Part shown: positions 1 to 64,000 of the stretch, piece after piece
How positions within the stretch are numbered: the stretch's first letter is position 1
Layout of the letters: the number at the start of each line of letters is the position of its first letter
Source of the DNA: Candidatus Woesearchaeota archaeon
GTDB taxonomy: Archaea > Nanobdellota > Nanobdellia > Woesearchaeales > GW2011-AR9
Reading direction: 5' to 3'
DNA length: 64,000 nt
Assembly (NCBI GenBank): GCA_018303445.1
Contig: JAGVYE010000001.1
Location: 2,571 to 66,570 of the forward strand
Program-made: the position numbers and the translations under genes
The notes under the pieces: model-generated
Seen by the model: only the letters and a program-made list of their open reading frames with translations
Databases searched by the model: none
What the model was told of the DNA's origin: nothing

Positions 1-1257
1 AAACTGGTAATTTTTGTCATTTTGTTTGTCTTTATGCTGCACGGCTCTTTTTCCTGGATAATATTTGTTTTTTTTGTGATTCGAGATCTGGTGGCGGGAA
101 TGATTCGAATGAGGGCATCGCGGGATTTTGTCTTTATTAAAGCGGCAAATCTTTATGGCAAGGCCATAACTTCTTTGCAATTTTTCTTAGTATTTTTCTT
201 GTTAACTGAGAATGTGGCAATGTTTGGCCATAAACAAGCATTACTATTTAAGATGATTGTGGCCTCGGTTACTGTTTTCACTTCCATCATCGCTTTTTTG
301 TCTATTTTTCATTATAGTATCTCCTATGCTCACGAAATTAGGAAGAAAAAGGAAGAAGGAACAGAAATACAGGAAGAAAGAATGGTCATTTTTGCCAACA
401 AAAAATCAGGAGGTTATAAGAATGTTTATCGGCGAAGATTATTACGCCGTTTTGCACGGCGGCGAAAAGCGATTCTCTATTATTTTTCTGATGACCCTAA
501 CTTGTTTAAGGGAATAAAGGGAAAAGTGAAAGATTTTGATAATGTTATTATTGCAGGAGGCGATGGCACTTTTGAAAGTGCGCTTAATAATAAAACCTTA
601 CAAGAGAAAAGCTTGGGTTTCTTTCCGTTGGGAGCCGGCAATTCATATTACTCTTATTTTTATAAAGGGAAACGTTTCGAGTATCTGCGTTCCCGTTTTC
701 CTTTCCGTGAACTATCTTTGGACATTCTCGAAGTAGAGTGGGATAAAGGGAAAAAGTTAACTGGTTTTTTGAGCATAGGAATAGATGCTGAGGTCATGAA
801 ACAGGTCATGAAGAGACGAAATCATACTTTTGCTGATTATTGTGCTGGCGGAGTGGCAACAGCGTTTGGACCTTCCATCAACTATAATCTCCAGGGTGTG
901 GTTGATGGCACTAAATATGTTTGGGAAAATTGTTTTAATCTCATCATCGCTAAAGTGCCGTATATCGGCTATGGCCTACGTTCCTTGCTGGGACACCTGG
1001 AGCCAAATGATGGCTTGATCTTAGGAATGGCTAGTGTTAATACCCATTCTTCTATTTTTAATAAAGTGCTTCGTCTTTGGCAAATATTTCTTACTCAACT
1101 GGGGTTAGCGAAATCACCTCTCTTTCCTCTTAAAGGAAAAGTATTTGAGGTGAGAAGCACTCAACCTATAGCTCTCCAAGCAGGAGGGGAGTTTTTGGGA
1201 TATACAAAATGGCTGAGAGTACAAGTAAAAAGAAAACAGAGGGTGTTAATGATTTAA
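1..1257 (+). CDS. Lipid kinase-like protein (diacylglycerol-kinase catalytic domain, GGDGT motif) fused to an N-terminal multi-pass membrane region; 5' end truncated by window edge (frame open back to nt 1)
   Basis: 'VIIAGGDGTFESAL' matches the DAGK_cat/YegS/NAD-kinase family motif. The N-terminal ~100 aa are hydrophobic helices. There is no in-frame stop between nt 1 and 22. Confidence 0.45.
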   Translation, partial: KLVIFVILFVFMLHGSFSWIIFVFFVIRDLVAGMIRMRASRDFVFIKAANLYGKAITSLQFFLVFFLLTENVAMFGHKQALLFKMIVASVTVFTSIIAFLSIFHYSISYAHEIRKKKEEGTEIQEERMVIFANKKSGGYKNVYRRRLLRRFARRRKAILYYFSDDPNLFKGIKGKVKDFDNVIIAGGDGTFESALNNKTLQEKSLGFFPLGAGNSYYSYFYKGKRFEYLRSRFPFRELSLDILEVEWDKGKKLTGFLSIGIDAEVMKQVMKRRNHTFADYCAGGVATAFGPSINYNLQGVVDGTKYVWENCFNLIIAKVPYIGYGLRSLLGHLEPNDGLILGMASVNTHSSIFNKVLRLWQIFLTQLGLAKSPLFPLKGKVFEVRSTQPIALQAGGEFLGYTKWLRVQVKRKQRVLMI

Positions 1258-1398
1258 TGATGTGGTTAAGGATTTCCTATACTAAGAGAATGAAATTTCA
1301 GGCACCATTGTCATAAACAAATTTTCTATCACCGCAAACTTTATATAGTCTCATCCTTTCTACAAAACCCATTATAATCAAAGTGAGGGTGACAACAC

Positions 1399-1662
1399 AT
1401 GGTGGAAAAAGAGAAGGTCTATTCGCGGGAATTATTAGGGAAAACTGTGGTTTCAAAGTCAGGAAAAAAGTTTGGTGAAGTAGGGGACTTAATTTTTGAG
1501 GTTGGTTCAGGTGAACTGATTCATCTTTTGTTAAGGAATCCAACATCTTATACAGATAGAATGGAGCTTGAGAAAACAAAAGAAGGAGACATTCTCATCC
1601 CTTTCTCTGCGGTAATCGCTTCTGGGGATTATATTGTTGTAGCCGAAGAAGATATTGTTTAG
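1399..1662 (+). CDS. PRC-barrel domain protein
   Basis: 87 aa with 'VVSKSGKKFGEVGDLIFEVGSGELIHLLL ... ILIPFSAVIASGDYIVV', typical of an archaeal PRC barrel. Shine-Dalgarno 'gtgagggtga' upstream. Confidence 0.5.
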   Translation: MVEKEKVYSRELLGKTVVSKSGKKFGEVGDLIFEVGSGELIHLLLRNPTSYTDRMELEKTKEGDILIPFSAVIASGDYIVVAEEDIV

Positions 1663-1715
1663 AGTGCATGTAAAAAGGTTTTTAACATTCTCTTCTTTCT
1701 TTTAGCTAGAAAAGT

Positions 1716-2198
1716 TTACATCTCCTCTTCTTTCGCACCGGAAAACTCGTGGTCCATTTTTTTCACATATTCTTTTATTCTAGACGTGACGGTTTTCAGC
1801 AAGAAATTCTCAATTTTTTCTTCAAAGATTTCTGAAATTTCTCCCCATTCTGTAATTCGATAGAGATTCGCATTCGTTTCAATGAGATGAAGGTTTTTGA
1901 GTCTTTTAAGCTGTCTCCTGATATTTGAAGAAGCAATTCCCAACATGGCGTGACCATTCTTTTTCCGGTAATCCATGACCAGATTTTTAATTTCTTCAGA
2001 GTGCAGTTCTTCCCGGCGCTGTTTTGCAAGCAATAATTGATGAAGCACGTCTACAACCACATCTCTCGAATCTCCCGGCTGGAGCAAACCAATGGAAAGA
2101 CAGAATTTTCTCACCAGGTCACGGTCATTCATGGTCGGTTTTTCGTACCTTCTGAGTGTAACCTCTACTAAAGGCGTATCCCTTGAAATTTTTCCCAT
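1716..2198 (-). CDS. Putative helix-turn-helix transcriptional regulator (COG1709-like)
   Basis: 160 aa, basic helical N-terminal half. Weak family assignment only. Confidence 0.3.
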   Translation of the reverse strand: MGKISRDTPLVEVTLRRYEKPTMNDRDLVRKFCLSIGLLQPGDSRDVVVDVLHQLLLAKQRREELHSEEIKNLVMDYRKKNGHAMLGIASSNIRRQLKRLKNLHLIETNANLYRITEWGEISEIFEEKIENFLLKTVTSRIKEYVKKMDHEFSGAKEEEM

Positions 2199-2219
2199 TA
2201 TTTATCAACTCCTTTTTTT

Positions 2220-3989
2220 TTATTGGTGTAAGTACCAAAGAGATATTTTATTTTTTTCTTTTTTATCAACACGAGCGAAAAACATCCGCTCTAACTGAAT
2301 AATGTCTCCTTCATTAAGGCTTTGCATGTTTTTTTCTCCTTTTCCTTGTAAAGTGGTTCCGTCAGGCATAAGAATCTCTCCGTCTATTGTTTCGTTAACG
2401 GGAAGCCAATGGATAATTTTGCCTTTATTCTCTGCGTTTTTGTATTCCTTGTAATCAGCAGAGGCAAAAGAGAATCCGACCTTATCAACTTTAAAATTAC
2501 AACAATCCATGAGGCGATGAATTCTTTTTGCCGCAAGATCTAACGAATCTTCTGTTGAAATGAAAAATTTCCCATTAACATGAAGCAAACGTTTTCCTTG
2601 TTCTGGAAAATCGGGGTGAAGATTAATAAAAACTTCTTTTTTCACTAAGCTTTTTATCATTATTTCTTTGGGCTTATCAATAAAAAAATAACGATATGCT
2701 TTTGGTTCAATAAGTTCTCGGTTAAAAGAGTTGATACTTTTCCAAAATTCTTCCATGGTAACGGTTTTGTCGTTAAGACTTAAGCCCATTTCTAAAGCAA
2801 AGCGATGAAATGCTATAGCTTGGTAACCTCTTCTTCGTAAGGCTGGAAGAAAAGGTAGTCTTATGTCTTCCCAATCCTGATACTGCTTTCGTTCGATAGC
2901 AATCTTTGTTTTTGAGGTACTCAATTCAAATCCGTCAAAGTTAATCCTGCCCCAGTGCTTGTACTCTGGGCTTTTCCATCCCAAATATTCCATGATCATT
3001 TTTTCTTTTATTGCATTATCTGCGTGATCCTTACCATTCAGTACATGTGTTACACCTAATTCATGGTCGTCTATTGCTACCGAATAAACCATTAACGGCC
3101 AGACGCGTTGCTCTTTTCCCATCTTGGGATGAACGTGTTCAACAATTCTCAGGATCCCAAAATCCCGCATCGCTGGATTTTTATCTTTGATATTCGTCTT
3201 TAATCGCAAGATAGCTTCCCCTTCAGCATAATTGTTAAACATTTTTGCATAGCGTAGCAGCTGTTCTTTCTGCGTAAGAGAACGGCAGGAACAAGGCGTT
3301 CCTTTATTTTTCATATCTCGCCATTCATCAGCATTGCATGTGCAAACATATGCTTTTCCTACGGCAACTAACTTTTCTGCATAATCATAATATATTCCTA
3401 AACGGGATGATTGCACTATAACCTGAGCTACACCATTGCCTGTCAACCATTGCGCATCTCGTTCAATAAGTTCATATGCTGGTGGATAAATATTCTCCGG
3501 ATTGGTATCTTCAATTCGTAACAATAATTTACCCCCATACATTTTAGCATATTCATGATTTAACGCTACACCATAGGCATGGCCAATGTGGAGCGGCCCG
3601 CTCGGTGAGGGAGCAATACGAACAACAACTTTTCCTATAGTGGCATTTGGTAGGGGCTTAAGCGGGCCTGGCAGAACTTCTTCTTTTTGTTGCAGAAGTT
3701 CTGGAGCAATGGTGAGAAGTTTCTTCTGTATTTGTTCTACTGTTAAAGCTTCAACTTTCTTGACAACGTTTTCAATTTCTTTGATTAAAAAAGGGACCTC
3801 TTTTTTGAACTCCGGACGTTCTCGTAAAGTTTGTCCAAGAACGACATTTTTATTTACTTTTCCTGAAAAATCGGCGGCATTTTTGAGAGCAAATTTAAGA
3901 ATCGTTTTTTGCATGGCAGAAGTATCTTCTTTTCTAGCGATGCGGTTTTTTGTCGTATTATTCTCTTTCTTCCTTGAAGATTTCATCAA
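2220..3989 (-). CDS. gltX: Glutamyl-tRNA synthetase, archaeal/eukaryotic (GlxRS) type
   Basis: Class I HIGH motif 'PSGPLHIGHAYG', 589 aa, long N-terminal basic extension. Confidence 0.8.
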   Translation of the reverse strand: MMKSSRKKENNTTKNRIARKEDTSAMQKTILKFALKNAADFSGKVNKNVVLGQTLRERPEFKKEVPFLIKEIENVVKKVEALTVEQIQKKLLTIAPELLQQKEEVLPGPLKPLPNATIGKVVVRIAPSPSGPLHIGHAYGVALNHEYAKMYGGKLLLRIEDTNPENIYPPAYELIERDAQWLTGNGVAQVIVQSSRLGIYYDYAEKLVAVGKAYVCTCNADEWRDMKNKGTPCSCRSLTQKEQLLRYAKMFNNYAEGEAILRLKTNIKDKNPAMRDFGILRIVEHVHPKMGKEQRVWPLMVYSVAIDDHELGVTHVLNGKDHADNAIKEKMIMEYLGWKSPEYKHWGRINFDGFELSTSKTKIAIERKQYQDWEDIRLPFLPALRRRGYQAIAFHRFALEMGLSLNDKTVTMEEFWKSINSFNRELIEPKAYRYFFIDKPKEIMIKSLVKKEVFINLHPDFPEQGKRLLHVNGKFFISTEDSLDLAAKRIHRLMDCCNFKVDKVGFSFASADYKEYKNAENKGKIIHWLPVNETIDGEILMPDGTTLQGKGEKNMQSLNEGDIIQLERMFFARVDKKEKNKISLWYLHQ

Positions 3990-4024
3990 GAATTAGAAAT
4001 AAGTAATGATTATTAAATGTTTTT

Positions 4025-4084
4025 GTTTTTGTAGAGCTTGTCGTAGGGAAATAGTTTCGGGATAACACCTGTTTTTGTAGAGCT
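4025..4084. repeat. Perfect 14-nt direct repeat 'gtttttgtagagct' (4025-4038 and 4071-4084) in the gltX upstream region
   Basis: Read directly in the sequence. Two copies 46 bp apart. Confidence 0.6.
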
Positions 4085-4090
4085 AGAATA

Positions 4091-4900
4091 TTAAAACTTT
4101 CCTTTTTCAACCAATTTTTTCATTTTCTTGATGAAATCATCCGCTTCCTGGTATAATTTTTCATACTCGGGGCCTTTTACTTCTTGGATATCACGGTGAG
4201 TAATTTCTTTACTTATTTTGTAGAACTTGCGCATTGTTTCTATGTATTTTTTCTCGAGAAGGTTATGGCGGACATAAATTTTTTCTAATAGATCAGCGAT
4301 ATGGTCAGGGGTAGGCGGAACTTGGTCAGCGCGCATCAGGGCGGCATGGGCAGAGTCAATTACGGCCCAGTAGAGGTCAAGAGTGGCCTGCAGTACGTGC
4401 CATCGGGAATTGGCGAGGGTTTTAGGAGCTCGGCCATAATACCGCCAAATGCTCTCTTCAGAAGGGCGAATACGGCCTTGTTTAAGTAGAAGTTGTAATG
4501 GAGTGAAAAAGCCAGTATCATATAGGGCAATTCCATCCCGCAACATATTTACCAAAATGGGATCTCCTGCTTTAGCATGTTCCCAAAAGGAGCTGTAGGT
4601 CATGGAAGTGATGTGCAGTTTAAGGGAAGTACGGCAGACAAGGTTCTCAATAATAAGACGATATCCTTCAATAACTGCTTCCGTGATAAGCATGCCTACA
4701 TCGTCAATAACAACCAGAATGTCAATGTCACTTTTGTCTGTTGTTTCCCTACGTACAGAACTGCCAAAAGCGACAACGCCTACTAAAAAATCTTGCAGTT
4801 CTTTCTTGAGCTGATCAGTGAACTTTCTGGCGATGGCTAAGTCTTCCGTAGGATACTTGTGAAGGTTTTCATTCTCTTTTCTCTGGATGCGAAACTCCAT
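4091..4900 (-). CDS. Nucleotidyltransferase (Pol-beta superfamily) domain protein with C-terminal helical HEPN-like domain
   Basis: 'VVAFGSSVRRETTDKSDIDILVVIDD' is the minimal-nucleotidyltransferase GS...DxD motif. C-terminal ~150 aa are all-helical. Confidence 0.5.
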   Translation of the reverse strand: MEFRIQRKENENLHKYPTEDLAIARKFTDQLKKELQDFLVGVVAFGSSVRRETTDKSDIDILVVIDDVGMLITEAVIEGYRLIIENLVCRTSLKLHITSMTYSSFWEHAKAGDPILVNMLRDGIALYDTGFFTPLQLLLKQGRIRPSEESIWRYYGRAPKTLANSRWHVLQATLDLYWAVIDSAHAALMRADQVPPTPDHIADLLEKIYVRHNLLEKKYIETMRKFYKISKEITHRDIQEVKGPEYEKLYQEADDFIKKMKKLVEKGKF

Positions 4901-5199
4901 GGATATACCTAGAGTCAGTTAGCGTTATTAAGATTTGTTAACTACTCTGAAGGAGTTTTTCCACGAAACGAGGTTTTAAAGTATTTATTTGACCAATGAC
5001 AAAGAATGAATCACAAAGAAGGTGTGTGACAAGCCCAATAAACTCAAATAGTTTAGTAGTGATAAACAGACAAACAGGATCCTATTCTTCTAATCTCTCG
5101 TTTGTAAAACATCCTCTCAAAAATTATTTTCTTAATAATACAAATCTTTATAAATTAACTTCTGTCTGAAGGGTGTGAAAAAGGGGAAGGTGGTTATAC

Positions 5200-6348
5200 A
5201 TGGAACAGAAGCAACTTGATGAAATTGATGAGTCTTATTTTGGTGAAGAGTTTATTGATGAAGCAGCAGAAGAAGTCATGAAAGAAGGAGAAGGAAGCGA
5301 GAAGAAAGGGAACTCTTCATCAAAATTAAAAGGGTCTTCTCTCAAAAAGATGAAGAAAAGCAGCGTCAAAAGTTCTGTTCCAAAAGAAAAAGAAGCGGAT
5401 GATGATCATTCCAGTGAGGTGAAAATTATTTCTCTAAAAGAGGAAAATGATATAAAAGACAGTCCAACTAAAAAGGAGGAAGCGGTGTTGAAAGCATCTA
5501 AAGAAGCTGCGGAAAAATCCTCTCCTCCCGTTGATCCTTGGGCGAAAGAAGAACAAGAGGGATCCTTCTTTAAAGAAGCCTCGACATGGAAAGCCGTTAC
5601 CGGGATTGTTATAATCCTCCTTATTTTTTCCGTTTTCACGGAAGGCTTTAAGTTTTCGGGAGGAAGTTTTGCTGCTCAAGAACTAATTTTGCCCCTTTCC
5701 GATGCCGAGAAAAAGGCATTAGAGTATGTGAATACCAATTTAGTTCAGGCCCCATTTTTGGCTTCTGTTTCTGCAACGAAGGATGTGGGGAAGTTTTATA
5801 AAATAACTTTTGCCGTTGCTGGTCAAACTGTTGACTCTTACTTAACAAAAGATGGAAAAATGTTCTTTCCTGTCGGATATAATACTTCCAAGTCATTATC
5901 GCAACAAATAGGGGGTGAAGAACTTAATGTAAACCCGGGAGGGGTGAATACAGCAACAGAGGGTTCTCCAATTGTCTCTGGCGAAGAAGTCCAAAAAGAA
6001 GTTGTAGGAGAAGAAACTATTTCTGCTGATAATGAAACGAAAGTTGTTCTTGAAGAAGAAACGGAAGTTCCAGTTGCAAAAGGAGATAGTCGGGAATTTT
6101 CCCTGACGGCAAAACGCTGGTTATTTTCACCTACTAGTTTTACTGTCAATAAAGGCGATAATGTTGTCCTTACCATTAATCCACAAAATCTTGATTTTAC
6201 ATTCGGTATTCCTGAATTAGGCGTTGAGGAAGAAGTAAAAGGGCCTACTACGGTGGAATTTACAGCTTCAAAGGAAGGCACGTTCATGTTTTCCTGCCGT
6301 AGTTGTGAAGCGTGGAGAGGAATGCAGGGAGAGATTATTGTTAAATAG
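5200..6348 (+). CDS. Membrane-anchored protein with acidic/Lys-rich N-terminus, one TM helix and a C-terminal cupredoxin-like (COX2/NosZ-like) domain with degenerate copper-site motif
   Basis: C-terminal 'LTINPQNLDFTFGIPELGVEEEVKGPTTVEFTASKEGTFMFSCRSCEAWRGMQGEIIV' follows the cupredoxin pattern 'HSF.IP.LG ... G.Y...CSELCG..H..M', but the His ligands are absent and the Cys spacing is altered. Confidence 0.45.
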   Translation: MEQKQLDEIDESYFGEEFIDEAAEEVMKEGEGSEKKGNSSSKLKGSSLKKMKKSSVKSSVPKEKEADDDHSSEVKIISLKEENDIKDSPTKKEEAVLKASKEAAEKSSPPVDPWAKEEQEGSFFKEASTWKAVTGIVIILLIFSVFTEGFKFSGGSFAAQELILPLSDAEKKALEYVNTNLVQAPFLASVSATKDVGKFYKITFAVAGQTVDSYLTKDGKMFFPVGYNTSKSLSQQIGGEELNVNPGGVNTATEGSPIVSGEEVQKEVVGEETISADNETKVVLEEETEVPVAKGDSREFSLTAKRWLFSPTSFTVNKGDNVVLTINPQNLDFTFGIPELGVEEEVKGPTTVEFTASKEGTFMFSCRSCEAWRGMQGEIIVK

Positions 6349-6396
6349 GTTCATTTAAAGGAAAAGCTTTTAAGTTCCTCTTCTCTTTTCTTTTTT

Positions 6397-6990
6397 ATGG
6401 GAGAAGCGAATAAGAAACTCTTTAGCAAAATTGTCCTTATTTTTTTTTTGCTGATGATTGTGGTCGGCTTTTCTGTGCCAACTTTTCTTTTTGGGAACAA
6501 TGGTAACACACCCCCGCCAGGTACTGAACCCCGGCTTTGTCAAAGCGATGCGGATTGTTATCTTCTCTGTGATGATAAGCCTGTATCTATACTCTGCACA
6601 CAAAACCTTTGTCATCAGAATACCTGTGATCAGTTTTCCTATTACGAGTTTAAAGAGCAGCCAACAACTTTTTCATTGGAAGTATTGGTTAATACGGAAA
6701 AAATTAACCTTGGGCGACGAGAGCCTCCACGTACACTTTTCATTAAAGTGAATAATGATACTATCCAGATGTTCTCTTCTCAAATGACCCTGAACCAGGT
6801 TCTGGAAAAATTAGTTCTCTCTCTGGATAACCAATGCCTCTCTGTAGGTTCTTTATCATATTGTACAACTGCGGACCATTTTCTCTCTCTCTCCATAAAT
6901 AGCAATGAATCTTTTGCTTTTGACCGATATGTACCGCAAGAGAATGACCGGATTATCCTTTCTTACCTCCCACGAAATCCGATTTCGTAA
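6397..6990 (+). CDS. Secreted/membrane-anchored Cys-rich hypothetical protein
   Basis: N-terminal TM/signal helix followed by a 'CQSDADCYLLCDDKPVSILCTQNLCHQNTC' cysteine cluster. Confidence 0.3.
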   Translation: MGEANKKLFSKIVLIFFLLMIVVGFSVPTFLFGNNGNTPPPGTEPRLCQSDADCYLLCDDKPVSILCTQNLCHQNTCDQFSYYEFKEQPTTFSLEVLVNTEKINLGRREPPRTLFIKVNNDTIQMFSSQMTLNQVLEKLVLSLDNQCLSVGSLSYCTTADHFLSLSINSNESFAFDRYVPQENDRIILSYLPRNPIS

Positions 6991-7009
6991 ATGAAAAAAG
7001 ACTACTAAT

Positions 7010-8254
7010 ATGGTGTTTACAAAATTCCTGGAAAAAATAGCGCTTTTGGCAAGATTAAGCGTAAAGGAGCGAAAGCTCCTTTCTACACCAGATCACGTTT
7101 GGAAAGCAGTACTTACGGTCAATGGGAAAAAGTATCCTGCCTATCGAATTCAGTTTAATAATGCTCGTGGACCATACAAAGGGGGAGTACGGTATCATCC
7201 TGAAGTTACAGAAGAAGAAGTAACGGACCTCGCGTTCTGGATGACCTTAAAAACAGCAGTCGCGGATCTGCCTTTCGGTGGTGGAAAGGGGGGAGTGGAA
7301 GTCGACCCGAAAGAATTGTCTGGAGGAGAATTAGAAGAGCTTAGTCGGGCGTATATCCGTGCTTTTTACAAACATCTTGGACCAGAGGTTGATATTCCTG
7401 CACCTGATGTTTATACAACCCCGCAAATAATGGCGTGGATGAGGGATGAATATGAGAAGCTTACGGGGAAAGCTGCTCCAGCAGTCATCACTGGAAAACC
7501 TTTGGAGAACGGGGGCTCGAAGGTTCGGGATATCGCTACGGCACTGGGAGGGGTTTATATCTTGGAAGAACTGCTGCGCCAGGTTTCAATTAATACTAAA
7601 ACGGTGGCCATTCAGGGTTTTGGCAATGCGGGCTATAATGCGGCAAAATTCTTACATAAACAGGGATATGTAGTAGTCGCGGTTTCTGATTCTAAAGGAG
7701 GGATCTATAAGCAGGAAGGAATAGTTCCGGAGAAAGTCTGGGAAATAAAAGAAAAAGAAGGAAGGTTGGGATGTTATGATGTCGGAACAGGAAGTTCCAT
7801 TAATGAGATTAAGAAAGATGGTTCTTGTAAGATTATCAGCAATGAGGACTTGTTGGAACTTCCTGTTGACATTCTTATCCCCGCGGCGTTAGGCGGCGTT
7901 ATAACAAAAGAAAATGCGGGAAACGTAAAGGCAAAAATAATTTTAGAATTAGCTAACGGTCCTACTACTGCGGAAGCAGATGAGATTCTTCATAAGAAAG
8001 GAATTCTTGTTATTCCAGATATTCTGGCAAATAGCGGAGGGGTGACGGTTTCGTATTTTGAGTGGGTACAGAATCTTCGTCATGAATCATGGGATGAAAA
8101 AACAGTCCAAGAGAAGCTGCAGAAGAAAATAACTGATGCCTTTCGATTGCTCTGGAAAGAGTTTAAGAAAAAAGATCAGAGCCTGAGGACTACAGCTTAT
8201 ATTTTTGCGATACGCAAAATTTTAGAAGCAGAGAAAAATAGAGGAAGGATTTAG
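7010..8254 (+). CDS. gdhA: Glutamate dehydrogenase
   Basis: 'LPFGGGKGGVEVDPKELS' catalytic Lys/Gly motif. NAD(P)-binding 'QGFGNAGYNAAKFL'. 414 aa. Confidence 0.85.
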   Translation: MVFTKFLEKIALLARLSVKERKLLSTPDHVWKAVLTVNGKKYPAYRIQFNNARGPYKGGVRYHPEVTEEEVTDLAFWMTLKTAVADLPFGGGKGGVEVDPKELSGGELEELSRAYIRAFYKHLGPEVDIPAPDVYTTPQIMAWMRDEYEKLTGKAAPAVITGKPLENGGSKVRDIATALGGVYILEELLRQVSINTKTVAIQGFGNAGYNAAKFLHKQGYVVVAVSDSKGGIYKQEGIVPEKVWEIKEKEGRLGCYDVGTGSSINEIKKDGSCKIISNEDLLELPVDILIPAALGGVITKENAGNVKAKIILELANGPTTAEADEILHKKGILVIPDILANSGGVTVSYFEWVQNLRHESWDEKTVQEKLQKKITDAFRLLWKEFKKKDQSLRTTAYIFAIRKILEAEKNRGRI

Positions 8255-8757
8255 ATGCTTCCTCTTCATTCTTATTGTCAGACTGATACAATCGCAAAAC
8301 CACGATTATTAATATTAGCTATAGAATTACCTGAACTTCAAACAGATTTAAGATGGTCATTATTTTCACGCCTCTGCTCAAGGGTGGCTGGTGTAGAAGT
8401 AGCTGGATCAGTAGCTTCACCATATTCTATAAATTCTTTATTGAATTGGGCCGTATTAGGAAGAAGTACAAGTCAAGACCACTTTTTAGGGGGGTGTTCA
8501 AAGAGGATGCGAATTATACGTAGGGATAAGAACTCCAGAAAAAGAATATGATGGCCGAAGAAGTGAAGATGGTAGATTTGATCTATATCAATTAGGTGAA
8601 CGTGGGTTTGCTTTAGCTACACAAAATAACATCCCTGCGATTCTATTAGCTCATTATGACCAACAGACCATTTGCGACTTTGTAAGGAATAATACGAGAT
8701 AAATTTTTATCTCTTTTTGGAGAGAAGTTTACCCATAGTTTTATATAAACAACTTTA

Positions 8758-9810
8758 TTGTTTTTAAGTATGCTCGCGGCATTTACTTTATTGAAAACAG
8801 CGCAAAAAGTGAAAGAGTTTCTCTTTCAAAAGAAAGCTTTACATACAGAGTATCTTCCACAAAAGCAGTTAGACCATATTTATTTTCCCATGGCGAAAAA
8901 AATTCGCGTTCCTTCTGCGCAGATCGTGGACACGAAGTTCTCGTTTGAGAAGAAACTACGGAGTCTTAGAATTGAAGATTTGTTGGAAGGGAAATTGACA
9001 AAGAAAGAATTCACACTCTTGCCACGTTCTCAGGAGATAATAGGTTCGATCATGATTCTGGAAATTCTTCCAGAATTGGAAAAAAAAGAAAAAATTATTG
9101 CTGAAGCCTATCTTACGCTTACGAAGCACATCCAAACAGTCGTTAAGAAGAAAGAAGTTCACTCTGGTGTTTTCAGGACACGGAGAGTACAAATTATCGC
9201 TGGCAAAAGGACGAAAGAAACCATCCATTATGAGAATGGAATAAAACTTAAAGTTCATTTGGAAAAAACATATTTTACGTCTCGTTTAGCAAATGAGCGG
9301 TTACGTATTGCCAAGCTAGTACAGAAAGATGAAGAAGTTCTGGTGATGTTCTCTGGGGTAGCGCCGTATCCTTTAGTTATTGCTAAAAACTCTGAAGCAA
9401 AGAAAGTGTATGGGATAGAGATAAATCCTTTTGCTCATCAGTATGCCTTAGAAAATATTGCTCTTAATAAATTAGAAGATAAAGTTGTGATTTATGAAGG
9501 CGATGTGCGAAATCTTCTCCCTAAACTAAGAAAGAAGTTTGACCGTATCGTGATGCCATTACCTAAAACTGGGGAAGAATTTTTATATTTGGTTTTACCA
9601 AGGTTAAAACATAATGGTTTTATTCATCTCTATGCTTTTTTAGAAGAAGGAAAAATTGAAGCAGAGAGAAAACAAATCCTTGAAAGAGGCAGGGTTCTAG
9701 GGTATAGTTTGGAATGCAGGACAATAGTTACATGCGGTCAATTCTCACCAAGTACGTTTCGTGTCTGTTTCGATTTAAAAATGAGAGAAAAGAGAAAAAA
9801 GAAGATTTAA
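8758..9810 (+). CDS. trm5: tRNA (guanine37-N1)-methyltransferase Trm5 / Taw2-like SAM methyltransferase
   Basis: 'EVLVMFSGVAPYPLVIAKNSEAKKVYGIEINPFAHQYALENIALNKLEDKVVIYEGDVRNLL' is a Met-10+ class I methyltransferase core. Confidence 0.6.
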   Translation: MFLSMLAAFTLLKTAQKVKEFLFQKKALHTEYLPQKQLDHIYFPMAKKIRVPSAQIVDTKFSFEKKLRSLRIEDLLEGKLTKKEFTLLPRSQEIIGSIMILEILPELEKKEKIIAEAYLTLTKHIQTVVKKKEVHSGVFRTRRVQIIAGKRTKETIHYENGIKLKVHLEKTYFTSRLANERLRIAKLVQKDEEVLVMFSGVAPYPLVIAKNSEAKKVYGIEINPFAHQYALENIALNKLEDKVVIYEGDVRNLLPKLRKKFDRIVMPLPKTGEEFLYLVLPRLKHNGFIHLYAFLEEGKIEAERKQILERGRVLGYSLECRTIVTCGQFSPSTFRVCFDLKMREKRKKKI

Positions 9811-10169
9811 TTTTGTTCTTCCTCTTCCAGTGGCTCTTCATCTTCTTCAGAAGATTCTTCATCTTGCGTCTCCGCAGAGTCATCTTCAGCAGGCTCTTCA
9901 TCCCTTTGTTGTCTGCCAGATGAGGATTCTTGAGTTTGAGGAATATCTGTTCGCTCGCTGCCTTTTTGCAGTAGTTGAACATTCTCCGCTTTCAAACCAC
10001 GATCTCCTTCAACCGCTTCAAATGAAACGCGGTCGTTATCCCTTAGGAATACTCCTCGTGGAACGGCTGTAAAGTGGACAAAATAGTCCTGTCCGTTGCT
10101 TCCACTGATGAAACCAAAACCTTTTTTCCTGTTAAAAAATTTTACGGTACCTTCTATTCTATTACTCAT
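9807..10169 (-). CDS. Cold-shock domain (CspA family) protein with ~50-aa acidic C-terminal tail
   Basis: 'GTVKFFNRKKGFGFISGSNGQDYFVHFTAV' contains the RNP1/RNP2-like cold-shock-domain motifs. The C-terminus is 'EEPAEDDSAETQDEESSEEDEEPLEEEEQN'. Confidence 0.7.
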   Translation of the reverse strand: MSNRIEGTVKFFNRKKGFGFISGSNGQDYFVHFTAVPRGVFLRDNDRVSFEAVEGDRGLKAENVQLLQKGSERTDIPQTQESSSGRQQRDEEPAEDDSAETQDEESSEEDEEPLEEEEQN

Positions 10170-10345
10170 TTTCTTCGTTCCTCCAATCTGCTACACGTTT
10201 CTGTAGCTCTTTTTGGTCCTGTTTCTAGGCTATTTTATAAAGATTTGCGTTAAATTTTAAGCAATGTTTATATAAGCAGGATTTTCCTGAGGTTTGAAGA
10301 GTGGAATGTGCAATGAGGTAGTGAACACCCACTGAGTTTACAACG

Positions 10346-10948
10346 ATGATGAACGGTAGTAACTTCCAAGCACACACAAATCATCATATAATGGCTAATA
10401 TTTTCATTATTCATGGATACGGCGGTTATTCTAGAGAAAATTGGTTTTCCTCGCTAAAAGAGGAATTAGAGAAATTAGGGCATCAGGTTATTATTCCTGA
10501 TTTTCCGAATCCTGGAGCGCCTCTATTGAAAAGCTGGCTGGTTTTTTTTGAGAAGTATTCTCCTGAAATAGATGAAAACAGTATCATTATCGGCCATAGT
10601 CTTGGGGGAGCTTTTTTATTATCATTATTAGAAAAACGTAGACTGAAGGCAGCATTTTTCGTTGCGACAGTATCCGGACCAATAAATCACGAAGTCGATG
10701 ACTTCATAAAAACATTTACCCATAAACTATTTAACTGGAAGAAGATAACAGGGAATTGTAATCAATTTTATGTTTTACATTCTGATAAAGATCCTTACAT
10801 TCCGTTACAACAAGCGGAAAGCCTGGCGATTAATCTTAATACTAAAGTTATTATGATTAAAAATGGGGGTCATTTAAACAGTAAAGCTGGCTTTAAAACT
10901 TTCCCTTTATTGCTGGAAAAAGTGGTTAGGGTAGCTTCTATAAGATAA
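10346..10948 (+). CDS. Alpha/beta hydrolase, RBBP9/YdeN-like serine hydrolase
   Basis: 'IFIIHGYGG' and nucleophile elbow 'IIGHSLGG'. About 190 aa. Confidence 0.5.
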   Translation: MMNGSNFQAHTNHHIMANIFIIHGYGGYSRENWFSSLKEELEKLGHQVIIPDFPNPGAPLLKSWLVFFEKYSPEIDENSIIIGHSLGGAFLLSLLEKRRLKAAFFVATVSGPINHEVDDFIKTFTHKLFNWKKITGNCNQFYVLHSDKDPYIPLQQAESLAINLNTKVIMIKNGGHLNSKAGFKTFPLLLEKVVRVASIR

Positions 10949-10949
10949 A

Positions 10950-12161
10950 CTATCCAAAAAATTCATCCTTTACATTATCTTCTTCCTCTAATCTTACTTT
11001 TTCAATGGCTTGCTGGAAATCATTCTGGGTGACATATTCTCGGTCTTCTCTAATAGCAAAGAAACCGGCTTCTGTACAGGCGGCGCGTATTTCCGCTCCG
11101 GTAAAGTTTTCCATAGCTTTGACGACGGCTTTTACGCTAACTTTTTGTAAATTCATTTTTCTAGTGTGGACTTTGAAAATTTCTAAGCGACCATCTTCAT
11201 CAGGAATGCCGATTTCAATGAGGCGATCCAATCTTCCTGGGCGAATAATTGCCGGATCCAGTATATCAAGGCGGTTTGTTGCACCAATGACTTTTACATT
11301 ACCTAAAGGGTCAAAGCCATCAACCTCGGCAAGGAGCTGCATGAAAGTCCTGTTTACTTCTCTTTCTCCTGACGTTCCAGTGTCCATGCGAACCGCGGCA
11401 AGAGCATCAATTTCATCAATAAAAATAATCGCAGGAGCCTTACTCTTTGCTAATATGAAAATGTCTTTTACAAGTTTCGCGCCTTCTCCAATAAATTTCT
11501 GGACTAGTTCCGAGCCAACTACTTCAATAAAAGTGGCATTTGTACTATGGGCAACAGCCTTTGCCAGGAGTGTTTTTCCTGTGCCGGGAGGGCCAAATAA
11601 GAGAATTCCTTTAGGGGGAGTAATCCCCACTTTTTCAAATAATTTTGGTTTTGTAATGGGCAGTTCAATAACTTCTTTGATCTCAGCTACTTCTTTCTTA
11701 AGGCCGCCAATCTCTTTCCAGCTTTCAGGGGGTTTTTCTACAATAACAAATTTTTCCACTTCAAGATTACTGGAGACATTTACTTTCTTAACGATATTCA
11801 ATGTTTTTTGGTCGACGAGGACGCAATCTCCACTTTGCAGATCTTTGACTTCTTTGGCAATATAACAATAAAATTTATTCCCATTAGGCAATTTAATGAC
11901 ACTTTTATCATCATGGAGACTAATTACATCGGCAACAAGTAAAGCTGGTTTTTTTAAATTATTTAGTTCCGTATTGGCATTATTAAATAATTCTCTCAGC
12001 AGGGAACTTTCTTCTTCTAAGCGAGCTAAAGTTTTAGCGATAATTTGGTTTTCCTGCTCTAATTTTTGCACCGTTGTCGCTAGTATTTTACTGTCTTCTA
12101 GGTCATTACTAGTGAGTTCTTCAGAATAAATAATTTTTTTTTCTGTTTCGTCCTTTGACAT
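10950..12161 (-). CDS. pan: Proteasome-activating nucleotidase (AAA+ ATPase)
   Basis: N-terminal coiled coil, Walker A 'GPPGTGKT', Walker B 'IIFIDEID', 403 aa. Confidence 0.85.
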   Translation of the reverse strand: MSKDETEKKIIYSEELTSNDLEDSKILATTVQKLEQENQIIAKTLARLEEESSLLRELFNNANTELNNLKKPALLVADVISLHDDKSVIKLPNGNKFYCYIAKEVKDLQSGDCVLVDQKTLNIVKKVNVSSNLEVEKFVIVEKPPESWKEIGGLKKEVAEIKEVIELPITKPKLFEKVGITPPKGILLFGPPGTGKTLLAKAVAHSTNATFIEVVGSELVQKFIGEGAKLVKDIFILAKSKAPAIIFIDEIDALAAVRMDTGTSGEREVNRTFMQLLAEVDGFDPLGNVKVIGATNRLDILDPAIIRPGRLDRLIEIGIPDEDGRLEIFKVHTRKMNLQKVSVKAVVKAMENFTGAEIRAACTEAGFFAIREDREYVTQNDFQQAIEKVRLEEEDNVKDEFFG

Positions 12162-12283
12162 AATTTATTGAATCTCTTTGCTCTTTTTAAATCTTTATGA
12201 TGGTCCGATTATGGAATGAAAACAAGATGTCTTCTTCACTCCTCTTAGAAAACTATTTATATTCAATCAACACTTAAAATATT

Positions 12284-13471
12284 ATGAACGCAACGCAAAA
12301 GAATAATACTCTGAAAACTTTGGCAAAATTGCTTATCAAAAATAAACAAAGTATTATTGACAGCAACCAACAAGATCTTTCTGCCTGCCGGAATATTGAG
12401 GAATCAATGCTTGATAGATTGAAAGTTGATGAGAATAAAATCTTAGGAATGATTTCTGCTCTTAATTTTGCGATAAAATCTGATGATCCTGAAGGAAAAA
12501 TATTGTATTCTTATGTTCACCGGAATGGTCTAAAAATTGAAAATAAAACTGTTCCATTCGGCAAGATCATGATTATTTATGAATCAAGGCCAGATGTAAC
12601 AATCGAGGCAGCCATAACTGCTTTCAAGGCCGGGAATAAGATTTTATTAAAGGGAGGCAAAGAAGCCAGAAAGACTAATATGCTTTTGGCAAAACTCTGG
12701 CAAGAGGCACTATCTCTAAATGGACTGGATAAGAATTATGTAGTCTACTTAGACCTCACGAGAGAAGAAACGCAAGATTTAATTAAAAGTAATAATCATC
12801 ACCTTAATTTAATTATTCCAAGAGGCGGAGAGGAGCTTATTAACTTCGTTACACGCAATACAAATATCCCCGTGATAGTAAGTGGAAGAGGGAATAATTT
12901 TCTGTATGTGGATAAAGAATCTGACTTTGAGATGGCTATTAAAATTATACTAAATGGAAAACAAAGAGTAAGTGTTTGTAATGCTTTGGATAAAGTCCTT
13001 ATCCATAAAGAGATCCCAAATATCAAATTAAAGATATCAAATCTAGTCAATAAATTAAAAGTGAATAACATTAAAGTGTTGGGAGATAAAGCTATTTGCA
13101 GATTGAACAGGCAAGTACGGGAAATTGAGGACGAAGCAATATTCTATGAAGAATTTTTATCTTCTAAAATGTTATTAACCATAGTAAAAAATAATCCTGA
13201 AGCTATTAATCTTATTAACAAATATTCCGGTGGACATTCGGCAAGTATAATTACCACCAAAATTCAGACGGCACTAAAATTTCAAAATGAAGTTGATTGT
13301 GCGGTTGTCTACCATAACGCTTCGACGAGATTTACGGACGGCGGCCAATTCGGATTTGGAGCTGAAATAGCAATAAGCACGCAAAAACTTCATTTTAGAG
13401 GTCCAATTGGGATTAATCAGTTAGTTACTAACAAATGGTTCGTTTATGGAGATGGCCAAATAAGAGAATAA
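12284..13471 (+). CDS. proA: Gamma-glutamyl phosphate reductase (glutamate-5-semialdehyde dehydrogenase)
   Basis: 395 aa aldehyde-dehydrogenase-like with a 'VCNALD' region. Immediately followed by proB and proC. Confidence 0.7.
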   Translation: MNATQKNNTLKTLAKLLIKNKQSIIDSNQQDLSACRNIEESMLDRLKVDENKILGMISALNFAIKSDDPEGKILYSYVHRNGLKIENKTVPFGKIMIIYESRPDVTIEAAITAFKAGNKILLKGGKEARKTNMLLAKLWQEALSLNGLDKNYVVYLDLTREETQDLIKSNNHHLNLIIPRGGEELINFVTRNTNIPVIVSGRGNNFLYVDKESDFEMAIKIILNGKQRVSVCNALDKVLIHKEIPNIKLKISNLVNKLKVNNIKVLGDKAICRLNRQVREIEDEAIFYEEFLSSKMLLTIVKNNPEAINLINKYSGGHSASIITTKIQTALKFQNEVDCAVVYHNASTRFTDGGQFGFGAEIAISTQKLHFRGPIGINQLVTNKWFVYGDGQIRE

Positions 13472-13495
13472 AATTATACTTTAGGTGAAAAAATT

Positions 13496-14257
13496 ATGAA
13501 AAAGAAATTAATTGTAAAAATAGGCACTTCAACGCTTACGCAAGGTTCAAATAGAATTTCATACGGAAAAATTGAAGATATCGCAAGACAAATAGTCCTG
13601 CTAAAAAAAGATTACAATGTGATTTTAGTTTCTTCTGGCGCTATAGCAACCGCAAAGCAATTTGTGGATATTAATGGATTTCATAAACAGGTAGATTCAA
13701 AACAAGCAATGGCGGCAATTGGACAACCTAAATTAATGAGAATCTATGATGAAATTTTTAGTAGTTTTGGCTTAAAAGTATCTCAATGCTTAATGACCTA
13801 CAGAGATTTTGAAAACGTCGCAGCCAAAGTAAATACTCAGAAAACAATTATAAAATTATTAGAGCATGACTACATTCCTATTATTAATGAAAACGATACA
13901 GTCGCAATTGAAGAAATAGTTTTTGGTGATAATGATAAATTGTCCGCGCTTGTGGCATCAGTTATAAAAGCAGATTTATTAATCCTCGTTTCGGATATTA
14001 ATGGCTTATATGACCAAAATCCTCACCTAAATAAAGAGGCAAAATTCATAAAAGAGGTAACAGATTTAAAACAGGTTGTATCTTTTGCCAAAGAGAAGAA
14101 ATCTGATCTCGGAACTGGGGGGATGACTTCAAAAATTCAGGCCGCGGAAATTTGTAAAGAGAATAATATTGAGATGTGGATTGTTAATGGGGGGAAAAAT
14201 AATTTTTTGATTGATGCCCTTCACAACAAAATACTTTTTACAAAATTTAGGTTTTAA
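13496..14257 (+). CDS. proB: Glutamate 5-kinase (short form, no PUA domain)
   Basis: 'LIVKIGTSTLT' and 'VILVSSGAIA' are amino-acid-kinase family motifs. 253 aa. Confidence 0.75.
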   Translation: MKKKLIVKIGTSTLTQGSNRISYGKIEDIARQIVLLKKDYNVILVSSGAIATAKQFVDINGFHKQVDSKQAMAAIGQPKLMRIYDEIFSSFGLKVSQCLMTYRDFENVAAKVNTQKTIIKLLEHDYIPIINENDTVAIEEIVFGDNDKLSALVASVIKADLLILVSDINGLYDQNPHLNKEAKFIKEVTDLKQVVSFAKEKKSDLGTGGMTSKIQAAEICKENNIEMWIVNGGKNNFLIDALHNKILFTKFRF

Positions 14258-14260
14258 AAT

Positions 14261-15034
14261 ATGAAGCATGGCTTTATAGGATTTGGAAATTTAGGAAAAG
14301 CTATTTACCAAGGCTTAAAAGATAATAAAGGGCATTCTTTTGCTTATGCGTCTAAAAGTAATTTACATACGGGAATTAAATCATTTGGGAATCTATCGCA
14401 ATTAACTTCTTTTGCGGATGTTATTTGGTTATGTATCCAGCCTCAAAATCTTATAGAAGTATTGACGCAGCTTAAGAGCATTAATCTTAAAGATAAAGTG
14501 ATCGTGTCCCCTGTCGCAGGAAAGAGTATTAGCGTTATTGAAAATTATGTAGGTAAAAATGTAACTATAGTAAGAATTATGCCCAATCTCGCAGTCGCCT
14601 ACAAAAAATCAGTAACGGCATATTGTACAAACAATAAACAAGCTAAACTTTTTAAGTCCGTAAAAAAAAATTTGATGACCTTAGGTAAAGTAGTGGAATT
14701 ACCAGAAAGACATTTTGATTTATTTACTGCGATCTTTGGGAGCGGGCCAGCATTTTTATTAACGATACTACAAGCGCTAAAAAATAAAATAAGCGAATTG
14801 GGAATATCAGACCGTGAGGCCAATGATTTACTAATAGAATTAATAATTGGCACTATCACTTATTTCAAAGAAAATTGCACTCAAAAAAGCATTGATAATT
14901 TAATAAAAGACATTACCAGCAAAGGAGGCACAACAGAAGCGGGATTGAACTATCTTAGGAAGAACAATTTAGATCAATTATTTGAAAAAGTGATCCTTGA
15001 GGCCCAAAAAAAATCTAAAGAGATTGATAAGTGA
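14261..15034 (+). CDS. proC: Pyrroline-5-carboxylate reductase
   Basis: 'FIGFGNLGKAI' NADP-binding Rossmann motif. 257 aa. Third gene of the pro operon. Confidence 0.7.
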   Translation: MKHGFIGFGNLGKAIYQGLKDNKGHSFAYASKSNLHTGIKSFGNLSQLTSFADVIWLCIQPQNLIEVLTQLKSINLKDKVIVSPVAGKSISVIENYVGKNVTIVRIMPNLAVAYKKSVTAYCTNNKQAKLFKSVKKNLMTLGKVVELPERHFDLFTAIFGSGPAFLLTILQALKNKISELGISDREANDLLIELIIGTITYFKENCTQKSIDNLIKDITSKGGTTEAGLNYLRKNNLDQLFEKVILEAQKKSKEIDK

Positions 15035-15198
15035 AGAGTTTTAGGCTCGGGCATTCACTTATTTTTATTCTTCTCTGCCTCTCGCGTCCAAAAATAAATT
15101 TATATCCATTAAAGAAAAAGCTCATCAAATAAAAAAAGAAACTTTTAAAAAGGCAAAGTCATTTCTTCATTAAAGAAAAACAGAAAAGAGGTGTAATA

Positions 15199-15282
15199 AT
15201 GGCGAAAAAAGTGCGAAGAGCTAAAAAGTCTGGAAAGCGTAAATCTTCTAAGAAAAGATCATCACGACGACGAAAGCGCTAG
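15199..15282 (+). CDS. Unannotated small ORF: 27-aa highly basic peptide MAKKVRRAKKSGKRKSSKKRSSRRRKR
   Basis: Shine-Dalgarno-like 'aagaGGTGtaataATG' 6 nt upstream. Below the ORF-track length cut-off. Intergenic location. Confidence 0.3.
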   Translation: MAKKVRRAKKSGKRKSSKKRSSRRRKR

Positions 15283-15310
15283 TTTCTATTCCTATTTCTT
15301 TTTTTTATTT

Positions 15311-17287
15311 TTATGAAAAAGTTTTTAGAATCCCGTTGAAAAATAATTTTACTTTATCCATCAGAGAAGTTGCTTTTCCTTCCGCTCTTGCTTCTTGGGT
15401 TGCAGAATGCGATCTTCCATCTTGGTCCTGCCAAGTGGCGGTAATTTTAAATGTGTTTTTTCGACTTAGAGGAAGATCTTGCAAGTCTAACATTAATTTT
15501 TGTTCATTTTCTAATCTATCAATGTTCCATTCGTTAATAAAGCCTGGTCCTTCAAGAACAATAACAATCTTTTGGGGAATAGCAACAGAGGTTCTTTTTA
15601 AATTGATGGCTACAGAAAAGGGATTATTATAATGCAAAACTTCAGGCACTTGGACGTTTATGCTGATGTCGGCATCATCGCTGACAAAAAATTCTACTGA
15701 TGTTCTTTTTTCGACAAGATTATTTTCTGCGCTTACGATGACCTTATCCCATCCCGCTGTCGATGTGGTTTTGGAGATCACTTTTGTTTTTTCTTGGTTT
15801 GATGGAAGGTCAATGGTTCCACATTCACTATCAAGGCAGAACTTAAGGTCATAAAGGTTAGTGGTTCCTGCGTTTTTCGTAGTGCAGGTAACTTCAACAA
15901 CCTGATCTTTTCGCACATTTTGTGGCGCAGAGCATTTTAGAGAAAGAAATTGCGAGTATCCTTTTTCTTCGTTTACGACGGTTAATTTTTTTAAGTCTGA
16001 CTGGGTATAAATAGTTTTTCCTACTCTCGCGTTGAAAGAGCCATTTACAAAAATTTCTTGCTCAGAATAGAGGGAAAAAGGGTAATTATAAGAAAAAGAA
16101 GGCTCAAGCGCCGAAGGAATTTTTACCAACCAGTATGTTTCTCTTGTTTCTCCTGGAGCGAGAAGGAGAGTACGACGATTACGCTCAATAATCTGCACTT
16201 CCTTGGGAACGGCAGCTTGAAGAGTAATAGCAGCGTAAAAATTTTCTTTGTTTTTAATCTTACCTTTGATAATGTCGTGACTTCCTTCTCCGATTTCAGA
16301 AGCGAGGACTTCTTGTTGTAATTCAATAGGCACTGGTTCTATTTCACCCTTACTGAAAACATTAGTTTTAAATTTAAGTTCGCTTGCTTCTAATCTTACA
16401 TTGTTTGACCGCCATTCATATTTGGTGTCAGGTTCTGAAGGATCGAATCCATCCCGCAGTTTAATATGGGTAGCATCTATGTATCCATATTCGCCAAAAG
16501 TAATATCAAAACTTACCCAACCTACAGAAGGAAAGTAAACTTCTGCCCACCCGTGAGGCTGCCATGGATTCTGAAAAAGAGTGGAGGTGGTATAACTTAC
16601 GCCTTTGACAAAACGCGCGGGAATTCCCAAGGAACGGACCATGGAGATAAATAACGCGGTCATTTCGTCACAAACTCCTTGCTTATTCTCAAGCACCCAA
16701 CTCGCCTTCTGCGTCGCATCCGACGTAAGAGTATTGAGGTCATAATTGATGGTGCGTTCCACCCATTCAGCGATATTAAAAACAACTTTGAAGAGATCTC
16801 CTTCATTCCCAGCAAGCTCCTTAGCTTTAGCTTTAATAAGAGGATGGTTTGAATCAATGGTTGTTGTCGGGTTAGCATATTCTTTATAGCCTTCTAAGTC
16901 TTTGTCAGAGAGAGGAAAAGAAATTTTCCTTTGAACTTCCTGTCGGGCACTGCCTGTACTAATAACAACTGTGTACCCAAAGTCTTTTGTTCCAAGTTGG
17001 CCATCTTTCCATTCATAAAGCACACCATCATCTTGCAGTTCTCCTGCATTTTGGATCTTAGAGACTTGCTGGCGTGAATCTTCTTTTGGGAACAACAGCA
17101 GCTTTGTGGAGGCTTCTTTCAGTGATGCTCCATTGCCTTCTGCGATTAAATCTACTTGACCTTTAACTTCGAAATCTATTTCTAATGATTTATATAAATA
17201 CAGGTTTTCTTTCTCAGCAAGGAGAGAAGGAAGAGATGAAAGAAGAAGTAAAAGCAAGATGATCCTTTTGAGAAGGATAGTTTTCAT
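15311..17287 (-). CDS. Large secreted transglutaminase-like cysteine protease superfamily protein
   Basis: N-terminal signal peptide. Cys-His-Asp core: 'QGVCDEMTALFISMVRSLGIPARFV', 'HGWAEVYF', 'WVSFD'. Confidence 0.6.
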   Translation of the reverse strand: MKTILLKRIILLLLLLSSLPSLLAEKENLYLYKSLEIDFEVKGQVDLIAEGNGASLKEASTKLLLFPKEDSRQQVSKIQNAGELQDDGVLYEWKDGQLGTKDFGYTVVISTGSARQEVQRKISFPLSDKDLEGYKEYANPTTTIDSNHPLIKAKAKELAGNEGDLFKVVFNIAEWVERTINYDLNTLTSDATQKASWVLENKQGVCDEMTALFISMVRSLGIPARFVKGVSYTTSTLFQNPWQPHGWAEVYFPSVGWVSFDITFGEYGYIDATHIKLRDGFDPSEPDTKYEWRSNNVRLEASELKFKTNVFSKGEIEPVPIELQQEVLASEIGEGSHDIIKGKIKNKENFYAAITLQAAVPKEVQIIERNRRTLLLAPGETRETYWLVKIPSALEPSFSYNYPFSLYSEQEIFVNGSFNARVGKTIYTQSDLKKLTVVNEEKGYSQFLSLKCSAPQNVRKDQVVEVTCTTKNAGTTNLYDLKFCLDSECGTIDLPSNQEKTKVISKTTSTAGWDKVIVSAENNLVEKRTSVEFFVSDDADISINVQVPEVLHYNNPFSVAINLKRTSVAIPQKIVIVLEGPGFINEWNIDRLENEQKLMLDLQDLPLSRKNTFKITATWQDQDGRSHSATQEARAEGKATSLMDKVKLFFNGILKTFS

Positions 17288-17356
17288 TCTTTCAGGAAGA
17301 ATAAATTAGGATATAAAGGTTACCTTTGAGAAGCTGTATAGGAAAGCAGTTTTTCA

Positions 17357-17905
17357 TTAATTTCTCTTCCTCAAAGCTTGTTCCAACCTTCCGGTTCTGC
17401 TTCTCACAAAATCAAACACGCTTTTTAGTGAAGGAAGAGAATAGCGGAAACAAAGCTCGACAGGGTCGATAAATGGGTTAGGGAGCTTTCTTTTGATGCT
17501 CAGGAGAGAAACGGGGGAGAGTTTTCTTTCATAAATAAAGAAGCCTAAATATTGCCGATGGGTAAAAGCTCCCGGTATAGAATATCCAGCTAAGCGTTCA
17601 AAAGATACTCTTAAAATAATCCCTTTTTCTGTAAAATGCTCATCCTGCCAATCAGTTTGGTTTTTGCAAAGATCATACCAGTCATCTCTTCCAATCATTT
17701 TGTCTAGTGGATCTGCACAAGAAGCGGTGAAGTTTGGATTACGGCTCATTGCAACATAAAGCTGTTCCTGTATCCAGGTGCTAAATGGTTTAGGATCATT
17801 CTGAAGGGGAAAGAAATTTCTTAAACTATCTTTTAAATCTAAAATGACCTTATCTATAGAATCTTCCCAAGGGTCTTGCCGCTGGTATATTTTCATTTTT
17901 TGCAT
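17357..17905 (-). CDS. Hypothetical protein
   Basis: 182-aa ORF with no recognisable motifs. Confidence 0.3.
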   Translation of the reverse strand: MQKMKIYQRQDPWEDSIDKVILDLKDSLRNFFPLQNDPKPFSTWIQEQLYVAMSRNPNFTASCADPLDKMIGRDDWYDLCKNQTDWQDEHFTEKGIILRVSFERLAGYSIPGAFTHRQYLGFFIYERKLSPVSLLSIKRKLPNPFIDPVELCFRYSLPSLKSVFDFVRSRTGRLEQALRKRN

Positions 17906-17998
17906 AAAACTAGCATAAAACTACCCCCTTATCTTTTCTTTCATTCTTTAAGAATTTCTCGGTAAATTTTTATAAATACACAAGATTCATCTCATAAA

Positions 17999-19426
17999 AT
18001 GAAAAGAAGTGGTGATTCCTTAACTAATAGAAGTAAAATTTCTGTTTATAATACTTTAAGCCGTAAGAAAGAGCAGTTTAGACCGCTATTTTCTGATAGT
18101 ATTCGCCTTTATACTTGCGGTCCAACAGTGTATAATTATGCGCATCTTGGAAATCTTCGCAGTTACATTTTTGAGGACATCTTAAAGCGCGTTCTTCTGT
18201 TTAATGGATACAAAGTAAAGCATGTCATGAATATTACTGATGTTGGCCATCTAACCTCCGATGCAGATGAAGGCGAAGATAAAATGTTGAAAGGAGCGCG
18301 TCGGGAAAAAAAAACAGTATGGGAAGTAGCAGAATTTTACACTCGCGCCTTCAAACAAGATATGAAGAAATTACATCTTCTTCCTCCAAATATTCTATGT
18401 AAAGCGACGGATCACATCACAGAACAAATTGAAATGGTCCAAATTCTGGAAAAGAAAGGGTTTACGTATTTTAGAGATGGGAACGTCTATTTTGACACTT
18501 CTAAATTAAAAGACTATGGGAAGTTGGCAAGCTTAAATTTGGCGAAGGAAAGAAGAGCTCGTGTAGAGAGTGATCTCAATAAAAAAAATCCTCACGATTT
18601 CGTGTTATGGTTTACAAAATCAAAGTTTCAGGAGCAGGAAATGAAATGGCCCTCTCCTTGGGGTCTAGAAGGTTATCCTGGCTGGCATATTGAGTGTTCA
18701 GCAATGGCCTCTAAATATCTGGGAGAACAATTTGACATTCATTGTGGTGGCATTGATCATATTCCCGTGCATCATACCAATGAAATAGCCCAATCAGAAG
18801 CTGCTTTTGGCAAAAAACCTTGGGTTAAATATTGGCTGCATAATGAATTCTTGGTTCTGGAAAAAGGAGAAAAGATGGCTAAGTCAGGAGAGAATTTCTG
18901 GACTGTCCAAAAAGTAGAAGAGAATGGCTTTAACCCTTTGGATTACCGTTATTTTTGTTTAGGAACACATTATCGGAAACCTATGTTGTTTAGCCTTGAA
19001 GGACTCGAAGGGGCAAAGAGTGCCAGAGAGAAGTTGTTTGAGAAAGTGCTGAAGATGAAATATTGTCATCATGGCAAAGATAGCAAGGCTCAAAAAGAAT
19101 ACTTGAAAAAGTTCACTTCGCAAGTTAATGATGATCTTAATACACCGCAAGCGTTAGCGACGATGTGGGAAGTTATGAAAGACGAAAAGTTAACGAACCA
19201 TAACCGCTATTTGTTACTTTTAGAATTCGATAAGATTTTTGGTTTAAATCTGGGAGAAATTAAAAAAGATGCCATTCCAGAAGAAATTATGAAGTTAGCG
19301 GAAGAGAGGCAGAAAGCCAGAAGAAAGAAAGATTGGAAGAAAGCCGATTTATTACGCGAAATGATTCAAGAAAAAGGTTATGACATTGGAGATATGCCCG
19401 AAGGATATGAGTTAAGGAAGAGATGA
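17999..19426 (+). CDS. cysS: Cysteinyl-tRNA synthetase
   Basis: 'CGPTVYNYAHLGNLRSY' (HIGH region) and 'KMAKSGEN' (KMSKS). 475 aa. Confidence 0.85.
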   Translation: MKRSGDSLTNRSKISVYNTLSRKKEQFRPLFSDSIRLYTCGPTVYNYAHLGNLRSYIFEDILKRVLLFNGYKVKHVMNITDVGHLTSDADEGEDKMLKGARREKKTVWEVAEFYTRAFKQDMKKLHLLPPNILCKATDHITEQIEMVQILEKKGFTYFRDGNVYFDTSKLKDYGKLASLNLAKERRARVESDLNKKNPHDFVLWFTKSKFQEQEMKWPSPWGLEGYPGWHIECSAMASKYLGEQFDIHCGGIDHIPVHHTNEIAQSEAAFGKKPWVKYWLHNEFLVLEKGEKMAKSGENFWTVQKVEENGFNPLDYRYFCLGTHYRKPMLFSLEGLEGAKSAREKLFEKVLKMKYCHHGKDSKAQKEYLKKFTSQVNDDLNTPQALATMWEVMKDEKLTNHNRYLLLLEFDKIFGLNLGEIKKDAIPEEIMKLAEERQKARRKKDWKKADLLREMIQEKGYDIGDMPEGYELRKR

Positions 19427-19521
19427 TTTTTTTGACTTCACCGTTTTTCATATACTTCTTTTTCATCGAAATCTTTAAAAATTAGGTATCCTATCTAAAA
19501 GAAGTAGGTGATGGATAACCC

Positions 19522-19899
19522 GTGGATGAAAATTTTAGCAATTTAGTTATGGAATGCCGTAATTGTCATTTACAGTTCTACGCTTCTGAATTAAAAGTTG
19601 AAGCTGGTTCAAATTTATTAATCTGCGTGAATTGTTATACTCTGCCGGGAAGCAAAGTTAGGGTAATTAAAGACAGGCCTGTCTACAAAAGACCATCTAT
19701 GGTGCAAGATAAAGCGGTTTTTTCACAACAGTCGCTGGAGAAGAAACCAATTCAGAAAGAAGCTTCTCTTAATCTTCCTGAAGGTTATACTTTATTTGCC
19801 TGTCGCCGATGTAACTATTCATTTACGCGAAAGAATGATTATAACCGAGAATGCCCTTACTGTTCTCGCCAAAATTTGAGTGTTCTTAAGAAGAATTGA
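19522..19899 (+). CDS. Double zinc-ribbon protein
   Basis: Two CxxC...CxxC units: 'CRNCH...CVNCY' and 'CRRCN...CPYC'. Confidence 0.4.
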   Translation: MDENFSNLVMECRNCHLQFYASELKVEAGSNLLICVNCYTLPGSKVRVIKDRPVYKRPSMVQDKAVFSQQSLEKKPIQKEASLNLPEGYTLFACRRCNYSFTRKNDYNRECPYCSRQNLSVLKKN

Positions 19900-19938
19900 A
19901 AGAAATGTTTTTTATAGTCTGCTTACTTCCGCTATTTT

Positions 19939-20337
19939 ATGAATGTTCCTGCCCACCTCAGTTTCGGTATTTTTAGCGGTTTTCTAGTTTATTATCTCAC
20001 TCAAGACTGGGTTGCTGCCTTTCTGATGTTTATGATCCAAATCGGTTTAGTGCTAGACTATCTCTTTAAGAAAACGATACATTTTGAGCCCTTGCATACT
20101 GTTCTTGCGCTTCTCATTATATCTCTCGTTTCCTTTGTTCTTTTTCCAGCGTACTCTTTATTCATTTTTTCCGCGTATTCCTTACATCTCTTTCTTGATA
20201 TTTTTGTCGAAGAAAAAATACCGTTGCTTTATCCCTTGAAGACAAAACTTATGTTTCCTTTGAAATATAGTGAAAAATTTGTTATTACTTTGAGTTTGCT
20301 TGGATCACTTACTTTACTCTTCCTGATTCTTTTCTAA
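19939..20337 (+). CDS. Membrane-bound metal-dependent hydrolase-like protein (DUF457/YdjM-like)
   Basis: 'MNVPAHLSFG' N-terminal His motif and 'YSLHLFLD'. 4 TM helices. Confidence 0.35.
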   Translation: MNVPAHLSFGIFSGFLVYYLTQDWVAAFLMFMIQIGLVLDYLFKKTIHFEPLHTVLALLIISLVSFVLFPAYSLFIFSAYSLHLFLDIFVEEKIPLLYPLKTKLMFPLKYSEKFVITLSLLGSLTLLFLILF

Positions 20338-20639
20338 TGGCTTCCCAAGACCATAAAAACCTGATGCGGACATTGAATAAATTAGTAAAAGAAGAGAAAT
20401 GGCGGAAAATGCCGAAAGCTGCTGGGAAAGTTCTCAGTAAAAGTATGACAAAAAGCGGAAATTACCGCCTCGTTTTAGAGAAAGGAGAAACAAGAAAGAC
20501 CATCTATGTTCTCAAGAAGAATCAGAATCTCTTTGCTGTTGCGGAAGGAATTAAGAAAGGAGACAAAGTTACGGCAGCTTTACGAAGATATTTAGGAAAG
20601 ATGTATTGCACGAAAATAAATATGGTTAGCGACTCTTGA
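20337..20639 (+). CDS. Hypothetical basic protein
   Basis: Translationally coupled (TAATG overlap) to the preceding gene. Confidence 0.3.
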   Translation: MASQDHKNLMRTLNKLVKEEKWRKMPKAAGKVLSKSMTKSGNYRLVLEKGETRKTIYVLKKNQNLFAVAEGIKKGDKVTAALRRYLGKMYCTKINMVSDS

Positions 20640-21543
20640 ACTGATAATCCCCTTCTATTTTCGATTCTGTAGTTCCAAACTTTTTTTTATATCTTTCTAA
20701 ATCATCTTGGCTTAATGGTGTAATATAAAAACCGCGATCTATGATTGGAACTCCCTGCCGTGCTAATATGCTCATAACCTGCAGATCGAGGAATTCTTGC
20801 GGCGAATGCGAATTTCTACGTATACAGGCTCGCTTACGGAAAACATAAAAAGACTTGTTTCCTGAAAGTTCAATGAAAGCAACAAGTTTACTTTCTTCAA
20901 ATGCTCCATAAACTGTAGTTAATGGCTGCTGCATTCTTAAACGAAGGGAAGGCGCATATTTCTGTATAATATCTAACCAACCTAGTTCTTTATATAAGTA
21001 TTTATCTAATTCTTCTTTATCAACTTGGTCTTTATTCCTTTCTCTTTTCCTCATGATTCCTTCTTGTTTTTCTCTGACCCAGGCGGTAACAAGATCTACA
21101 AGTTGAGGAGTATCATCAGTTGTAAGTCGTCGATACCAAAAACCAGTGTGCGCAAAACGTTTCAACCGCCGTTCATATTCTTCGGAAGGCAATAGTTTTT
21201 GATACATTCTCGGTTTTTTTTCCTGACCATCTGTAAAAAGACTCTTTGGTATTAATTTGGAGTCTGAATATCCTACTAATAATACAAAAGAAGCAATATC
21301 ACTCACTTCTTTTATTAAAGGTTCCATGTTTTCTTGGAGTTCTTCCTCAAAGGGAGGTGAAATCATAACGGTGTCCTTAGTATATTCCATAAGAAAAGAA
21401 TTTTTCTTTCCGCGAAGAAGGGCATGGGTTCGTGGTTTAGGTTCTTCGTCATTTAAGTTATTGTCCAGCATATGAAAACTATGTCTCATCATTCTCGTAG
21501 GTAATGGTTCTAGTTCCTCTATTGTAAACTGATTTTTTTTCAT
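20626..21543 (-). CDS. Hypothetical protein
   Basis: 305-aa ORF, long and uninterrupted in AT-rich DNA. Confidence 0.35.
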   Translation of the reverse strand: MKKNQFTIEELEPLPTRMMRHSFHMLDNNLNDEEPKPRTHALLRGKKNSFLMEYTKDTVMISPPFEEELQENMEPLIKEVSDIASFVLLVGYSDSKLIPKSLFTDGQEKKPRMYQKLLPSEEYERRLKRFAHTGFWYRRLTTDDTPQLVDLVTAWVREKQEGIMRKRERNKDQVDKEELDKYLYKELGWLDIIQKYAPSLRLRMQQPLTTVYGAFEESKLVAFIELSGNKSFYVFRKRACIRRNSHSPQEFLDLQVMSILARQGVPIIDRGFYITPLSQDDLERYKKKFGTTESKIEGDYQFKSR

Positions 21544-21820
21544 GAGGCTTGTCCATTCGTGCCAAGAGTTGTTATTTTTTCATAATGAGAAAAAGGTGGA
21601 GAATCTTTTAGGAGTTGGTGAATCTCTCCTCGGAGTTTTGTTTTTCCTTGAGCGGTTCTTAAATACATGGCATCACGCCTGACGATTAACATTACAATAG
21701 TCCAATGGTAATATTTTATAAAAATTTCTACTACGAAGTATTAATAATGTAAAAAATTACCCTGAAAGTTAGCTTTTCACCATTTTCTTCTTCGGCAGTG
21801 CCATTTGTTGTTGATAATGG

Positions 21821-22501
21821 TTATCTTAAGTCCATGACAACATAATATTCTGGTACTTTCTGGACTAATTTTGCAGGACAATGAATAACATCCACGTTCT
21901 GATGCTGGAAAGCTTCGTAGGCCGTTCTTTTCGCTTCGCCATAAAATAGAATAATCGCCACCTGAGCTTTTTTTACTAATAAAGCTGACATGGTCATCCT
22001 TTTTGGTGGTGGTTTGGGGGAATCGTCCATAGTAATAAAGAAAGGCGATGGATCTTTTATAGAATGATGGTTTGAGAATAAGGCTCCAATATGTCCGTCT
22101 TCTCCTGAACTAACTAGAATAAAGTCGTATTTTCCACCATATTTCTGTAATTCTTGTTGATATTTCTCTACTCCTTCTTGTACTTTGAAGGGGTGGAGGT
22201 TCTCCTGGCGAATTTTTCCATTTTTTACTAATTCGTCTAGGAACGTCTCTTTGGCGAGACGGAAGTTGCTTTCTTTATCTTCCAATGGAGCTATCCTTTC
22301 GTCGATCATGAAAATATGAATATTATCCCAGGGAATAACAGCTTTTTTGAGGAGTTTAAAAATGCCAGAAACACTTCTGCCGCCTGGAATGGCAAAAACA
22401 ACCTGTTGCTGAGTTCGGAGAAGTTTAGAAAGAGAAAAAGTAATAATCTCTACTACCTTCTGGTCACTTTGGTCTTTGGTAAGATAGCTGAAGGTAGTCA
22501 C
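21821..22501 (-). CDS. pgl: 6-phosphogluconolactonase
   Basis: 'AIPGGRSVSGIF' and 'IHIFMIDERIAP' are 6PGL/GlcN6P-deaminase family motifs. Confidence 0.7.
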   Translation of the reverse strand: MTTFSYLTKDQSDQKVVEIITFSLSKLLRTQQQVVFAIPGGRSVSGIFKLLKKAVIPWDNIHIFMIDERIAPLEDKESNFRLAKETFLDELVKNGKIRQENLHPFKVQEGVEKYQQELQKYGGKYDFILVSSGEDGHIGALFSNHHSIKDPSPFFITMDDSPKPPPKRMTMSALLVKKAQVAIILFYGEAKRTAYEAFQHQNVDVIHCPAKLVQKVPEYYVVMDLR

Positions 22502-23397
22502 TTTTTTTCCAAGGCATGTCCGCCAAATTCGTTTCGTACGGCCGCAATAACGCTCTTTCCTAACGAAAACTTTCCACTTTTATCTTCTCGAATCATCGTT
22601 GCGACATCGAAAGCCGGAGCGTACCCTTTCACGGCTTCTTTGGTTTTGCGCAGTTCTCCGATGGTTACGCTGCCGATAGTGGTACCAATATTTTTAAAAT
22701 CTTCACGGCGCAAGGCTTTTGTCGTTAATTCTAAAAGCCAACTTCTGATAACAGAGGCCGGTTCCCATAAGGCTGTGGCTTTATCCAACGAAATCGGATG
22801 CTTAAATTTGCTGAGCAGTTCAACACCTTCCGCCAAACCCTGAAGATACACATATTCAATAATATTATGCACACTTTTTACAAAATGGCCGGAGCCAGCA
22901 GGACCAAAGTATCCATACCCTCCTTTTGGGGCGAGAGATTTACAAAAAGGTTCTATGGCCGAGAATTCTTCTTTCGGACCGCCAATCATTAAAGTATATC
23001 CGTTTTGCAATCCCCAAATGCCGCCAGAAACGCCGCAGTCGAAGAAATGTACTCCATACTTTTTACACCAAGAGTCATGTTTTTCGGCATTTTCATAAAA
23101 GTCATTTGCGCCATCAATGATAATGTCTCCTTTCTTAAGAAGAGGAAGAAGTTCTTTGATCATTTCATCCGTCGGCTCTCCTGCGGGCAACATCAGCCAG
23201 ACAATTTTTTTCTTATCGAGCTTTGGCAATAATTCTGGGATGCTATAGGCAGGAAGGGCCCCTTTCTTGGCAATTTCATCGACTTTCTCCGGGCTTCTAT
23301 TATACGCCACAACCATATGCTTGTGAAGAAGCAGCCTTTCCGCCATATGGTATCCCATTCTTCCTAAACCAATTAAACCTAGTTTCATAATCGCCAC
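22498..23397 (-). CDS. gnd: 6-phosphogluconate dehydrogenase (decarboxylating), short ~300-aa form
   Basis: 'MKLGLIGLGRMGYHMAERLL' NAD(P) Rossmann. Overlaps pgl and zwf. Confidence 0.75.
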   Translation of the reverse strand: MAIMKLGLIGLGRMGYHMAERLLLHKHMVVAYNRSPEKVDEIAKKGALPAYSIPELLPKLDKKKIVWLMLPAGEPTDEMIKELLPLLKKGDIIIDGANDFYENAEKHDSWCKKYGVHFFDCGVSGGIWGLQNGYTLMIGGPKEEFSAIEPFCKSLAPKGGYGYFGPAGSGHFVKSVHNIIEYVYLQGLAEGVELLSKFKHPISLDKATALWEPASVIRSWLLELTTKALRREDFKNIGTTIGSVTIGELRKTKEAVKGYAPAFDVATMIREDKSGKFSLGKSVIAAVRNEFGGHALEKK

Positions 23398-24770
23398 CTC
23401 AAATGATGTTTTTTTTCAAAAAGCGAGAGTTCCTGCGGTCCGGCACTTCCGATATTATATTCATAGATCTGATTTTTTTTCCGAAGAATTTGTTTGATGA
23501 CTTTCCATTGATATTCTATTTCATCGCTACGAACAAAAAGGGACTGGTCTCCTTTAATCACATCTTCAAGCAGTATTTCATAAGCCTCCGGGGAGCGAAG
23601 GTCGCGTATGCATTCATGGCAATAATTCATTTTTGCCGGCATGACGGCATTTGCTTTTCCAGGAACCTTGGCAAACAATTCCAGGGAAAAACCCTCATCT
23701 GGCTGCACGCGAATGGTAAGATAATTTGTATCACTCGGGCAGCTCGCTGAAAGAAGACAGTGCACGGACTTAAATTTAATATCAATCTTTACTTCTTTCT
23801 TATCCAGATTTTTTCCCGTGATAAGGTAAAAAGGGACGTTTTTCCATCGTTTATTGTTGATGCTTAATTTAACAGCGGCAAAAGTTTCTGTAGAAGAGTT
23901 TGAGTCCACATCTTTTTCTTTTTGATAGCCGCTATATTGGCCCAATAGCAGGTCTTTAACTTTTATGACCTTCAATACTTTTGCTTTTTCATCACGGATG
24001 AATTTTCCGGTTAATTTCTGTGGAGCTTCCATAGCCGTAAGGGCTAACATTTGCAGCATATGGTTTTGCACAACATCTTTGAGAGCACCATATTTATCAT
24101 AAAAATTACCCCGGCCTTCTAGCCCGATTTTTTCCCGGAAATGAATTTGAACAGACTGGATGTTTGAGGAATCCCATAACGGCTCTAAAACCCGATTAGT
24201 AAAGCGGAGAATGGCAATATTGCCAACTAATTCTTTTCCTAAGTAGTGATCTATCCGGTACACTTGGTTTTCATTAAAGACGCGCGCAATTCCTCGGTTA
24301 ATTTTCCTTGCTGACGGTAGATCGTGTCCAAAAGGTTTCTCATAGACAAGACGCGACCATTTCTTTCCCTGCTCTTTGGCAATACCTGTCTTTGCGAGAT
24401 TAAGAGTGATAGCATTAAAGTGGTCGGGGAGAGTGGCAAGATAAAACAGCCGATGGCCAGGCAATTGATGTTTTGATTCTAAGTTTCGTAAGATTTTTCC
24501 TAGCTTACGGTAATGCTGACAATCATAAAAGTCAAATTGTTGATAGTACGCATTGTTTTCAAGCCTTTGCCAGATATTTTCCTTGACATCTTTAATAAAT
24601 TCCCGCGCTTCCTTCAGAATTTCCTTCATCTCTAATTCTCGTCGCGCTGCACCAACAAGGGCAAATTTCTCAATTTTGTTCTCTTCGATAAGTTTGTAAA
24701 TGGCGGGAATAATTTTTCTCTTTGCTAAATCTCCGGTTACACCTAAGATTATGAACGTTATTTCGGGCAT
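23385..24770 (-). CDS. zwf: Glucose-6-phosphate 1-dehydrogenase
   Basis: Signature 'RIDHYLGKE'. N-terminal 'LGVTGDLAKRK'. 461 aa. Confidence 0.8.
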   Translation of the reverse strand: MPEITFIILGVTGDLAKRKIIPAIYKLIEENKIEKFALVGAARRELEMKEILKEAREFIKDVKENIWQRLENNAYYQQFDFYDCQHYRKLGKILRNLESKHQLPGHRLFYLATLPDHFNAITLNLAKTGIAKEQGKKWSRLVYEKPFGHDLPSARKINRGIARVFNENQVYRIDHYLGKELVGNIAILRFTNRVLEPLWDSSNIQSVQIHFREKIGLEGRGNFYDKYGALKDVVQNHMLQMLALTAMEAPQKLTGKFIRDEKAKVLKVIKVKDLLLGQYSGYQKEKDVDSNSSTETFAAVKLSINNKRWKNVPFYLITGKNLDKKEVKIDIKFKSVHCLLSASCPSDTNYLTIRVQPDEGFSLELFAKVPGKANAVMPAKMNYCHECIRDLRSPEAYEILLEDVIKGDQSLFVRSDEIEYQWKVIKQILRKKNQIYEYNIGSAGPQELSLFEKKHHLRWRL

Positions 24771-24779
24771 TCTTTTCCT

Positions 24780-25709
24780 TTACTCTACAATCGGTTTTAT
24801 TTCGTTACCAAATATGGCACTGATTTCTTTGCAGTACGAAACGATATTTTTCTTAAACCAGGGAGGTTTACTTTTCTGAATTTGGCCCATAATAAAATAG
24901 CTTACAGCCATAATACTCCCATAATCAGCTTTGGCAGGGAGAGGGAGGTCAAAGCGATCTTTTCCCCATAAAGTATTTTTATCACCAAAACTGATAAATA
25001 ATTCATCGGGACGTTTTACAATTGTCGTAGCATGTTTAACGTATTCTGTAGAAAAAATAGAGTAGGCAAGCTCTCGGCCAAACATTTCCACAAATTTTTT
25101 GTCTAACATCTCTCTCATAAGCTCAAATTGTGGTGGAAGGAGGAGATAAAAAGCACCATAATTTTGAAAATTGGGAAAATTAAGTTTGGCAATGGTTTTT
25201 TCTATAAACTGAAGGATATGATAGGGATTTTCTCGTGTTTTTCCCAAAATCATACCCAGATATGTTGATGTGTTATAAGTATATGGTTCTCTATTTTTGG
25301 GGAAAATGAAAACATTTTGAGAAGGCAGCTCTTTTGCGGCCAGAGCCTTTTGGTTGTTGGTAATAAGGTAGACTGGTTTCTTTCTTTTCTTCGCTTCTTT
25401 TGCCATTAATGGGGCATGTTTTCCTCCTGAGGCGGAAAAAATGAGAACAGCATCAATATTTTTAATCTTCAGAAGTTTTTCTTGGTAAGAATTTTCATTG
25501 GCGTAAACGGCATCATGGTCATTGAAGATAATCTGGCCGATAGCGGCGGCGTTGCCGCTGCCAATGACTAAAGGGCGTTTCCATTTGCTGATGGGAAGAG
25601 AGGGAAGCTTCGTTTTTGAGAACAATTCCAGAGCCGCCAGGACGCAGGTGTCTAAATTAGGAATATTTTGCAGTGTAAACGTTTGCATAATTTGGAGATA
25701 TTTTCCCAT
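24780..25709 (-). CDS. SIS-domain sugar-phosphate isomerase-like protein (possible bifunctional phosphoglucose/phosphomannose isomerase)
   Basis: 'LVIGSGNAAAIGQI' and 'AVLIFSASGGKHAPL' resemble the SIS domain. Size and adjacency to zwf-gnd-pgl fit archaeal PGI/PMI. Confidence 0.4.
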   Translation of the reverse strand: MGKYLQIMQTFTLQNIPNLDTCVLAALELFSKTKLPSLPISKWKRPLVIGSGNAAAIGQIIFNDHDAVYANENSYQEKLLKIKNIDAVLIFSASGGKHAPLMAKEAKKRKKPVYLITNNQKALAAKELPSQNVFIFPKNREPYTYNTSTYLGMILGKTRENPYHILQFIEKTIAKLNFPNFQNYGAFYLLLPPQFELMREMLDKKFVEMFGRELAYSIFSTEYVKHATTIVKRPDELFISFGDKNTLWGKDRFDLPLPAKADYGSIMAVSYFIMGQIQKSKPPWFKKNIVSYCKEISAIFGNEIKPIVE

Positions 25710-25844
25710 TTTATTTATGCTTTGTTAATCTGTGCTATCCCCTAAAATTTTCATTTGTTTCTGATACCCCACTGCTTGCGGTAGTTGGGTTGTTTTGCAT
25801 CAATTCGCCATTATCAGATGGGATATCAGATACATTAAAAATAC

Positions 25845-25880
25845 CCCGCCCCTTGGGGCGGTTGGGATTTTTATTTTGTC
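25845..25880. terminator. GC-rich hairpin (6-bp stem ccgccc/gggcgg, 4-nt loop) flanked by T-runs on both strands; candidate terminator downstream of the glutaredoxin-like gene
   Basis: 'ccccgccccttggggcgg' is followed by 'gatttttattttg' on the plus strand and preceded by 'aaaaata', which gives a U-run on the minus strand. Confidence 0.35.
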
Positions 25881-25887
25881 TCTCTCT

Positions 25888-26193
25888 TTATTTCTTTCTT
25901 TTTGTTTCTTTCTCTAATGCTACTTCAATTGAGCCTGGATCGAAACCAATGATAATCTCTCCGTTAATATCTAAGACAGGAACACCCATTTGACGTGATT
26001 TATCAATCATCTCTTTACGGGCCTTTTCATTAGTACTAACATCAAATTCTTGGTATTTAACCTTTTTTTCTTTAAGAAAAATTTTTGTTTTTTTGCACCA
26101 AGGGCAGGTGGGGGTAGTGTAAATTTTAACGATCATAATTTTCACCTCTTTACTAGCTAAATCCTTTTGAGCTTTATAACTGTTATTGTCCAA
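25888..26193 (-). CDS. Glutaredoxin-like protein
   Basis: 'IYTTPTCPWCKKTKIFL' CPWC active site in a thioredoxin fold. 101 aa. Confidence 0.6.
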   Translation of the reverse strand: MDNNSYKAQKDLASKEVKIMIVKIYTTPTCPWCKKTKIFLKEKKVKYQEFDVSTNEKARKEMIDKSRQMGVPVLDINGEIIIGFDPGSIEVALEKETKRKK

Positions 26194-26220
26194 TTCTGAA
26201 AAAGATAATAAAAAGAAAAA

Positions 26221-26640
26221 TCAAGCAAAGAGTTCTTTCCATTTTCGCGGCCAGCCGCGAATGAGCAATAATGCTAAAGGCACAGCCCAGTTAGCCCAGC
26301 GTTCTATAAAATCCCAAATAGGATCTCCAGCAATTGGTCGAGCAAGGGCAGTTAAGAAACCCCAGGCTGTTGCCCAGATGAGCACCAAGCGAAGAGGGTA
26401 AATAAGAGCTAAAATTCCCACTATCAGGTCCATAATCCCTACGAGACTAAGAAGATTCATAGCTGTAGCTCCCGTAATGCCCGTCATTGCCGTTAACATT
26501 TCGATAAATCTTGGTTTTAATTGCAGGGCAAAGACGCCATGGCCTACAAACTCACCAAACAAACCTATTCTTAAAATCCACTCCACTTTACTAGTTTTTC
26601 CAACACTTTTTTCTTCCACAGGAATTACAGTTTTCTTCAT
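26221..26640 (-). CDS. DoxX family membrane protein
   Basis: 4 TM helices in the DoxX-like pattern 'GLFGEFVGHGVFAL'. Confidence 0.5.
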   Translation of the reverse strand: MKKTVIPVEEKSVGKTSKVEWILRIGLFGEFVGHGVFALQLKPRFIEMLTAMTGITGATAMNLLSLVGIMDLIVGILALIYPLRLVLIWATAWGFLTALARPIAGDPIWDFIERWANWAVPLALLLIRGWPRKWKELFA

Positions 26641-26676
26641 TTTTTACAAACCTCCTTTTTGTTACTTAAGCACATC

Positions 26677-27492
26677 TTATCCGAGACGTATTATATTTGT
26701 GGAGAATAAAATCAAAATAACTCCTAATGCAACCATTATTAACCCGGTAATTAACCGCATCCATTTCCTATTTTGCTTTCTCCATTCTTCTAGTCTCTTA
26801 ACCTTTAATCCAAAATAAACGAGTAGTAAAATAACAATTAAAGGGAGGACAAAAATAAAGTTATAAAGAAGGAGATAAAAAACTACCATGGGTTCAAATC
26901 CAATCTTGGACAGCAACGCTGTAATCGCTAAATAAGGCCCCCCTGTGCAGGGAAGTTCTACCGCGGCGACGAAAATTCCCAAACCTATAGCTCCAAAGAC
27001 ACTAATTTTTTTTATCTTTTCTTTAATCTCAAGGCTTCTCTGATAGGGAATACTTAATGAAAACCCTTGGCCATACCACCAAAAATCTTTAATCTCAATA
27101 AAACCGAGAATAATAACTAAAATTCCTACTCCTATGCCTATAGGTTCCGCTAAGTTAAATCGTTGCAGGAAAAGCAATAGACCAATCCCTGCTAATAAAT
27201 ATGTAATGTAAACTGCAAGGATATAAATTATCCCAACAAAAAGCATTTTCTGTTTATTCTTTGATAAAGCCAAGAGGGTTCCAATTAATAAAATTAAAAC
27301 TCCGATAGCGCAAGGATTAATAGAGTCTACTAAAGCTGTTGTGAGAACGATGGGAAGGGTTGGGAAAGAAATGTTTTCCAGAGCAACTGCTCCTGTAAGA
27401 GAGAATTCTCCGGAAGCAAGGAAAAAAACACTACAAAAGATAAAAAATAGCGTCAAGATTAAGAAAGCATTAAATCTCATGCGAAAGCACAT
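26677..27492 (-). CDS. Cytochrome c biogenesis CcdA / DsbD-transmembrane-domain family thiol-disulfide transporter
   Basis: 'VDSINPCAIGVLILLIG' (conserved TM Cys). Second half 'VELPCTGGPYL'. Confidence 0.65.
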   Translation of the reverse strand: MCFRMRFNAFLILTLFFIFCSVFFLASGEFSLTGAVALENISFPTLPIVLTTALVDSINPCAIGVLILLIGTLLALSKNKQKMLFVGIIYILAVYITYLLAGIGLLLFLQRFNLAEPIGIGVGILVIILGFIEIKDFWWYGQGFSLSIPYQRSLEIKEKIKKISVFGAIGLGIFVAAVELPCTGGPYLAITALLSKIGFEPMVVFYLLLYNFIFVLPLIVILLLVYFGLKVKRLEEWRKQNRKWMRLITGLIMVALGVILILFSTNIIRLG

Positions 27493-27896
27493 CCTGCTTT
27501 TTGAGCAATAGTTTCCAAAGGCTGAACTCCCACAATTCTTGTTCCATCTTTAAATTCCCAGGTGGGATATTTCTCGACCTTCTTTTCCAGGCAAAGACTG
27601 GTTTTCGCTTTTATGCCGCGACAGGCAGCGGGCAATTCCTCTTTTGCCACATCACAACGCGGGTCACATTCTATGTATACTTCTTTCTCTTTTAAGATAA
27701 AATTTGATTTTCCAAACATCTTTTCTTGCTTGGCACAATTTGGACACCAGAAAGCGCCATATTCTTTAACTTCTTTTTCGGCTAAACAGTTCGCTAACTT
27801 GTCCGTAACGTCCTTGGGATAAGAAGAGCTGCTACAGCCTATAATAAAGAACAATCCTAGTATTAATAATGTCAATATAATTCTATCTCTTTTCAT
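27477..27896 (-). CDS. Secreted thioredoxin-like protein (CxxC)
   Basis: Signal/TM helix then 'GAFWCPNCAKQEKMF'. Confidence 0.5.
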   Translation of the reverse strand: MKRDRIILTLLILGLFFIIGCSSSSYPKDVTDKLANCLAEKEVKEYGAFWCPNCAKQEKMFGKSNFILKEKEVYIECDPRCDVAKEELPAACRGIKAKTSLCLEKKVEKYPTWEFKDGTRIVGVQPLETIAQKAGCAFA

Positions 27897-28371
27897 GGCA
27901 TATCACTTTTAATTGGTACGATAAAATAAGCATCACGATAATAATCAGGTCTGCCGCCACACAAAGAATGCAGATCGACAGAATAAAAACTAATTCCGTG
28001 TACAGCAAATAAAGTGCAAAGAGCAGGCTCAGGAGCATCAAATAAAACAAAAAAGTTGAAAACGATTTTTTATTAAGAAGAAAAGAGTTAAGTTTTAGTT
28101 CTTTATTTGTTTTGATAGAGAAAAGAGAAACAACCACAATCATAAAAGTCACTATTCCCAGGAATGACACGGGAATCCCGCTTCCTGGCGGGAATTCTGA
28201 GTAAATGCTTTTATTGACAATGTCGCAGCTTAATTCGGGTGCAAAATCACAAAAGCTTTCTGTATCCGCATAATGGAGGAATAATAAATAAGAAAAGATA
28301 ATAATCGCGAGAAGTGAAAAGGAGAACATCCACTTAATTATTTTCAGCTTACAACTCTTTTTTTTGGACAT
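27883..28371 (-). CDS. Vitamin K epoxide reductase (VKOR) family protein, paralog 1
   Basis: Loop Cys pair 'FCDFAPELSCDIV' and TM CxxC 'ICILCVAADL'. Confidence 0.6.
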   Translation of the reverse strand: MSKKKSCKLKIIKWMFSFSLLAIIIFSYLLFLHYADTESFCDFAPELSCDIVNKSIYSEFPPGSGIPVSFLGIVTFMIVVVSLFSIKTNKELKLNSFLLNKKSFSTFLFYLMLLSLLFALYLLYTELVFILSICILCVAADLIIIVMLILSYQLKVICHEKR

Positions 28372-28538
28372 ATCTAATTTTAAGAAGATCTTGTAGTATA
28401 TAATACTTCTGTGAAAATAGATAATAAAATTGACTGTATTTTAATAGCAAACAGTCCATTCAGAAATCCAAAAAAGGTTATAACAAACTTTATTAATTTA
28501 AACAGTTTATCTTTCATTATTGAAAAAGAGGTAATATT

Positions 28539-29915
28539 ATGAGAACATTTGATTTAATTGTTATTGGTTCTGGTGGGGGGGCGAATCTTGTTTCTTTAGC
28601 GTATGAGTTAGGTTATACCGTAGCTTTAATAGAAGAGTGGAAGTTAGGAGGGACTTGTCTGAACCGTGGCTGTATTCCTTCGAAGATGCTGATCCATCCT
28701 GCAAATGTCTCGCGAATAATCCAAGAAGCGGAAAAGTTTTACATTAAAGCCTATCAAAAATCAATTAATTTCCCACAAATTCTTAAGCGGATTAATAAAA
28801 CGACGGACACGGAGTCAAATGATATTAAAGAATGGTATCAGGAAAAGAGAAAAGGATTGGCTTTTTATTCCGGCCATGCTCGTTTTATTTCGAATAGAAT
28901 AATAGAAGTGCAAGGTGAAAAGATAACTGCGGAAAAAATTGTTATTGCCACCGGAGCACGATCTTCCATTCCTCTTATTCCAGGATTAAAAGGAACGCCC
29001 TATCTCACAAGTATGGAAGCATTGCGGTCGCGGCTTTTACCAAAAAAACTTTTCGTTATCGGCGGGGGATACATTGCCTGCGAGCTTGGTCATGCCTATG
29101 GCGCTTTGGGATCGGAAGTTCATTTACTTGTTCGAGACAGGGCTTTATTGACACGGGAAGACGGAGAAATAAGTAAGAATTTTACAGAAGCCTTTTCAAG
29201 GAGATATCAAGTGCATTTTTGGACCGTGACGGAAAAAGTAGAGTACAAAAAGAAAAAGTTTACTCTTTATCTTAAAGATGCTGAAGGTAAAAAATCAAAG
29301 ATAAGTGGCGATGGATTACTGATGGCTACAGGTGTAATGCCGAATAGTGATAAATTAGGGTTAGAGAATACGAACATTTCTGTAAATGAAAAGGGCTTTA
29401 TTAAAGTAAATGAGTATTTAGAAACAGCAGTGCCGGGGGTATATTCTCTAGGTGATGTGGTGGGGAACTATATGTTCAGACATAGTGTGAATTTTGAAAG
29501 TCAGTTTTTATTTCAAGCTTTATTCGGTAAGCAACGAAAACCAATTCAATATCCTCCCATGCCCCATGCGGTGTTTACAAATCCGGAAGTAGGATCTGTA
29601 GGAATGACGGAAGAAGAGTTGCAGAAGAAGAATATCTCTTATGTGGTGGGGAAAAATGAATATCGAAAATCAGCCATGGGAGAAGCACGCTTAAGTTCAA
29701 AGGAAGAATTTGTTAAATTGTTATTTCACAAACAAACAAGAAAATTATTGGGAGCACATATCCTGGGAGAGGAAGCGTCAACGATGATTCATCAGTTAAT
29801 CTATGCGATGACGTTTGGCGCAACAGCTGAGGATTTATTAAAAATGATTTATATTCATCCGGCTTTGCCGGAGGTCATACAAAAGGCAGCGGAGAAGGCA
29901 AGCGATGGATTTTAG
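28539..29915 (+). CDS. Flavoprotein disulfide reductase (dihydrolipoamide dehydrogenase / glutathione-reductase class)
   Basis: 'LIVIGSGGGA' FAD motif and redox-active 'GGTCLNRGCIPSK'. 458 aa. Confidence 0.7.
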   Translation: MRTFDLIVIGSGGGANLVSLAYELGYTVALIEEWKLGGTCLNRGCIPSKMLIHPANVSRIIQEAEKFYIKAYQKSINFPQILKRINKTTDTESNDIKEWYQEKRKGLAFYSGHARFISNRIIEVQGEKITAEKIVIATGARSSIPLIPGLKGTPYLTSMEALRSRLLPKKLFVIGGGYIACELGHAYGALGSEVHLLVRDRALLTREDGEISKNFTEAFSRRYQVHFWTVTEKVEYKKKKFTLYLKDAEGKKSKISGDGLLMATGVMPNSDKLGLENTNISVNEKGFIKVNEYLETAVPGVYSLGDVVGNYMFRHSVNFESQFLFQALFGKQRKPIQYPPMPHAVFTNPEVGSVGMTEEELQKKNISYVVGKNEYRKSAMGEARLSSKEEFVKLLFHKQTRKLLGAHILGEEASTMIHQLIYAMTFGATAEDLLKMIYIHPALPEVIQKAAEKASDGF

Positions 29916-29976
29916 GAGAAAATTTTAATTCTTTTCCATAAATCTTTTAATATCCTTATCTTACTTTCTCTTTTCA

Positions 29977-31287
29977 TCATTTGCCTAACCAGGGAACATA
30001 GTTATTAAATCCATTGTTTGTTAGTCTTTTTCTATCCGTCCCGTCTGGATTAATGGTGAAAAGGTCTCTTGGTTCTTCTAATGTTGCTTGGCCTGTGTAA
30101 ACTATTCTTGAACCATTTAGTAAAAATCTTGGTCCTGAGCTTGTATCGACATTAACTCCATTTGAAATTGTAATACGATCCATTCTGTCTAAGTTTAGAT
30201 CATAAATAAATAAAGCACTGAGATATACGGATTCAGGTGGTACTCCTTCTGGAATATTTTCAGTTGTGGAACCACTTATTACTAATTTAGAACTGTCGGG
30301 AGACCATTCAAAGGCGTGTGGTTGATAAATCTCTCTATTTTTTGGGAGGTTTAATACTTTTCCTGAATCGCGATCATATATTGCCAAACCGAAATTTTCT
30401 GATATTTGGTCATAGATGTTTAATACTATTTTTGTTCCATCTGGAGACCAAGACAAGGCATGTAACATTGATCCTTCTAATCTTACTGTTCTTTTTTTTC
30501 CGCTTAAATCAGTAATAGTTAGAATAACGTTATTTATTCCACTGGCATAAGCAATTGTTTCTCCATCCGGTGACCAAGCAAAACTTTCATTGATCATTTC
30601 ACCACTCGTTATATTTTGTCTGTTTCCTGTTTCTACATTATATAATCTTAAATCTATGGAATCAATTTCTTCTCTTGTTTTTTTAAATGAGAGATATGCT
30701 AAGGTTTTTCCATTTGGTGCGAATTGCGGCAGTCCGCTTAAGCCTGACTCTATAGGGATTATTTCTCTTGTTCTTAAGTCTGTAAGCATTAAGTCTAGTT
30801 GTAAACAACCTTCACTATGTTCAGGAATGCATCCTTCTTTAAAATATTCATTGCCGTAGGCTAATAATCTATTCCCATTTGGCGAGAAATCTATACCTGC
30901 AGTTTCTCCTCTTCTTAAATCAGCAACTTCTCTTCGAAAACTTCCATCACTATTCATGATATTTAGTGCTGTTCTTTGGCTATCTCTCGTTAGATAAGCA
31001 ATCCCACACCCATCATTTGTTAGTCCAACAACTATGTTCATTGCTCCATCATTAACTAAGTCTTTCTCTTCAGAACCATCCGGTTTTATGCTTTTAATTC
31101 TTTGATCTTTTTCAAGAAGGTCAATTGATTGAGATTGAAAGATTATAATATCTCTTAAATCTGGTTTACATGAAAATACGGGAGTTTCTTGCCGTAGATC
31201 TGCTGCTGGAGATGATTCACAAGCCAATTTTAATAGTCCTAGTGAACCGGCAATTATGCTTTCTCTTCTAGTTAGTCTTAATGCCAT
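29977..31287 (-). CDS. Secreted TolB-like WD40/PD40 beta-propeller protein
   Basis: Repeated 'WSPDG' units: 'FAWSPDGETIAY', 'LSWSPDGTKIV', 'FEWSPDSSKLV'. Confidence 0.55.
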   Translation of the reverse strand: MALRLTRRESIIAGSLGLLKLACESSPAADLRQETPVFSCKPDLRDIIIFQSQSIDLLEKDQRIKSIKPDGSEEKDLVNDGAMNIVVGLTNDGCGIAYLTRDSQRTALNIMNSDGSFRREVADLRRGETAGIDFSPNGNRLLAYGNEYFKEGCIPEHSEGCLQLDLMLTDLRTREIIPIESGLSGLPQFAPNGKTLAYLSFKKTREEIDSIDLRLYNVETGNRQNITSGEMINESFAWSPDGETIAYASGINNVILTITDLSGKKRTVRLEGSMLHALSWSPDGTKIVLNIYDQISENFGLAIYDRDSGKVLNLPKNREIYQPHAFEWSPDSSKLVISGSTTENIPEGVPPESVYLSALFIYDLNLDRMDRITISNGVNVDTSSGPRFLLNGSRIVYTGQATLEEPRDLFTINPDGTDRKRLTNNGFNNYVPWLGK

Positions 31288-31392
31288 TTTATTCTATAAC
31301 TAAGCTTTCTTTATAAATATTTCTGAAATTGCCACTATGAAGTAATACCTTTCTTAAACCACAAAATCATGGAGATGAAGAAAAAAAAATAA

Positions 31393-32424
31393 TTACCTAT
31401 ACCTTCTCATCGTTTTCCATTCGATAATAGTTTTCATAATTCCAGGAATAAGACCGGTAAAGACAAAATCTCTATAAATAAAAATTCCATTGTATTTTCC
31501 TAAGCTAATAACCATTGGTTTCGGCTCTGGATTATACATTAGTAATGGTTCTCCTTGCTCTAAATGATAAATGTTTTTGACAACTAATCTCGCTTGTTTC
31601 TCAGCACTCTGGGCTGTTTTTTCTTCTTTAATATTATTTATATCGCCAGCGGCGAAGATATTTTTATGGCCTTGCACTTGGAGATATTCATTGACGCACA
31701 GAAAGTTCTTTGAATTTAATTCTATTGAGCAATATGAAGCCAGATGCTCATAGTTCGGCATGATACCGGTACATAGAAAGGCAATATCGGGATGGAGTTT
31801 TTTCCCTGTTCTAGTTTTATATACGCCGCTTTCATTTTCTATTATCCTTTCATTGAAGATAAGTTGTACCTTTCTTTTTTCCAACCATTGTTTTGCATAC
31901 CTCTGCGCTTTTTGTGGAGTTCGTTCCATTAATTCTGGCTTAGTATGAATAAGAGTAATTTCTTTCTCAGGATAATGAGTACTAATTTCCGCCGCTAATT
32001 CGACACCAACTATTCCTCCGCCAATAATAAGAACGTCTTGAGCATGCCTTAATTTTTGCGCATAAAGGCGAAGTTCCTGCCCTCTGCTTGCTACAACCCT
32101 GTTTGTTTCTTTAATGGGAGTTTCATAGCGTGATCCAGAGGCGATTATTAGATAGTCGTAGGAAAATTCTTGTTGGTTTGTGGACACGGAAGAATCTTTG
32201 ATTTTTATAATGGAGTCACGCACAATATGGGCTTTATGAAGATAGTGCGTATGCAGTACTTGGATTTTTTTCACATGCTGTGGTTCTACCAAGGTGCGAA
32301 GAATGGAAGGAGTAAATTCAAAATAATCTTTAGTGTCAATTAATGTTACATCAAAGTCTCTTTCTAAGTTCCTGGCTGCGACTGCTCCGGCAAACCCGCC
32401 CCCAATTATAACTACTTTTTTCAT
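31393..32424 (-). CDS. Type II NADH dehydrogenase / FAD-dependent pyridine nucleotide-disulfide oxidoreductase (NDH-2 or SQR-like)
   Basis: 'KVVIIGGGFAGAVAA' and a second Rossmann 'VLIIGGGIVGVELA'. Confidence 0.6.
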   Translation of the reverse strand: MKKVVIIGGGFAGAVAARNLERDFDVTLIDTKDYFEFTPSILRTLVEPQHVKKIQVLHTHYLHKAHIVRDSIIKIKDSSVSTNQQEFSYDYLIIASGSRYETPIKETNRVVASRGQELRLYAQKLRHAQDVLIIGGGIVGVELAAEISTHYPEKEITLIHTKPELMERTPQKAQRYAKQWLEKRKVQLIFNERIIENESGVYKTRTGKKLHPDIAFLCTGIMPNYEHLASYCSIELNSKNFLCVNEYLQVQGHKNIFAAGDINNIKEEKTAQSAEKQARLVVKNIYHLEQGEPLLMYNPEPKPMVISLGKYNGIFIYRDFVFTGLIPGIMKTIIEWKTMRRYR

Positions 32425-32483
32425 GATTATTTCATAAAAGGTTCTCTTTTTATGTCTTTTCCCAAAAAGAGGCTTACAGAAAA

Positions 32484-32756
32484 CTATCCTTCTTCTCCAC
32501 GCAGAATTCTGAGTGTTTTATCATAATCCTGTGCCGCATCTCTGTCAATGGTTCGGTAATAGGCATTCAAGCGCTGAAATTCACGTACTGCAATGCCAAA
32601 AGGAGCGTAATTAAGAATTTCATCAAGCTGTCGTTCAATAACTGTGGGGTCAATCTCTTCATTACTGATAAGGTTATCTACGGTTAACTGTATGCGTGGT
32701 ACTTGCCTTTGAGCAATTTTTCTCGCCCTTTCAATTGACCTAAAAATATCCGTCAT
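32484..32756 (-). CDS. Hypothetical protein
   Basis: 90-aa ORF. Confidence 0.3.
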   Translation of the reverse strand: MTDIFRSIERARKIAQRQVPRIQLTVDNLISNEEIDPTVIERQLDEILNYAPFGIAVREFQRLNAYYRTIDRDAAQDYDKTLRILRGEEG

Positions 32757-32918
32757 ACTTTTATCATTATTTTCTTTTTGGAGATAAAAGTATTTGACTA
32801 AAATTTTCTCAAAATGAGAGTTTCAATTATTCTTTTTAATTATTGGTGCAGATACTTTTTTATAGGAAGTTTCTTTTCTTGTTTCATAGAAAATATTCAA
32901 TATCAACATTTTTTGGCT

Positions 32919-33395
32919 ATGAAAGAAAAAAATCAAGCAATGATTTTGAAAGTAATGCTCGTTCTGGGAATACTCGGTCTTATAACGGCGGCATACCAAA
33001 CGGTTGAATATTACTTTCTGAGAAGCAGCTTCTGTGATTTTAGCCCTAATTTTTCCTGTTCCATCGTCACTCAATCCTCTTACGGAGAATTTCCCTTCCT
33101 CTCTGGGATAGCGGTGTCTCTTTATGCTGTTCTTTGGTGGCTGGTTCTTTTAGGCATCATTTCTTTAATGCTCTGGAAGAAAAAGGAATGGTTCTTGTAT
33201 CTTAAGGTCTGGATGATCTTAGGGATCATGAGCGCTCTTTATTTCCTTTTCGTCGAGCTCTATTTACTTCCCCAAGAAATTGGACTGATCGTGATTTGTC
33301 CTTTTTGCACAATACAACATCTGTTGATCGCAACTCTTTTGGTCATGGGATTTTTTTTCACAAGGAAAAATTTATTAATGACAGATTCTTCCTAG
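32919..33395 (+). CDS. Vitamin K epoxide reductase (VKOR) family protein, paralog 2 (start moved to internal Met)
   Basis: 'FCDFSPNFSCSIV' loop Cys pair and 'ICPFCTIQHL' CxxC. The ORF-track start at 32814 adds 35 implausible residues. Confidence 0.55.
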   Translation: MKEKNQAMILKVMLVLGILGLITAAYQTVEYYFLRSSFCDFSPNFSCSIVTQSSYGEFPFLSGIAVSLYAVLWWLVLLGIISLMLWKKKEWFLYLKVWMILGIMSALYFLFVELYLLPQEIGLIVICPFCTIQHLLIATLLVMGFFFTRKNLLMTDSS

Positions 33396-33414
33396 AAATT
33401 GAAGGTGAGTTTTT

Positions 33415-33507
33415 ATGGTTATGAAAGGCAAAAAGAAGTCAGCAAAAAAATCTAAAGCAGGGATGAAGAAAGGAGGCAAGGGAAAGAATACCTGCGAATT
33501 CTGTTAA
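33415..33507 (+). CDS. Unannotated small ORF: 30-aa Lys-rich peptide MVMKGKKKSAKKSKAGMKKGGKGKNTCEFC
   Basis: Shine-Dalgarno-like 'gaaGGTGAgtttttATG'. Intergenic between VKOR-2 and the transketolase genes. Confidence 0.25.
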   Translation: MVMKGKKKSAKKSKAGMKKGGKGKNTCEFC

Positions 33508-33593
33508 AATCTCTTTTCTTTTTCTTCTTCCACGCAACCTTTATTAAAGACGAGGTTTTACTTCTTTTGAAAAGAAGATGAGTTGAAAAGAGG

Positions 33594-34511
33594 ATGAGAA
33601 AACTTACTAAGATTGAGGACCTTAGAATGATGGCGGATATTATCAGAGAAGATAGTATTGTTTCCTTAAGTGCAGCTAAATCCGGCCATTCAGCCGGACC
33701 ATTAGGCATGGCTGATATCTTTACTGCTTTTTACTTTAATATTCTAAAGCACAATCCTGAAAAACCTAACTGGCCGGACAGGGACAGGTTAATTCTGTCT
33801 AATGGGCATATCTGTCCAGTGTTATATGCAACGATGGCTAATGCCGGCTATTTTCCCAAAAAAGAATTATTAACACTCCGCAAATTAGGCACGAGGTTAC
33901 AAGGACATCCACATCGCGTTGCTTTACCTGGACTGGAAACTACTTCTGGTCCGCTGGGGTCGGGATTATCGCAAGCTGCCGGGATGGCTTATGGTTTCAA
34001 ACTCGACAAGAAAAAAAATCTTGTCTGGTGCTTATGCAGCGATGGGGAACAAGATGAGGGCAACCACTGGGAAGCAGTATTATTTGCTGCCAAACATAAA
34101 CTGAACAATTTGGTTGCGGTCACGGACAGAAATTATATCCAAATTGATGGAAATACAGAACAGGTTATGCCTCTCGACCCCTTGGACCAGAAATATCGGG
34201 CTTTCAATTGGAATGTTCAAACAATAAACGGCAATGATATGCAGGAAATCTTAAAAGTATTAACTGCAGCTAGAATGAATAAAAACAAACCGTTGATGGT
34301 TATTGCTAACACTATGCCTGGTAAAGGAGTTTCCTACATGGAAGGGGATTACCGTTGGCATGGTTCCCCTCCTGGTACTATAACCACAGAAAGGACACCA
34401 GCCAAAGAAAAACAAACAGCAATTGCTTTAGAGCAGCTTCATCAAAAAGAAGCTAAGGAACGCGGAAACTGGTATCTTTACCATAAAAAATTACGCCCCC
34501 TGCATTCATGA
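33594..34511 (+). CDS. Transketolase, N-terminal (TPP-binding) subunit
   Basis: 'GHSAGPLGMADI' and 'TSGPLGSGLSQAAGMA'. Split form typical of archaea. Confidence 0.8.
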   Translation: MRKLTKIEDLRMMADIIREDSIVSLSAAKSGHSAGPLGMADIFTAFYFNILKHNPEKPNWPDRDRLILSNGHICPVLYATMANAGYFPKKELLTLRKLGTRLQGHPHRVALPGLETTSGPLGSGLSQAAGMAYGFKLDKKKNLVWCLCSDGEQDEGNHWEAVLFAAKHKLNNLVAVTDRNYIQIDGNTEQVMPLDPLDQKYRAFNWNVQTINGNDMQEILKVLTAARMNKNKPLMVIANTMPGKGVSYMEGDYRWHGSPPGTITTERTPAKEKQTAIALEQLHQKEAKERGNWYLYHKKLRPLHS

Positions 34512-35476
34512 AGAATCTCAATAAACAAATGAATTTGGACTTAACACGGGAGCGAGTTCCTACCAGAAATGGATACGGAGACGCACTGATGGAATTAGGC
34601 AAAAAAAATAAGAAAGTCATGGTTCTCTGCGCTGACTTGAAAGAATCGACGCGAGTTCAGGCTTTTGCTGAAAAATTTCCCCAGCGCTATGTTGAAATGG
34701 GGGTAGCGGAACAAAACCTTGTTACAGTTGCTTCGGGATTAGCTGACGTTGGTAAAATTCCCTTTGCTTCGTCTTATGCGGTCTTCTGCCCAGGAAGGTG
34801 CTGGGAGCAAATTAGAACCACGATTTGTTATAATGATCGCAATGTTAAAATTATCGGCGCCCATGCTGGCATTTCCGTTGGCCCTGATGGAGCTACTCAT
34901 CAAATGTTGGAAGATCTGGCCTTAATGCGGGCTTTGCCGAACATGATTGTAGTAGTACCTTGTGATTATGAGCAGGCCAAAAAAGCCACGGCGGCCATTG
35001 CGAAGTATAAAGGTCCCACCTATATGCGTTTTGCTCGTGAAAAAACAGAGCAGATCACAACAAGTAAAACTTCTTTTAAAATCGGAGTTGCCCAAATCTT
35101 TAAGGATGGTTCTGACGTGGCGCTGGTTGCCGCTGGCCCGTTGATTTATGAATGTCTGCTGGCAGCAGACAAATTAAATGAAAAGGGAATTAAAGCGATG
35201 GTTGTAAATTGTCATACCATTAAGCCTTTAGATGGCAGAACTTTACTTACTGTAGCCAGAAAATGTAAAAAAGTAATAACTGTTGAAGAAGCGCAAATTG
35301 CAGGAGGATTAGGTGGTGCGGTGGCGGAATTTTTATCCGAAGTTTATCCTGTGAAAATGAAACGAATTGGTGTTCGAGATCATTTTGGAGAATCAGGAGA
35401 ACCAGATGAATTATTAAAAAAATTTGGCTGTAGTGCAGAAGCTATTTATAAAGAAAGTCTTAAGTTGTGCACGTAG
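34508..35476 (+). CDS. Transketolase, C-terminal (pyrimidine-binding) subunit
   Basis: ATGA overlap with the N-terminal subunit gene. 'YVEMGVAEQNLVTVASGLA'. Confidence 0.8.
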   Translation: MKNLNKQMNLDLTRERVPTRNGYGDALMELGKKNKKVMVLCADLKESTRVQAFAEKFPQRYVEMGVAEQNLVTVASGLADVGKIPFASSYAVFCPGRCWEQIRTTICYNDRNVKIIGAHAGISVGPDGATHQMLEDLALMRALPNMIVVVPCDYEQAKKATAAIAKYKGPTYMRFAREKTEQITTSKTSFKIGVAQIFKDGSDVALVAAGPLIYECLLAADKLNEKGIKAMVVNCHTIKPLDGRTLLTVARKCKKVITVEEAQIAGGLGGAVAEFLSEVYPVKMKRIGVRDHFGESGEPDELLKKFGCSAEAIYKESLKLCT

Positions 35477-35495
35477 TTTCATTTTGTAAAAACTG

Positions 35496-35849
35496 TTGGT
35501 CATAACCTTTTTATATTCAAATGGTCTTTATTTCTACATCGTCAGACTCAACAAACATGATACTTATGTAAACGCTTTGTCTGAGGTTTTACAGTCACAG
35601 TATGATATTATTCTTACCAATGTTCCTCTTTATTCAAAGAGACATCGTTTAATTGCAGAAATTGACATTTTAGCATTATTAGGAAGAGAATATGATGTTT
35701 ATGAAGTAAAATGCAGTCATCGCATCACTAAAGCAAGAAAACAGTTATCTCGAATTCGAAAATTATTAACCTCAATACGGCATACATACTTCTATTGCGG
35801 GTCTTCCAATGAACTCGTTTTAGTCCGAAACTATGTTAAATCTCGTTAG
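35496..35849 (+). CDS. YraN/UPF0102-like PD-(D/E)xK endonuclease-fold protein (Hjc-related)
   Basis: 'RLIAEIDILALLGREYDVYEVKCSHR' matches the UPF0102 core 'GEIDLIA...vfVEVKtR'. Confidence 0.45.
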   Translation: MVITFLYSNGLYFYIVRLNKHDTYVNALSEVLQSQYDIILTNVPLYSKRHRLIAEIDILALLGREYDVYEVKCSHRITKARKQLSRIRKLLTSIRHTYFYCGSSNELVLVRNYVKSR

Positions 35850-35917
35850 TAAAAACTAGAAAATTTATTATCGAGAAGAAATAAGTTTATATTCTCGAAT
35901 TCGTTCTACTATTTTTT

Positions 35918-37012
35918 ATGGAAAGAGGTTATTCTTTAGCTGATCTTTTGATAAGAAGTACGCTTGGAGAGGATGGTATTCTGCGAGTTGAAAATTTAGA
36001 AGTAACCTCTGAAATGGCGGGGGTTGTTAAAAGACCTGAAAATTATCCTCAAGCTCAATTTCTGGGAACAGGAACTGTTTTTCCAGTAGTTAAAGACCCA
36101 ACACCATTCCAACTGTTTTCTGCATTGATTGATACCAGAGCCGTTTATGTTGATGACGTTTTGGTGGATGAAATTACTTATGCCAAAGAGCATAATAAAA
36201 TTATTTCTGTCACGCCTTCAGGGAGATGTGGTTATGAAACAACTGAGAATGGAGTTGTAATCAGAAAAGAATTTCCTACAGGATCGCCATTAGTAGTAAC
36301 GAGCGATTCTTTTCCTGTATCGCTTTTTGACGTATCAGGATTACGACCAGATACGGCTGAGTTATTGAGGTTAGATTTAGATTTTTATAAACAACTTCCC
36401 ATCTCCTCTGTAGGTTATCGCCGATTTCCCATGCGTGATAACCTCTGCTCTAATTTTTGGAATTATCATCCTGATACCTCCTCTGAGGCGGATGGCACGC
36501 AAGAGCGTTTATTAGTAAAAGCTAAGCGCGAGTTTGCACTCCCCCCGGAGGAACCTTCAGGTTTGTTTATTTGCGGGGAAAAAGGGGTAGGAAAAAGTCA
36601 CATCGCCATGGCTTTAGCTAAACGATGGTGGTATTTACATGGATTAAAGCCAAATTATCATTTTTCTAAAGATTCGGTACAAATAGATGATGTTAAAAAC
36701 CAAATTTCTGAAAGACAAATCTTTGTTCTTGATGATATCAAAACTTTAGAAAAAAACTCTTTTGAAAGGGCTTTCTTAGATATATTGTTAATCTTTGGTC
36801 AGGAAAAGGGAGGAATAAAAATATATTTGACAAGTAATACTAGTTCGGCAGAATTAAAGAGGCAATATCTTCATGATAGAGGAGAAAATAAAAGTAATAA
36901 AGGAGACGCCATGAGGTATGAAGATCGTTTTGAAGAAATTTTTGAATGTATTGATGTTAAAGGAAAAAGTTATAGGCTGAGGAGAAAAAGGGAACTTCTT
37001 CAGAAAGTATAA
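35918..37012 (+). CDS. IstB/DnaC-like AAA+ ATPase with uncharacterised ~210-aa N-terminal domain
   Basis: Walker A 'CGEKGVGKSHIAMALAKRW' (IstB/DnaC signature GxxGxGK[ST]HLAxA). Walker B 'IFVLDDIK'. Sensor-1 'LTSNTS'. Confidence 0.45.
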   Translation: MERGYSLADLLIRSTLGEDGILRVENLEVTSEMAGVVKRPENYPQAQFLGTGTVFPVVKDPTPFQLFSALIDTRAVYVDDVLVDEITYAKEHNKIISVTPSGRCGYETTENGVVIRKEFPTGSPLVVTSDSFPVSLFDVSGLRPDTAELLRLDLDFYKQLPISSVGYRRFPMRDNLCSNFWNYHPDTSSEADGTQERLLVKAKREFALPPEEPSGLFICGEKGVGKSHIAMALAKRWWYLHGLKPNYHFSKDSVQIDDVKNQISERQIFVLDDIKTLEKNSFERAFLDILLIFGQEKGGIKIYLTSNTSSAELKRQYLHDRGENKSNKGDAMRYEDRFEEIFECIDVKGKSYRLRRKRELLQKV

Positions 37013-37094
37013 GATTGTGGAGGGTATTCTTTTATCTTTACTTCTTTTTAAATAGTAACTAACATTTAAATAAAAGAAAGTTGATTACTTCCTC

Positions 37095-38075
37095 ATGTCG
37101 AAAAGCAAAGTTTTTGTGACGCGAAAAATCCCCGATTCCGGAATAAAAATACTGAAAGAGTGTTGCGATGTTCGCATTTATCCAAAGAATAAAGTTATTT
37201 CTCGAAAAGAACTAATCAAAGGAGTAAAGTGGTGTGATGCACTTTTGTGTTTACTTACCGACACCATTGATAAAGAAGTTATAAATGTCAACCATAAACT
37301 AAAAGTAATTTCTAACTATGCTGTGGGCTTTAATAATGTTGATGTAAAATACGCTACTTTGAAAGGTATTCCTGTCTGTAATACGCCTGGCGTTTTGACA
37401 GATGCCGTTGCAGAGCACACTTTTGCTTTAATGCTCGCGGTTACGAAGAGAATCGTGGAGGCTAATACTTTTACGAGAACAGGAAAGTATAAAGGCTGGG
37501 AACCAATGCTTTTTTTAGGAATGGAGTTAAAAGGGAAGACATTAGGAATAATTGGCCTGGGAAGAATCGGCAGCGGCGTGGCAGAGCGGGCAGGAAAAGG
37601 AATGGGGATGAAGATTTTATATTACGATGTACAACGTAACGAGAATTTTGAAAAAGAGTTTAACGCACAATACGCTTCTTTAGAAAAAATTTTGCGAAAT
37701 GCAGATATTGTAACTGTCCATGTTCCTCTTCTGCCGACAACACAGCATTTAATGGGGGAGAAACAATTCAAGATGATGAAAAGGACAGCCTATCTTATTA
37801 ATACTTCCCGTGGAGAGATTGTTGACGAGAGAGCCTTGGTGCGAGCATTGAAGAGGAAACAAATTGCAGGCGCGGCGTTAGACGTCTATGAACATGAACC
37901 AAAACTGGCACAGGGGTTAACAAAGATGAAAAATGTCGTGTTAACACCACATACGGCATCGGCAACGGTGGAAGCGCGATCCGCGATGTCGGAACTTGCG
38001 GCAAGAAATATTTTGGATGTATTGGCGGGAAAAAGGCCGGAGGCGATCGTTAATCCGGAAGTGTGGGGCAGGTAA
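37095..38075 (+). CDS. D-isomer-specific 2-hydroxyacid dehydrogenase (glyoxylate reductase / PGDH family)
   Basis: 'LGIIGLGRIGSGVAERA' NAD-binding and catalytic 'TSRGEIVDE ... DVYEHEP'. Confidence 0.75.
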   Translation: MSKSKVFVTRKIPDSGIKILKECCDVRIYPKNKVISRKELIKGVKWCDALLCLLTDTIDKEVINVNHKLKVISNYAVGFNNVDVKYATLKGIPVCNTPGVLTDAVAEHTFALMLAVTKRIVEANTFTRTGKYKGWEPMLFLGMELKGKTLGIIGLGRIGSGVAERAGKGMGMKILYYDVQRNENFEKEFNAQYASLEKILRNADIVTVHVPLLPTTQHLMGEKQFKMMKRTAYLINTSRGEIVDERALVRALKRKQIAGAALDVYEHEPKLAQGLTKMKNVVLTPHTASATVEARSAMSELAARNILDVLAGKRPEAIVNPEVWGR

Positions 38076-38152
38076 AGATTTTTTCCTTATTCGATCTTTT
38101 GAAGCTAAAATAACGAAACCTTCATAAAAACAGCTAATTCTTACGCTTTATT

Positions 38153-38830
38153 ATGAGTTTGACGCCCGTGTCAAGAAATCTGGAAAGAATTAGTGAAGGA
38201 GGAAATCTTCTCAGGAATCTGGAGTTGCTTGATGATGCCACAACGTGGAAAACGGCTGAGGAAGCCTTTGCCGCCTCGAAACAGGGAGTTTCTATTGAAG
38301 ATATTTGTACTAATAATCTGGGGATTTACAGGCTTGTTGATAATAAACCTGTTTTTAATCTGCTCGGTAGAGAAAGCAATCCTTTCATGGAGGAGAGATT
38401 TAGGAGAAGCTTATATCAAGGTATTTTAAATACCGATTTTTTTTCTCCTTCAGGTGAAATGAAAGAGTATCTTCTGGTAGTCCTAAGATCGGGAGCTTCA
38501 ACTTATATTAATTATTCTGAATTGAGATGCAAAAGCGATTCTATACGTAAACTTTCTTTATATGTTGAAACCAATGCCAAAAATACACTGGAAGAAAAAA
38601 AACTGTTTCACGCGGTTTATGGTTCTAAAATAGGCGCTGGGAAAAGAGTTTATCTTTTAGCGCCGGAAATAGTTATAACTCATTTATCTCCTGATCAGAA
38701 AGAGGATTTAGTTGTGCGTGTTTGTTGTTTTGATGATGAAGAAAATTTCTTGGCGAATAGTAGGAGCATATCCGGTTATCGAAGTTCCATAGTTGGCGTA
38801 CGCCGTGTTGCAGATAACAATTCTTTTTAA
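38153..38830 (+). CDS. Hypothetical protein
   Basis: 225-aa ORF, no recognisable motifs. Confidence 0.3.
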   Translation: MSLTPVSRNLERISEGGNLLRNLELLDDATTWKTAEEAFAASKQGVSIEDICTNNLGIYRLVDNKPVFNLLGRESNPFMEERFRRSLYQGILNTDFFSPSGEMKEYLLVVLRSGASTYINYSELRCKSDSIRKLSLYVETNAKNTLEEKKLFHAVYGSKIGAGKRVYLLAPEIVITHLSPDQKEDLVVRVCCFDDEENFLANSRSISGYRSSIVGVRRVADNNSF

Positions 38831-38869
38831 GAACATTTTAATGCTTAAGAACGTTTTAATATCTATACT

Positions 38870-38908
38870 GAAAGAACGAAATCATCGTAAATTTATACTC
38901 GTTCTTTC
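38870..38908. terminator. Perfect 10-bp inverted repeat gaaagaacga/tcgttctttc with 19-nt loop in a convergent intergenic region
   Basis: Read directly. It lies between the 3' ends of 38153..38830 (+) and 38989..39147 (-). Confidence 0.3.
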
Positions 38909-38988
38909 ATATATCACTCGCATCTTTTTATTACGATTATTATGTACGCTCGCTATATAATAAAAAGAAAGAGAAAAAAAAGAGTGCT

Positions 38989-39147
38989 CTATGCTTTTCC
39001 GAGAATTCTGAACATGGTTGTGCCGCAGCTAGGACATTTGCCTTTCAGGGCTTTGCGTTTAACGCCGCCTTTTCCATTCATGCTTACTTCTTTAGCACTC
39101 GCTATCTGTTTTTTTGCTTTGCACTTAACACAGTATCCTTCTGTCAT
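38989..39147 (-). CDS. Unannotated 52-aa zinc-ribbon protein (MTEGYCVKCKAKKQIASAKEVSMNGKGGVKRKALKGKCPSCGTTMFRILGKA)
   Basis: CxxC...CxxC. Strong Shine-Dalgarno 'GAGGTGtttactATG' on the minus strand. Missed by the ORF track (below 60 aa). Confidence 0.45.
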   Translation of the reverse strand: MTEGYCVKCKAKKQIASAKEVSMNGKGGVKRKALKGKCPSCGTTMFRILGKA

Positions 39148-39325
39148 AGTAAACACCTCATCTTTTCATATCATTAAAAGAACGTAAGTGATCTCACGCC
39201 CCTGGAATGGAAAAAGAAGCGATTTTGCTTTTAAAACTTTCGTAATTTTATATTGTAATAAAGCAGAATCTAGTCGACTTTTTGTTATTGGTGGATGGTG
39301 ATCTTATCTAAGAAAAAGAGTTAAA

Positions 39326-41815
39326 TTAGGAGACAATTCCTACTTTCACGGCAAATTTTTCTGTTTCTAAAGTTGTTTTTCCTTTAAAAACCATTTCTTT
39401 CACTCTGAGAACAGTCTTCAGATCGTCATGAAGGAGCTGAATATTTTTTTGAAATAATTTATCGTTACTCGCCAGAACAAGTGTTGAAAATTCTTCTTTC
39501 AAGGACAATTTCTGTTCAGATTTATATTTACGAACAGTATTTATAATGTCAATGCCGAGGTCACCAGCGTTTTCTGCCACTTCGTTAATCATTTCTTTCT
39601 GGAAGAGCGGCCAGGTTGAGAGGTGAAGACTTTTCTTTTTCTCTCTCTGAGCAAAGTAGAGGTGGTAAATTTCTTCCGTAAGGTGTGGCAGGATCGGTGC
39701 CATAAGTTTTAGAATGATCAGAAGACTTAAGTATAAAGTAGCCTGGGCACTTGTTCTGGCTTCTTTTCCTCTCTGATCAGGATTATAGAGGCGGTCTTTA
39801 CAAATTTCTAGATAATGGTCACAAAAAGTATGCCAGAAGAAGTTCTCTACTTCTGCTTTGGTATGGTAATATTCGTATTTTTCAAAGGTTTCTGTTGACT
39901 CTTTAATGATTTTTTGTAATTTACTGAGAAGCCATTTGTCAAAAGTCTCCGTAACTTTTCCGTTTTTGTAATCTTCAAGATGAGTTAAGGCAAATTTGGA
40001 GGCGTTCCAGAGTTTGGTAGCAAATTTTTGCCCCGTAATCAGATCCTTCTCTTGGAATGGCAGGTCATCGCCTAGCTTAGAGCCGGCGGCCCAGAAGCGT
40101 AAAGCATCAGCAGAATATTTTTTTATCATTTCCATAGGTTCAACAATATTTCCCAAAGATTTGGACATTTTTCTTCCGTGCAAATCTTGCGCATGTCCTG
40201 AAATGACAACATCCTGCCAAGGAATTCGTTGATGATGAGAAAGGCTTTTGACAATAGTGTAGAAAAGCCACGTTCTGATGATATCATGCGCCTGAGGACG
40301 GAGAGCGAAAGGTTGATCTTTGTATTTGAAATCATATTCCCCTTGGTGCATCCAATTGGCGGCGATCTCTGGGGTTAGAGAAGAAGTTGCCCAAGTGTCT
40401 AAGACATCTGTTTCAGGTTCAAGGTCTTTAAAAGTATGGTTTTTAGGAAGATAGCGAGGTTTATCTGTAGTCGGATCAACGGGCAGTTGTTTTTCATCAG
40501 GTAAGATGATTTCACCCGACTTTTTGCTAACCCATACGGGAATAGGAATGCCAAAGGGCCTTTGCCGGGAAATGCACCAATCCCAATTTAAGTTTTGTAC
40601 CCAGTGGTCATAACGAACTTTCATATGAGGGGGATACCAAGCAATTTTCTTTGCCGCTTCAAGAAGTTCTTCTTTCTTATCGAGAATTTTAATATACCAT
40701 TGTTTTGTTTTAAGAAATTCAATAGGCGTTTTACATCGTTCATGGACATTTACAGCATGAAGCACGTCTTGCTGTTTAATGAGGTATCTCGATTCTTTAA
40801 GTTTTGTTAGGATGGATTCACGAGCTTCTGGAATTTTCATTCCTTTGAATTCCCCAGCAAAGGAATTCATTACCCCGTATTTTTCAAAAACTATTCTTAA
40901 TGGAAGAGAAAAGCGGTGCCATTTGTCAACATCTTCTTTATCACCAAAAGTGCAAACCATCATCAGCCCGGTTCCTTTTTCTTTATCTACAGATTCATCA
41001 CTGAGAATAGGAATTTCATAGTCGAAAAGGGGCACTTTAGCGAACTTTCCCTGCAGATGCTTATAGCGCTGGTCTTCTGGATGATGGAATAAGGCAACAC
41101 ATGCGGGAATAAGTTCAGGCCTGGTGGTGGAAATGATTAGTTGTTTATCTCCACTTCGAAAAATGATATCATTAAATTTGGAATTAAAATCCACTGATTC
41201 GAATTCCGCCTGGGCGATGGCCGTTTGACAGGACATACACCAGGAAATGGGAGATTCTAGTGGGTAGATCCGACCTTTTTTATACAAGTCGATAAACGAA
41301 TACTGGGATATGATTTGGCAGTGTTTGTTGATCGTAGAATAGGATCTTTTGAAATCAGCGGACAAGCCTATTTCTTTCCAAGCTTGGATAAATTTTGGTT
41401 TTTCTTGTTCAATAAATTCGCTGCAGATTTTTACGAATTCCTGCCTGGGCATCTTTCGGGAAAGGACGTTTTTACTTTTCTCCACTAATTTTTCTGTAGG
41501 CAAGCCGTTGTCATCCGTGCCAAAAGGAAAGAAAACATTTTTTCCTCTCATTCGCTGGTATCTCACAACAATATCTTGTTGGGTATAGGAAAAAGCGTGT
41601 CCCAGATGCATCTTGCCGGAAACAGTAGGAGGAGGAGTATCAACAGCATAGGTTTCTTTTTTGTTATCAGGGTGGAAAGCATAAATTTCGTGCTCTTCCC
41701 AATACTTCTGCCATTTTGGCTCGGCTTCTTTGGGATCGTAGTTTTTAGGTAATTCCATGAAGAAATAGAGTGAGAAGAGGTGATTTAAAAATGTTTGTTT
41801 ATGGTTTATCAGCAA
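39326..41815 (-). CDS. valS: Valyl-tRNA synthetase
   Basis: Class I 'PPTVSGKMHLGHAFSY' and 'GRKMSKSLGNIV'. An 829-aa size fits archaeal ValRS better than IleRS or LeuRS. Confidence 0.7.
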   Translation of the reverse strand: MLINHKQTFLNHLFSLYFFMELPKNYDPKEAEPKWQKYWEEHEIYAFHPDNKKETYAVDTPPPTVSGKMHLGHAFSYTQQDIVVRYQRMRGKNVFFPFGTDDNGLPTEKLVEKSKNVLSRKMPRQEFVKICSEFIEQEKPKFIQAWKEIGLSADFKRSYSTINKHCQIISQYSFIDLYKKGRIYPLESPISWCMSCQTAIAQAEFESVDFNSKFNDIIFRSGDKQLIISTTRPELIPACVALFHHPEDQRYKHLQGKFAKVPLFDYEIPILSDESVDKEKGTGLMMVCTFGDKEDVDKWHRFSLPLRIVFEKYGVMNSFAGEFKGMKIPEARESILTKLKESRYLIKQQDVLHAVNVHERCKTPIEFLKTKQWYIKILDKKEELLEAAKKIAWYPPHMKVRYDHWVQNLNWDWCISRQRPFGIPIPVWVSKKSGEIILPDEKQLPVDPTTDKPRYLPKNHTFKDLEPETDVLDTWATSSLTPEIAANWMHQGEYDFKYKDQPFALRPQAHDIIRTWLFYTIVKSLSHHQRIPWQDVVISGHAQDLHGRKMSKSLGNIVEPMEMIKKYSADALRFWAAGSKLGDDLPFQEKDLITGQKFATKLWNASKFALTHLEDYKNGKVTETFDKWLLSKLQKIIKESTETFEKYEYYHTKAEVENFFWHTFCDHYLEICKDRLYNPDQRGKEARTSAQATLYLSLLIILKLMAPILPHLTEEIYHLYFAQREKKKSLHLSTWPLFQKEMINEVAENAGDLGIDIINTVRKYKSEQKLSLKEEFSTLVLASNDKLFQKNIQLLHDDLKTVLRVKEMVFKGKTTLETEKFAVKVGIVS

Positions 41816-41896
41816 TTCTGGTGATTTTATTTTGATAAGAAATCGTCAATGGTTTTTTTCCCATATCTTAAGGAATAAATCCCCCTTGCTCTGTTC

Positions 41897-43318
41897 TCAC
41901 TCACTCAATTTAGTTCCTCTACTTAAACTTTCTGCCCATCCAGCAGGAGTGATTTGAATGAACTCAGCATTTTCCTGCATTTCTTTAATCGTATGAGCTC
42001 CACAGTAACTTAGACCACTTTGAACTCCCTTAAGGATACTTCTAATTACACTTTCTACAGGTCCTTGATAATCAACGAGTGTAGAAACACCTTCAACAAA
42101 AACATCCAGTTTATCTTTGTGCTTTTTCCCTTCGGTATTTTCTCTTCGTTCATGGCTGCTTTCATACGAGGCACTACCCATGTATCTCTTGTAGCGCTTC
42201 CCGTCTTTCATGATAATCATTCCCGGCGATTCGTCTGTTCCAGCAAAGAAAGATCCGGAGAAAATGCTGCTGGCGCCGGCTGCCAAGGCTTTAGTGACAT
42301 CACCGGGATATTGCATTCCTCCATCAGCACAAACAGGAATATCATATCTCCTGGCTACGCTTACGACGTCCATAACGGCAGTTAATTGCGGCACTCCTGC
42401 CCCGGAAATAATTCGCGTCGTACATACAGGCGAGGGGCCAATTCCTACTTTCAATCCATCCGCGCCGGCATCGATAAGATCGTGAGCCGCATCAGCAGTG
42501 GCAATATTTCCGATCATGATGTTAACAGAAGGAAAATGTGTTTTGAGTTCTTTGAGACGGAGAATGGCAAAATCAGAATGGGCATGAGCAAGGTCTAATA
42601 CCAGCACATCCACATTAGCATCTACCAAAGCTTGAGCTCTCTCTATAGTATCTTTCACACCGACAGCAGCAGCAACGCGTAACCTTCCTCTCTCATCACG
42701 GCAGGCGTAGGGCCAGTATTCTAGTTTCTTAAGGTCTTGAGTGGTAATTAATCCACGCACTTTTCCGTTTTGCAGAAGAGGAAGTTTTTCAATGCGGTGT
42801 TGGTAGAGAATTCTCTTCGCTTCTTCTCTCTCAATGCCGTATGGAGCGGTAACAAGCTTCTCTTTCGGCGTCATAACTTCTGAAAGATACTTTTCCATGT
42901 TTGTTTCAAAAATGTAATCCCGAGAAGTGAAAATGCCGACGAGCTCTTCCCAATTCATAACCAGAAGGCTCGTTACCCCGCTCTTTTTCATGATCTCTAC
43001 GGCTTTCCCAATGGTAATAGTAGGAGAGACAGAAATGGGATTTTCTATAACGTAACTTGTGGAATGTTTTACTTTCTTTACTTCTTCAACTTGCTCTTCG
43101 ATAGTGCTGAATTGATGAATTACACCTAAGCCGCCTTCCCTGGCCATGGCAATGGCCATTTTATGTTCCGTTACGGTGGCCATGTTGGCGCTTACCAGAG
43201 GACTGTTAAGGATAATATTTTTTGTAAAACGCGTTTGCAGATCAACTTCTGTTCGTGACCTTAAGGGAGTACGCTTTGGGACGAGAAGTACATCTGAATA
43301 AGTCAATCCCACCCTCAT
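41897..43318 (-). CDS. guaB: Inosine-5'-monophosphate dehydrogenase
   Basis: Catalytic loop 'GIGPSPVCTTRIISGAGVPQLTAV'. CBS pair inserted. Confidence 0.85.
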   Translation of the reverse strand: MRVGLTYSDVLLVPKRTPLRSRTEVDLQTRFTKNIILNSPLVSANMATVTEHKMAIAMAREGGLGVIHQFSTIEEQVEEVKKVKHSTSYVIENPISVSPTITIGKAVEIMKKSGVTSLLVMNWEELVGIFTSRDYIFETNMEKYLSEVMTPKEKLVTAPYGIEREEAKRILYQHRIEKLPLLQNGKVRGLITTQDLKKLEYWPYACRDERGRLRVAAAVGVKDTIERAQALVDANVDVLVLDLAHAHSDFAILRLKELKTHFPSVNIMIGNIATADAAHDLIDAGADGLKVGIGPSPVCTTRIISGAGVPQLTAVMDVVSVARRYDIPVCADGGMQYPGDVTKALAAGASSIFSGSFFAGTDESPGMIIMKDGKRYKRYMGSASYESSHERRENTEGKKHKDKLDVFVEGVSTLVDYQGPVESVIRSILKGVQSGLSYCGAHTIKEMQENAEFIQITPAGWAESLSRGTKLSE

Positions 43319-43439
43319 TTTTTATATCGTTAAGAAGGAAGTTTAGGAATTTAAATACATTATGGGGGTGGAGTAGATAAGAGAAGTTTCTTCTTTTTTT
43401 TATCACAACTATTTTAAAAAGACGTTATTTATATTCCTT

Positions 43440-44639
43440 ATGTCTCTTTTTACCACCAAATACGCGCCAAAGAATCTTTCTCAAGTATTTGGGCAGCAAT
43501 TAGCCGTGTCTCAATTAAAAGACTTTGTGGTGAACTATAAACAAAAGGAGCAGAAAGCGGTTCTTCTTCTCGGGCCCATTGGAACTGGAAAGACAAGTTC
43601 CGTTTATGCCCTGGCCAAAGAATTAGGATACGAAGTTCTGGAAATTAATTCCTCTGATTTTCGCAATGAGCATAATATTTCTTCTTTTTTAGGAGCGGCC
43701 TTGGGACAACAATCATTGTTCTTTACACCGAAAATCGTTCTTGTTGATGAAGTCGATAATCTGTCTGGCGTACAGGATAGGGGATGTATTCCCGCCTTGC
43801 TGAAAGCCGTTGAGAAGTCATCCTTTCCTGTCGTTCTGACGGCAAATGATGTTGAGGATAGTAAATTCAAAGCTTTGAAAAAAAGTTGTTTTGGTATTGA
43901 TTATCACTCTTTACAATACAAGACTATTGCCCATGGCTTACAGTGGGTATGCGAGCAGGAAGGAATTTCCTTTGATGAAAAAACTCTTCATTCTCTATCT
44001 CGACAAGCGAGCGGGGATATGAGGGCGGCATTACTTGATTTGCATACCTGCGCTACTTTTGGAAAAATCTCGCTTGACGAGGTAACAAAGCTCTCAGAGC
44101 GAAAACGCACTGAGACGGTCATCAAGGCGTTGCTGATGATTTTTAAATCTACTTCTGTTAATAATGCCCTTTCTGTTCTTGATGATATTGATATGGACTT
44201 AAGTGAGGTAATGTTGTGGATTGATCACAATTTACCAAAAGAATATACTACTTCGATAGTACTGGCACGGGCTTATGAACATTTAGCACGCGCGGATGTA
44301 TTTCAAGGAAGGATTAAGCGCGGGCAGCATTGGCGGTTTTTAGTGTACATCAATAATTTGCTTACGGCGGGGATTTCATCTGCAAAAGAGGAAAAAAATC
44401 CCGGCTTCCAACAATATCAACCCACGCTCCGCTTTTTACGAATGTGGCAGGCGAAGATGAAGCATGGAAAGAGAGAAGAAATTGCCGTTAAATTTGGTTT
44501 GAAAACACATACGTCAAAGAAAGTAGCAAGAGGGCAAATTCCTTACCTGCGACAAATCTTTAAGAGTAAAAAAAGCGAAGAGATAGCTCGGGAGTTGGAG
44601 TTAAGTGAAGAAGAAGTAGAGTATTTGCGAAAGGAATAA
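43440..44639 (+). CDS. rfcL: Replication factor C large subunit
   Basis: 'KYAPKNLSQVFGQQ' RFC box II-like, 'LLGPIGTGKTS', 'EINSSDFR', Walker B 'VLVDEVDNL'. 399 aa. Confidence 0.65.
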   Translation: MSLFTTKYAPKNLSQVFGQQLAVSQLKDFVVNYKQKEQKAVLLLGPIGTGKTSSVYALAKELGYEVLEINSSDFRNEHNISSFLGAALGQQSLFFTPKIVLVDEVDNLSGVQDRGCIPALLKAVEKSSFPVVLTANDVEDSKFKALKKSCFGIDYHSLQYKTIAHGLQWVCEQEGISFDEKTLHSLSRQASGDMRAALLDLHTCATFGKISLDEVTKLSERKRTETVIKALLMIFKSTSVNNALSVLDDIDMDLSEVMLWIDHNLPKEYTTSIVLARAYEHLARADVFQGRIKRGQHWRFLVYINNLLTAGISSAKEEKNPGFQQYQPTLRFLRMWQAKMKHGKREEIAVKFGLKTHTSKKVARGQIPYLRQIFKSKKSEEIARELELSEEEVEYLRKE

Positions 44640-44671
44640 TCCCAATAATTTTGTTTTTTTCTCTACTTCTT

Positions 44672-44893
44672 TTATATTTTCTTCTCCAAATCATTTTTCT
44701 TGGCAAATGAATCATGACCTGAACCTAGGAAAGGGACTTTTACCCAGATTTTCTTCTGGCAGTTGTGGCAATGAACGTTCTTATAATGCTGCTGTTCTGT
44801 TTCGCTCCAAGAAGAGTAGACGTTTTGGGAATTAATTTCTTTATGGCAATAGCCGCAAGCGGATTCTTGAAGGGATTCGAGTAAAGAGGTCAT
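44672..44893 (-). CDS. Small zinc-finger protein
   Basis: 'CGYCH ... CHNCQ' pair. Confidence 0.3.
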   Translation of the reverse strand: MTSLLESLQESACGYCHKEINSQNVYSSWSETEQQHYKNVHCHNCQKKIWVKVPFLGSGHDSFAKKNDLEKKI

Positions 44894-44993
44894 CTAACTG
44901 TCTTTGAAAGCTTTTTATTTAAAAATTAGCCCAGATAATTTTAAAAATTCTATTCACTTAACATAGCATTACGGGTTATCGGAGGCTTTTTTA

Positions 44994-45623
44994 ATGATCG
45001 AACTCTTGCCTTTGTATATCGCTTTGTCACTTCCAGTTGAAGTTCCGCTTCCAGTTTCACGGTCTGCAACCACAACAGCCACGGCTTCTCAATTTTCTAT
45101 AGGGATGCTACTAATAGACATGCAAGATGATTTTCTTGAAGACATTGATGCACGAGAAAAAGAACGTGAAATACCGAATATGTTAAGGGTGTTAGAGTAC
45201 GCTGGCGATCATAAAATTCCTCTTATTGTTTTAGAGTATAAAGGTCATGAACCGACCATCAAGGAACTTCGACAGAAAATCGATTCTTTGCCAACCACAG
45301 TTATATATATAACTAAATTAGATGACAGTGGGTTTTATAATACAGGTCTCGAAGCGAGATTAAAAAATTTACGGATTAACAATCTAGTTCTTATGGGAAT
45401 TAATGCTACGGGGTGTGTTATGAGGACCGCGGAAAGTGCATTAAATCATGGTTTTCGGATTTTCACTTCTCTGGATCTTATCGCTCAACCTTCTTCTTGG
45501 GTAGATGATCAAGACGAAGGTAAAGAAGGGTCCGTATGGTATAAAAAGCATGGTACTCTAGCGAAGGACCATCACGATTTGCTGCGAATAATTTCTGAAA
45601 AGTATGTCCAAAAATCTCCTTAA
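44994..45623 (+). CDS. Isochorismatase-family cysteine hydrolase
   Basis: 'LLIDMQDDF' and 'LMGINATGCVMRTA' (catalytic Cys). Confidence 0.5.
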   Translation: MIELLPLYIALSLPVEVPLPVSRSATTTATASQFSIGMLLIDMQDDFLEDIDAREKEREIPNMLRVLEYAGDHKIPLIVLEYKGHEPTIKELRQKIDSLPTTVIYITKLDDSGFYNTGLEARLKNLRINNLVLMGINATGCVMRTAESALNHGFRIFTSLDLIAQPSSWVDDQDEGKEGSVWYKKHGTLAKDHHDLLRIISEKYVQKSP

Positions 45624-45670
45624 AAATAACCATAATAAACTTAATAAAGCCGCTCTTTCTTTATCAGGGA

Positions 45671-47239
45671 ATGACCTTTACGGAGGAATTGGCGACGTTT
45701 TGCAAGAAGAAAGGATTTATGTACCCTTCCAGTGAAATTTATGGGGGACTAGCGGGGTTTTATGATTATGGCCATCTGGGAACCAGGTTGAAACATAATT
45801 TTGAAAATATCTGGAGAAAATATTTTTTATCTCTGAATGATAATTTTCATGAGATTGAAACGGCTAATATTATGCCTAGAGATGTGTTTAAGGCTTCCGG
45901 ACATTTGGAAAAATTTGCAGATCCAGTTGTTAATTGTTCAGCTTGCGGTTTTAAGGAGCGAGCGGATCATTTTGTAGAACGGTTTCTCAAAAAAAGAGTA
46001 GAAGGATTAACATCAGAAGAATTAACTAAAGAAATTAATAAAAATAAATTATTCTGTCCGACATGTAAATCTGAATTAGAACCTGTTAGGTCGTTTAATA
46101 TGATGTTTCCAGTACAATTAGGGGTAGCTCATAAAATTTATCCTAAATCAGTTCCAGCTTTACTAACAAAGTCTGAAGAGGAACAAAAAAATATAGCCTA
46201 CTTAAGGCCAGAAACGGCACAATCGCCTTATGTCAATTTTAAACTTCAATATGAATTGTTACGTAAACGAATGCCTCTGGGGTTAGCTCTCATAGGCAGA
46301 GCTTACAGGAACGAAATTTCACCGCGAAATGTCACGCTGCGTTTGCGTGAATTTATTCAGGCTGAATTGCAGATTTTCTTTAATGAGGCAAAAATTAATG
46401 ATCATCCTTTATTCGAGATGGTTAAAGAGTATAAACTTCGAACTGTTCTTATAGAAGATCGAGAGCGTACAAAAACAGTGGAGAGGACAGCACAAAGTCT
46501 TGTGCAAAAGGGCCTGCCAAAATATTATGTTTACCACTTAGTGAAAATACAGCAGTTTTACCTTGAAATATTAAAAATACCTTCAGAAAAGTTTCGTTTT
46601 TACCAATTAAATGAGCTGGAGCGAGCTTTTTATAATAAATACCATTTTGATTTTGAGGTCGAACTACAAGAGCACAGCTTTACAGAAGTGGGAGGGCTAC
46701 ATTATCGGACGGATCATGACTTGGAAGGGCATCAACGCGTTTCTCAAGAGTCAATGGAAGTCCTGGACGAGGAAACAGGAAAGAAATTTGTCCCTCATGT
46801 GTTAGAGTTGAGTTTTGGCGTCGATCGTAATGTGTATGCGCTCCTGGATGTAAATTATGAAAATAATAAAGAACGAGGGAATATTATTTTACATTTGCCT
46901 TCTGGTCTTACACCTTTTTTTTGTGGAATCTTTCCTCTGGTGAAAAACAAACCAGAGATCGCCGCCAAAGCGGAGGAAATTTATAATGACCTTAAACAGC
47001 AATTCTCTTGTCTTTACGATGAAGCAGGAAGTGTCGGGCGGCGCTATGCGCGAGCTGATGAGATTGGTGTTGAGTATGAAATTACGATCGATTTTGCATC
47101 TTTGGAAGATAATAGTGTAACAATACGGGATAGAGAGACCACAAAACAAGTTCGGGTGAAAATTACTCAATTAAGCGGCCTTTTACAGAAGCTTTTTGCG
47201 GGGAAAGGATTTGAAGATCTCGGCGAGAAAATCATATAA
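45671..47239 (+). CDS. glyS: Glycyl-tRNA synthetase (archaeal/eukaryotic alpha2 type)
   Basis: 'YPSSEIYGGLAGFYDYGHLG' class II motif. 522 aa. Confidence 0.85.
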   Translation: MTFTEELATFCKKKGFMYPSSEIYGGLAGFYDYGHLGTRLKHNFENIWRKYFLSLNDNFHEIETANIMPRDVFKASGHLEKFADPVVNCSACGFKERADHFVERFLKKRVEGLTSEELTKEINKNKLFCPTCKSELEPVRSFNMMFPVQLGVAHKIYPKSVPALLTKSEEEQKNIAYLRPETAQSPYVNFKLQYELLRKRMPLGLALIGRAYRNEISPRNVTLRLREFIQAELQIFFNEAKINDHPLFEMVKEYKLRTVLIEDRERTKTVERTAQSLVQKGLPKYYVYHLVKIQQFYLEILKIPSEKFRFYQLNELERAFYNKYHFDFEVELQEHSFTEVGGLHYRTDHDLEGHQRVSQESMEVLDEETGKKFVPHVLELSFGVDRNVYALLDVNYENNKERGNIILHLPSGLTPFFCGIFPLVKNKPEIAAKAEEIYNDLKQQFSCLYDEAGSVGRRYARADEIGVEYEITIDFASLEDNSVTIRDRETTKQVRVKITQLSGLLQKLFAGKGFEDLGEKII

Positions 47240-47270
47240 ATTTAAATATCGCCGCTTCTTCCCGTTACTT

Positions 47271-47813
47271 ATGTGGCACGAAAGAAAAGGCAAGGTTGAT
47301 GTAGGGTTGTTTTTATTTATAGGCTGCCTGGCAGGAGGACTGGCCTTGTTTTTTCTGGCAAAGAATGATTCTTTGCTTTTTCTGAGTATGGCTCTTCTTT
47401 CCCTTAGTTTTATTTTAGGTCTCATTGGAAGTTATAACTTTTTTTTTTCACCTCGCCACAAATTACGGAAAATTATCCAGCAAATGGAGCGGAACAGGAC
47501 CGTTTCCAGCATAGATACATTAAAATCAGAATATAATGAGGCTTATATGCTCTATATGAAAGTGTCGGAAGCATCGAAGCAGAACTTTTATGGACGAGTT
47601 ATGAAAGCGCGCGAGCAAGTAGAAGAGTTGCTGAAAGCGCGGAAAAAAGTCGAATTTCTCTTGGAAAAGGCAACGATGGGCTCGATGGAGGAATGGAAAA
47701 AGAATTTTAATGAGTTAACAAAAGTATGGGAGCAATTGCCACAAAAAGAGAAAGAAATGTTGCTGCCAAAGTTCATGCTTGTGAAGGAACAGGTTGAGAG
47801 TGGTAGAGGATAG
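47271..47813 (+). CDS. Hypothetical membrane-anchored coiled-coil protein (start moved to Met downstream of glyS stop)
   Basis: Two TM helices then a helical Lys/Glu-rich region. Confidence 0.3.
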   Translation: MWHERKGKVDVGLFLFIGCLAGGLALFFLAKNDSLLFLSMALLSLSFILGLIGSYNFFFSPRHKLRKIIQQMERNRTVSSIDTLKSEYNEAYMLYMKVSEASKQNFYGRVMKAREQVEELLKARKKVEFLLEKATMGSMEEWKKNFNELTKVWEQLPQKEKEMLLPKFMLVKEQVESGRG

Positions 47814-47868
47814 AAAATTATAAAAATGACTTCTTCTTTGATGTTAAAAATGTCTGGGGAGATTCCAA

Positions 47869-48279
47869 ATGGAAGTTAAAGATGTGCAGGCTAATAAAGG
47901 AAATGTGGATGTAGTCTTGGAAATTGTAAGTAAAGATACGCCAAGATCCTTTTCAAAATTTGGAAAGGAAGGGAAAGTATGCACCGTTCGAGGAAAGGAT
48001 GAAACGGGAGAAATCACAATCACGTTATGGAATGAAGATATTGAGAAAGTGGATATCGGAGACAAAGTGCATCTTTCCAATGGCTGGTGTTCTGAATATA
48101 AAGGAGAAAAACAACTCTCGGCAGGAAAATTCGGGAAAATTGAGGTCATAGGCAAGGCGCCTAAATCTTTATTTAGCAACGATCCGGAATTAGCGGCAGG
48201 GCAAAGGCCAAAATTAGTGGAAGATGATGAAGAACCGGAAGGGAAGTATGAGCCGGTTGATGATGAGTATGTGGAATAA
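47869..48279 (+). CDS. OB-fold single-stranded DNA-binding (RPA/SSB-like) protein with acidic C-terminal tail
   Basis: 'GEITITLWNE' OB-fold pattern. Tail 'EDDEEPEGKYEPVDDEYVE'. Confidence 0.5.
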   Translation: MEVKDVQANKGNVDVVLEIVSKDTPRSFSKFGKEGKVCTVRGKDETGEITITLWNEDIEKVDIGDKVHLSNGWCSEYKGEKQLSAGKFGKIEVIGKAPKSLFSNDPELAAGQRPKLVEDDEEPEGKYEPVDDEYVE

Positions 48280-48323
48280 ATTTTCTGAAATCTTTATATA
48301 CCTCCTTCTTATTCCTTTTTTCA

Positions 48324-48665
48324 ATGCCTCTCCTTCCTTCCCTTAAGCAAAAAAAAAGGTATGTGGTCTTTGAGATTCAAGCAGAGGAAAGTTTCTCTTT
48401 GCAGGAAGCTGAAGCTGCGGTTAAAGAAGGATTATTACGCTTTCTTGGAGAATTTGGCGTAGCGAAAGCTGGCCCGATGTTTATCAGAGAGAAATATCAG
48501 CCCAATAAGTTTATACTTAAGATTAATAATAAGTATGTCGCAGAGGTAATTTCTGCCATCATTCTTATCAAAAGTATTAAAAATAAGGCCGTGATTCTGC
48601 GTTCTATCATTACTTCCGGAACGCTTAAAAAGGCAAACGGGTATGTAGAAAAGCGAGGTGTGTGA
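48324..48665 (+). CDS. RNase P protein component Pop5 (Rnp2)
   Basis: 'KQKKRYVVFEI' and 'LGEFGVAKAGPMFI' match the archaeal Pop5 pattern. Position immediately upstream of psmA is the conserved one. Confidence 0.75.
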   Translation: MPLLPSLKQKKRYVVFEIQAEESFSLQEAEAAVKEGLLRFLGEFGVAKAGPMFIREKYQPNKFILKINNKYVAEVISAIILIKSIKNKAVILRSIITSGTLKKANGYVEKRGV

Positions 48666-48668
48666 ATT

Positions 48669-49397
48669 ATGAATGAAAAACAGATGATAGACAAGATGGG
48701 GTATGATCGTTCTATTACGATGTTTTCTCCCGATGGGAGGTTATTACAAGTTGAATATGCTAAAAAAACGGTTCGCCAAGGTTCTACGGCGATGGGAATC
48801 GTCTGTAAAGATGGAGTGGTTTTCGTTTCCGACAAGCGTATTACTTCTTCATTAATGGTTCCAGAAGCCATTGAAAAAATGTTCCGAATTGATGATCATA
48901 TCGGGGCCACGGCGGCGGGAATTATTTCTGATGCTCGTGTCTTGGTTGATAGGGTACAACTGCGAGCCCAGCAGCATGCTGTAACTTATGATTCTAAAAT
49001 AGATATTCTTTCCGTCGTGAAAGAAATCTGCGATTTGAAGCAGGTCTGTACTCAATCCGCTGGCTTACGGCCGTTTGGTGTTTCCATGCTTGTAGGCGGT
49101 GTTGAAGAAGATGGCAGCATTAAATTGTTCTTAACTGAACCGTATGGGTTATATTTCCAGTATAAAGCGGCAGTGATTGGCGAAGGTGAAGTAGAAATTG
49201 ATGCCATTCTGCAGAAAAGATATCGTGCTAATATGAGCGTGGAGGAAGGGATAAAATTAGGTGTCAGCTCCATGAAAGCCTTTCTTAAGACAGATTTCAA
49301 CCCAGAGAGAGTAGATGTGGCGTATATTAAAGCTGATGAACTACGATTTATGAAGTTAAGTGATGATGAGATTAAGAAAGCGGCGAAACAGGTTTAA
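48669..49397 (+). CDS. psmA: Proteasome alpha subunit
   Basis: 'YDRSITMFSPDGRLLQVEYA' alpha-subunit N-terminal signature. Confidence 0.9.
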   Translation: MNEKQMIDKMGYDRSITMFSPDGRLLQVEYAKKTVRQGSTAMGIVCKDGVVFVSDKRITSSLMVPEAIEKMFRIDDHIGATAAGIISDARVLVDRVQLRAQQHAVTYDSKIDILSVVKEICDLKQVCTQSAGLRPFGVSMLVGGVEEDGSIKLFLTEPYGLYFQYKAAVIGEGEVEIDAILQKRYRANMSVEEGIKLGVSSMKAFLKTDFNPERVDVAYIKADELRFMKLSDDEIKKAAKQV

Positions 49398-49451
49398 TGG
49401 TTTATTTTTCTTACTATTCTTTTATTAAACTCGTTTTAGTTGTCTTAAACC

Positions 49452-50144
49452 ATGCCTCAAAAACCAACCATTGCCCGTCTTAAACGTTATGGAAAAACTT
49501 TTGAATTAAGTGTTGATCCAGATAAAGCTTTAGCTTACAAGAAAGGAAGTATTTCTGATGTGGATGAGGTTCTCCACTCTGATTCAATCTTTACTGACGC
49601 AAAAAAAGGGGAACGTCCTTCTGAGGCAGAATTAAAAAAAGTTTTTGCTACGACAGATCAACGGAAAATTGCCGATCTCATTATTCGAGAAGGGGAAATT
49701 CAACACACGGCAGAGCATCGCGCTCAGGAAAAAGAACAACGGAAAAGAAAACTCATTACGATGATTCATACGCAGGCAGTTGATCCGAAAACAGGTTACC
49801 CTCACCCTCCCGAGAGAATCGAAGCCGCTTTAGAGCAAGGAAAGATACATCTCGATGATCATCGACCAGTTGAGCAGCAATTTGATGAGATTATTAAGAA
49901 ATTACGGCCGATAATTCCTATTCATATTGAACAGAAACAACTTGTGGTTATAATTCCAGCAGAATTTGCCGGGAAAATGTATTCGGTCATTCATTCTTCT
50001 GGGAGAGTTCTTAAAGAAGACTGGCTGTCAAATGGAAACTGGAGTGTTAAACTGGAATTGCCGGCAGGGCTGGTTTCTGAGTTTATCGATAAAATGAATT
50101 CGCTGACGCATGGAGAAGTCATAGTAGAAATGGAGAAAAAATAG
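49452..50144 (+). CDS. sdo1: Ribosome maturation protein SDO1/SBDS
   Basis: 'IARLKRYGKTFELSVDPDKALAYKKG' FYSH domain. 230 aa. Confidence 0.8.
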   Translation: MPQKPTIARLKRYGKTFELSVDPDKALAYKKGSISDVDEVLHSDSIFTDAKKGERPSEAELKKVFATTDQRKIADLIIREGEIQHTAEHRAQEKEQRKRKLITMIHTQAVDPKTGYPHPPERIEAALEQGKIHLDDHRPVEQQFDEIIKKLRPIIPIHIEQKQLVVIIPAEFAGKMYSVIHSSGRVLKEDWLSNGNWSVKLELPAGLVSEFIDKMNSLTHGEVIVEMEKK

Positions 50145-50172
50145 GGTAAGAGTTACTTTTAGCTGAAGCTTG

Positions 50173-51120
50173 CAAAACCAGGCTTGTCCAGAAAGGAATA
50201 AAAGTGTATACTGAATGTCATTGGTTATGACACAAACAACAATTCAGTATACACTAAAACATGAATTTCTTTCTGAAATTCTTAAACTTTATCATGGAAT
50301 GGATCTACCTTTATATGATAACCATTTTGGACCAAGGATTTACTCAGAGTTTCAAAAGCTTTCATTGGTCGTCTTGTTCAGACGATCCAAGAAAGTTCTG
50401 CGTGATTTTATCGCAGAACTGTTTGAGTCAAAGTGACTTTCTTGGCTTGATTTTAAGCAAATTCCCAGCAAAAGCGTGCTTCATGATTGGTGTACAAAGT
50501 ACACCGTTGAGTTCATTCGTAAACTCAACAGAACTCTTTTGCAAAATAAGAAGCCAAAACTCATGGCAGTTGATGCAACAGGAGTAGATGCATATCAACG
50601 AAGCAAACATTATGAAAAGCGAGCAAAGATAGAAGCGAAATTCAACAAGTTAAGTCTTTTTATTGACGTAGAAAACCATTTGATTTACGATCATGTCTTG
50701 CAGATGAAGCCACGACATGACGTCAAAGCAGCAGAAAGTATCTTTAAAAGAACATCTCTACGAGAGGTGAAGATACTCGGTGATAAAGGTTATGATAGTG
50801 AGCCATTACATGAAATAGTACAAAGTAAACAAAACATCTTGTTTACTCCCGTGAGAAAAAGCTCGCGGAGTAAACCTAAAGGTAAGAATAGAAGAAGATG
50901 CACGAAGGGAGATGGGCAATATAATCTGAGACCAAATGTTGAAAGCTGTATTCACAGCTTAAAGAAACGAAGGATACCTATTTTGCGAAGCAGATTACAC
51001 TTTATGAAAAAGAGAGAAATGGCGGTCCATATATTGATTCATAATATGGAGAAATTAAGTAAAGCTGTCCGGTTTTACATCAGAATGATGCTCAGCATCA
51101 TTCTGGACAAGCCTGTTTCC
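50173..51120 (+). mobile_element. Insertion sequence (~0.95 kb) with 15-bp perfect terminal inverted repeats CAGGCTTGTCCAGAA (50179-50193 / 51101-51115) and an internal left-end hairpin (gtgtatactgaat...attcagtatacac)
   Basis: The inverted repeats were read directly. The DDE transposase ORF lies between them. Confidence 0.55.
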
Positions 51121-51174
51121 AAAGCAATCATTAAAAGAAAAGATGGGAAGTACCTTCTAATTGAAAAGGGCTGA
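50215..51174 (+). pseudogene. IS4/IS5-like DDE transposase interrupted by an in-frame TGA (50434-50436); both ORF-track pieces (50215..50436, 50476..51174) are in one frame
   Basis: The translation is continuous across the stop ('...AELFESK*LSWLDFKQIPSKSVLHDWCTKY...'). DDE-like 'MAVDATGVD' and 'ILGDKGYDS'. Confidence 0.55.
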
Positions 51175-51484
51175 ACATAGTAAGAGTTTTCTTAAGTTAT
51201 GGGATTTTACTGGGGGGAAACAGGAACCCGGCGAAACTCCCACACAAGCGGTTATACGAGAAACAAGAGAAGAAACTTCATACGACATTGAGCCTGGTCT
51301 CGAGATTAAAAAAGCTGAGTATCATGATGCAAAAAAGATCTCCTTTTCCATTTTTTTGTTTCTAAAATAATCTCAGGGAAATTAAAACTGAGTAAAGATC
51401 ATTCCGATTTCAAGTCGGTTACCCAGAAACAGATGCAAAAACTTACTTTACATCCCTTCGTTTCATTATTCTTTGCTCAGTGCT
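51116..51484 (+). pseudogene. Nudix hydrolase gene remnant abutting the IS right end; N-terminus in IS-overlapping frame, frameshifted
   Basis: 'KAIIKRKDGKYLLIEK' in one frame, then Nudix box 'GGKQEPGETPTQAVIRETREETS' in another. C-terminal part sits in a third frame. Confidence 0.45.
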
Positions 51485-51524
51485 CCAAAGTGAATAAAAA
51501 CTAAAACAAAAAAATAAAGCCCAT

Positions 51525-52514
51525 TTAGGAGTAAATCAATCCTGCCACATTTTTTTCTTTAATTATACCTTCGGCATACAAAGTTTCAGCAACTTCTTCT
51601 AACTCTTCCCTCGTAATTTCCGAAGATGTTGCATATGAGGGGATCTTTATACCTTTAAGCAGAGATCGTTCATACCCTGTATGCTTTGCCAAAATCTCAA
51701 TCGTTTCACTAGGATTCTCTCTCATGTATTCAATTGATTTATCAGTCGCTTTGATAATCTTGCGAGCCGTTTTAGGGTCTTTTTGAAAAAGCTCTGAAGA
51801 GAGTGCACTTCCAGCAAATGTCGTTAAGAGATTTTTAACGGGTTCTTCATAGATTATCTTTGCCATTTTTTTGTTGACGCCAAAACTACATATGGGTTCA
51901 ACGGCAAAGAGAGCGTCAACTTTCCCTGTTTCCAGCGAAGATAATTGCAACTTTGGATCTATGCCTTGGACTTGAACTTCATCCATGCCTATTCCTATCG
52001 TTTTCAGAGTTGCTTTAATCCATAATGGGGCAAATGTTCCTGGAAGAGTTGCAATATTTTTTCCTTTAAGATCTTTAATATTGTCCATAGTAGAGTCACT
52101 CTTAACTAGAACACAACTAATCCGTGAATCGCGTGTAACTCTCTGAGTGGTAAATACTTTAAGTGAGCCTGGCGATTTTTCTTCAAGACTTAGTATTGCT
52201 TCTAAGTTTGCTCCTCCTATAGCCGCATCTATTTTTCCTGTCGCCACTGCTGTTACCATCTGATTAGTGGAATCAAACGGGACTATTTGCACTTCTAACT
52301 TTTCTTCCGTAAAAAAACCTTTTTCTAAGCCAATAAAAAGCGGCAAATAGGCTAAATGCTTCTTATACCCTATTTCTACTTTCTCCAGGCTCTCCAAACT
52401 TTCAATTTTTTTTTCCACCCTTGAAACTTGTGTTGTGCAACTCGTTAATAAAATAACAAGGCACACCACGCCTAACCATCTCAACATATTTTCTTTCATT
52501 TTTCTTCCCTCCAA
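51525..52514 (-). CDS. ABC transporter substrate-binding lipoprotein (NitT/TauT/SsuA family)
   Basis: Lipobox 'LTSCTT'. NMT1-like fold. Operon with permease and ATPase. Confidence 0.65.
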   Translation of the reverse strand: MEGRKMKENMLRWLGVVCLVILLTSCTTQVSRVEKKIESLESLEKVEIGYKKHLAYLPLFIGLEKGFFTEEKLEVQIVPFDSTNQMVTAVATGKIDAAIGGANLEAILSLEEKSPGSLKVFTTQRVTRDSRISCVLVKSDSTMDNIKDLKGKNIATLPGTFAPLWIKATLKTIGIGMDEVQVQGIDPKLQLSSLETGKVDALFAVEPICSFGVNKKMAKIIYEEPVKNLLTTFAGSALSSELFQKDPKTARKIIKATDKSIEYMRENPSETIEILAKHTGYERSLLKGIKIPSYATSSEITREELEEVAETLYAEGIIKEKNVAGLIYS

Positions 52515-53284
52515 TGGAATATTTTTTTCTCGATACTGTTGAATAGAAAAGTTATTCCCGAACCAGTGATTCCTAAGAGTATGATCACTGCGTACATTGT
52601 ATCTGTTTCAAATTGAAGTTGGCTGTTTACTAACATCTGGCCAAGGCCATAATTCGTACCGAGGAGCATTTCTGTTACAATCACTACGATGAGTGTAACG
52701 GAGATAGCAATTCTCAATCCAGTGAAAATATAAGGGCATGCTTCTGGCAGCAGCACTTTGAAAAGCAGGGTCGATTTCTTTAATTTGTACAAATGATAAA
52801 AGTGTTTTCGCATCTTACTCGAGTTTATCAAACCATACTTTGTATTAATCAGAATAATCACGCCACTTGCGGTTATCGCGACGGCAATTCTAGAAAAGTC
52901 AGAAACGCCTAAAAAAAGGATAAATAACGGAAATAATACTATCCCTGGAATTGATCGAAAAAAATCAATGCTTTTCTCTGTAAATCTATCCAAAGTCGTA
53001 TAAAAACCGAAGATTAAACCAAAGCTTACTCCTAAAAGTGTAGCAAGGATAAAAGACACGAGTACGCGGAGAGTGGTGGCTAAGAAATTATAAAAGAATT
53101 CTTCCTCAGCAAAAAAAAGCAAGAATTTAACAAAAACTGCGTGAGGCGAAGGCAGAATTAAACTATGCACTACCTGGAATAAGTACAGGAGTTCCCAAAG
53201 CACTAAAAATCCCAAAAACACGAAATAATTTTCCAAAAAACGTTTAATGTAAACATTCATTGAGAACCTCCTTTCGCAGTTCAC
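52496..53284 (-). CDS. ABC transporter permease (NitT/TauT family)
   Basis: 6 TM helices, EAA-like loop region. Confidence 0.65.
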   Translation of the reverse strand: MNCERRFSMNVYIKRFLENYFVFLGFLVLWELLYLFQVVHSLILPSPHAVFVKFLLFFAEEEFFYNFLATTLRVLVSFILATLLGVSFGLIFGFYTTLDRFTEKSIDFFRSIPGIVLFPLFILFLGVSDFSRIAVAITASGVIILINTKYGLINSSKMRKHFYHLYKLKKSTLLFKVLLPEACPYIFTGLRIAISVTLIVVIVTEMLLGTNYGLGQMLVNSQLQFETDTMYAVIILLGITGSGITFLFNSIEKKIFHWREEK

Positions 53285-53963
53285 TAAAATGAACAGAATT
53301 TAGAATTCCCAGTTCTCTCTCGTTACCAAAAGGTACCAAAATCTCTTTCTTGATTTGTGTTGGTTTTTCAGAAAGAACGATAATCCTATCGGCGAGAAAA
53401 AGTGCTTCATCAATATTATGAGAAACAAAAAGAACAGTTGGAGTATATTTCTCAAATAAGTCACGGACTTTCTTATAGAGGTTTTTTGCGATGGAAAAAT
53501 CTAATGATTTAAATGGCTCATCTAGTAAAATGAGCGAACTATGGTGAAGAAGCGCCCTTGTTAAAAGGACAAGTTGAGCCATTCCCCCAGATAACTCGTA
53601 AGGGTAGTTATTTCTAAATTCTTTTAACTTTGTAAATTCTAATAATTCCTCCAATAATCGTTCGTCTATCTCTTTTATAGATGAAGGAAACACTATATTT
53701 TGTTTATTTGTAAGCCACGGCAAGAGCATAATGGACGGATTTTGGCTCACAAAATCTATCTTTGCCGTTGAAGTAAAAATGAACCCTTGATAAGGGGTAA
53801 GCCCAATAATTGCCTGAAGCAGCGACGATTTACCACAACCATTAGGTCCAAGAAGGCACACAACCTCTTCTTTTTTGAGGTTTAAATTAATGCTCCTGAC
53901 AACTTCTAATTGCCCATACCTAATGTTTAATTTATCAATTTGTAAAGCTGCATGTTCTTTCAT
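53244..53963 (-). CDS. ABC transporter ATP-binding protein
   Basis: Walker A 'LLGPNGCGKSSLL', signature 'LSGGMAQ', Walker B 'ILLDEPF'. Confidence 0.8.
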   Translation of the reverse strand: MKEHAALQIDKLNIRYGQLEVVRSINLNLKKEEVVCLLGPNGCGKSSLLQAIIGLTPYQGFIFTSTAKIDFVSQNPSIMLLPWLTNKQNIVFPSSIKEIDERLLEELLEFTKLKEFRNNYPYELSGGMAQLVLLTRALLHHSSLILLDEPFKSLDFSIAKNLYKKVRDLFEKYTPTVLFVSHNIDEALFLADRIIVLSEKPTQIKKEILVPFGNERELGILNSVHFSELRKEVLNECLH

Positions 53964-54061
53964 TTTACCACTTAGTAGTTAGAGAAATAACAAGTATATT
54001 AATTATTGTAATAATATAAGATTACGACAGATTTAAATTAGAGAACCATTTTCTGTTTTCT

Positions 54062-54802
54062 GTGGACACCGCTATTTTCCAAGAAATTGGTTTAACCAAG
54101 AACGAAACAAAAGTGTATCTTACATTGTTAGAACTTGGCAGCACCTCGGCAGGACCTCTTATTAAAAATGTCGGCATGCATCGCGCTGCAGTTTACAACT
54201 TACTTGACTTGCTCATCAGCAAAGGACTAGTTTCGTATGTTATGCAGGCGAATCGCAAATATTTTCAGGCTCAAGATCCAGAATGTTTGGTCGAATATAT
54301 CGAAATGAAAAGACGTGAACTAGAAACCAAAGAAAATGAACTTAAGCGTCTCCTTCCGGAATTGCAAAAAAAAAGAAAATTAATTACTGAAGAGCAGGAA
54401 GGAACAATCTACAAAGGGAAAAAAGGCTTAAAGTCAATACTAGAAGATATTTTAAAAACAAAAAGTCCATTCCTCGTTTTTGGTGCCACTGGCCAATTTA
54501 AAGAGTTGTTTGGGGCTTATTTTATCCATTTTCATAATCGGCGTGCCAAAGCTAACATTTCCTTAAAAATCATATACAACGAACACCTTAGAGTTCAACA
54601 ACGTGAAAGAGAATTATCGAAAGCTGAAATTCATTATCTTCCTAAAGAGTACATAACACCCTCTACAACATACATCTGGAGTAATAGTGTAGCTGTTATT
54701 CAATGGAGTTCAGAACCTATGGCTTTTGTTATAAAAAGCAAATCCATTGCTGACTCTTATAAATCTTTTTTTAATGTTTTGTGGAAATCAGCTTCTCCTT
54801 AA
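54062..54802 (+). CDS. TrmB-family transcriptional regulator (GTG start)
   Basis: 'IGLTKNETKVYLTLLELGSTSAGPLIKNVGMHRAAVYNLLDLLISKGLV' winged-HTH of TrmB. Divergent from the ABC operon. Confidence 0.65.
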   Translation: MDTAIFQEIGLTKNETKVYLTLLELGSTSAGPLIKNVGMHRAAVYNLLDLLISKGLVSYVMQANRKYFQAQDPECLVEYIEMKRRELETKENELKRLLPELQKKRKLITEEQEGTIYKGKKGLKSILEDILKTKSPFLVFGATGQFKELFGAYFIHFHNRRAKANISLKIIYNEHLRVQQRERELSKAEIHYLPKEYITPSTTYIWSNSVAVIQWSSEPMAFVIKSKSIADSYKSFFNVLWKSASP

Positions 54803-54878
54803 CTTTCATCCCCACTTAGTTGCACGCAAACTACTTAAATAACTGGCAATCTAGGAAAAATAAACTCGGGGGAGAACT

Positions 54879-56588
54879 ATGGTAAACGAGATTCTTGATG
54901 AAGTTGCACATAAAACAGAAGAGCATGAGTTCTATAATCCTCTGCCAGAGGGCTATCAAAAAGGACGAACGAAGTATATTATTGTCTATGGAACAGTGAT
55001 GTCGGGATTAGGCAAAGGGATTTTTGCCGGTTCGTTAGCGAAACTTTTGCAGTTGAAAGGTCTTAACACTACTTTAATGAAATTTGATGGATATCTTAAC
55101 GCAGATGCCGGGACATTAAATCCATTTCGGCATGGAGAGGTTTTTGTTCTCGATGATGGCACGGAAGGGGATATGGATTTAGGCACCTATGAGAGATTTC
55201 TCGAGAAAGATATTACTCAAAATAATTACCTTACGGGAGGAAAGTTATTCACAACGATTCTCGACAGAGAAAGAAAAGGGACTTATTTAGGGAGGGACGT
55301 CCAGTTTATTCCTCATGTTACGGGGGAAATAAAACGTTTTGTCCGTCATTTGGCCGTATCTTCTGGTGCGGATGTTGTTTTTGTTGAAGTAGGTGGTACA
55401 GTAGGGGATATTGAGAATAATTATTTCATTGAAGCGATGCGGGAATTGCAGTATGAAGAAGGGAGAGAGAATGTTTGTAATGTGGCCTTAACCTATGTCC
55501 TAGAACCGGGATTTTTAGGAGAGCAGAAAAGCAAGGCAGCTCAGTTAGGCTTACGAACGTTAATGGCCATTGGCGTGCAACCAGACATCATTGCCTGTCG
55601 TTGTGATCATGAAGTGACGCGGAAAGTGAGGGAGAAAATAAGTGTTTCTTCAAATGTTCCATTCGAAAGGGTAGTAAGCGTGCATGATTGTGAGAGTGTG
55701 TACTTTATTCCTCAACTCTTACAGGAAGCGCGGTTGGATGAACAGACTATCAATTTGTTAGGATTACACATGAGAGTGAAAGAGGATCTAGAATCACGAG
55801 GAAAATGGGAATCATTTGTAGAAAAAATGAAAAAAATGCAAAAAGAAGTCGTCGTGGCGATGACGGGAAAATATACTCAGCTGAGAGATTCTTATGCTTC
55901 TATTTTGAAAGCCTTGGAACATGCCGGAACAAATCTTGGCGTTAAAGTTCAAATAAAATGGATCGACACCACTGAACTTAATGAAAAGATGGTAGAGAGT
56001 GAATTACGCCTGGTCGATGGTATTATTGTTCCTGGAGCGTTTGGTTCACGGGGTGCGGAAGGAAAAATTGCTTGTGTAAAATATGCACGGGTGAATAAAC
56101 TTCCTTATCTTGGCCTGTGCTACGGTTTTCAAATGGCACTCATCGAGTATGCACGAAATGTTTGTGGTTTGCGAGAAGCAAATAGCACCGAGATTGAAGC
56201 AAAAACGCCTCATCCGGTTATTGATATTCTCCCAGAACAAAAAAGCATCCATTCTTTAGGTGGTAATATGCGTTTAGGTGGACAGGATATTGAAATAAGG
56301 GAAGGAACATTTGCATATTCACTCTATGGATCTCGTCTGGCACGGGAACGTTTTCGACACCGCTGGGAGTGCAATCCTCAGTACATTAAAATGTTTGAGG
56401 AGAAAGGAATTATATTTTCAGGAAAAGCACCAGGAAGGGAAATCATGCAGATTTTTGAACTGCCACGGAATTTGCATCCTTATTTTATGGCCACGCAGGC
56501 ACATCCTGAATTCCGCTCCAGGCCGTTACAGCCAAATCCGATGTATCTGGGATTCTTGAATGCAGTTATAAATAAGAAATTTCCTTGA
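54879..56588 (+). CDS. pyrG: CTP synthase
   Basis: 'KYIIVYGTVMSGLGKG' synthase N-terminus. GATase 'LGLCYGFQ'. 569 aa. Confidence 0.9.
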   Translation: MVNEILDEVAHKTEEHEFYNPLPEGYQKGRTKYIIVYGTVMSGLGKGIFAGSLAKLLQLKGLNTTLMKFDGYLNADAGTLNPFRHGEVFVLDDGTEGDMDLGTYERFLEKDITQNNYLTGGKLFTTILDRERKGTYLGRDVQFIPHVTGEIKRFVRHLAVSSGADVVFVEVGGTVGDIENNYFIEAMRELQYEEGRENVCNVALTYVLEPGFLGEQKSKAAQLGLRTLMAIGVQPDIIACRCDHEVTRKVREKISVSSNVPFERVVSVHDCESVYFIPQLLQEARLDEQTINLLGLHMRVKEDLESRGKWESFVEKMKKMQKEVVVAMTGKYTQLRDSYASILKALEHAGTNLGVKVQIKWIDTTELNEKMVESELRLVDGIIVPGAFGSRGAEGKIACVKYARVNKLPYLGLCYGFQMALIEYARNVCGLREANSTEIEAKTPHPVIDILPEQKSIHSLGGNMRLGGQDIEIREGTFAYSLYGSRLARERFRHRWECNPQYIKMFEEKGIIFSGKAPGREIMQIFELPRNLHPYFMATQAHPEFRSRPLQPNPMYLGFLNAVINKKFP

Positions 56589-56644
56589 GTTACTCTTTTC
56601 TGAATACCTCTTGTTTCAGTGGCTTAATAGAAAATCTTGAAAAA

Positions 56645-56753
56645 GTTGCCTACTCGCCACCCTAGATAGGGCATCCCCCAGCTCGTCAATCGTCAGCATG
56701 ATCTCACGGAAAGGTGTGGCCATGCTCATGTTGACGATTACGGCAACTTTTTC
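56645..56753 (+). ncRNA. GC-rich (~55% GC) ~100-nt structured element closed by gttgcc/ggcaac stem and followed by T5; candidate sRNA or complex terminator between pyrG and secF
   Basis: Nested inverted repeats (aatcgtc/gacgatt, gcatg/catgc, gttgcc/ggcaac). GC content stands out against the ~35% GC background. Confidence 0.3.
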
Positions 56754-56802
56754 TATAGAGTCTGTTTCAGCATAATCTTTATATAGCGACCTCCAATTTT
56801 GT

Positions 56803-57687
56803 TTGTCTATGAAACTGCGAGAAATCTATGAGCAGCATTATAAGAAACTGTTAATAATCCCTTTTTCTTTGCTCCTCTTTGCTTTTATTCAAATCAGTGT
56901 TCAATATGCAGCAACAGGTGATTTTGTCAATCGTGGAATTAGCCTTAAAGGTGGTTCGACGATTACTTTTGAGTATCACCCTTCCTTTAATGCAGCAGAT
57001 ATTGAGAAGGCGCTACAAGAAAAATTTCCGAAAGCTCAACTCACCCTGAGAACTCTTACGTCAGCGGGACGAACAATTGGTTTCGCTCTCGATGCTGATG
57101 CCCAAGAAGGAGAAGAAATTAATGCTTTATTGACGGTCTTAAAGCAATTAACAAAACTGGACAAAGAAAAATTTAGCGTTGAGGTGACGGGCTCTTCGTT
57201 AAGTGAGAGTTTCTTTCAGCAAACCATAACCGCTCTTCTGATCGCTTTTCTTTTAATGGGGATTGTTGTTTTATTATATTTCAGGACAATTGCCCCAACT
57301 ATGGCGGTGATTATGGCGGCGTTTTCAGACATTGTGGTAACGTTGGCAATCTTTAATCTTACAGGAATTAAATTAAGCACGGCCGGAATTGCGGCTTTTT
57401 TGATGCTCATTGGTTATTCTGTTGATACGGACATCCTTCTTAGTACCAGAATGTTACGGCGGACTGATGTTCCGATGATGCAGCGCATTTACAGTTCTAT
57501 TAAGACTGGTCTGACGATGACCGGAACAAGTTTAGCAGCGATCTTAATTGCGATGATCATGGTGCCTAATGAGGTGGTGAGGCAAATTATGATAATTTTG
57601 TTTATTGGCCTGCTTGTGGATATAGTTATGACCTACATTCAGAATGTAGGGATATTGCGGATGTATCTTGAGGGGAAGGCAAAATGA
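56803..57687 (+). CDS. secF: Protein-export membrane protein SecF (archaeal)
   Basis: 294 aa, 6 TM helices, 'LIGYSVDTDILL'. Overlaps secD by ATGA. Confidence 0.7.
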   Translation: MSMKLREIYEQHYKKLLIIPFSLLLFAFIQISVQYAATGDFVNRGISLKGGSTITFEYHPSFNAADIEKALQEKFPKAQLTLRTLTSAGRTIGFALDADAQEGEEINALLTVLKQLTKLDKEKFSVEVTGSSLSESFFQQTITALLIAFLLMGIVVLLYFRTIAPTMAVIMAAFSDIVVTLAIFNLTGIKLSTAGIAAFLMLIGYSVDTDILLSTRMLRRTDVPMMQRIYSSIKTGLTMTGTSLAAILIAMIMVPNEVVRQIMIILFIGLLVDIVMTYIQNVGILRMYLEGKAK

Positions 57688-59252
57688 TCTTTAAGAAAAT
57701 TTTTACTAATTGGAGAGTATTATTACTACTTCTTTTTTTGTTATTTTCAGTTATTACCATTAAACCACAGTTTTTCCAGGACGATAGTGTTTCTATAAAA
57801 TCTGTCGCCACAAATTCATCAGCAAATAAGGGGGGAATTGAAAATCCTTCTGCGCATATAAGTCCACTGGCAAGGGAACGAATTGTGGCGATTAATGGCG
57901 ATCCCGTAAAATCAGTAGAGGAGTTTTATTCACTAACTGAGAAAATACCGGGGAATATAAGTGTGAGGGTAGAAACAAACAAGCAAGTATATACTCTACT
58001 CAGCCGGGAAAATGAGCCTGAATTTGGCTTACGTGTTGTAGAAACGCCACGCTCAAATTTACGCAAAGGACTGGATTTAGAAGGAGGAACACGAGTTGTT
58101 CTTAAACCAGCGGAAAAAATTTCTCAAGACGATTTAGATATCACGGTTTCCAACTTAAAAGAGCGCTTAAATGTCTTTGGTCTTAGCGACGTCATAGTGC
58201 GTGGTGCTTCAGACCTTTCTGGCGATGATTTTATCATTGTAGAAATAGCTGGGTTTACAGAAGAAGAAGTTCAAAAACTCTTAGCGAGGCAAGGTAAGTT
58301 TGAAACTGAAATTGGCAACCAAACGGTGTTTATCGGGGGAAAGAAAGACATCACCCATGTTTGTAGAACTCCGGATTGTTCCGGGATCGACCCTACAGTT
58401 GGTTGTCAACAAACAGGGGATGGTTATTTCTGCCAGTTCTTTTTTGCCATAACTCTCAGCCCGGAAGCAGCGGAAAGGCAGGCAAAAATTACTGCTCCAT
58501 TAAAAATTGTCACAGAACAGGGCAAGTCTTATCTTAGCGATGACCTAGTTCTGTATTTGGATGATAAGGAAGTGGATCGTTTGCGGATTGGGGCAGAGTT
58601 GAAAGGCAGGGCGACAACACAAATTCAAATTACAGGCTCTGGTTCAGGAAGAACGCAGGCAGAAGGGATCTCTAATACTTTAGATGAAATGAGGCGTTTA
58701 CAAACGATCCTTATTACAGGGAGCCTTCCAGTTAAGTTAGAGACGGTAAAAGCAGATACCATTTCTCCTTCCTTAGGACAAGAGTTCTTGGATAATATTT
58801 TATTGGTAGGTTTGTTAGCAATTTTAGCGGTCATTATCGTGGTCGTTGTGCGCTATAGAAATTTTAAAGTTATACTTCCAATGGTGTTAGCCATACTTTC
58901 TGAACTGACGATGATTTTAGGCTTTGCTGCCTTGGTGGGGTGGAATTTAGATTTAGCCGGAATTGCGGGAATTATTATTGCCGTAGGAACAGGAGTAGAT
59001 CACTTTATCATTATCACAGATGAGACCTTACGTGGGGAGGTAACATATAATTGGAAGCAAAGGATAAAGAATGCGATGTTTATTGTCATGGGAGCGTATT
59101 TCACTGTCCTTTCAGGAATGCTGCCGTTGTTATGGGCAGGGGCAGGGTTGTTAAAAGGCTTTGCGTTAACGACGATAGCGGGCCTTTCGTTTGGAGTTCT
59201 TATTGCTCGTCCCGCCTATGCGGCCGTAGTAGAAATTTTGTTGAAAGAATAA
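57684..59252 (+). CDS. secD: Protein-export membrane protein SecD (archaeal)
   Basis: 522 aa, large periplasmic domain plus C-terminal 6 TM helices. 'AGIIIAVGTGVDHFIII'. Confidence 0.7.
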   Translation: MIFKKIFTNWRVLLLLLFLLFSVITIKPQFFQDDSVSIKSVATNSSANKGGIENPSAHISPLARERIVAINGDPVKSVEEFYSLTEKIPGNISVRVETNKQVYTLLSRENEPEFGLRVVETPRSNLRKGLDLEGGTRVVLKPAEKISQDDLDITVSNLKERLNVFGLSDVIVRGASDLSGDDFIIVEIAGFTEEEVQKLLARQGKFETEIGNQTVFIGGKKDITHVCRTPDCSGIDPTVGCQQTGDGYFCQFFFAITLSPEAAERQAKITAPLKIVTEQGKSYLSDDLVLYLDDKEVDRLRIGAELKGRATTQIQITGSGSGRTQAEGISNTLDEMRRLQTILITGSLPVKLETVKADTISPSLGQEFLDNILLVGLLAILAVIIVVVVRYRNFKVILPMVLAILSELTMILGFAALVGWNLDLAGIAGIIIAVGTGVDHFIIITDETLRGEVTYNWKQRIKNAMFIVMGAYFTVLSGMLPLLWAGAGLLKGFALTTIAGLSFGVLIARPAYAAVVEILLKE

Positions 59253-59254
59253 AA

Positions 59255-60043
59255 ATGATTTTTGTTAAACCTATTTCATTTCAAAACAATAAAAGACAAA
59301 CATTACGTGGTTTTATTCACGAACCTCGGAAATATACTACGGCAGTTATTGTCCTTCATGGTTTTCCGGGACATTGTGAAGGTTCTGTTCCCTCACGTCT
59401 TGCACTGACATTAGCTATCAAAGGATATCTTACACTACACTTTAATTTTTCTGGTTCTGACACTTCTGAAGGAAAATTTGGAGATAAATTAATTAGTCAG
59501 GAAGTTAAAGAGATTAAATCGGCGATTGATTTTTTGGAACGAACTTATCACTTTAAGCGTTTAGTTATCATTGGTCATTCAACTGGGGCTATCGATGCGG
59601 CATTGTATGCTCACACAGATGAAAGAATTAGTAAGCTCGTGTTGTTAGGCGCAGTCTCAAAATTGAATGAAGCGGTACGGTACGATTTTACGGATAAACA
59701 AGTACGTGACTTTTGGATGAATGGTTATGTTGTCTATAAAAATAAAGATCCGGTGGGGAAGAAGTGGTGGGCTGATGGTAAAAAGTTGAGGAAAACATTT
59801 TATGATGAATTCTTTACGTTAAACATTCCTGCGGCGATTAAAAAATATAAGAAACCATTGTTAATTGTTCATGGAGAAAAAGATGAAGCTATTCCTGTTG
59901 GAAAGGATCCTCATGAACTCTTCCAGATGGCAAATAAACCAAAGAAATTGGCGATTATTAATGGAGCTGATCATAAGTTTACTAATGAAAAGTATTTTAA
60001 GGAATTGGTGAAAGTGATTGTGGAGTTTTGCGAGAAAAAATGA
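59255..60043 (+). CDS. Alpha/beta hydrolase (start set to ATG just after secD stop)
   Basis: 'VIVLHGFPGH' and nucleophile elbow 'IIGHSTGA'. The ORF-track start at 59051 lies inside secD. Confidence 0.55.
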   Translation: MIFVKPISFQNNKRQTLRGFIHEPRKYTTAVIVLHGFPGHCEGSVPSRLALTLAIKGYLTLHFNFSGSDTSEGKFGDKLISQEVKEIKSAIDFLERTYHFKRLVIIGHSTGAIDAALYAHTDERISKLVLLGAVSKLNEAVRYDFTDKQVRDFWMNGYVVYKNKDPVGKKWWADGKKLRKTFYDEFFTLNIPAAIKKYKKPLLIVHGEKDEAIPVGKDPHELFQMANKPKKLAIINGADHKFTNEKYFKELVKVIVEFCEKK

Positions 60044-61470
60044 CTTGGGAAAAACTTATCACGAGGCGATTAGCAGTACAAGTTGCACAAGCTTGGAATT
60101 TTGCTGGTCAGGCTATGCAGAAAGTTTATGGTGTTTCGATTTTTAGTACATTAGTTTTTAAAGATGACAAAAAGACGGAGTATTATGTTGATGAAAAAGA
60201 ACATAAACAGTATGTAGCTGGTTTATACAAACTTCTTCAAAATAAAAAATTCTTGATAAATTTTCACCGCGATGCTCAAAAAAAACTTGAGGAAATATTA
60301 AATGAAGTTCAACAAACACTGTCTTCGAATCTCTCTAATTTTTCCTATGAAGAATTACTTTCCGTTTACCAACATTTTATCCTTCCAAAAGTCGAGCAAT
60401 TTTACATTCGTATGTGGACTGTCTTTAATATTGCTGAACCTTTGACAACAGTTGTTTTACAAAGACTACAAGAGATAGTGAAAGACAGGAAAAAAGCCGA
60501 ACAGTATTTACTTATTTTATCAGCAGCACAAGAAGCAAACGATATTCTTCAAGAACGAATAGAGCTCCTGAAACTCTCGGTTCTTTTTTCAAAACAAGGA
60601 AGGATTAATATGAAAGAAGTTGAAAAGCACACTGGGAAGTATCAACACATTCCTCTTTTTGATTTTGATCACGAGCCTTATCATAAAGAGCATTTTCTGC
60701 AGGAGTTAAAAGAAATAAACAATCCAGAGAAAGAACTCAATGTGATCCAAGTAAAGCTCCATCACAACAAAGAAGAAAGAGAAAATTTACTCAAAAAATT
60801 AAAGTTAGATAATGACACATTACTTCTTATTACTTTCCTAAAGGAGAATGTCTTTCTTCGAGATTATAGAGATATGATCCGGCAGAAGCTTAATCTTCAG
60901 CTTCGCCGTTTCTATATGGAAGGAGGAAGAAGATTAGGTTTGACAATAAATCAAGTGGCTCTTCTTACAAATGAGGAAATTATTACCTCTTTAGAGAATC
61001 ACAAACAATTTTCTCAAAAGATTGCCAAAGAACGTGAAAATAATTTTCTTCTTATTCAACGTGGTTCTTCTGCTGAAATTTATTCAGGGAAAAAAGCTGT
61101 GGAGAAGGCACGAGGCGAGTTACATTCTGAACAAAAGTCCGATGTTTCTGATATTCAAGGAATTGTCGGTTCACCCGGTAAAGTACAAGGTGTTGTTGTT
61201 ATTGTTTATACAAATAAAGACCTCTTTAAAGTAAAGAAAGGAAATGTTCTTGTTGCTACGATGACGAGACAAGATTTTGTTCCTGTGATGCGAAAAGCTG
61301 CGGCTATTATTACTGATGAGGGAGGTGTAACTTGCCATGCCGCCATAATTTCTCGCGAGTTAGGCATCCCTTGTATAGTCGGTGCTAAATGGGCAACTTT
61401 GCAGCTTAAAGATGGGGACTATGTAGAAGTTGACGCTGAGAAAGGAGTTGTAAAATTACTGAAACGTTAG
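60028..61470 (+). CDS. PEP-utilising-enzyme mobile-domain protein with uncharacterised helical N-terminal ~370 aa
   Basis: C-terminal 'VLVATMTRQDFVPVMRKAAAIITDEGGVTCHAAIISRELGIPCIVG' is the PEP-utilizer phosphohistidine swivel domain. Confidence 0.5.
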   Translation: MREKMTWEKLITRRLAVQVAQAWNFAGQAMQKVYGVSIFSTLVFKDDKKTEYYVDEKEHKQYVAGLYKLLQNKKFLINFHRDAQKKLEEILNEVQQTLSSNLSNFSYEELLSVYQHFILPKVEQFYIRMWTVFNIAEPLTTVVLQRLQEIVKDRKKAEQYLLILSAAQEANDILQERIELLKLSVLFSKQGRINMKEVEKHTGKYQHIPLFDFDHEPYHKEHFLQELKEINNPEKELNVIQVKLHHNKEERENLLKKLKLDNDTLLLITFLKENVFLRDYRDMIRQKLNLQLRRFYMEGGRRLGLTINQVALLTNEEIITSLENHKQFSQKIAKERENNFLLIQRGSSAEIYSGKKAVEKARGELHSEQKSDVSDIQGIVGSPGKVQGVVVIVYTNKDLFKVKKGNVLVATMTRQDFVPVMRKAAAIITDEGGVTCHAAIISRELGIPCIVGAKWATLQLKDGDYVEVDAEKGVVKLLKR

Positions 61471-61485
61471 GTATCTTTCTTAGAA

Positions 61486-62139
61486 TTAAACTACATACTT
61501 AATCGCCACATACCCTAAAATCACGAAAATAAAAAGGAATAAGCTCAGCAAGTTAAAGTATTTTTCAATGAATTCTTTGACTCGCTCACCGAAAAAATAG
61601 GTTAGTGTTCCAATAATGAAAAATCTTCCGGAACGTCCTATAACTGAAGCCATAATAAGAACACCTAAACCAACTTGCCAAAAGCCGGAAGCAATGGTAA
61701 ACACTTTGTAGGGGATCGGTGTAAAAGCAGCGGCAAGAATAGCAAGAAAGGCATTCTGTTTAAACAATTCGCTGACGCTTAGAAATTGTTGTTCATAACC
61801 TAAATTTGCGATAATGAATTTACCAATGCTTTCAAAGAGAAAAAAACCAATAAAATAGCCTGTAATCCCGCCAAGTACAGAGAAAAGGGACGCCAGAAAA
61901 GCGTAATGAAATGATTTTTTTGGTTTGGAAATCGAAAGAGCTATTTGTAAAACGTCAGGTGGAACGGGAAAAAAAGAAGATTCAACAAAGGCGAGAATGC
62001 ATAAAGCCATAGTACTATATTTTGATTCTGCCCACGAGAGAACCCAAGAATAGAGTTTTTTAAGAATGGTAAAAGGAGACCACTGCTGAGAAGGAGATGG
62101 TTGGTTTTCATCTTTCCTTTCCGGACTGTTTCCTTCCAT
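61486..62139 (-). CDS. DedA/SNARE-associated family membrane protein
   Basis: 'FFPVPPDV' and 'GRSGRFFIIG' DedA motifs. 5-6 TM helices. Confidence 0.6.
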   Translation of the reverse strand: MEGNSPERKDENQPSPSQQWSPFTILKKLYSWVLSWAESKYSTMALCILAFVESSFFPVPPDVLQIALSISKPKKSFHYAFLASLFSVLGGITGYFIGFFLFESIGKFIIANLGYEQQFLSVSELFKQNAFLAILAAAFTPIPYKVFTIASGFWQVGLGVLIMASVIGRSGRFFIIGTLTYFFGERVKEFIEKYFNLLSLFLFIFVILGYVAIKYVV

Positions 62140-62203
62140 TACTTAGAATTTCTCTTTAATATTAATAAACGTTATGCTCAATTGAGGATTTGTCTAAAAA
62201 CTA

Positions 62204-62221
62204 GAAGAGGGCGGGACTTTA
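62204..62221. repeat. GC-rich inverted-repeat arm GAAGAGGGCGGGACTTTA (partner TAAAGTCCCGCTCTTC at 63266-63281)
   Basis: Read directly. The arms are ~1.05 kb apart and bracket one AT-rich gene. Confidence 0.5.
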
Positions 62222-63199
62222 CTTAACGAAAGAATAATTTATTTTCATTAAGTTATCTCTTGGACTTTTTCGAATTGGTCGGATATACGAAACTTCAGCA
62301 ATTGGATCAATCATCATTATTGTAAATTCTCTTGATTCAGGATTAAAATCATATACAAAGAGATTATCTTCTTTCATATCCCCGATGTTCCAAATTGCTG
62401 TTTTTGCATTTTTTCTAAAATCAGTATATGCTCCAACTAATGCTCATAACATTTCATCATCTGAATCAAAATGTTGTCTTGCATCTCTAACAATTTGGCT
62501 ATGTGGAATTGTGTCATAATTTATTTGAGGATTATTCAATAAATCAGCAGTATTTTCAAAAATTTGTTCAACTGTCGGTTTATCAATTCTTTGCATAAAT
62601 TGGTACTCTTGTGGCTGTTCACCTGAAGCCCCTTCTCTAATTGAAAATCCATAAAAGTTTGGAGTAGCAAAACCATTAGCTCTTAAAGCATTCAATAACC
62701 TAAGTGTCGTTTTCAAATCAACATGTTGGACAATCTTTTTACCTCCGCCAATTATCCCCATCTCTGTTCCAGAAATTAAATCATCATAAGCGTTTGAAAA
62801 TACATCTGATAATTCTTTACCGAGAAACTTTGCAGCATTTGTTACTTTCATTGCAATGCCATCTGCCATAGATAAAGAATAAGAATCACTAAAATTGCCT
62901 GAACCCAGTTTTTCATATCTATCTGGATTTGTTCTCCCATATACAATCTCTTCTAAAACTCCTCTGTCAGATGAAGATAATCTCTTCCTACCTTCTTGAG
63001 TGATAAAGTGATAAAAACCCTCTCTAGAATCATGAACTAAAACACTTCCATCTTCATAGAAGTATGAACCTTTTCCACCTTTGTTTCTTTGTCTAACTAA
63101 GGGAGAACCAACCATATTTTCCACACCTTTTTTTTCACGTAATTGAACTAATGTTGGTGCTTCAGGCAAATTTTTAAGTAATTTAGCTATATCTATCAT
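62219..63199 (-). pseudogene. AT-rich gene of unknown function with in-frame TGA (62444-62446); 251-aa ORF continues for 74 more sense codons after the stop; weak protein-kinase-like motifs
   Basis: '...DSDDEML*ALVGAYTDFRKNAK...YSFVK*' reads in a single frame. 'LGSGNFSDSY...IAMKV' and 'QHVDLK' resemble a kinase Gly loop, VAIK and HRD motifs. Confidence 0.3.
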
Positions 63200-63265
63200 G
63201 AATACCTATAACAACTACTAGTATTTAAATCTTTCGTTTATTAGTCTCTTATAAGTAGTAACTAT

Positions 63266-63283
63266 CATAAAGTCCCGCTCTTC
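63266..63283. repeat. Second arm of GC-rich inverted repeat (TAAAGTCCCGCTCTTCAA)
   Basis: Reverse complement matches 62204-62221 with a 1-2 nt indel. Confidence 0.5.
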
Positions 63284-63447
63284 AATTCTGTTAATAGAAA
63301 GCTCTACGAGCCAGATTACGACAAATCCTCAACTTTGATTTTTTGCCTACGGCATCGTTGCACTAAAAATCAAGTCCTAACGGACGAGCATAACAGGGCC
63401 CGATGTTATGTTAATAATATTTTTGTTAAGGATGGAAGAAAGTAATA

Positions 63448-64000
63448 CTATTTGATGTTATGAAGCAAGCTGAGATGTTCCGCAACAATACGAAACTGTT
63501 TTGCTACTCTGGATCGAGGGTAAAGATAATTTACAGGCGCTTGTTTATGCAGCGATTTTCGTATTTTCCAATCATTTTTTACGTTGGCAATAATCTGCTG
63601 TCCTAAAATAGATTCCATTTCCGACACTTTCATCTCACTCCATCCATGATTGGTGAGGTTTAAGATTACCCCGGCGACGATTTTATGGTGCCTATGGGTT
63701 AATTGTGCGGTCTTAAGAGCTTCGATAGCAGAACTCAGTGTGGGGGTAACAACAATAATAACTTCATCGCATAATTTAACAAGCTGTTCTACATCATACC
63801 CTAAACCACTGGGAGCATCAACAAGCACAAAATCAGCGGTTTCATCTACATGTTCAAAGATTTCTGTTAAATGCTGAATGTTTGTTTTTTGAAATTCGTG
63901 TAAAGAAGTAGAGGCAGGGATGAACGAAAGGCCACTTTCATGGGTATACATAATATCCTTCAGTTCTTTTTCATTTCGAAGAAAATTATTAAGCGTCGCT
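63448..64000 (-). CDS. MinD/ParA-family P-loop ATPase, 5' end beyond window (frame open to nt 64000)
   Basis: 'DFVLVDAPSGLGYD ... VIIVVTPTLSSAIEALKT' is the MinD/ParA central region. There is no stop upstream of the annotated Met within the window. Confidence 0.6.
   Translation of the reverse strand, partial: ATLNNFLRNEKELKDIMYTHESGLSFIPASTSLHEFQKTNIQHLTEIFEHVDETADFVLVDAPSGLGYDVEQLVKLCDEVIIVVTPTLSSAIEALKTAQLTHRHHKIVAGVILNLTNHGWSEMKVSEMESILGQQIIANVKNDWKIRKSLHKQAPVNYLYPRSRVAKQFRIVAEHLSLLHNIK

Follow-up and report, generated by a model that had tools for sequence, protein, structure and literature searches.

The insertion sequences IS10 and IS50 are subject to fold-back inhibition: in their read-through transcripts, the translation start is masked by a hairpin in the RNA. 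An archaeal exosome/proteasome superoperon with the gene order Pop5-PsmA-SBDS-Rrp4-Rrp41-Rrp42 was reportedly described by Koonin, Wolf and Aravind in 2001. Members of the ISH1 subgroup of the IS5 family are 900–1150 bp long, contain a single open reading frame (ORF) and produce an 8-bp direct target duplication (PMC6352166, table). Here we describe a locus in a 64-kb stretch of DNA from a Candidatus Woesearchaeota archaeon (further referred to as the window, i.e. the whole stretch that was analysed). The locus is an inactivated IS5-family element standing at a synteny break beside a decaying Nudix hydrolase gene, a case of ordinary genome decay. We give a probability of about 0.85 to the whole explanation, namely that the element is one copy of an IS5-family insertion sequence, ISH1-like in its size and single-ORF layout and common in DPANN archaea, with a TGG-to-TGA change in its transposase gene and a decayed Nudix gene next to it. 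All features are located on the plus strand of the window and are numbered from its first letter.

The insertion sequence occupies positions 50179–51115 (937 bp) and begins 34 nt past the stop codon of the SBDS gene. It is bounded by perfect 15-bp terminal inverted repeats, and its ends are known to within 1–2 nt. The left repeat, CAGGCTTGTCCAGAA, is located at 50179–50193 and the right one, the exact reverse complement of CAGGCTTGTCCAGAA, at 51101–51115. These are the sole two matches to the repeat and its reverse complement in the window when up to two mismatches are allowed (0.15 expected), and no further copy of the element was found in the 64 kb, where it is thus a single copy. Identical 15-bp ends are present in L053, the closest related copy (88% nucleotide identity); the motif of the left repeat is kept at the left ends of relatives, and homologous elements located in unrelated contexts carry the terminal motif xGCYYTGTCCrGAA at either end. 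With a DDE_Tnp_1 transposase between the repeats and their motif recurring in relatives, the initial annotation of the locus as an IS element with 15-bp terminal inverted repeats is confirmed.

The edges of the element are also visible in metagenome contigs, three of which end exactly at 51115 and one of which starts at 50180. Similarity between the window and L053 stops at 51115 on the right; on the left, past the shared CA at 50179–50180, there is only a weak flanking stretch with 6/9 matches, which was judged to be due to chance. Weak inverted similarity of the flanks and TATA-like boxes could suggest that the ends are situated further out. Such an extension was rejected, since two 100%-identical copies, L007 and L035, have no more than 2 nt and 1 nt in common outside the GG...CC core; the comparison of the window with L053, where 2 nt are shared on each side, also speaks against it.

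The transposase is encoded in a single frame. The two listed ORF pieces, 50215–50436 and 50476–51174, share this frame and are parted solely by the TGA at 50434–50436. Read with the stop as X, the protein has 297 residues counted from the ATG at 50227, which corresponds to the consensus start MTQTTIQY. The listed ORF begins with an ATG at 50215, which was rejected as the real start: four fetched relatives (L031, L038, L042 and L053) have a stop codon there, two codons upstream of the MTQTTIQY start. Codons 1–69 (50227–50433) form the N-terminal DNA-binding part, whereas the catalytic residues D116, D186 and E239 are encoded by the part from codon 71 onward (50437–51174). No terminating stop of the frame is located inside the element. 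The frame reads out through the right repeat, which also encodes the conserved C-terminal residues ILDKP, and continues for 19 codons into the Nudix remnant up to the stop TGA at 51172–51174; in relatives, variable tails are found after ILD[KR]P.

In Pfam the transposase belongs to DDE_Tnp_1 (PF01609), with a score of 45.1 bits against a cut-off of 23 and profile positions 3–199 of 200 covered. Its best NCBIfam match is the IS5 family transposase model NF033579 (profile positions 35–288 of 289). The score of this match, 112.7 bits, is below the curated cut-off of 140, and the transposase is thus IS5-like but outside that equivalog. We aligned the window protein with 21 full-length homologues having 46–89% identity (alignment A1). 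D116, D186, E239 and the Y(2)R(3)E(6)K signature are invariant in these 22 sequences, the second D-to-E spacing being 53 residues. Among named proteins, the IS5 transposases of haloarchaea and Methanomethylovorans are the nearest ones (27–30% identity). Nearly all homologues come from Woesearchaeota, Pacearchaeota and Nanoarchaeota MAGs or from metagenome contigs of about 1 kb, which is the usual look of a collapsed repeat. Viral contigs yielded only distant matches (24–37% identity).

A conserved A/T box, AATAAAAG, is located at 50197–50204, about 27 nt before the start codon, and its columns are invariant or nearly so in alignment A3. AATAAAAG may serve as an archaeal TATA box from which the transposase mRNA is made without a leader. 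It is followed by a 5' hairpin (50203–50255) with a perfect 14-bp stem formed by the arms 50203–50216 and 50242–50255 (−21.7 kcal/mol, z −6.8). The start codon ATG at 50227 is situated in the loop of this hairpin, where it is paired in an inner stem. Nearly all relatives have analogous stems of different sequences at the same position. In a model-guided alignment of 20 distinct sequences, that is, one fitted to the structure, compensatory changes were observed in 11 of the 13 pairs; none of the shuffled controls reached the observed score, and slid controls reached at most one third of it. The hairpin would hide the start codon in transcripts entering from outside the element. The 5' arm is located upstream of the start site of the likely internal promoter, and a promoter inside the left end would yield a leaderless, translatable mRNA without this arm. 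The second hairpin, CAGAATGATGCT-C-AGCATCATTCTG (51081–51105; −15.8 kcal/mol, z −4.3), runs into the inner part of the right repeat; it is conserved in the close clade and in L009, where its pairing is preserved by compensatory changes.

The in-frame TGA at 50434–50436, whose presence in the transposase gene was noted in the initial annotation and holds, replaces Trp70 (TGG to TGA), a residue that is W in all 21 aligned proteins and at 33 of 33 DNA loci. It aligns with the near-invariant Trp of the conserved block ESKWLSWLD; the codons at this site are TCA AAG TGG CTT in L053 vs TCA AAG TGA CTT in the window. Since all 33 related DNA loci that were fetched have TGG (Trp) here, the TGA is a single G-to-A nonsense mutation in an otherwise undamaged gene, and neither a recoding site nor part of a two-ORF design. 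A two-ORF frameshift design is ruled out by the single ORF of the relatives and by the location of both pieces in one frame. In the window, TGA ends 14 of the 56 long ORFs (at least 150 codons). It is therefore an ordinary stop in the host, and reassignment of UGA as a sense codon was rejected on the same count. Programmed UGA recoding, either as selenocysteine or by conserved readthrough, was rejected given TGG in 33/33 homologues and the absence of any match, SECIS families included, in an Rfam search of the whole window. Hence, normal decoding would give at most a 69-residue N-terminal fragment. The mutation is probably recent, because nothing else in the transposase gene has decayed. Among the relatives we found one other internal stop, at a different position. 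Two short transposase matches, P0030 and P0033, were considered as further TGA-bearing copies and dismissed: P0030 is the same locus in another sample, and the contig of P0033 is too short for a decision.

To the right of the element lies a Nudix hydrolase pseudogene (51115–51504) with no start codon, its first three codons missing, two frameshifts and a stop TAA at 51502–51504. The Nudix N-terminus (SKAIIKRKDGKYLL) directly follows the right repeat and reads as (V)SKAIIKRKDGKYLL from 51115. The first frameshift is of the +1 type, with one extra A at 51159–51160 (between YLL and LKRAEH; identical in L001, L054 and L069–L078), and moves the reading into the frame holding the Nudix box. The second one is of the −1 type, with one A lost in the A-run at 51331–51336 (between EYHDAK and KDLLFHFF), and restores the frame of the N-terminus. 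The view of the initial annotation that the gene is destroyed was right; its placement of the Nudix box and the C-terminus in two other frames has to be corrected, as the C-terminal part is back in the frame of the N-terminus and two frames are used in total. The rejoined pieces match Pfam PF00293 (49.8 bits) and show 65% identity to the intact protein P0121 from residue 4 to the end with a single one-residue gap. Compared with the consensus GX5EX7REUXEEXGU, the Nudix box GKQEPGETPTQAVIRETREETSY has Ser for the last Gly. Intact homologues with 58–61% identity start with MIE[IV]SK. The neighbourhoods seen for intact homologues (58–60% identity) are of bacterial type (DnaB, RecR, RuvC, GroEL/ES) and uninformative on the ancestral site. 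No high-identity intact Nudix protein was found among the 5.8 billion proteins searched. The insertion, or a rearrangement at the element, would have silenced the gene first, the frameshifts presumably being acquired later under relaxed selection.

Contigs from about ten groundwater metagenome samples show the order SBDS-IS-Nudix, the TGA and the frameshifts with 100% identity. The 203-residue ORF product across the junction of the element and the Nudix gene was found on 11 contigs from about ten samples, and both junctions are spanned by five contigs (L069/L001, L071, L072, L074 and L077). Wherever a contig reaches the TGA or the frameshifts, its sequence there is the same (100%). L001, which has 2 SNPs relative to the window over 20.7 kb, therefore represents an independent assembly. 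Given the identical contigs from about ten samples and the five contigs spanning both junctions, the arrangement is real and fixed in this population together with the TGA and the frameshifts. At the same time, the population at this site is not uniform, since contigs stop at the right end of the element and different flanks are seen on the right in L002 and on the left in L073. L002, observed in five assemblies, contains a hybrid element identical to that of the window up to 50963 and then 98–100% identical to another family member (L032 type), the switch point being within a shared stretch of only 29 nt; an IS6-like transposase as well as a tRNA-like sequence are situated in its right flank. 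L054 has the junction and the first frameshift and diverges after 51279. The left flank of L073 begins after a run of eight G, and, as this poly-G run is suspicious, the flank was not trusted as a true alternative.

Several readings of these data differ from the one given above. Short-read assemblies often break or mis-join at repeats; the contigs ending at 51115 and starting at 50180, as well as the alternative flanks of L002 and L073, would fit a chimera joined through the repeated element, with the stop and the frameshifts being consensus errors. However, the five contigs spanning both junctions come from different samples and assemblers, and about ten samples agree to 100% over the TGA and both frameshifts; an assembly or sequencing error is very unlikely. 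The 15-bp repeats would be a regulatory palindrome of the Nudix gene, a possibility raised in the initial annotation, if their position beside the Nudix remnant, the sole point in favor of this reading, were decisive. But this motif terminates homologous elements in over 20 unrelated settings, where it always brackets the transposase gene, so that the repeats are transposon ends and the palindrome is ruled out, with a probability close to nil. The TGA could also be leaky, with low-level readthrough by Trp-tRNA restoring the wild-type protein and leaving the copy down-tuned but live. In the organisms studied so far, UGA followed by C is a weak terminator, and near-cognate misreading of UGA inserts Trp. 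The residue lost here is just this amino acid, the rest of the transposase gene is undamaged, and a local structure with arms at 50387–96 and 50436–45 (z −3.7) starts at the last base of the TGA. Yet the codon is TGG in all 33 relatives, internal stops elsewhere are few and scattered (a single one, at a different position), and only a single copy of the sequence was seen, with no sign of spread after the mutation; we consider a leaky TGA improbable and retain the nonsense mutation in an inactivated element as the preferred reading.

The gene neighborhood upstream of the element is conserved. Pop5 (48324–48665), the proteasome alpha subunit PsmA (48669–49397) and SBDS/Sdo1 (49452–50144) were identified by Pfam, SBDS being at the end of the conserved superoperon segment. 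The SBDS protein of the window is identical to NCBI MBS3116016.1 (Candidatus Woesearchaeota). The upstream order RFC, tRNA synthetase, small ORF, OB-fold protein, Pop5, PsmA, SBDS is that of the relatives (e.g. L056), in agreement with the initial placement of the element directly after Pop5-PsmA-SBDS. In four of five Woesearchaeota relatives (61–64% SBDS identity) the Rrp4-Rrp41-Rrp42 block is located after SBDS within 0–3 genes: it follows directly in L055 and after one, two and three genes in L051, L056 and L052, respectively. RpoK (Rpb6) follows Rrp42 in the three relatives whose fetched DNA reaches it, and the stretch of L052 ends within Rrp42. A tblastn search with the relatives' proteins as queries gave no match to Rrp4, Rrp41, Rrp42 or Rpb6 (RpoK) in the 64-kb window. 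L050, the closest relative with context (68% SBDS identity), has no exosome genes after SBDS either. The comparison with related genomes proposed earlier thus finds the exosome genes after SBDS in four of five and none in the window. The claim that the element stands exactly where these genes follow sdo1 is supported by the same four relatives, but "exactly" is somewhat loose. The element marks a synteny break, the relatives continuing with Rrp4-Rrp41-Rrp42-RpoK, and this break may be older than the insertion because the exosome genes are missing after SBDS in L050 as well.

No target-site duplication of any length or offset was found at the window element or at nine close relatives, whereas clean duplications of 8–9 bp are present in six distant relatives (L012, L014, L016, L017, L021 and L023). 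Two copies from the close clade are 100% identical over 920 bp and have different flanks and no duplication. Chimeric assembly of multi-copy elements could mimic such a lack of duplications in the close clade. It is rather doubtful that the close clade including the window element, unlike the distant members with their 8–9 bp, inserts without any target-site duplication. If true, this would mean that strand transfer has a blunt or near-blunt geometry, which is unusual for a DDE transposase, and that the window copy entered the Nudix gene cleanly, between its codons 3 and 4. An element-free site was not found: all contigs with identical SBDS that are long enough to show the site carry the element. 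Neither an empty-site relative nor an intact copy of this Nudix gene was found among the contigs and proteins searched, and hence the order of events is only inferred.

Two scenarios may account for the junction. The element may have been simply inserted, without target duplication, into a Nudix gene already situated behind SBDS, between its third and fourth codons, the exosome genes having moved earlier; we assign this nearly an even chance. Deletion of 50179–51114 joins TTG CAA AAC to GTT TCC AAA, which gives MQNVSKAII in the Nudix frame, a start just as long as MIE[IV]SK in the intact homologues, and the predicted empty-site sequence is GCTGAAGCTTGCAAAAC(G)TTTCCAAAGCAATC. None of the ten close-clade insertions has a duplication, and the missing exosome genes of L050 fit an earlier move. 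However, the in-frame TTG requires the right end to be at 51114 instead of 51115 and would occur by accident in about 5% of cases, the protein database searched contains no MQNV-type Nudix, there is no clear promoter or ribosome-binding signal before the TTG, and DDE transposases normally duplicate their target. Alternatively, a rearrangement at the element (recombination between copies, intramolecular transposition or an adjacent deletion) joined the SBDS flank to a distant Nudix flank, in which case the Nudix start would have been lost and the Rrp4-Rrp41-Rrp42-RpoK block transferred to another place. The lack of both a duplication and ATG ATT GAA in the left flank, the end of synteny exactly at the element and the contigs breaking exactly at 51115 agree with this, and the L002 hybrid from five assemblies demonstrates that recombination between copies occurs in the population. 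Moreover, RpoK is usually essential and yet absent from the window; therefore, the block was probably moved rather than lost. On the other hand, duplications are absent throughout the close clade and their absence is hence unspecific here, and a second copy of the exact element type was not found in the sequences searched. We regard such a rearrangement as possible, at about one chance in three.

For annotation, the locus should be described as an IS5-family element with a nonsense-mutated transposase followed by a Nudix pseudogene and not as three or four small "hypothetical" genes. The family to which the element belongs is apparently uncurated and is widespread in DPANN archaea (Woesearchaeota, Pacearchaeota, Nanoarchaeota); its ends, the conserved start-codon hairpin and the read-out ORF are defined here. 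The element at the broken exosome/proteasome superoperon of one lineage is a small example of mobile elements reshaping reduced DPANN genomes. Nothing in this is surprising to a specialist.

Comparison with known systems places the element near the ISH1 subgroup, e.g. ISH1 of Halobacterium and ISTth7 of Thermus. It resembles them in its length of 937 bp, one ORF, short repeats beginning with xGC, the DDE residues, of which the second D and the E are closely spaced (53 residues), and Y(2)R(3)E(6)K, and its distant DPANN relatives have duplications of 8–9 bp. In contrast, the transposase is 27–30% identical to the nearest named IS5 transposases and scores under the NCBIfam cut-off, the ORF has no stop of its own inside the element, and the window element and its nine close relatives have no target duplication. 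Because this last feature of the subgroup is missing, we call the element ISH1-like and do not assign it to ISH1. The best matches among annotated plasmids are to the ISHvo2 family and other haloarchaeal IS5 elements, with 82–92% of the protein covered; the identity is low, and the host belongs to DPANN and not to haloarchaea or methanogens. The two ORF pieces recall IS1, IS3 and the IS427 and IS1031 groups of IS5, where programmed −1 frameshifting takes place, but here the pieces are in the same frame and split at a conserved Trp, and the relatives have one uninterrupted ORF. As for the archaeal exosome/proteasome superoperon, Rrp4, Rrp41, Rrp42 and RpoK are absent from the 64-kb window, whereas Pop5-PsmA-SBDS are present in the usual order. 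Unlike the situation in IS10 and IS50, the host of the window element is an archaeon, the mRNA is probably leaderless, and the stem is located entirely inside the element with its 3' arm coding; the likeness is that a stable, covarying stem encloses the start codon of the transposase.

A stem-loop surrounding the transposase start codon (window 50203–50255) is found at the same position in the related elements of loci L007–L023, L031–L044 and L053, the last being the closest copy (88% nucleotide identity). It is retained throughout the IS family, with stem sequences differing from clade to clade. Compensatory pairs account for 11 of 13, and the observed score was matched by none of the shuffled or slid controls. 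The stem-loop is likely a translational control element.

Two further hairpins lie in the element. One of them (window 51081–51105) shares sequence with the inner portion of the right terminal repeat, codes for RMMLxIIL and recurs at the right ends of the copies in L031–L038, L008 and L009. Within the close clade, formed by the element and its nearest relatives, it is kept via compensatory changes from GATG/CATC to GGTG/CACC or GGTTG/CAACC; it is absent from the distant clade of remoter family members. The other is a perfect 10-bp stem (window 50387–50396 and 50436–50445) which starts at the last base of the in-frame TGA, and the local fold of the window sequence at this place has an energy of −24.9 kcal/mol (z = −3.7).

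No target-site duplication was observed at ten close-clade insertions, namely the one in the window (50179/51115) and those in L007, L008, L031–L036 and L053. Clean duplications of 8–9 bp were observed at six distant-clade insertions (L012, L014, L016, L017, L021 and L023). The elements in L007 and L035 are 100% identical, whereas both their left and right flanks are unrelated. The flanks of many copies, 15–27 nt beyond both ends, contain TATA-like boxes (TTTAAA, TTTATAAAT) and show weak inverted similarity; examples are the left flank of L053, L012, L033, L036, L037/L038 and window positions 50155–50178 and 51116–51141. In L012 a perfect 13-nt inverted repeat lies outside the target duplication. 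Insertions may survive only in short promoter-bearing spacers, or palindromic AT-rich targets may be preferred.

Variant forms were found in other samples. In contig L002 (ERZ4903072, positions 10730–12844; four similar contigs) the element is a hybrid, being of the window type up to window position 50963 and of the L032/P0005 type thereafter, which suggests that two family members recombined in some strains. Beyond it, the minus strand encodes an IS6-like (rve/IS240) transposase, and there is also a tRNA-like sequence that probably contains an intron. In L073 (ANAN16 scaffold_314794, positions 1–139) an alternative left flank meets the element at window position 50180; it comprises the C-terminus of an rve-type transposase and then a run of eight G. 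This flank represents either a variant strain or an artefact of scaffolding. Contig L054 from another sample (JGI 3300009031, positions 1–1577) carries a Nudix remnant identical to that in the window up to position 51279, past which unrelated genes are joined on, with an NTP_transf_2 protein downstream. This is an additional deletion or rearrangement of the pseudogene.

In relatives (L050 and L051 were compared) the TrmB regulator and the PEP-utilizer protein lie upstream of or adjoining SBDS; in the window (54062–54802 and 60028–61470) they are 4–10 kb downstream. Their shifted positions suggest more local reshuffling near the superoperon. The closest intact Nudix homologues (58–60% identity; contexts of P0123 and P0124, loci L046–L049) reside in bacterial-type neighbourhoods with genes for DnaB, RecR, RuvC, YebC and YidD, or for GroES/GroEL. 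In L048 the homologue adjoins a TrmB regulator, as the remnant, loosely, does in the window. Genes may have been transferred between DPANN archaea and bacteria.

Follow-up and report, generated by a model that had tools for sequence, protein, structure and literature searches.

A putative integron-like gene cassette with a nonsense-interrupted kinase-like gene in a Woesearchaeota archaeon

Background

Integrons, and the cassette arrays without an integrase known as CALINs, have been reported in archaea on the basis of model-based attC detection (Ghaly et al. 2022, PMC9668308); one phylum with such archaeal attCs is the Nanoarchaeota, where GTDB places the Woesearchaeales. Two other kinds of small gene-carrying unit are also comparable with the locus described here. 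Mobile insertion cassettes (MICs), such as MIC231 of Bacillus cereus, have ends that match those of a known insertion sequence (IS) and are flanked by target duplications (PMC3913671, PMC3129680). The pdif modules of Acinetobacter plasmids are small units, often with toxin-antitoxin or adaptive genes, bounded by inverted 28-bp sites of 11-6-11 structure that are common to neighbouring modules and alternate in orientation, and they are shuffled by the host Xer-type tyrosine recombinase acting in trans (PMC6449649, PMC13141974).

The DNA analysed here is a stretch of 64,000 nucleotides (the window) from a Candidatus Woesearchaeota archaeon (contig JAGVYE010000001.1, positions 2,571 to 66,570). 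Near its end, an earlier note, made from the letters alone, had marked an AT-rich gene with kinase-like motifs and an in-frame TGA, flanked by a GC-rich 17-nt inverted repeat, and had suspected a small foreign or mobile cassette. The overall best explanation, to which we give a probability of roughly 65%, is a mobile gene cassette of integron-like type that stands alone in this genome and whose protein-kinase-like (PKL) gene is broken by a nonsense change. The locus would then be a self-contained 1.2-kb gene cassette in the chromosome of a DPANN archaeon, equipped with its own BRE/TATA promoter and a PKL gene, and would offer a concrete, sequence-defined example of how Woesearchaeota package cassettes: with their own promoter, gene-spanning repeats and attC-like junctions.

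Results and discussion

Anatomy of the cassette

The whole cassette, 1,224 bp in length (62171-63394, gene on the minus strand), consists of a long arm, a promoter, the kinase-like gene and a short arm. The 17-nt inverted repeat is real, with one correction and one extension: module A' (GAAGAGGGCGGGACTTTA, 62204-62221) has its partner, module A (TAAAGTCCCGCTCTTC), at 63268-63283 and not at 63266-63283, with a 2-nt gap, and two more pairs are nested collinearly outside it, namely a perfect 13-nt pair (module B'/B, 62182-62194 and 63320-63332) and a 9-nt pair (module C'/C, 62171-62179 and 63386-63394). The 17-nt repeat is thus the innermost of three nested modules that make both cassette ends, and homology between loci stops at the outermost, module C.

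The two arms differ in layout. The compact short arm (62171-62221), the most conserved part of the element, reads on the plus strand as module C' (GTTATGCTC, 62171-62179), module B' (TTGAGGATTTGTC, 62182-62194), a stretch that on the gene strand (minus) is a run of five T (62196-62200), and module A', which overlaps the TAA stop of the gene. The expanded long arm (63268-63394) contains modules A, B and C together with hairpins: a small one, gctc-tac-gagc, at 63301-63311, and others in the 53-nt insert that follows module B, among them gtcc-taac-ggac (63374-63385), which covaries between loci, two of its pairs being changed on both sides in 3-4 of seven sequences. Outermost lies module C (GAGCATAAC). 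Where this end meets the neighbouring DNA, beside the 3' end of a ParA/MinD gene, the two together form the palindromic junction CATAACA-GGGCCCGA-TGTTATG (63389-63410), a 7-bp perfect inverted repeat with an 8-nt spacer.

The BRE/TATA-like motif cgaaaga-tttaaata (63222-63236, minus strand) precedes the ATG by 22 nt and separates the gene from the long arm. It is a predicted archaeal promoter by the known consensus and recurs with identical spacing in every homologous locus, the armless ones included. Because of this placement, the long arm lies outside the gene's own mRNA. A site of the tRNA type for attachment is absent, since scans for tRNA and tmRNA genes in the window and nine loci returned none.

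Copies at other loci

The same arms flank the kinase-like gene in at least five other genomic contexts (including those of the loci designated L002/L012, L004, L005-7 and L020), and at one locus, L013, they surround an unrelated methyltransferase-like gene, a swap of cargo. In L004 a second arm lies 6.8 kb away, in L014 there are abutting arms, and in L003 the short arm is kept and the long arm is decayed. The short arm is 94-100% identical between copies, the genes of which are 74-92% identical. Mosaicism is evident as well, in that 13 of the 14 substitutions separating L019 from the window match L002 and in that a breakpoint lies inside the gene in L020. A related species has other genes between ParA and DedA, where the cassette is absent; a clean empty site was sought through the DedA orthologues, and the nearest species carries other genes there, so that it is not an empty site, but the comparison supports variability.

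Based on these observations, the unit is quite probably a cassette that can move or be exchanged, as the earlier note had supposed; the repeat is indeed the end of a repeated element, found elsewhere and also around a different gene. Neither a circular form nor a clean empty site was observed. The copy number is low, about one per genome, with only a handful of loci recovered in exact-pattern scans, which for the metagenomes used a 23-mer, and neither scans of viral contigs with two arm patterns nor a blastn search of plasmids found anything. The orientation of the cassette is constant in 13 assemblies, and an invertible segment was rejected on this ground. One match to Parachlamydiaceae (L011) in the genome scan comprised module B only and was taken as chance, and at the distant armless homologues L008 and L010 the candidate gene-spanning inverted repeats were weak, non-nested AT-rich matches and were dismissed.

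Junctions resembling attC sites

Cassettes of this kind form arrays in relatives: at least four in the same orientation within 6 kb in L013, and three in the same orientation in L005. In the window the cassette stands alone, surrounded by housekeeping genes. Short single-gene units standing in tandem and in one orientation (L005, L013 and L004) are a feature of integron cassettes, and further likenesses follow. An attC is an imperfect palindrome of 55-150 nt downstream of the ORF that folds into a hairpin with R and L stems, extrahelical bases and a variable tip. In these relatives, imperfect palindromes of 95-210 nt separate the units and fold as single-stranded DNA hairpins, at whose base RYYYAAC-like and GTTRRRY-like boxes pair. 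Within one array the junction repeats closely resemble each other, toxin-antitoxin cassettes are present, and, as in CALINs, the arrays come without an integrase. The z-scores of the hairpins at the junctions of related loci were -3.9 (L013), -2.9 (L005) and -5.2 (L004), with -2.95 for a further junction; the hairpins at -5.2 in L004 and -2.9 in L005 belong to kinase cassettes. In these hairpins the ..TAAC/GTTA.. boxes are paired, the bulges lie on one side, and an inner stem leads to a tip that varies. At L002, no hairpin qualifying as attC-like was found. A strict attC-like scan, which demanded R boxes complementary at 6/7 or more positions and an L stem of at least 8 bp, recovered one junction only, being too rigid for bulged stems.

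On the coding strand, GTTATGC starts the cassette and GCATAAC follows the ORF, both in the window and in all arm-bearing loci. These core boxes are each one mismatch from the consensus, GCATAAC from RYYYAAC (R'') and GTTATGC from GTTRRRY (R'), with the AAC/GTT conserved; the boxes of other cassettes include GTTAAGT, GTTAGTT and ACATAAC. A complete attC is absent in the window, where the junction at 62170/62171 has a 0-nt spacer (core box abutting GTT) and that at the other end is the 22-nt mini-palindrome of 63389-63410, a 'mini' version of the attC-like junctions of relatives; similarly compact junctions occur in L013, L020 and L002. Because it is solitary here and its own attC is reduced to nothing, the window cassette is probably no longer mobile.

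The departures from attCs and integron cassettes are as follows. Several junctions, including both in the window, are 'mini' ones with a centre of 0-10 nt, and the core boxes are the one position off consensus noted above. Integron cassettes are mostly promoterless, whereas each cassette here has its own BRE/TATA promoter: in the kinase cassette, as in the others examined, a motif of this kind precedes the ATG by 22-40 nt. Moreover, GC-rich inverted repeats peculiar to each cassette enclose the gene just inside the core boxes; here these are modules A and B. Own promoters and gene-spanning inverted repeats are not typical of integron cassettes, and we counted both against the integron reading. 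No integron integrase (IntI) was found among the 57 ORFs of the window or in the comparison loci. In L002/L012 the cassette has an archaeal XerA gene at a distance of 0.7 kb; the enzyme of L002, the only tyrosine recombinase nearby, passed the archaeal XerA model (232 > 220 bits) and failed the integron-integrase model (217 < 265), and so scores as a housekeeping XerA.

Taken together, these features suggest the following scheme. In relatives, module C (..CATAAC / GTTATG..) makes up the base-paired core boxes of the attC-like hairpin sites that separate tandem cassettes, and the cassette would have been moved or exchanged as a unit, in the manner of an integron, by site-specific recombination at the TAAC/GTTA cores. 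The enzyme would be a tyrosine recombinase acting in trans, either an integron integrase encoded elsewhere in the genome or possibly a XerA-type enzyme, and homologous recombination between copies may add the mosaicism. The data show the nonsense change, the kinase fold and residues, the conserved modular arms, the changes of context, the swap of cargo, the arrays and the hairpin-forming junctions. How recombination proceeds, which enzyme performs it and what part modules A and B may play we infer, and we hold recombination of the attC/integron type to be a tentative proposal, at somewhat less than even odds. Cassettes with these extra features would show in what way integrons are fitted to transcription in archaea, and by what route streamlined episymbiont genomes trade accessory genes. 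The arms offer a ready query with which to find further cassettes and, in time, the recombinase.

A comparison with pdif modules bears on the second candidate enzyme. Small gene modules bounded by inverted sites, and the occurrence of arrays, are common to both. However, the palindromic cores are 7 bp here with a centre of 0-10 nt (or about 100-200 nt), all cassettes point the same way, and no dif-like 11-6-11 site was recognized, the 7-8-7 palindrome being the only one seen. A distinct archaeal cassette system, with its own promoter, a cassette-specific composite repeat spanning the gene beside TAAC/GTTA cores, exchange by a host XerA-type enzyme instead of IntI, and mini junctions that function as double-stranded sites, is conceivable and, in our estimate, clearly less likely than not. 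Were it true, the two arms and cores of a circular form would make one long palindromic site, and the mini 7-N(0-10)-7 junctions, that of the window included, would not be decayed attCs.

Transposition or regulation as alternatives

A non-autonomous transposon with terminal inverted repeats, that is, a mobile insertion cassette with modules A-C as sites for a transposase encoded elsewhere, would account for several of the same facts. The same three modules appear at both ends, in inverted orientation and differently spaced, as in many transposons; the element itself has no transposase; the cargo varies between copies; IS elements occur in these genomes; and arrays, as well as the abutted ends in L014 and the compact junctions, could result if new copies inserted beside ends already in place. 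MICs, too, are small units that lie between inverted repeats, lack a transposase and carry one or more passenger genes that vary between copies. However, target-site duplications are absent at six independent insertions, no direct repeat being found at the junctions in the window, L002, L004, L005, L013 or L020, and the cassette ends bear no relation to the 18-nt repeats of the only IS in the window, so that neither the matching IS nor the duplication of a MIC is present. Pattern scans of viral, genome and metagenome sequences gave no autonomous element with these ends and placed the arms only around non-transposase genes, and about one copy per genome does not suit a transposon. In addition, the inner modules are cassette-specific, with only the ..TAAC/GTTA.. 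ends common to all cassettes, and the junctions are structured hairpin sites of attC size. We therefore regard transposition as unlikely.

Less likely still is that the inverted repeats act at the level of RNA or transcription and not of mobility, either by pairing the 5' and 3' flanks of read-through transcripts or as a symmetric terminator or insulator, and are conserved since they regulate the gene. The extreme conservation of the short arm, with its T5 run right after module A, is in keeping with such a role, as are the compensatory changes in the one small long-arm hairpin, the retention of the short arm in L003 despite the decayed long arm, and the recurrence of gene-spanning inverted repeats in other cassettes. 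On the other hand, transcription from the gene's own promoter starts inside the long arm, which excludes an mRNA with both arms; the long arm gives a weak consensus RNA fold (-11 kcal/mol) with little covariation outside that hairpin, and the fold is weak whichever strand is taken; and Rfam scans of the region and three related loci gave nothing relevant. Regulation would also leave unexplained the end of homology at the outer module, the swap of cargo and the arrays. Group I and group II introns, a bulge-helix-bulge stem, IS200/IS605 ends and an arrangement like that of IS110 bridge RNA were considered separately and set aside, the required protein or motifs being lacking.

A minimal protein-kinase-like enzyme

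The intact product of the gene is a divergent minimal PKL enzyme, previously unclassified. In an alignment of 20 sequences (A2), the Gly-rich loop (G99-S-G101) and Lys118 (VAMK) are near-invariant and E129 is invariant, and, farther along, D274 is near-invariant and both N279 and D298 are invariant. The codons of the Gly-rich loop and the ATP-anchoring Lys118 occupy 62846-62905 on the minus strand, and those of the catalytic-loop Asp274 and Asn279 (IGDMKEDN) and the metal-binding Asp298 (MIDP) occupy 62306-62380 on the same strand, downstream of the TGA. Of the motifs named in the earlier note, the Gly loop and 'AMKV' were rightly recognized, but 'HVDLK' is not the catalytic loop. In a PDB profile search, exactly the stretch with the Gly loop and Lys118 aligned to Ser/Thr kinases (E ~ 0.01), and the best Foldseek matches to the AF2 model (pLDDT 87.7) were kinases throughout. 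The Gly loop, beta3 Lys, alphaC Glu, DxxxxN, metal-binding Asp and bilobal fold that mark PKL members were all present. The protein of the window had no match in Pfam, NCBIfam or PADLOC, and one of the 20 relatives matched Pfam Pkinase (E 0.001).

With the minimal or atypical enzymes Bud32, RIO1/2, WaaP, NleH/OspG/HopBF1 and APH, the protein shares the complete signature of Gly loop, beta3 Lys, alphaC Glu, catalytic Asp...Asn and metal-binding Asp, as well as a short C-lobe and the absence of an activation segment. It differs from them in a unique N-terminal beta-rich domain of about 90 aa, in a catalytic loop that reads IGDxxxxN and not HRD/HGD, and in the size of its family, which is tiny (25 representatives among 1.84 billion proteins) and without a match to any sequence family. 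The gene defines a small, unannotated family of minimal kinase-like enzymes that occurs only in DPANN-type archaea, where it is carried on cassettes beside toxin-antitoxin and restriction-modification genes.

The in-frame TGA

The minus-strand ORF at 62444-63199 encodes 251 aa and ends at a TGA (62444-62446), beyond which 74 sense codons follow in the same frame before a TAA at 62219-62221. This continuation, already remarked on in the earlier note, proved to be real coding sequence: the homologues, 315-326 aa (about 320) in length, all align through the position of the TGA, and all nine of the close ones are full length and have G (or K/R) there, never Cys. The conceptual gene has 326 codons (62219-63199, minus strand) and is interrupted here at codon 252, where GGA (Gly252) has its G changed to T (A on the plus strand, position 62446). 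The codon is GGA in 13 independent assemblies from the same population, and the TGA is private to this assembly. Along 8,515 nt, the ENA contig k141_751743 is identical to the window apart from the TGA base, and over a further 6,693 nt the only difference is one synonymous SNP.

Very probably, then, the TGA reflects nothing more than a nonsense change or a base error; the G-to-T change from GGA to TGA is either a real rare allele or an error in the consensus base, and in itself ordinary. The kinase-like gene is inactivated in this assembly, as the note had offered as one of two options, and readthrough or recoding is not involved. The truncated product of 251 aa would be dead because the catalytic Asp/Asn and the metal-binding Asp are encoded after the TGA.

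The other option, that the TGA is decoded and the gene functional, whether by programmed readthrough, as selenocysteine, or under code 25 (Gly) or code 4 (Trp) of a foreign element, is close to refuted. The frame downstream is truly coding, the expected residue, Gly, is what code 25 inserts, and an IS transposase in the window also has an in-frame TGA, which is fixed in the population. Against this, the siblings encode Gly252 as GGA, the 326 codons contain a single TGA, and the host uses TGA as the terminator of many long housekeeping ORFs in the window. Selenocysteine, which had been doubted from the start, is further disfavoured by the lack of Cys among the homologues, and no tRNA, tRNA-Sec, SECIS or sel gene was found in the window. 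A normal gene of 251 aa followed by a chance open frame and beside a chance inverted repeat, for which only the ORF call itself speaks, is refuted by the homologues that continue past the stop, the catalytic residues downstream of it, the arms kept in many loci and the low probability (~9 × 10-4 under the local base composition) of 74 open codons; stop-to-stop runs of that length make up only 2.2% of all in the window.

As for base composition, the gene is AT-rich as described: the element has a GC content of 0.333, at the 4.4th percentile of the window, whose mean is 0.379 (sd 0.025). The deviation is modest and not unique, and 'foreign' origin is weakly argued from it: the housekeeping proline-biosynthesis genes at 12-14 kb have a GC content below that of the cassette.

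Structure of the cassette

The inverted repeat around the gene at window 62219..63199 (minus strand) is real and marks an integron-like cassette with unusual extra features, and the cargo is an unclassified kinase-like gene. The 18-mer GAAGAGGGCGGGACTTTA at 62204-62221 has its inverted partner, with a 2-nt gap, at 63268-63283. Collinear with this pair, and outside it, lie a perfect 13-nt pair (62182-62194 / 63320-63332) and, farther out, a 9-nt pair (62171-62179 / 63386-63394), so that the 17-nt flanking repeat described in the earlier note stands, with an extent larger than was stated. Read in gene orientation, with primes for the long arm, the long arm (63394..63268) opens with module C' (GTTATGCTC) and 53 nt that include small hairpins, continues with module B' (TTGAGGATTTGTC) and 36 nt that carry a gctc/gagc hairpin, and closes with module A'. 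The compact arm (62221..62171), which overlaps the TAA of the gene, consists of A, 9 nt with a T5 run, B, 2 nt, and C. A BRE/TATA-like motif, cgaaaga-tttaaata (63236..63222), is located about 30 nt past A', with the ATG 22 nt downstream; because this putative promoter lies between the long arm and the gene, the gene's own mRNA cannot hold both arms. In one hairpin, gtcc/ggac, changes are compensatory across loci (tccc/ggga, ccc/ggg); the consensus fold of the long arm is weak overall. The B/C junction of the compact arm is a perfect 10-bp palindrome, CTCAATTGAG (62177-62186), and the 53-nt hairpin insert of the long arm sits at the exact centre of the equivalent palindrome, a position that resembles the insertion of a small palindromic element.

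The element is somewhat AT-rich, in line with the earlier note, with a GC content of 0.333 vs. 0.379 for the window (4.4th percentile). However, housekeeping genes at 12-14 kb have a GC content below that of the element, and composition is thus weak evidence for a foreign origin.

Distribution of the cassette

The same arms enclose the kinase-like gene in other settings: next to XerA and RadA (L002, L012 and L015), next to AlaE, TrmB and a restriction-modification system (L004), and next to an unknown gene and an insertion sequence (IS) in Guaymas Basin (L005 to L007). At L020 (1-2000), the window's own locus in one strain of its population, a 186-aa gene and an N6/N4 DNA methyltransferase replace ParA/MinD beyond the long arm, which identifies the cassette end as a rearrangement breakpoint; restriction-modification genes are likewise found close to the L004 cassette. 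In every one of these cases the similarity between loci ends at module C. Only the short arm is kept in L003, and no arms were found around more distant homologues (52-56% identity). In a related species (DedA 79% identical), the TENA-ParA...DedA-PEP-utiliser synteny is kept, and the ParA-DedA interval holds two unrelated genes and neither the kinase nor the arms.

Copies that share 74-92% identity in their coding sequences have short arms with 94-100% identity. At the sibling locus L019, 13 of the 14 substitutions distinguishing it from the window are L002 bases, and L020 matches the window exactly as far as a breakpoint within the gene, past which identity falls to about 90%. These sequence mosaics show that cassette copies recombine with one another.

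In exact-pattern scans, five metagenome contigs and a single Woesearchaeota MAG contained the arm motif. In one of these contigs, L013, three-module arms of the same layout surround an unrelated methyltransferase-like ORF; in L014 an HTH-nucleotidyltransferase gene is preceded by a compact arm, which abuts a fragment of another long arm. In L004, two long arms lie 6.8 kb apart. The repeat is therefore not confined to the window, recurring in L002, L004, L005 to L007 and, around a different gene, in L013.

Cassette arrays and their junctions

L013 (Ga0233425_10021114, 1-5998) carries at least four cassettes in tandem, in one orientation on one strand, encoding HEPN plus MNT nucleotidyltransferase, methyltransferase-like, 278-aa and 286-aa genes. 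Its inter-cassette repeats are about 125 nt long and 94% identical, two junctions are compact 7-N9/10-7 sites, and ..CATAAC(A) and (T)GTTA.. are found repeatedly at the boundaries. In L005 (560-4100; also L006 and L007), three cassettes lie in a row with the kinase cassette between the other two, attC-like hairpins at 1600-1813, 3022-3117 and 3945-4094, and a DDE transposase after the third cassette, a 126-aa ORF spanned by a perfect 15-nt GC-rich inverted repeat (3229-3243 / 3921-3935). The imperfect palindromes between cassettes fold as single-stranded DNA hairpins (z = -3.9 in L013, -2.9 and -2.95 in L005, and -5.2 in L004). Their bases are formed by paired TAAC/GTTA boxes, their bulges lie on one side, and an 11-bp inner stem carries a variable tip. 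A rigid attC-like scan recovered one junction only. Mini junctions number two in L013 and one each in L020 and L002, and the window also has one (CATAACA-GGGCCCGA-TGTTATG, 63389-63410); on the opposite side of the window cassette, the core box directly abuts GTT (62170/62171). The inner modules differ by cassette, yet are always inverted across the gene, as in L013 (4906-4921 / 5873-5888) and L004 (1534-1553 / 3053-3072).

Archaeal integrons, reported from Nanoarchaeota among other phyla, are mostly integrase-less arrays in which same-orientation ORFs are interspersed with attC hairpins (Ghaly et al., PMC9668308). The L005 and L013 arrays fit this description, the junction hairpins of L004, L005 and L013 share the attC architecture, and the coding-strand order of ORF, RYYYAAC-like box and GTTRRRY-like box is that of integrons. 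Based on this fit, we read module C as the putative core recombination boxes; the window unit would be a solitary cassette that has lost its own attC. The promoters and gene-spanning inverted repeats, however, are not integron features, and we found no IntI among the 57 window ORFs or in the related loci. No recombinase was seen close to any copy except an archaeal XerA-type tyrosine recombinase (L002 2214-3131, also L012; NF040815, above cutoff), which adjoins RadA at a distance of 0.7 kb from the kinase cassette and passes the XerA model but fails the integron-integrase model.

The leading alternative is a non-autonomous transposon, of which the arms would be the terminal inverted repeats; however, target duplications were not seen at the junctions, and no IS matched. 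A purely regulatory RNA role of the repeats leaves the sharp borders, the cargo swap and the arrays unexplained. The small mobile-type cassette suspected earlier is supported by arms shared across loci, similarity ending at module C, exchanged cargo and arrays.

In-frame stop codons

The minus-strand ORF 63199..62444 encodes 251 aa and, as first noticed, stops at a TGA (62444-62446) beyond which 74 further sense codons stay in frame until the TAA at 62219-62221 (P of about 9 × 10-4 at local base composition). All three stop codons are used by the host, and TGA terminates many long ORFs that Pfam domains cover over their full length, indicating the standard genetic code. Among 5.8 billion proteins, nine relatives of 315-326 aa (a set taking in two shorter fragments) align unbroken through the TGA position, rather than ending there, with Gly or, in two cases, Lys/Arg at that column. 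The codon is GGA in a 99.4%-identical contig sharing the DedA neighbour; the identical DedA protein led to further same-population assemblies, and GGA is present in every one of the 13 sibling loci (L001, L016-L027). The ENA contig k141_751743 is colinear with the window (contig positions 644-64643); of 15.2 kb compared in all, the TGA base is the sole difference in 8,515 nt, and a synonymous TTC/TTT in an ABC permease gene (window 53096) the sole one in another 6,693 nt. This makes the window a very close natural variant, and it alone has T at the first position of the codon. The TGA, an ordinary inactivating change, reflects either a nonsense substitution of G by T or an error in the consensus. 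Of decay and readthrough, both proposed in the earlier note, the former survives; readthrough, selenocysteine (already thought unlikely there) and alternative codes are unsupported, since the siblings carry GGA and the host stops at TGA. No tRNA was found in the window, and Rfam gave no match.

Stop-to-stop listing also suggested readthrough at 12284-15031 (ProA/ProB/ProC-like proline biosynthesis genes, where AT content in the window peaks) and 23388-25709 (G6PD and an unknown 309-aa ORF), but in both runs neighbouring genes simply abut in a shared frame, with one stop codon between them.

An IS with 18-nt terminal inverted repeats and a DDE_Tnp_1 transposase occupies 50176-51118. Its transposase frame has an ATG, 73 codons, an in-frame TGA (50434-50436) and then 245 codons; all eight sibling assemblies call the same pieces (73 aa and 184-203 aa), so this TGA, unlike that of the kinase-like gene, is fixed in the population, and the transposase may be a stable pseudogene or undergo regulated readthrough. 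The IS is likely multi-copy, given that several sibling contigs terminate at it. The hairpin tip after the Guaymas kinase cassette (L005 3075-3095) contains GAGGCTTGTCCGAA, which resembles the terminal repeat of this IS, CAGGCTTGTCCAGAA (50176-50193), perhaps by coincidence or perhaps as a fragment of an IS end.
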